Virus record (IMG/VR): IMGVR_UViG_2526164633_000052
Strand: one strand, 5' to 3'
Source of the DNA: a virus
Taxonomy: Duplodnaviria; Heunggongvirae; Uroviricota; Caudoviricetes
Length of the DNA: 15,394 nt
Under the pieces are notes generated by a model. That model was not told the origin of the DNA. It worked only from the letters and a program-made list of their open reading frames with translations, and searched no databases. The position numbers and the translations under genes are program-made. This document shows, one piece after another, positions 1 through 15,394 of this stretch. Position 1 is the first letter of the stretch. Every line of letters begins with the position of its first letter.

Positions 1-504
1 TTATTGATAGTGTTTTATGTTCAGATAATGCCCGATGACTTTGTCATGCAGCTCCACCGATTTTGAGAACGACAGCGACTTCCGTCCCAGCCGTGCCAGG
101 TGCTGCCTCAGATTCAGGTTATGCCGCTCAATTCGCTGCGTATATCGCTTGCTGATTACGTGCAGCTTTCCCTTCAGGCGGGATTCATACAGCGGCCAGC
201 CATCCGTCATCCATATCACCACGTCAAAGGGTGACAGCAGGCTCATAAGACGCCCCAGCGTCGCCATAGTGCGTTCACCGAATACGTGCGCAACAACCGT
301 CTTCCGGAGCCTGTCATACGCGTAAAACAGCCAGCGCTGGCGCGATTTAGCCCCGACATAGCCCCACTGTTCGTCCATTTCCGCGCAGACGATGACGTCA
401 CTGCCCGGCTGTATGCGCGAGGTTACCGACTGCGGCCTGAGTTTTTTAAGTGACGTAAAATCGTGTTGAGGCCAACGCCCATAATGCGGGCAGTTGCCCG
501 GCAT
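1..504 (-). CDS. insB: IS1 transposase InsB (B frame of the InsAB' frameshift transposase)
   Basis: 167-aa translation [16 protein letters not shown]...HYLNIKHYQ matches IS1 InsB as I remember it; overlaps insA in a different frame as in IS1. Confidence 0.85.
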
Positions 505-698
505 CCAACGCCATTCATGGCCATATCAATGATTTTCTGGTGCGTACCGGGTTGAGAAGCGGTGTAAGTGAACTGCAGTTGCCATGTTTTACGGCAGTGA
601 GAGCAGAGATAGCGCTGATGTCCGGCGATGCTTTTGCCGTTACGCACCACCCCGTCAGTAGCTGAACAGGAGGGACAGCTGATAGAAACAGAAGCCAC
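423..698 (-). CDS. insA: IS1 InsA (transposition inhibitor / N-terminal part of InsAB')
   Basis: 91-aa translation [23 protein letters not shown]...LKNSGRSR with zinc-finger CxxC...CxxC; canonical IS1 InsA size. Confidence 0.9.
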
Positions 699-753
699 TG
701 GAGCACCTCAAAAACACCATCATACACTAAATCAGTAAGTTGGCAGCATCACC

Positions 754-1367
754 TCGCGATTAATAGTATATGTAATCCTGGGGATAATAAAGATGCGACT
801 CCCATTGAACAATGTACTTTTGATGTAGAAACTAAGAATGGCCTTCCCTCCACGGTTCAGCTATTTTATGAGGAATCTAAGGATAATGAACCTTTAGCGA
901 ATATACATTTTCAAGCAATAGGTTCTGGTTTTTTAACGTTTGTTAATGCCTGCCAGGAACATGATGACAACAGCTTAAAATTATTTGCTTCGCTGTTAAT
1001 TTCACTTTCATATTCTAGTGCCTACGCAGATTTATCAGAAACAGTGTATATTAATGAAAATAATGAGAGCTACCTGAAAGCTCAGTTTGAAAAATTATCT
1101 CAACGTGATATGAAGAAGTACCTGGGAGAGATGAAGCGTCTGGCTGATGGGGGAGAAATGAATTTTGATGGCTATCTGGATAAGATGTCACATCTGGTGA
1201 ATGAAGGAACGCTCGATCCTGATATTTTAAGCAAAATGAGAGATGCTGCACCACAATTAATTAGCTTCGCGAAGTCGTTTGACCCAACCTCAAAGGAAGA
1301 GATTAAAATACTTACAGACACTTCTAAATTAATTTATGATTTGTTCGGGGTTAAATCGGAGAAATAA
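754..1367 (+). pseudogene. 3' remnant (about 204 codons) of an AT-rich ORF of unknown function, interrupted by the IS1 insertion
   Basis: Hand translation shows the frame of ORF 1044-1367 stays open without stops back to the IS1 junction at 754; strongly AT-rich by eye; no family recognised. Confidence 0.55.
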
Positions 1368-1404
1368 TATGTGAAGTTCTTCGATAGTATGGAAGGCATT
1401 ATAT

Positions 1405-1439
1405 AAAAGGACCCAATATTTATTGGGTTCTTTTTTCTC
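1405..1439 (+). terminator. Rho-independent terminator-like hairpin after the IS1-disrupted ORF
   Basis: Stem acccaat/attgggt (1411-1428) followed by tcttttttctc; A-run upstream makes it potentially bidirectional. Confidence 0.5.
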
Positions 1440-1954
1440 TATCAATGCTATTAGCAGGGAGATATATCACCAGAGTTTAATGTGTGATTTTTTATTTATC
1501 GTCGAACCTGGATTGTTTATCATTGGCCTTAACAAAGTTAACGGCTAATAAGATTATTTCCATCACTTCGTGAGAGCTTCATGCCTTGAGAGGATCTCAA
1601 TTTTCTTTTGCAATGAGACAGGCGCTTCCTGTTGTTATGGTATAGTACCCCGCTATTGAGCCTCCTGAATAGTGATGCTGAATAACATAACCCCATGATA
1701 TATCGATAAAATAATCTCTACATTTGAAAATGCACGGTAATTCTGAAATGCAAAAAATCAACCAAACCAGCGCAATGCCTGAAAAAACTGACGTTCACTG
1801 GAGTGGTCGGTTTAGCGTTGCACCAATGCTCGATAGGATGTACCGTTTTTGAAAAACAACTAGTTATACACTTTGTGGGAGCCTATTGGGAACCTGAAGT
1901 TTTGCTCTTTCTATTCATATCTATTCATAAAGCACCATTTGCTGCCTTATCTGA

Positions 1955-1983
1955 TTGACCAAAAACAACCGCGGTTATAGACT
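1955..1983 (+). promoter_or_regulatory. Candidate sigma70 promoter for the 2037-3027 cassette, followed by a short inverted repeat (ctaag...cttag, about 1997-2015) that could be an autoregulatory operator
   Basis: TTGACC, 17-bp spacer, TAGACT; GAGG ribosome-binding site 5 nt before ATG 2037. Confidence 0.3.
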
Positions 1984-2036
1984 TTGCTCCAAATAGCTAA
2001 GGCTATTGCTTAGTAAGTAAAACAGTTGAGGTTGCC

Positions 2037-2576
2037 ATGAATCCGTTTAACGCCATTACTTTTGCTGCATTGTGCGGGCCTCTGGCTTGTCCTGCTGCTA
2101 TGGCGCAGGAGTTCATCATCCAGCCAGCCCCTGTGATTGCTAAACCTTTTGAGTACTCTCCTTCTGTTGAGGAATTCTCACGCAAAATGGAAGAGGGTAA
2201 GGAGATCTTGCAAAAGTTAACAATTGCAGCAGATGACTACTATATCTGTTTGATTGATCTTAATAGCCAAGATGCTCGCGAGTTTGTTTCCAAAAACGGG
2301 ACAGATACGACAGAGGCATGCGAAATGTTCCTGCGTGCTTTTGAAGAAGAAGTGAAGCGTACAATTGAATCGCCTCTGCCTGAATTTATCAGGTCAGAAC
2401 TGAAGGTTTACTGGCGTCATATTGCTAAAGCTCGCTCATCTGTCACTCGCCTTAACAATTACATAAAGAGCATATTTAAAGAAACTGTTACTTTTAGCGG
2501 GCGCGCGGATCTTGCTGGAATTGCAGCACTAGCTAGTCACACATCAAATAAGCTAAAATCGATGCAATTTCACTAA
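2037..2576 (+). CDS. Hypothetical 179-aa protein, upstream partner of the YafO-like toxin (candidate non-canonical antitoxin); N-terminus hydrophobic and signal-peptide-like
   Basis: Good RBS (GAGG) before ATG 2037; 16-bp gap to downstream toxin ORF; no recognisable HTH/RHH or Phd/YefM features; alternative internal start at Met51 (2187). Confidence 0.5.
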   Translation: MNPFNAITFAALCGPLACPAAMAQEFIIQPAPVIAKPFEYSPSVEEFSRKMEEGKEILQKLTIAADDYYICLIDLNSQDAREFVSKNGTDTTEACEMFLRAFEEEVKRTIESPLPEFIRSELKVYWRHIAKARSSVTRLNNYIKSIFKETVTFSGRADLAGIAALASHTSNKLKSMQFH

Positions 2577-2592
2577 CCGATAGCGGACGACC

Positions 2593-3027
2593 ATGCATCT
2601 AGAAGTCTCTATTAATCCAGAAACTAGAGCTGAATTTTTTGATGAAGTTTTTCTCAAATTCCCGGAGCTAGAGTCTTCTATCATTGATGATTTCAAGAGA
2701 TACAAAGCAACCGGTGAGCTTCCGCATTATTTCGGTAGGGACGTTGCGTATACTCAGCCTTATGGTGCTTTTCGGGCTGGGTTGATGCATATCCATCTTT
2801 GTCTACCGCCAAACAAGTTTCCCGAGAAACTTCCACAACCGGATAGGGTCTGCAAGAAAGGTGATCCTGATAATGATGCTTGTCTTGTGTATGTCCAAGG
2901 TGAGCTTTATGAGAATAAATATTCACTCATTGCTATTATGTATCCCGATGCACATGAAAAAGCAAGAAAACATGATGTGATGAGCTATCTGGCGCGAATT
3001 GCCCAGAATTATAAAGATGAAAACTAA
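2593..3027 (+). CDS. YafO-family type II toxin (ribosome-dependent mRNA interferase family)
   Basis: By-eye alignment to E. coli YafO as recalled: YKxxGxLPxxFGRDxxY, HIHL, LVYxQG, LIAIxxPxxHxxAR motifs in the same order and spacing; 144 aa. Confidence 0.7.
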   Translation: MHLEVSINPETRAEFFDEVFLKFPELESSIIDDFKRYKATGELPHYFGRDVAYTQPYGAFRAGLMHIHLCLPPNKFPEKLPQPDRVCKKGDPDNDACLVYVQGELYENKYSLIAIMYPDAHEKARKHDVMSYLARIAQNYKDEN

Positions 3028-3048
3028 CCCGCCGAAGCGGGTTTTTTG
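3027..3048. terminator. Intrinsic terminator between the convergent toxin gene and the PrtN-like gene
   Basis: Stem acccgc/gcgggt with cgaa loop followed by tttttt on the plus strand; A/T-rich on the other side as well. Confidence 0.55.
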
Positions 3049-3053
3049 TGAGA

Positions 3054-3326
3054 TTAGTTATTTATTTTCCTATTTGTTCTTACCCTCTCCCATTCAATTC
3101 TGCCTTCTTCACGCCGTTTATCTATATATTCAGCAAGATCCTGAATGTTGATGCAGCGCTTTGCTTTCTGTGATGTACCAACACGATAAGTCGGGATCGG
3201 CAACTGGCATGCATTTGCTTTCGCTTCTGCTGTGTTAGGGCTCATACCGAAATACTTTTGGCATACAGCTGACAGCTCAATGTTTGGGGTATTGAATTCA
3301 GCCATCAGTAAAAACAAGGTGTTCAT
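3054..3326 (-). CDS. PrtN-family / excisionase-like small DNA-binding protein
   Basis: Translation from Met at 3326 (MNTLFLLMAEFNTPNIELSAVCQKYFG...) resembles the pyocin-activator PrtN family; GGAG RBS 6 nt upstream of that ATG; the ORF is open further upstream to GTG 3353. Confidence 0.65.
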   Translation of the reverse strand: MNTLFLLMAEFNTPNIELSAVCQKYFGMSPNTAEAKANACQLPIPTYRVGTSQKAKRCINIQDLAEYIDKRREEGRIEWERVRTNRKINN

Positions 3327-3362
3327 AATTTTCTCCATCAAAACCGGCTGCACCCGGGAAAA

Positions 3363-3935
3363 TCATAATTCTGTGCTGGTGGCAGGAATTAATTTCTGCC
3401 AGATAGCGGAAACATATTTTGCCTGATGACGGGCATCAGCCAGGGCGTTGTGCCGGTCGCCATCGAAAGGCATGTCCATTTTGGGGTCGAATCCGATGGA
3501 ACGCCCAAGCGTAACGATCGTGCGTACATCGTGGTCATTCCAGTACGCCCACGGGCAGATTTGTCCTGCTCGCTCGTAAGCTCCACGTAAAATTACGTTG
3601 TCGAAGGTGGCCCCGTTACCCCAGACTTTTAAATATTTCGTATTGTCTGCGTGCCGGTTAATGAAATGATTTAGTTCTGAGAGAGCATCGCTGATCGACA
3701 AAGTATCATCAATACAGATTGCAGCTCGTGCTTCAGGGCTTTGTTTCAACCACCACAGGATGGTATCGCCGTCAGGTGTAGCTCCTTGCCCCATAGCACT
3801 TTCCAGGCTAACAACCGTATAGAATTCTTGTCCGATGTCTCCGGTTTCTGGAGTGAAGAACACCGCGCCAATGGAAACGATCGGTGCATCCTTATTTTTC
3901 CCCATCGTCTCAAGGTCGATCATTAAGTTGTTCAT
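3363..3935 (-). CDS. DEDDh-type 3'-5' exonuclease (DnaQ-like fold)
   Basis: Motifs MIDLET (Exo I), WGNGATFDNV (Exo II), HNALADA (Exo III with His); AGGAGG RBS 7 nt before ATG 3935; the start overlaps the stop of the upstream gene. Confidence 0.8.
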   Translation of the reverse strand: MNNLMIDLETMGKNKDAPIVSIGAVFFTPETGDIGQEFYTVVSLESAMGQGATPDGDTILWWLKQSPEARAAICIDDTLSISDALSELNHFINRHADNTKYLKVWGNGATFDNVILRGAYERAGQICPWAYWNDHDVRTIVTLGRSIGFDPKMDMPFDGDRHNALADARHQAKYVSAIWQKLIPATSTEL

Positions 3936-4486
3936 CACTTCACCTCCTGCGGCGGTTCCGGTAGCGGCATCCAGTGAGTTGCTTGCTCAATACCATTACC
4001 CGGCTTAATCGTTGCATCTCCGCGCCGAAAGGTGCTTCCGGTATAGCGTGCGGAGCATATTAGCGGTTCAACCAGAGAGCTATCGAAATTCACCGAAATA
4101 AGCACGTTCTGGCCCTTTTCAGGCATTCGATCACTACAGATTATCCAACTATCCGGAGTTCCCGGAGAGTTGCCATTTACATCGAAGTTTGGCTCTGCGT
4201 CCTGAACCAGGAGGATGTAACCATTCTTGGCTGTATCAAGTTCTAACGCCTCGGTGACGGTGCCGAAATAGCGATTACCTAAATCAGCATCACAAGTGCT
4301 TACATCAATGGAAACTTCCATGCCTTCGATTAATTCTGGCAAGTTGTAAGTTTGGCTTATAGGCTCTGCTTCCAGCGATGCCAGTGCAATTTCATAAGCA
4401 CGGCGCTCAATATTGTCTCGAACGTCCAGGCCGCCTATGCGCTCTTTGATTTCTTTAATCAGTTCTTTGTCGGTAAAAGTGGTCAT
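3935..4486 (-). CDS. DUF551-domain phage protein
   Basis: C-terminal WIICSDRMPEKGQNVL...HWMPLPEPP is the typical DUF551 signature; translationally coupled (ATGA overlaps) to both neighbours. Confidence 0.7.
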   Translation of the reverse strand: MTTFTDKELIKEIKERIGGLDVRDNIERRAYEIALASLEAEPISQTYNLPELIEGMEVSIDVSTCDADLGNRYFGTVTEALELDTAKNGYILLVQDAEPNFDVNGNSPGTPDSWIICSDRMPEKGQNVLISVNFDSSLVEPLICSARYTGSTFRRGDATIKPGNGIEQATHWMPLPEPPQEVK

Positions 4487-4848
4487 GCTGTAGCCCCTTC
4501 TTGATATTTTTCAAACCAGAACACAACCGGGTCAGATTTCATTTCAACCAATCCCATACGAACCAGCGCCTTGCCTTTCCCGGACGCAAGGAATTCACGA
4601 CGACCATCACTGATAATTCGCCGATAATCTTCCAGGCTACTGCAATGCTTGTGCAGATTGCATGGGTGGCATGCCGGAACCATGTTGGATATATCGTCAC
4701 GTTCCTGGTGAAGCATATTTCCAGCAAAACGAATGACCGGTTTTACATGGTCTGCATGCCACTTTTCGCCAAGTTCGCAGCCGCAATAAGCGCAGCGACC
4801 ACCGAACTTCATGCGCAGTTCTGCACGTTGTTTTTTCGTCAGTGCCAT
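4483..4848 (-). CDS. HNH endonuclease
   Basis: CAYCGCEL...WHADHVKP...VPACHPCNLHK: two Cys pairs plus the H-N-H core; start taken at ATG 4848 (MALTKK...) rather than the ORF-track upstream Met. Confidence 0.75.
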   Translation of the reverse strand: MALTKKQRAELRMKFGGRCAYCGCELGEKWHADHVKPVIRFAGNMLHQERDDISNMVPACHPCNLHKHCSSLEDYRRIISDGRREFLASGKGKALVRMGLVEMKSDPVVFWFEKYQEGATA

Positions 4849-4849
4849 A

Positions 4850-5068
4850 TCAGCTTTCCTTATATGGATTAATTTTATTGTGCAGTGTGTTGAACGACGC
4901 CCATACCACGTCGTTATACAATTCAATAACTGGCTCAATTATTTTCCCGATTGCCCATACCAGAATTAACGGGGATATCGGTATCATCAACACGATAAAC
5001 AGAATGAGAAACAAAAATTCTGTCGCTCTACTTCTTCGCGGATATTCTTTTCTGAATAATGTCGGCAT
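4850..5068 (-). CDS. Small single-pass membrane protein (72 aa)
   Basis: GGAGAG RBS 4-5 nt before ATG 5068; one clear transmembrane segment FLFLILFIVLMIPISPLILVWAIG. Confidence 0.45.
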   Translation of the reverse strand: MPTLFRKEYPRRSRATEFLFLILFIVLMIPISPLILVWAIGKIIEPVIELYNDVVWASFNTLHNKINPYKES

Positions 5069-5069
5069 A

Positions 5070-5261
5070 TCACTCTCCTTTAGTGCGCAAGTGGTTTTCC
5101 CAGCGGTTTTGCGCCGCGCTGGGCTTATCTTTGACTCCCTCTCTGGCAATTCCAGAATATAAGTACAACACCACACGGCGATTGCTAACTCTCAACCACT
5201 GGCAGGGATAGCAACGTCTGTATACACGGGAAATAAGCATCTTTGCTTTACGGTTTTTCAT
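5070..5261 (-). CDS. Small basic protein (63 aa), paralog of the next ORF
   Basis: Starts MKNRKAK; its ATG overlaps the stop of the upstream paralog; shares N-terminus and a diverged KP(S/T)A(A/S)QNR segment with ORF 5258-5434. Confidence 0.4.
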   Translation of the reverse strand: MKNRKAKMLISRVYRRCYPCQWLRVSNRRVVLYLYSGIAREGVKDKPSAAQNRWENHLRTKGE

Positions 5262-5434
5262 CTTACTGCGTACCCTTTCTTTCGCCTGTTCTGTGACGCT
5301 GTAGGCTTACGCTTTGCGGCAAAAGCCACCTGACCAAATGGATGGAGTACTGCTATCTTATGGTTGCTGATAACCAGCTCCACCACACGCACAGGTCGCT
5401 GTAAAAAAAGTCGTTTTGCTTTACGGTTTTTCAT
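5258..5434 (-). CDS. Small basic protein (58 aa, below the ORF-track cutoff), paralog of 5070-5261
   Basis: Hand translation MKNRKAKRLFLQRPVRVVELVISNHKIAVLHPFGQVAFAAKRKPTASQNRRKKGYAVR; AGGAG RBS 9 nt upstream; the first 20 nt are identical to the start of the downstream paralog. Confidence 0.35.
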   Translation of the reverse strand: MKNRKAKRLFLQRPVRVVELVISNHKIAVLHPFGQVAFAAKRKPTASQNRRKKGYAVR

Positions 5435-5606
5435 CGTTTTGCTCTCCTGCGTTTCTTTGCTGCACGTCGTGCAGCTGCAATACCGGTATGGCGGTGCTTT
5501 GGTGCCGGGATGATGTTGTCAGCCATCAGGACATGTGGCTTTGCAATTAGCGCAGAAGCCCAAAAACGAGTCGGGTACGGTAACAAGTCGATACATGCCA
5601 CACGCA

Positions 5607-6236
5607 TTACTCACCTTCTTTGATGCGAATGCCAGCGGCGCGTGGCACATTAACTTCCACGATGCGCACAGTTGGTTTGTACATCTCAATCGCTGTCAGC
5701 CAGTCAGCGCCGGTCATATGCTTTTCTGCATCGCCATTAGTCCATTGAACCGGCACACCAATAGCTTTCATCGCAATTTCTATTTCCCCGGCAATGGCGC
5801 TTTTCCCGCAACCAGTAAAACCAGAGACAACGACAAGAACTTCGCCTTTGGCTGGTTTTATTTCCCGTGCTTCCAGTTCTGCTATGCGCTTCTCTGCGGC
5901 TTCCAGCTTGGCTTCTGCATCTTTGGCTCGCATCTGCCAGTTGATAGCGATGTCGATAACGCTGTTAGCACAACTGGACTCGTTCTCTTCGGCAGCTTTA
6001 GCTTCAGAAAGCTCATCAAGCAATCCAAGAACAACAGTTGGCGTGGCGAGCGTGATAAAACGCATATTGCTCATATGCTCTTCATCGCTGACCTCATCTC
6101 CAGCCTCGACCGCTGCCATGTGCTGAACATAGCCGCTATCACAGGTATTCCAGATTGCCCCTGCCTCGTAACCCCATTCACCATGTAGTGCTTTTTCTGC
6201 CGCCTCACGCAGTGCCTGGTAATTAATTTCGCTCAC
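5607..6236 (-). CDS. Coiled-coil early protein, probably an Ea22-like mosaic-family member (from memory, unverified)
   Basis: GTG start with AGGAGG RBS; N-terminus SEINYQALREAAEKA and central KRIAELE coiled coil; overlaps the stop of the upstream gene. Confidence 0.6.
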   Translation of the reverse strand: MSEINYQALREAAEKALHGEWGYEAGAIWNTCDSGYVQHMAAVEAGDEVSDEEHMSNMRFITLATPTVVLGLLDELSEAKAAEENESSCANSVIDIAINWQMRAKDAEAKLEAAEKRIAELEAREIKPAKGEVLVVVSGFTGCGKSAIAGEIEIAMKAIGVPVQWTNGDAEKHMTGADWLTAIEMYKPTVRIVEVNVPRAAGIRIKEGE

Positions 6237-6913
6237 TGACAGCCTCCTTTGCGAAGCTCTGCAGCGAAATATACAGCTGCGGAAACAATAGCTGCATGTC
6301 GGTATTCACCATCAGAAAAGAGAGAATCTCCCTTAAGTGCATTGACGATACTCTGATGATTTTTTGCCAGCATCTCCACACCCTGCGCCCGTACTTCAGC
6401 CAGGAAAGCATCTGTAGCCGGGGTTTGCGGCATACCTCCGTCTGTTGCGCAGATATACGCATCAGATAGTTCATCCTGCTCGCCATCAAACACGTAGCAA
6501 CTCTGTGCGATAAATTTATTTAGCCCCGCATTCTCCGCCGCCAGCGCCGCGCAATTACCCTCCAGCTCTGCAATGCGCTGTTTTGCAGCATCAAGTTCAA
6601 TCGATAATTTTTCCAACTGCTCTTTATGCTTCTTGTATTCCTGATATGCGTGCCAGGACTGACCTTTGCGCACACTATCAGTAATATCAGTAATCTGTTC
6701 TGGTGTTAGCGTGGTCAGTGGCTGTGCTGGGAAAATCAGCACTTTCCCGGAATCCCAATCAAAACCAGCGTGAATTGACTGAACCTCAACTGAGGGTGTT
6801 GAACCAATGCTGCCAGGCGAATGAACAACGATCGTTACATCCATATCGCGACGATGGCTGTGGTTGTTGGACAAAATACGATTCACCAACTCAGAAAATT
6901 TGGAGAATTTCAT
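6233..6913 (-). CDS. Mosaic coiled-coil phage protein; C-terminal half paralogous to ORF 7329-7907
   Basis: Start taken at ATG 6913 (GAGG RBS 6 nt upstream); contains the 134-bp segment that is repeated in 7594-7727. Confidence 0.6.
   Translation of the reverse strand: MKFSKFSELVNRILSNNHSHRRDMDVTIVVHSPGSIGSTPSVEVQSIHAGFDWDSGKVLIFPAQPLTTLTPEQITDITDSVRKGQSWHAYQEYKKHKEQLEKLSIELDAAKQRIAELEGNCAALAAENAGLNKFIAQSCYVFDGEQDELSDAYICATDGGMPQTPATDAFLAEVRAQGVEMLAKNHQSIVNALKGDSLFSDGEYRHAAIVSAAVYFAAELRKGGCQ
6420..6553. repeat. Copy A of an approximately 134-bp near-identical direct repeat (copy B at 7594-7727)
   Basis: Direct comparison of the two stretches: only a handful of mismatches over about 134 bp; both copies are inside coding sequence and encode ...CAALAAENAGLNKFIAQSCYVFDGEQDELSDAYICA... 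Confidence 0.8.
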
Positions 6914-6921
6914 GCGGAGCC

Positions 6922-7332
6922 TCAATATGCAAAATAGACCGTTGCCACGCCGTTATAGTGATCAAACGATACGGCGTTTACTTCATAGCTGGCAGGGAGC
7001 TTCGAGCCGAGAACATATCCGGGCCACGTTTTCCATGGAATTTCTCTACTCTCACTACCCCCATATACCGTACATCCAAGTGAACCTACAGCCTCGTCAG
7101 AACGTTTGCCGCATGTTATGAAACCTATATTTTTCTTGCTGGTCTTAATGGCGATTGGGTGAACACTGGCTGATGCATTGGCAGCACGCTGTGACTGTTG
7201 GTTTGCGATATTCGCAGAGTTCGCAGCAGCTACAGCAGCCATGGTCGCGGCGGTAGATGCCACAATAACTGCTGAAGCCTGCGCCTGTTGGGTAATGGTC
7301 AGCAATGCCGCCACAAAAATCATCTTCTTCAC
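6922..7332 (-). CDS. Secreted or periplasmic protein with N-terminal signal peptide (136 aa), function unknown
   Basis: GTG start with GGAG RBS 7 nt upstream; MKKMIFVAALLTITQQAQA has the n/h/c regions and an AxA cleavage motif of a Sec signal peptide; Ala/Ser/Asn-rich mature N-terminus. Confidence 0.6.
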   Translation of the reverse strand: MKKMIFVAALLTITQQAQASAVIVASTAATMAAVAAANSANIANQQSQRAANASASVHPIAIKTSKKNIGFITCGKRSDEAVGSLGCTVYGGSESREIPWKTWPGYVLGSKLPASYEVNAVSFDHYNGVATVYFAY

Positions 7333-7907
7333 TTGTCAGCTCCTTTGCGAATCTGTTCCGCCCATTCTTCAAGGGATTTCTCCGCATATTCACCGGACAG
7401 GCCATCAATCGGGTGCGGTTCATTAGCCAACTCTTCTTTCGCTGACAGAATCATGCGCGTAACGTCGAAAACTTCACGTAAAGACTTATTGATAAATCCG
7501 TGGTTGAAAGCAGCAGCAAGACGGCTTGCGGTATAGTTAATCCCCTCGTTGCGAGCCGCCGCACGAATTTCAGCCAAAAAAGCATCGGTGGCTGGGGTTT
7601 GCGGCATCTTTCCGTCTATTGCGCAGATATACGCATCAGATAGCTCATCCTGCTCGCCATCAAACACGTAGCAACTCTGTGCGATAAATTTATTTAGCCC
7701 CGCATTCTCCGCCGCCAGCGCCGCGCACTTGGCCTCAAGGTTATCAATCGTGATTCCAGCAGAACGGCACTCCCGCAACGCCGTTTCTAGTTTTGATTCA
7801 AGTTCACCGAACTTACGCACCAGGTATTCAGCATCCGTTTCATTCACTTTCAGATCTCGCGGTACACATTTCCCGAGAAGAAACCATTCCATTTCGAAAA
7901 CATTCAT
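7329..7907 (-). CDS. Hypothetical coiled-coil phage protein; shares a module with ORF 6233-6913
   Basis: ATG 7907 overlaps the stop of the YfdR-like gene (ATGA); contains repeat copy B. Confidence 0.6.
   Translation of the reverse strand: MNVFEMEWFLLGKCVPRDLKVNETDAEYLVRKFGELESKLETALRECRSAGITIDNLEAKCAALAAENAGLNKFIAQSCYVFDGEQDELSDAYICAIDGKMPQTPATDAFLAEIRAAARNEGINYTASRLAAAFNHGFINKSLREVFDVTRMILSAKEELANEPHPIDGLSGEYAEKSLEEWAEQIRKGADK
7594..7727. repeat. Copy B of the approximately 134-bp direct repeat
   Basis: See copy A; same orientation, 1174 bp apart. Confidence 0.8.
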
Positions 7908-8440
7908 GCGCATTTGCGTAACTCCGATAACTCGTTAAAACGTTCCATAAACATCCCGTAGGCATGGCCTGGTGACAGTGGAATAACTTTGAACATCTCT
8001 GTTGCTGGGATGCCTTCCAGTACAGGCCAGAAAGAGCCATCATCAAGCCCGAGATCGCGGCGTTCGGTTGCCAGCATAATGAGATCGGCATATTTCACTG
8101 GCGTGCTCATAACAGGAGGTAACCCGTATTTCTCACGGATTACGGCGTCTATTTTTTCTTCCATCCGTTTATAGTCAGGAAGAAGGCGTTTCAGTGGCGC
8201 GGGAATGTCCTGGCAATACGCTTCTGTTGCATCATGCATTAACGCTTCAAAAGCAAATTCCTGCGGTACCAGCTGGCTGCAAAGCACCGCATGTTGGGCG
8301 ACGCTGTAGAAGTGTGAAAGATGTCCTGCAAAGCGACAGATATTTGAAAGGGAAACCGCGATATCGTTAATAACGATGTCATCTTTATTTATCTTGTCAT
8401 AATAAAAATGTTTCCCGGAAAAAGTTTTAATAAATGACAT
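7904..8440 (-). CDS. yfdR: HD-domain phosphohydrolase, YfdR-like (5'-deoxynucleotidase family)
   Basis: 178 aa from ATG 8440 (GGAG RBS 7 nt upstream); HD-type motifs (HxxxV...HDAxE...D); size and gene order match the yfdP-yfdQ-yfdR cluster of E. coli CPS-53 as I recall it. Confidence 0.75.
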   Translation of the reverse strand: MSFIKTFSGKHFYYDKINKDDIVINDIAVSLSNICRFAGHLSHFYSVAQHAVLCSQLVPQEFAFEALMHDATEAYCQDIPAPLKRLLPDYKRMEEKIDAVIREKYGLPPVMSTPVKYADLIMLATERRDLGLDDGSFWPVLEGIPATEMFKVIPLSPGHAYGMFMERFNELSELRKCA

Positions 8441-8568
8441 TTCGTTCTCCACTTTATATGCGCTGCACCGCGTTGAATTCTGCTAAAAGGAAGCTCTCAC
8501 CATCCGGTGATTATTGAGTTAATTACGTTTCCATAAATGCCCCCGCAGGGGCATTAGCAGTAATGAAA

Positions 8569-9393
8569 TCAGGCGGTGAAAGTACCAATAAAGGTTTCTA
8601 CTTTGCTGTCTTTGAATTTCTCAACAAGCAGATCACGAAATTCGTTAGCCATTTCTTCCTGCACTGCTTCCAGCTGAATAATGCGCAGAACCAGTACAGG
8701 ACGATCGCCAGTGATAATGCTGAGGCGTAATTTAAACGGACGTTCTTTCAGACCTTCAAACGGAACGCATTTAAATTCAAATGCCACTGGCATAATATCT
8801 TTGGTCTTCGCTTCGACAGACTCCATCAGGGAGCGTTTTCCGCTGAAGTCATTATCTTCAAAATCAGCGGTCTGGTTTGCTTCAATCGTGATTTTACGGA
8901 CAGCCGCAGCCGCTTTTGTTGCCTGAATAGCGTCACCATTAGCATCAAAGCCCACAAGGTAGTCGGCCCAGTCTTCAATCCATTCTGCCAGTGACTTCTG
9001 GGAGTTACGCTCGCCATTAACAGACAACAGAGCAGAAAACGGTGCTGTCTTTTTTAGTTTGAGAGTGGCGGTGTTATCTGCGTGACCTGGTTCATCAATA
9101 GTACCCAGGTTAAGCACACTGACGGCGCGCATATTATCGGCATCGATAAAGCAGCGGGTGCCTTCATCTGCAAGATCTTTAGAATAACGGGTAAAGTCAT
9201 CGATGCTGGCAGTGGAAAGCGCACCACGGAAACGGAAGCGATTTAAATTAAATTTTTCCAGATCATGAATGCGGAAATTCTCAGGCAATGCCACAGCATC
9301 GGCACCAATCTTACTGATAATTTCATTAACACCCTGAGCAGAAATAAGGGCATGGATTTGATTAATTGCGGTTGCGTCTAAGTTCTGAGACAT
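8569..9393 (-). CDS. yfdQ: YfdQ-like DUF2303-family phage protein (274 aa)
   Basis: Length and position (between YfdP-like and YfdR-like genes) match YfdQ; GAGGA RBS upstream of ATG 9393. Confidence 0.7.
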
Positions 9394-9458
9394 AATAAGT
9401 CCTCACTATATAAAGATATTCAGTGATGAGATAAATAATCAGTTAATTAAGAACGATA

Positions 9459-9821
9459 TTAATGACCTGCTGCGCGGAGTTTTCCGTCAGGTTCACCGGC
9501 AAGAGTCAGTAATTGTCCCTGGTCTTCCTGCAGAATAGTCAGGCGACCACCGCGATTGACATACATCGGCGTTTCGGTGGTGTCTTCTTCGGAAATTTTC
9601 CCGCGGTTAGTTGGGCGAACATATGAGAGTTTGTGTTTGATTTTCACACGGTTCTCATCAAACGGTTCGATTTCCAGATTGAGTGAGACCTTCCCTTTGG
9701 TTTTCGTGTTCATCACACCGGAAGCGACTTCACTGAGAACTGCGCCGATTTTGGTTTCAAATACGCCGCCGTCCAGCTCCCCGATAAATGCCTGCACATC
9801 AGTACTGCGTTCGCTAGCCAT
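9459..9821 (-). CDS. YfdP-like small phage protein (120 aa); first gene of the leftward early operon
   Basis: Start set at ATG 9821 (MASERSTDVQ...) with GAGGAG RBS 7 nt upstream; the ORF-track extension to 10007 is Cys/Arg-rich and contains RNA hairpins, so it is unlikely to be coding. Confidence 0.6.
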   Translation of the reverse strand: MASERSTDVQAFIGELDGGVFETKIGAVLSEVASGVMNTKTKGKVSLNLEIEPFDENRVKIKHKLSYVRPTNRGKISEEDTTETPMYVNRGGRLTILQEDQGQLLTLAGEPDGKLRAAGH

Positions 9822-9956
9822 TTTGCTGCTCCTCATCATATCGACCCTGCAAGGTCGGTTGGTTTCTCCACAAAACAGAGAAGAACACCTGCGGTGGCAG
9901 CCGCCCGGATGGATTGGGTTATGAGCCCGTCGTCCGGTGATGCTCTTCTCTGTTTT

Positions 9957-10004
9957 GTAAAAAGAGCGGTACCAGCCGGAAGCAAGTGTACAAACTGGTA
10001 CCGC
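9957..10004 (-). terminator. Intrinsic terminator-like hairpin in the leftward (pL) leader
   Basis: Perfect 10-bp stem gcggtaccag/ctggtaccgc (9966-9975 and 9995-10004) with 19-nt loop, followed on the minus strand by TCTTTTT. Confidence 0.5.
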
Positions 10005-10435
10005 CAAAGCAGTGGCTGTTGTGGTGACCGGTGCTGATCTCCGGCTTGCGGTTATTTCAGACTCTCACGGGCGTTTAATTGCCCCGCCGAACAGCTCTTT
10101 TCCGCATTAGCTGCAATGTCTTTCGCGCATCAGCCTGCGCATTCACCACAACGCTGAGAGCACTTAGCCAGTTACGGCACCACACTTTGTCGCGGTTCCA
10201 TAAATGCCCTCATCGTTGCACCCTGGTCTCTTCCCAGGTGTCAAACCGAACCGCCACGCTGGTTAGGCGTCTTATCAGCATCATCATTGACTTGCACATT
10301 CCGGCTACCTGGTTTGTTTGCCCGAGCAAGGAGTGGATTGTCCCCTTTAACGTCCCCAGACCGCTAACGACGCATGTGCCATACGCCGTGTTACAACCAA
10401 ATTTTGTTTAATCTTGCCTGTGACATGTTTCTTTT

Positions 10436-10470
10436 AGATACATTATGTATCTCAAGGGTACATTGTCAAG
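10436..10470 (-). promoter_or_regulatory. Candidate pL promoter with overlapping operator palindrome
   Basis: On the minus strand: TTGACA (plus 10464-10469), 16-bp spacer, CATAAT (plus 10442-10447); perfect 17-bp palindrome agatacattatgtatct (10436-10452) overlaps the -10. Confidence 0.45.
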
Positions 10471-10496
10471 TATAAAAAAACCTGCCGAAGCAGGTT
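10471..10496 (-). terminator. Rho-independent terminator of the repressor gene
   Basis: Stem aacctgc/gcaggtt with cgaa loop (10479-10496); on the minus strand it is followed by a run of 7-8 T. Confidence 0.6.
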
Positions 10497-10507
10497 ATAA
10501 ATATTGA

Positions 10508-11182
10508 TTAGGCCTTTATTTTGTATCTTCTTGGTTTTCCTGAGAAAATTACTGTACCAATTATAGAGCAATTACCGTTGATCTTAATGTAAGGTTCAGG
10601 CCAGTTTGGGTTTAATGCTTTGAGGTAACGCTGTGTTCCATCTTCTATCAACCGCTTAAAGGTGGTTTCGCCTGTATCGTGCATCAATGCAATAACGTCG
10701 TCACCGTGGCAGGCAGGGACTTCAGGATCTACAAAAATCATGTCTCCCGGGCGGTACTCATCAATCATTGAATCACCAATCACCCGCAAGATATAAGTCA
10801 TTTCGCCACAGGGTACAGGGCAGGGATAAGTTTCTGCTGTGCTCAAATCAACCTCAGAATAGCCAACTTCTTTCCATGCTCCGGCCTGTACCCATGATAT
10901 GACAGGGACTAACGTTATTTGTTTGTTAGTAATTGAAACATCAGGTTTTTTTGTGATGTTTGTTGTCTGGTGTTCTTGATCAAGCCATCCGACAGGCAGG
11001 TCGAAACATTTTTCGATGTGCCGTGCCATGCTGTCACCGATATTTTTAGTAGCACCATCTCCCATAAACCTGCTGGTCTGGGTTGGCTCGCGATCAATCA
11101 TGGTGGCAAAGGAAGAATTCCCGCCAACACCATCTCTCAGTTTTCTGGCGTTAGACCGCCGGATGTCATGGACTGTTTTCAT
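10508..11182 (-). CDS. CI-like prophage repressor with C-terminal S24 (LexA-like) autopeptidase domain
   Basis: C-terminal VIGDSM...FKRL motifs (Ser/Lys dyad) typical of LexA/CI autocleavage domains; divergent from a Cro-like gene across an operator-containing intergenic region. Confidence 0.85.
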   Translation of the reverse strand: MKTVHDIRRSNARKLRDGVGGNSSFATMIDREPTQTSRFMGDGATKNIGDSMARHIEKCFDLPVGWLDQEHQTTNITKKPDVSITNKQITLVPVISWVQAGAWKEVGYSEVDLSTAETYPCPVPCGEMTYILRVIGDSMIDEYRPGDMIFVDPEVPACHGDDVIALMHDTGETTFKRLIEDGTQRYLKALNPNWPEPYIKINGNCSIIGTVIFSGKPRRYKIKA

Positions 11183-11198
11183 AACGAAATTAAAACCT

Positions 11199-11250
11199 TT
11201 GTACCGATAGGGTACAAGTATCTTGAAGGTTCATCTCAATCATGTAATAT
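11199..11250 (+). promoter_or_regulatory. OR/pR region: operator palindrome plus candidate rightward promoter
   Basis: Palindrome ttgtaccgatagggtacaa (11199-11217); TTGAAG (11223-11228), 16-bp spacer, TAATAT (11245-11250); GGAGG RBS at 11258-11262 before ATG 11273. Confidence 0.45.
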
Positions 11251-11272
11251 GTATATCGGAGGTACATATTGT

Positions 11273-11473
11273 ATGAAAGCGTATTGGGACTCTTTAACCA
11301 AAGAACAGCAGGGCGAGTTGGCCGGAAAAGTTGGCTCAACACCAGGCTACTTACGGCTGGTTTTCAATGGTTATAAAAAAGCCAGTTTTGTGCTGGCTAA
11401 AAAACTTGAGCAATGCACGTCAGGTGCAATTACGAAATATGACTTAAGACCGGATATCTATCCGAAAGATTAA
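11273..11473 (+). CDS. Cro-like (Cro/YdaS-type) small HTH regulator, 66 aa
   Basis: Position immediately right of the repressor and OR; HTH-like segment ELAGKVGSTPGYLRLVFNG; the ORF-track N-terminal extension overlaps the repressor gene and is rejected. Confidence 0.7.
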   Translation: MKAYWDSLTKEQQGELAGKVGSTPGYLRLVFNGYKKASFVLAKKLEQCTSGAITKYDLRPDIYPKD

Positions 11474-11504
11474 CAGAACACCTTCAATTTTTAACCACAG
11501 AACG

Positions 11505-12068
11505 ATGAGGCTAACCGTGGGTAAGCATCACTGGAAAGTAGAAAAACAGCCTGAGTGGTACGTGAAAGCTGTCAGAAAAACTATCGCGGCGTTGCCGGGG
11601 GGTTACGCTGAAGCTGCTGAGTGGCTGGATGTAACAGAGAACGCTTTATTCAACCGCCTTCGTGCAGATGGCGATCAGATTTTCCCGCTGGGATGGGCAA
11701 TGATTTTACAGCGCGCGGCTGGCACTCACTACATTGCGGATGCTGTCGCACAGTCTGCTGGTGGGGTGTTTGTATCGCTTCCTGAAATTGAGGAAGTAGA
11801 GAACGCCGATATAAACCAGCGCCTGCTGGAAGTCATCGAACAGATCGGGAGTTACTCAAAGCAGATTCGTTCGGCAATCGAAGATGGGGTAGTGGAGCCA
11901 CACGAGCAGACAGCAATTAATGATGAGTTGTATCTGTCAATTTCGAAGCTCCAGGAGCATGCAGCACTGGTCTACAAAATCTTTTGCGCTCCAGAAAAGA
12001 GTGACGCCCGCGAGTGTGCAGCTCCGGGCGTCGTGGCGTTTTGTGTCTGTGGAGAAACTAACGCATGA
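11505..12068 (+). CDS. CII-like / YdaT-like regulatory protein (assignment tentative)
   Basis: Second gene of the rightward operon, where CII or YdaT sits in lambdoid phages; HTH-like segment GYAEAAEWLDVTENALFNRLR; alternative GTG start at 11517 has a better RBS. Confidence 0.5.
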   Translation: MRLTVGKHHWKVEKQPEWYVKAVRKTIAALPGGYAEAAEWLDVTENALFNRLRADGDQIFPLGWAMILQRAAGTHYIADAVAQSAGGVFVSLPEIEEVENADINQRLLEVIEQIGSYSKQIRSAIEDGVVEPHEQTAINDELYLSISKLQEHAALVYKIFCAPEKSDARECAAPGVVAFCVCGETNA

Positions 12069-12901
12069 ACAGTTTAACGGCAAATAACCGTTTGTCGCAA
12101 CAGCTGGTGGTCAGCGTCGCTGAACACCTGTTGTTACGGCATGAATGCAGATTACCAAATCACCTGGCTGTAAGTAACCACAGAGAACTTTACCTGACTG
12201 TGGGGGGCGAGTTGTGCAGGAACTTAACCGCTGGTTTCGTGACGGAAGAGGACTTTATGTTCATGTTATTCGTTGGGAGCCAGAAACACAGCGCGTTATC
12301 TATCTTCGCAAAGACTACCCGCATGAGTGCTTTAGTCCTTTGTGGAAATTCAGGCGTGATTTTGTTGAGTGTGAAGGACCACCAGCACATTGATTCTGCC
12401 ATTCCGGGACGTTACACTGTTCAGGCACCTTATAAAGCGGGTGCCGGGATTGGCGTCCTGGAATTGATCAAGGCGATATATGACGCGCCAGCGTCTTTTT
12501 TATCGTCCGCATTTGCTCACATCAAAGTTATGGTGGGCTGGGCGGGGGCATCGAAAGATGCGCCGGTTTCCTTGATCACCGGTTACGCCAACCCCGTTCA
12601 GTTCACCACCAGCGAAATTGGCGTTTCCGGTGGTGGAAGTATTTCACCGATCAAGGAGGCTGCCATCATGGCTACTGTCCCAGCCCTCACTCGTCTGAAT
12701 GATGAAGACTTACATAAACTCAGTTATGTAACAACTGCACTACGTGCTCTGCGCAAGGTAACTCTTTCGGATCCCCAGGCGCATCAGGTTTTGGTAGAAA
12801 CCCTTCTTAACTTGCAGGCTGAACGTATTCGTCTGGCGGATAAGGCTAATTTTCATATTCACCGTCTCCTGAATATCAGCGGAGGGCATCGTCATGCTTA
12901 A
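12065..12901 (+). CDS. Hypothetical protein (278-aa ORF); gene structure uncertain
   Basis: Long open frame translationally coupled to both neighbours (ATGA at 12065; downstream ATG 12894 overlaps its end); no family recognised; 12178-12402 is open in three frames. Confidence 0.4.
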   Translation: MNSLTANNRLSQQLVVSVAEHLLLRHECRLPNHLAVSNHRELYLTVGGELCRNLTAGFVTEEDFMFMLFVGSQKHSALSIFAKTTRMSALVLCGNSGVILLSVKDHQHIDSAIPGRYTVQAPYKAGAGIGVLELIKAIYDAPASFLSSAFAHIKVMVGWAGASKDAPVSLITGYANPVQFTTSEIGVSGGGSISPIKEAAIMATVPALTRLNDEDLHKLSYVTTALRALRKVTLSDPQAHQVLVETLLNLQAERIRLADKANFHIHRLLNISGGHRHA

Positions 12902-13130
12902 TCCGTTGAGCCTCAATATTCGCCGTTTACTTCAGCGTAAAAAAACATCAATTCCTACAGTTGGGCAGTGGTACACCACGCCTGCAGGGCATGTTCTACG
13001 TGTTAGCCTGGTTGACCGTGAATGCCAGAAGGTGATTTGTGAACCGCTGGGCCGTAATTACCGCGTCAGTATGCCGCTTATAGCCTTTCGCTCCGGAAAA
13101 AACATGAAGCATCTCGGAGGTGCAGCATGA
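12894..13130 (+). CDS. Hypothetical small protein (78 aa)
   Basis: Strong GGAGG RBS 8 nt before ATG 12894; stop overlaps the start of the O-like gene (ATGA). Confidence 0.45.
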   Translation: MLNPLSLNIRRLLQRKKTSIPTVGQWYTTPAGHVLRVSLVDRECQKVICEPLGRNYRVSMPLIAFRSGKNMKHLGGAA

Positions 13131-13945
13131 GTATGGAGCTGATGGTTAAAGCGATGAAAATTCGAGTGGGTAATCCATTGCGAAAACTGGTTCTGATCAA
13201 GCTGGCTGATAATGCCAGCGATCAGGGTGAGTGCTGGCCCAGCTATCAGCATATCGCTGATCAGTGCGAGATTAGCAAACGTTCTGTGATGAATCATATT
13301 GCGGCCCTCTGTGAGTCCGGGCTGGTAAAAAAAGTCACCCGGAAAGGTGAAAAAGGTAACTCAAGTAATATCTATCTCCTTCATCTGGATGGTGCAGGAG
13401 ATTCACTAGGGGGTAGTGCAAATAATTCACTATCTGGTGCAGCAAATTCACCAGGTAGTGCAGGAGTTGCACCAGGGGGTAGTGCAGGAGATTCACCCAG
13501 AACCAGTCACTCTTTTGAACCAGTCAAAGAACCAGTCAATGAACCAATAGCTGTTGGTGCATCAGTTGATGAGTCCGTGCGAGTTCGTTCAAACCGACCG
13601 GAATACTCTCCGGAGTTTGAGCAGGCATGGCTGGCATATCCCAAACGTGCTGGTGGCAATTCAAAATCTGCAGCCTTCAAAGCCTGGAAAGCCCGTTTGA
13701 ACGAGGGGGTAAACCCCGAAACCATGCTGGAAGGTGTGAAACGCTACGCGGGCTGGGTATCTGCGATGGGTAACAGCGGCACACAATTTGTGAAACAGGC
13801 TGTCACGTTCTTTGGTCCGGATCGTCATTTCGAAGAATCCTGGGAAGTTCCTGCGATATCTGCAGCCAGACGCGAGGACCCGTACTTCAAAGCCAGTTAC
13901 GACAACGTGGACTACAGCCAGATCCCGGCAGGATTCAGGGGGTGA
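13127..13945 (+). CDS. Phage replication initiator (lambda O-like architecture): N-terminal winged-HTH domain, low-complexity linker, C-terminal domain
   Basis: N-terminus LRKLVLIKLADNASDQGECWPSYQHIADQCEISKRSVMNHIAAL resembles HTH-type phage replication proteins; iteron-like DNA repeats lie within the Gly/Ser/Ala-rich linker. Confidence 0.7.
   Translation: MSMELMVKAMKIRVGNPLRKLVLIKLADNASDQGECWPSYQHIADQCEISKRSVMNHIAALCESGLVKKVTRKGEKGNSSNIYLLHLDGAGDSLGGSANNSLSGAANSPGSAGVAPGGSAGDSPRTSHSFEPVKEPVNEPIAVGASVDESVRVRSNRPEYSPEFEQAWLAYPKRAGGNSKSAAFKAWKARLNEGVNPETMLEGVKRYAGWVSAMGNSGTQFVKQAVTFFGPDRHFEESWEVPAISAARREDPYFKASYDNVDYSQIPAGFRG
13391..13550. repeat. Iteron-like tandem repeats (candidate replication origin) inside the O-like gene
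   Basis: About five tandem 21-24-bp units sharing attcac...ggtagtgcagga (13391-13500), then three or four copies of gaaccagtca at 11-16-bp spacing (13501-13550). Confidence 0.55.
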
Positions 13946-14436
13946 TCATGAGTCTTTTGAATGAAGTTCAGAAATTCATTGAAGCCCATCCGGGGTGTAC
14001 TTCCGGAGACATTGCGGATGCTTTTGCAGGTTACTCACGGCAGCGCGTTCTGCAGTCAGCAAGCAAGTTACGTCAGAGTGGGCGTGTGGCTCACCGTTGT
14101 GAAGGAGATACACGCAGACATTTCCCACGCCTGACTGAGAGAGCGCAGGAGCCGGAACTACAACCAGTTCGTGAAACCAGACCTGTGCGCAATTTCTATG
14201 TCGGCACTAACGATCCCCGGGTGATTTTGTGCCTGACCCGCCAGGCGGAAGAACTGGAGTCCAGGGGCCTATACCGTCGTGCTGCAACGGTGTGGATGGC
14301 GGCATTCCGTGAAAGCCACTCCCAGCCAGAACGAAACAATTTTCTGGCGCGTCGTGAGCAGTGTTTACGGAAAAGCAGCAAGCGCGCTGTATCGGGTGAT
14401 GAGTGGTATCTGTCAGGGAATTACGTGGGGGCTTAA
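13942..14436 (+). CDS. PerC/ANR-like transcriptional regulator with N-terminal winged-helix-like region
   Basis: C-terminal LESRGLYRRAATVWMAAF...FLARREQCLRK resembles the PerC-family signature as I recall it. Confidence 0.5.
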   Translation: MIMSLLNEVQKFIEAHPGCTSGDIADAFAGYSRQRVLQSASKLRQSGRVAHRCEGDTRRHFPRLTERAQEPELQPVRETRPVRNFYVGTNDPRVILCLTRQAEELESRGLYRRAATVWMAAFRESHSQPERNNFLARREQCLRKSSKRAVSGDEWYLSGNYVGA

Positions 14437-15089
14437 TGAGTAATAAATATTGCCAGGAGCTGGTGGAACTGCGGAACAAACCAGCCCATGAACTGAAGGA
14501 AGTGGGTGATCAGTGGCGCACGCCGGACAACATTTTCTGGGGAATTAACACCCTGTTTGGCCCGTTTGTTCTGGATCTGTTCACTGACGGTGATAACGCC
14601 AAATGTGCCGCGTATTACACGGCGGAAGACAACGCGCTGGCGCATGACTGGTCAGAACGCCTTGTGGAGCTTAAAGGTGCTGCCTTTGGTAATCCTCCAT
14701 ACAGCCGCGCCAGTCAGCATGAGGGGCAATACATCACCGGCATGCGTTACATCATGAAACATGCCAGTGCCATGCGTGATAAGGGCGGGCGCTATGTTTT
14801 CCTGATCAAAGCTGCCACCAGCGAAGTGTGGTGGCCGGAAGATGCGGACCATATTGCTTTTATTCGCGGGCGTATTGGTTTTGAACTGCCTGCCTGGTTT
14901 ATCCCGAAGGATGAGAAGCAGGTGCCGACAGGCGCTTTCTTCGCTGGTGCTATTGCTGTTTTTGACAAGACCTGGAAGGGACCGGCAATCAGCTACATCG
15001 GGCGCGATGAACTTGAGGCATGTGGTGAGGCCTTTCTGGCGCAGGTTCGCCAGCAGGCAGAAAAACTGGTCAGGGAGATGGTGGCATGA
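14436..15089 (+). CDS. Phage-type DNA N6-adenine methyltransferase (Dam-like, orphan)
   Basis: Catalytic NPPY motif (AFGNPPYS) and overall size; start set at ATG 14436 overlapping the upstream stop rather than the ORF-track Met at 14403. Confidence 0.7.
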   Translation: MSNKYCQELVELRNKPAHELKEVGDQWRTPDNIFWGINTLFGPFVLDLFTDGDNAKCAAYYTAEDNALAHDWSERLVELKGAAFGNPPYSRASQHEGQYITGMRYIMKHASAMRDKGGRYVFLIKAATSEVWWPEDADHIAFIRGRIGFELPAWFIPKDEKQVPTGAFFAGAIAVFDKTWKGPAISYIGRDELEACGEAFLAQVRQQAEKLVREMVA

Positions 15090-15394
15090 AGCTGATCCTG
15101 CCTTTCCCGCCCAGCGTGAACACGTACTGGCGACACCCCAACAAAGGGGCATTTGCTGGTAAGAGCCTGATAAGCGCGGCGGGGCGCAAATTCCAGAGCG
15201 CGGCGTGTGCAGCAATAGTTGAGCAGTTACGTCGTCTGCCAAAACCAACGTCGGCACCTGCTTCAGTGGAGATCGTGTTGTTTCCTCCGGATAACCGGAT
15301 CCGCGATCTGGACAACTATAACAAGGCGCTGTTTGACGCCCTGACCCACGCGGGTGTGTGGGAAGACGACAGTCAGGTGAAAAGATGCTGGTTG
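15086..15394 (+). CDS. rusA: RusA-family Holliday-junction resolvase, 5' part (runs off the window)
   Basis: LPFPPSVNTYWRH...RDLDNYNKALFDALTHAGVWEDDSQV matches RusA conserved blocks; ATG 15086 overlaps the upstream stop. Confidence 0.8.
   Translation, partial: MKLILPFPPSVNTYWRHPNKGAFAGKSLISAAGRKFQSAACAAIVEQLRRLPKPTSAPASVEIVLFPPDNRIRDLDNYNKALFDALTHAGVWEDDSQVKRCWL

What the first reader, a model, noticed from the sequence alone, without database searches (positions are those of the whole stretch)
13391..13550. Iteron array and short repeat block inside the O-like gene: candidate phage origin
About five tandem 21-24-bp units (core ggtagtgcagga / attcac) are followed by three or four copies of gaaccagtca, all inside the low-complexity Gly/Ser/Ala/Pro linker of the replication-initiator gene. 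This mirrors lambda, where ori-lambda iterons lie within O between its two domains. The coding repeat also produces the repetitive peptide GGSANNSLSGAANSPGSAGVAPGGSAGDSP. No helicase-loader gene (lambda P or DnaC-like) follows; a PerC-like regulator and a methyltransferase follow instead, so replication here may depend on host loaders or on the unknown upstream ORFs.
Basis: partly seen in the sequence, partly recalled or inferred. Interest (0 to 1): 0.45.

Follow-up and report, generated by a model that had tools for sequence, protein, structure and literature searches.

The report
Phage replication origin inside initiator gene
The repeats are real and are very probably the replication origin of an SfV-type temperate phage, lying inside the gene of the protein that binds them. 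The design is known from phage lambda, but here it sits in a large, unstudied initiator family that encodes no helicase loader and ends in a tail copying the host protein DnaT.

Summary
Confirmed. Window 13390-13498 holds five 19-bp dyad-symmetric repeats (TRGTGMA-N5-TKCACYA; spacing 24/21/21/24). Window 13499-13550 holds three exact and one degenerate GAACCAGTCA units. Both lie in the disordered interdomain linker of a 272-aa initiator (13127-13945), 99.6% identical to phage SfV orf39.

Comparison with about 200 related phage and prophage genes shows these are DNA elements, not peptide repeats:
- Each lineage has its own palindromic repeat, at fixed offsets from the block, and it co-varies with the recognition helix of the N-terminal winged helix.
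- Repeats and block are read in different codon phases in different genes.
- Nine consecutive block codons show almost no synonymous variation. Elsewhere in the same genes, conserved residues use their commonest codon only 52% of the time.

Best reading: a lambda-like intragenic iteron origin with a conserved, easily melted entry block, in an HTH_36 initiator family rather than the lambda O family. SfV encodes no helicase, loader or primase.

Unexpected lead: the initiator ends in DYSQIPAGFRG, matching the near-invariant C-terminal motif of host DnaT. That tail occurs only where no phage DnaC/DnaB genes follow.

Replication function is inferred, not shown.

The parts
13127..13945 (+). Replication initiator gene (272 aa), SfV orf39 type
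   Evidence: 99.6% aa identity to SfV orf39 'replication protein'. phrog_270 'replication initiation protein', E 1e-87.
13127..13393 (+). [quoted passage not shown] The presumed recognition helix is aa 49-60 (EISKRSVMNHIA).
   Evidence: Pfam HTH_36, 44.1 bits against a cut-off of 25. AlphaFold2 pLDDT 80-94 with H-H-H-H-beta-beta topology. Foldseek matches winged-helix proteins, including DnaD-N 2v79 and plasmid RepA_N 4pql/5kbj, at E about 0.03. Helix residues co-vary with the repeat half-site.
13350..13380 (.). Left low-stability segment (71% A+T) just upstream of the repeat array
   Evidence: Nearest-neighbour stability profile. A family-averaged secondary peak lies at -150 to -120 from the block.
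13390..13408 (.). Iteron 1, TGGTGCAGGAGATTCACTA
13414..13432 (.). Iteron 2, TAGTGCAAATAATTCACTA
13435..13453 (.). Iteron 3, TGGTGCAGCAAATTCACCA
13456..13474 (.). Iteron 4, TAGTGCAGGAGTTGCACCA (core is a perfect 5-N5-5 palindrome)
   Evidence: (matches on both strands).
13480..13498 (.). Iteron 5, TAGTGCAGGAGATTCACCC; abuts the conserved block
   Evidence: The last repeat starts at -17 from the block in nearly all family members.
13499..13550 (.). Conserved origin block: AGAACCAGTCA-CTCTTTT-GAACCAGTCA-AA-GAACCAGTCA-AT-GAACCAATAG. Candidate DNA-unwinding or helicase-entry element.
   Evidence: DNA-level conservation across Gammaproteobacteria: 9 codons with 0.91-1.0 modal-codon use against 0.52 in the N-domain. 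Read in another frame in 6 of 78 genes. It is the least stable 30-nt zone of the gene on family average, z about +1.6. Unit number varies from 2 to 4 in isolated phages.
13397..13597 (+). Linker-coding stretch (aa 91-157), predicted disordered; holds the iterons and the block
   Evidence: AlphaFold2 pLDDT below 50 for aa 91-157.
13598..13771 (+). C-terminal helical core (aa 158-215). In relatives it is paired with phage DnaC-like plus DnaB-like genes.
   Evidence: Helices 162-170, 180-193 and 197-214, pLDDT about 70-77. Same core in AsXd-1 and Stx2_14040, followed there by IstB/DnaC-like and DnaB-like genes. No Pfam, NCBIfam or PDB match.
13871..13942 (+). Portable 24-aa C-terminal tail REDPYFKASYDNVDYSQIPAGFRG. 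The last 11 residues match the DnaT C-terminal motif D-x-x-x-IP-x-GFRG.
   Evidence: BLASTP 8/9 identity to the DnaT C-terminus. The motif is near-invariant in 120 DnaT clusters. The same tail sits on the unrelated YfdO-type initiator core. The tail correlates with absence of phage DnaC/DnaB. Predicted disordered.
13942..14436 (+). PerC/YfdN-family gene that follows where a loader would be
   Evidence: Pfam PerC, 1e-9.
14403..15089 (+). Dam-type N6-adenine methyltransferase gene
   Evidence: Pfam Dam, 1.2e-45. By my reading there is no GATC inside 13390-13550.

Best explanation
Window 13390-13550 is the vegetative replication origin of an SfV-type temperate phage. It is embedded in the disordered-linker coding part of its own initiator gene.

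Inferred mechanism:
1. Dimers of the initiator's N-terminal winged-helix domain bind the five 19-bp dyad-symmetric iterons. These are phased at about two helical turns (21/24 bp).
2. This forms a nucleoprotein complex like the lambda O-some.
3. The complex destabilises the adjoining block of 2-4 direct GAAYCAGTCA units, which is the least stable DNA in the gene.
4. The C-terminal part of the initiator brings in a replicative helicase.

Relatives with the same C-terminal core use a phage-encoded DnaC-like/DnaB-like pair. This phage encodes none and must use host DnaB-DnaC. It possibly does so through a C-terminal tail that copies the conserved C-terminal motif of the host primosome adaptor DnaT.

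The origin lies in the rightward early operon (cro, cII, Ash-family gene, orf38, initiator), so early transcription passes through it, as at ori-lambda.

Shown here: the repeats, their DNA-level conservation, their co-variation with the recognition helix, the domain mosaic, and the lack of loader genes.

Inferred: binding, unwinding at the block, and helicase recruitment.
For: (1) The repeats are far beyond chance and unique in the window and in the SfV genome.

(2) Every N-domain homologue examined has its own palindromic repeats at the same place, for example GGGCAGGAGCTGCCC, TGCCATCTGATGGCA, CTGTGCCACCAAAAAGCACAG, GTAGGC..GCCTAC and GTGACACAGAGTCAC.

(3) In a sample chosen only by N-domain protein similarity (80 prophages of Enterobacterales, Pseudomonas, Aeromonas, Shewanella, Vibrionaceae, Marinomonas and Pasteurellaceae), repeat starts fall at -17, -41, -62, -83/86 and -104/107 from the block whatever their sequence.

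(4) The repeat half-site co-varies with residues 49-58 of the predicted recognition helix. GTG-type sites go with S-[KR]-R-S-V-[MI]. TGCC, TAGGC and GGGCAG types go with S/D-[KR]-S-[AT]-V-[RK].

(5) About half of the genes read at least one repeat in a different codon phase (23+22 spacing instead of 24+21). Six of 78 read the block in another frame, and mEp013 also does so. The conserved object is therefore DNA, not peptide.

(6) Synonymous sites: in 53 dereplicated genes, conserved residues of the N-domain use their modal codon 52% of the time. In the block, Arg is AGA in 51/51, Ser AGT in 52/52, His CAC in 46/46, Ser TCT in 52/52, Glu GAA in 51/51, Pro CCA in 39/43 and Val GTC in 48/49. Non-synonymous C/T changes (Thr/Ile, Pro/Ser) are tolerated.

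(7) The linker is predicted disordered, so nothing in the fold explains the conservation.

(8) The block is the least stable DNA in the gene on family average.

(9) N- and C-domains recombine at this point, and the C-domain co-varies with the downstream partner: lambda P, a DnaB-like helicase, DnaC-like plus DnaB-like, or a Toprim primase. This is the classical lambdoid O design.

(10) Plaque-forming or induced phages (SfV, mEp460, PhiR63_1, a Stx2c phage) keep an identical five-repeat array.

(11) SfV has no other replication gene.
Against: - No experiment: neither binding nor origin activity is shown, and the SfV and ST64B genome papers and the Weigel & Seitz review could not be read.
- The block is only 58-61% A+T in this window. 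That is much less extreme than what I recall for classical unwinding elements.
- Natural alleles with 1, 2, 7, 8 or 9 repeats, and one lacking the last repeat and the block, exist in prophages. Copy number is therefore not strictly constrained, and some alleles may be dead.
- The block-codon statistics condition on finding the block with at most 7 mismatches in frame (67 of 80 loci). The other loci have the units at other spacings.
- The repeat logo was built from copies collected by similarity to the last repeat.
- What binds the block is unknown.
Confidence: 0.8

Rival explanations
1. The repeats are initiator binding sites used for autoregulation or copy control (a transcriptional roadblock inside its own gene, or handcuffing), not the site where replication starts. 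The origin lies elsewhere.
For: Binding-site properties (dyad symmetry, co-variation with the recognition helix) do not by themselves say what binding achieves. From general knowledge, iteron-plasmid initiators also use their repeats for control. Copy number varies from 1 to 9 among prophage alleles.
Against: No other repeat cluster of this motif exists in the 37-kb SfV genome. The array is always coupled, at a fixed distance, to a DNA-conserved, low-stability block, which regulation does not explain. The position between the two domains of the initiator, with the module exchange point there, mirrors proven lambdoid origins.
Confidence: 0.1
2. The conserved GAAYCAGTCA block is not an unwinding or entry element. 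It is either a binding site for a host factor common to Gammaproteobacteria, or a conserved 'linker' that serves homologous recombination between initiator modules.
For: The block sits exactly at the junction where N- and C-domains are shuffled. It is the same in hosts ranging from Pseudomonas to Xenorhabdus. Its A+T content is modest.
Against: Selection for evolvability would hardly hold nine codons free of synonymous change across orders. In Shewanella profunda (L193) both units changed together (GAATCTATCA twice), which suggests a co-evolving phage-encoded reader rather than a fixed host factor. By my own inspection, the units do not resemble the DnaA-box or IHF consensus as I recall them. 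These readings are not exclusive with an origin function.
Confidence: 0.15
3. The repeats are only a slippage-prone, low-complexity coding linker (Gly/Ser/Ala/Pro) with no function as DNA.
For: The region encodes a disordered linker. Unit copy number changes by whole repeats, as slippage or unequal recombination would give.
Against: DNA palindromes are not expected from peptide repeats. The same DNA repeat is translated in two phases within single genes, and the block in two frames between genes. Synonymous sites are frozen while some amino acids vary. The geometry is fixed across lineages with unrelated repeat sequences.
Confidence: 0.03
4. The conservation reflects an RNA element in the early transcript (a structure, sRNA or recoding signal).
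For: Conservation at synonymous sites is also what an RNA element would give.
Against: No Rfam family matches here. The predicted RNA fold of 13385-13555 is no better than shuffles, z = -0.61. No promoter-like site was found. Frame differs between genes, so it is not a recoding signal. Per-repeat dyad symmetry with a variable centre is typical of dimer-binding DNA sites.
Confidence: 0.02

Closest known systems
ori-lambda within gene O of phage lambda and lambdoid relatives (P22 gene 18, phage L gene 18)
   Same: An array of roughly 19-20-bp repeats with internal dyad symmetry lies in the middle of the initiator gene, between an N-terminal origin-binding domain and a C-terminal partner-binding domain. 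Repeat sequence is specific to the initiator type. A more A+T-rich segment lies to the right. The origin sits in the rightward early operon. Modules are exchanged at the interdomain point. (General knowledge; repeats within O, P22 18 and L 18 are summarised in PMC8022706.)
   Different: The initiator N-domain is Pfam HTH_36, not Phage_rep_O. There are five repeats rather than four. The flanking element is a set of direct GAAYCAGTCA repeats conserved at the DNA level across Gammaproteobacteria, only about 60% A+T, rather than an A+T-rich tract. No P or helicase gene follows.
Iteron-plasmid origins (for example RK2 oriV/TrfA, pPS10/RepA, staphylococcal RepA_N plasmids)
   Same: Winged-helix initiators bind directly repeated iterons next to an unwinding element that itself contains short direct repeats (the 13-mers of RK2, which TrfA reads as single strands; general knowledge). 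The fold of the N-domain resembles RepA_N and DnaD-N weakly.
   Different: In plasmids the iterons are normally outside the rep gene. Here they are translated. No sequence-family membership was detected.
Non-lambdoid 'Eru' replication regions of Stx phages (Eru5 = Stx2a_F403; Eru6)
   Same: F403 carries a homologous N-domain with its own repeats (GGGCAGGAGCTGCCC three times) and the block. The papers note HTH_36 proteins in Eru5, 6, 8, 11 and 13, and Rha/Ash proteins in Eru6 (PMC8951638). That fits this window (Ash-family gene at 12065-12901).
   Different: Those papers classify gene content only. They state that nothing is known about the replication proteins of Eru phages, and they do not mention iterons or origins.
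E. coli DnaT (primosomal protein I)
   Same: The extreme C-terminus DYSQIPAGFRG matches the DnaT motif D-x-x-x-IP-x-GFRG. The motif is terminal in both proteins and is near-invariant in the enterobacterial DnaT clusters listed. Some pipelines name homologues 'primosomal protein I'.
   Different: There is no homology beyond the tail: hhalign probability 0.2%, no Pfam DnaT domain, and no fold match. DnaT acts at abandoned forks with PriA and PriB, not at an origin.

Membership tests
Lambda-type intragenic iteron origin (ori-lambda kind) | At least three direct repeats of about 18-20 bp, each with internal dyad symmetry | tested here: met
   Five 19-bp copies of TRGTGMA-N5-TKCACYA.
Lambda-type intragenic iteron origin (ori-lambda kind) | The repeats lie inside the initiator gene, between its two domains | tested here: met
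   They code for aa 89-124 of a linker predicted disordered (aa 91-157), between a wHTH domain and a helical C-domain.
Lambda-type intragenic iteron origin (ori-lambda kind) | Repeat sequence is specific to, and co-varies with, the initiator's N-terminal domain | tested here: met
   At least eight repeat types track the recognition-helix sequence.
Lambda-type intragenic iteron origin (ori-lambda kind) | An adjacent A+T-rich DNA-unwinding region | tested here: inconclusive
   The block is the least stable zone of the gene on family average (z about +1.6), but only 58-61% A+T in the window.
Lambda-type intragenic iteron origin (ori-lambda kind) | A helicase-delivery partner gene (P, DnaC-like or DnaB-like) directly downstream | tested here: not met
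   PerC and Dam genes follow. No such gene exists in the whole SfV genome. Relatives do have partners.
Lambda-type intragenic iteron origin (ori-lambda kind) | Initiator-dependent initiation of replication at the repeats | not testable with these tools
   Needs replicon assays, footprinting or origin mapping.
Pfam Phage_rep_O (PF04492), the lambda O N-terminal domain family | Match to the family model above its threshold | tested here: not met
   No hit at E <= 0.01. The best hits are HTH_36 and, below threshold, DnaD_N.
Pfam HTH_36 (PF13730) | Match above the gathering score | tested here: met
   44.1 bits against a cut-off of 25, aa 17-67.
DnaD-like proteins (Pfam DnaD_N PF21984) | Match above the gathering score | tested here: not met
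   24.3 bits against a cut-off of 27. There is only a generic winged-helix fold resemblance to 2v79.
PHROG 270, phage replication initiation protein | Full-length profile match | tested here: met
   E 1e-87 over aa 3-271.
DnaT family (Pfam DnaT PF17948) | The DnaT three-helix ssDNA-binding domain | tested here: not met
   No Pfam match even at E = 5. hhalign probability 0.2%. No Foldseek match.
DnaT family (Pfam DnaT PF17948) | The conserved C-terminal motif D-x-x-x-IP-x-GFRG at the protein end | tested here: met
   DYSQIPAGFRG against SQIPPGFRG. Motif conservation in DnaT orthologues is shown.

The most novel reading that the evidence does not exclude
The initiator has no loader of its own because its disordered C-terminal tail (…DYSQIPAGFRG) mimics the near-invariant C-terminal motif of host DnaT. 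It thereby captures whatever DnaT's tail binds: the DnaB-DnaC complex, or PriA/PriB.

[quoted passage not shown] The 2026 preprimosome structure paper says that mechanism 'remains unknown' (PMC13377028).

Together with this, the GAAYCAGTCA block would be a universal, sequence-specific helicase-entry element shared by thousands of gammaproteobacterial prophages.
Probability: 0.3. Interest if true: 0.75.

Novelty: new variant of a known kind. Interest (0 to 1): 0.5.

Why it matters
It gives a concrete, testable origin for a very common but unstudied replication module. The initiator has 5,428 protein clusters in public data. Relatives occur in 386 of the species-level genomes scanned, and about half of complete E. 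coli genomes match at least part of the gene. The module includes Stx2c-converting and other Stx phages, for which published work says nothing is known about replication.

The family is also a natural experiment in protein-DNA recognition. One fold and one fixed geometry carry at least eight repeat specificities, each with a matching recognition helix.

The DnaT-like tail offers a handle on an open question in bacterial replication restart.

Tried and rejected
- **Sequence search of the PDB** with the initiator: only chance matches to the low-complexity linker.
- **NCBIfam**: no meaningful hit for the initiator, its C-domain, or SfV orf44/orf45.
- **Pfam on the C-domain alone**, even at E = 5: nothing relevant.
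- **Foldseek of the C-domain model against the PDB**: nothing below E = 5. The model is of modest confidence (mean pLDDT 56.5).
- **Homology of the C-domain to DnaT**: rejected by hhalign.
- **RNA element**: rejected.
- **Internal promoter**: none found.
- **Literature**: the SfV and ST64B genome papers are not held. Text searches for the repeat, block and tail sequences found only unrelated primers or nothing. I therefore cannot exclude that Weigel & Seitz (2006) or the SfV paper already noted the repeats.
- **Eru2 identity**: rejected. Eru2A has a Phage_rep_O motif and is followed by a DnaB-like gene.
- **Plasmid collection**: circular records of 38-45 kb carry the module. They look like excised phage genomes, so they are not evidence of an autonomous minimal replicon.
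- **DnaA-box, IHF or GATC sites in 13390-13550**: none seen on inspection. This was my own reading, not a tool result.
Full report
**1. Observation**

The segment is as described. Window 13127-13945 (+) encodes a 272-aa protein.

Inside it, the 15-mer GTGCA-N5-TKCAC occurs at 13392, 13416, 13437, 13458 and 13482, with spacing 24, 21, 21 and 24. It occurs nowhere else in the window. Chance expectation is 0.17, and none of 200 shuffles reach the observed count. With two flanking bases on each side, each copy is a 19-bp imperfect palindrome.

Directly after the fifth copy comes AGAACCAGTCA-CTCTTTT-GAACCAGTCA-AA-GAACCAGTCA-AT-GAACCAATAG (13499-13550). Tandem Repeats Finder reports periods of 21, 24 and 12.

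In the complete 37-kb SfV genome both motifs occur only in this cluster.

**2. What the gene is**

The window is 98.5% identical in DNA to phage SfV across orf38-orf39-orf40. The protein is 99.6% identical to SfV orf39, annotated 'replication protein'.

The gene order is: cI, cro, a CP76-type cII, an Ash-family gene, orf38, the initiator, a PerC/YfdN-family gene, then Dam.

Domain evidence:
- The N-terminal part matches Pfam HTH_36 (44.1 bits, cut-off 25). It does not match Phage_rep_O.
- The whole protein matches PHROG 270, 'replication initiation protein'.
- AlphaFold2 gives a confident winged helix for aa 1-89, a disordered stretch for aa 91-157, a three-helix core for aa 162-214 (pLDDT about 70-77), and a disordered tail.
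- Foldseek matches the N-domain only to generic winged-helix proteins, including DnaD-N and plasmid RepA_N.
- The C-domain has no match in Pfam, NCBIfam or the PDB.

The repeats and the block therefore encode a linker without predicted structure.

**3. The repeats are DNA elements that go with the N-domain**

A tblastn search of phage genomes shows that the N-terminal and C-terminal halves match independently in different phages. The junction is at the linker.

In every N-domain homologue read, the linker holds a different palindromic repeat:

| Source | Repeat |
|---|---|
| SfV, ST64B, Aeromonas phage AsXd-1 | GTGCAGGAGATTCAC |
| Stx2a_F403 | GGGCAGGAGCTGCCC, three copies |
| A Klebsiella phage | TGCCATCTGATGGCA |
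| Pectobacterium phage ZF40 | CTGTGCCACCAAAAAGCACAG |
| Vibrio phage phiV039C | TATGCCAAATACTGGCATA |
| mEp013 | GTGTCACTGTGACAC |

A pattern scan of IMG/VR for the block returned at least 120 contigs. That gave 98 distinct regions, and all of them have such repeats immediately upstream.

That sample is biased towards the block, so I drew a second one by N-domain protein similarity only. In it, 386 species-level genomes have a relative, and 80 loci from many gammaproteobacterial orders were kept. In this second sample:
- Repeat starts sit at -17, -41, -62, -83/86 and -104/107 from the block, whatever the repeat sequence.
- The half-site co-varies with residues 49-58 of the predicted recognition helix.
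- The pooled logo of the GTG-type repeats is TRGTGMA-N5-TKCACYA, with invariant arms and a variable centre. This logo has a caveat: the copies were collected by similarity to the last repeat.

**4. Independence from the reading frame**

About half of the genes have a 23+22 spacing where others have 24+21. One repeat is then translated in a different codon phase from its neighbours within the same gene.

In six Shewanella and Parashewanella genes, the last repeat and the block are read in another frame, giving the peptide LVNLLHPEPVTLEPV instead of SAGDSPRTSHSFEPV. mEp013 also carries AACCAGTCA units out of frame.

A peptide-level repeat cannot explain this.

**5. The block is under selection as DNA**

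In the protein-selected sample, 67 of 80 loci carry AGAACCAGTCACTCTTTTGAACCAGTCA with at most 5 mismatches. Most of the others carry the units at other spacings.

In 53 dereplicated genes, conserved residues of the N-domain use their commonest codon 52% of the time. Arg, Ser and Leu use all six of their codons there. In the block, the same genes show:

| Residue | Codon | Count |
|---|---|---|
| Arg | AGA | 51/51 |
| Ser | AGT | 52/52 |
| His | CAC | 46/46 |
| Ser | TCT | 52/52 |
| Glu | GAA | 51/51 |
| Pro | CCA | 39/43 |
| Val | GTC | 48/49 |

Meanwhile the amino-acid changes Thr/Ile, Pro/Ser and Phe to Leu/Ser/Pro are common. This analysis conditions on having found the block in frame with at most 7 mismatches.

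On family average, the block is the least stable 30-nt zone of the gene (z about +1.6). A second soft zone lies just left of the repeats. In the window itself the block is only 58-61% A+T.

In one Shewanella prophage both units changed together, to GAATCTATCA. This hints at a co-evolving reader.

**6. Partners and the missing loader**

The C-terminal domain co-varies with the gene that follows:

| Source | Downstream partner |
|---|---|
| Klebsiella phage | lambda P |
| ZF40, phiV039C | DnaB-like helicase |
| F403 | Toprim primase |
| AsXd-1 (same C-core as this window) | DnaC-like plus DnaB-like pair |
| Stx2_14040 (same C-core, different N-domain) | DnaC-like plus DnaB-like pair |

SfV, a complete inducible phage, has no helicase, loader, primase or polymerase gene. 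It must therefore use host proteins.

**7. The tail**

BLASTP against E. coli DnaT found one thing only. The last nine residues, SQIPAGFRG, match the last nine of DnaT, SQIPPGFRG. Both end the protein.

In 120 DnaT clusters the motif D-x-x-x-IP-x-GFRG is near-invariant.

Among initiators with this C-core, the tail type tracks what lies downstream:

| Tail | Downstream | Count |
|---|---|---|
| DnaT-like tail | PerC and/or Dam, no DnaC/DnaB | 32 of 32 |
| SEQDYG..NW | DnaC-like plus DnaB-like | 8 of 8 |
| DxFGxS..LxF | DnaC-like plus DnaB-like | 7 of 7 |

The same 24-aa tail ends the otherwise unrelated C-terminal domain of a YfdO-type initiator, which has its own HTH_36 N-domain. This is seen in phage vB_EcoS-569R4 and in the K-12 prophage CPS-53. 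There too it is followed by YfdN and Dam, with no loader.

Cautions:
- The 32 cases are close relatives, so they represent few independent events.
- The tail, PerC and Dam travel together as DNA.
- The rest of the C-domain is not homologous to DnaT.
- The DNA of the two tails differs at four synonymous sites in nine codons, so this is not a recent transfer.
- The function of DnaT residues 154-179 is not established in the papers I could read. Truncation to residue 153 roughly doubles the apparent Kd for ssDNA and lowers cooperativity. [quoted passage not shown]

**8. Variation**

Isolated phages keep five repeats with identical spacing. The block has two units in Stx2c_EH0430, three in SfV, mEp460 and this window, and four in PhiR63_1.

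Prophage alleles in E. coli, otherwise at least 87% identical, carry 1, 2, 5, 7, 8 or 9 repeats. One allele lacks the last repeat and the block. Their functional state is unknown.

**9. Literature**

The Stx-phage 'Eru' papers list HTH_36 proteins in several replication-region types. F403 is the Eru5 reference. They say nothing is known about their replication and do not mention repeats or origins.

The SfV and ST64B genome papers and the Weigel & Seitz review are not held. Prior mention of these repeats therefore cannot be excluded.

**10. Verdict**

The segment is best read as a lambda-like intragenic iteron origin, in a different and very widespread initiator family, with a family-wide DNA block of unknown reader. 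A specialist would expect the origin itself.

The less expected results are the frozen block and the DnaT-like tail tied to the absence of a loader.

Origin function, binding, unwinding and helicase recruitment are all inferences.

Noticed in passing
window 13871-13942 (aa 249-272); compare L212:3979-4518 (-): The initiator ends in …DYSQIPAGFRG, which matches the near-invariant C-terminal motif of E. coli DnaT (…DSQIPPGFRG). The tail is found only on initiators that have no phage DnaC/DnaB genes downstream.
   Followed up: partly
window 12425-12501 and 12526-12613 (+): Rfam matches above the gathering score to isrK (64.2 bits) and to C4 antisense RNA (82.3 bits). Both lie inside the Ash-family ORF 12065-12901, which SfV annotates as 'immunity region' (orf37). 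This suggests a P1/P7-like c4 antisense immunity system next to the replication gene.
   Followed up: no
L213:2161-3102 (phage vB_EcoS-569R4); L214:2369-3076 (E. coli K-12 CPS-53): A second initiator type (YfdO-like) has its own HTH_36 N-domain and its own repetitive linker (SDSDPSKSDASKSDPSKFDASKS…), but the same 24-aa tail. It is also followed by YfdN/PerC and Dam. The K-12 copy is an N-terminally truncated pseudogene.
   Followed up: partly
P0001-P0042 (E. coli and Shigella alleles of the window protein): Alleles of 242-302 aa differ by whole repeat units: 1, 2, 5, 7, 8 or 9 iterons. P0040 lacks the last iteron and the whole block. This is a natural deletion and expansion series for testing origin function.
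   Followed up: partly
L003 (AsXd-1), L009 (Stx2_14040) and prophage loci: Initiators with the same C-terminal core but tails ending SEQDYG..NW or DxFGxS..LxF are always followed by DnaC-like plus DnaB-like genes. These tails may be docking motifs for the phage-encoded loader.
   Followed up: partly
L005:3388-5538 (Stx2a_F403): The Toprim-type primase gene downstream of the F403 initiator also matches Hint and LAGLIDADG domains. This suggests an intein inside the replication protein.
   Followed up: no
window 1-504 (-): This ORF matches phage transposase family phrog_720, so the left end of the window may hold an insertion sequence.
   Followed up: no
window 5411-5455: A two-copy 23-nt tandem repeat (TCGTTTTGCTCTACGGCGTTTCA, 77% match) lies at the junction of small leftward ORFs.
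   Followed up: no
L193 (Shewanella profunda prophage), about 389 nt into the initiator gene: Both block units carry the same change (GAATCTATCA instead of GAACCAGTCA). This looks like concerted change of the two copies.
   Followed up: no
plasmid records NZ_CP148393.1, CP077666.1, NZ_CP118695.1 and several Arsenophonus nasoniae records of 28-48 kb: Circular 'plasmid' records of phage size carry this initiator family. They may be phage-plasmids or excised prophages.
   Followed up: no
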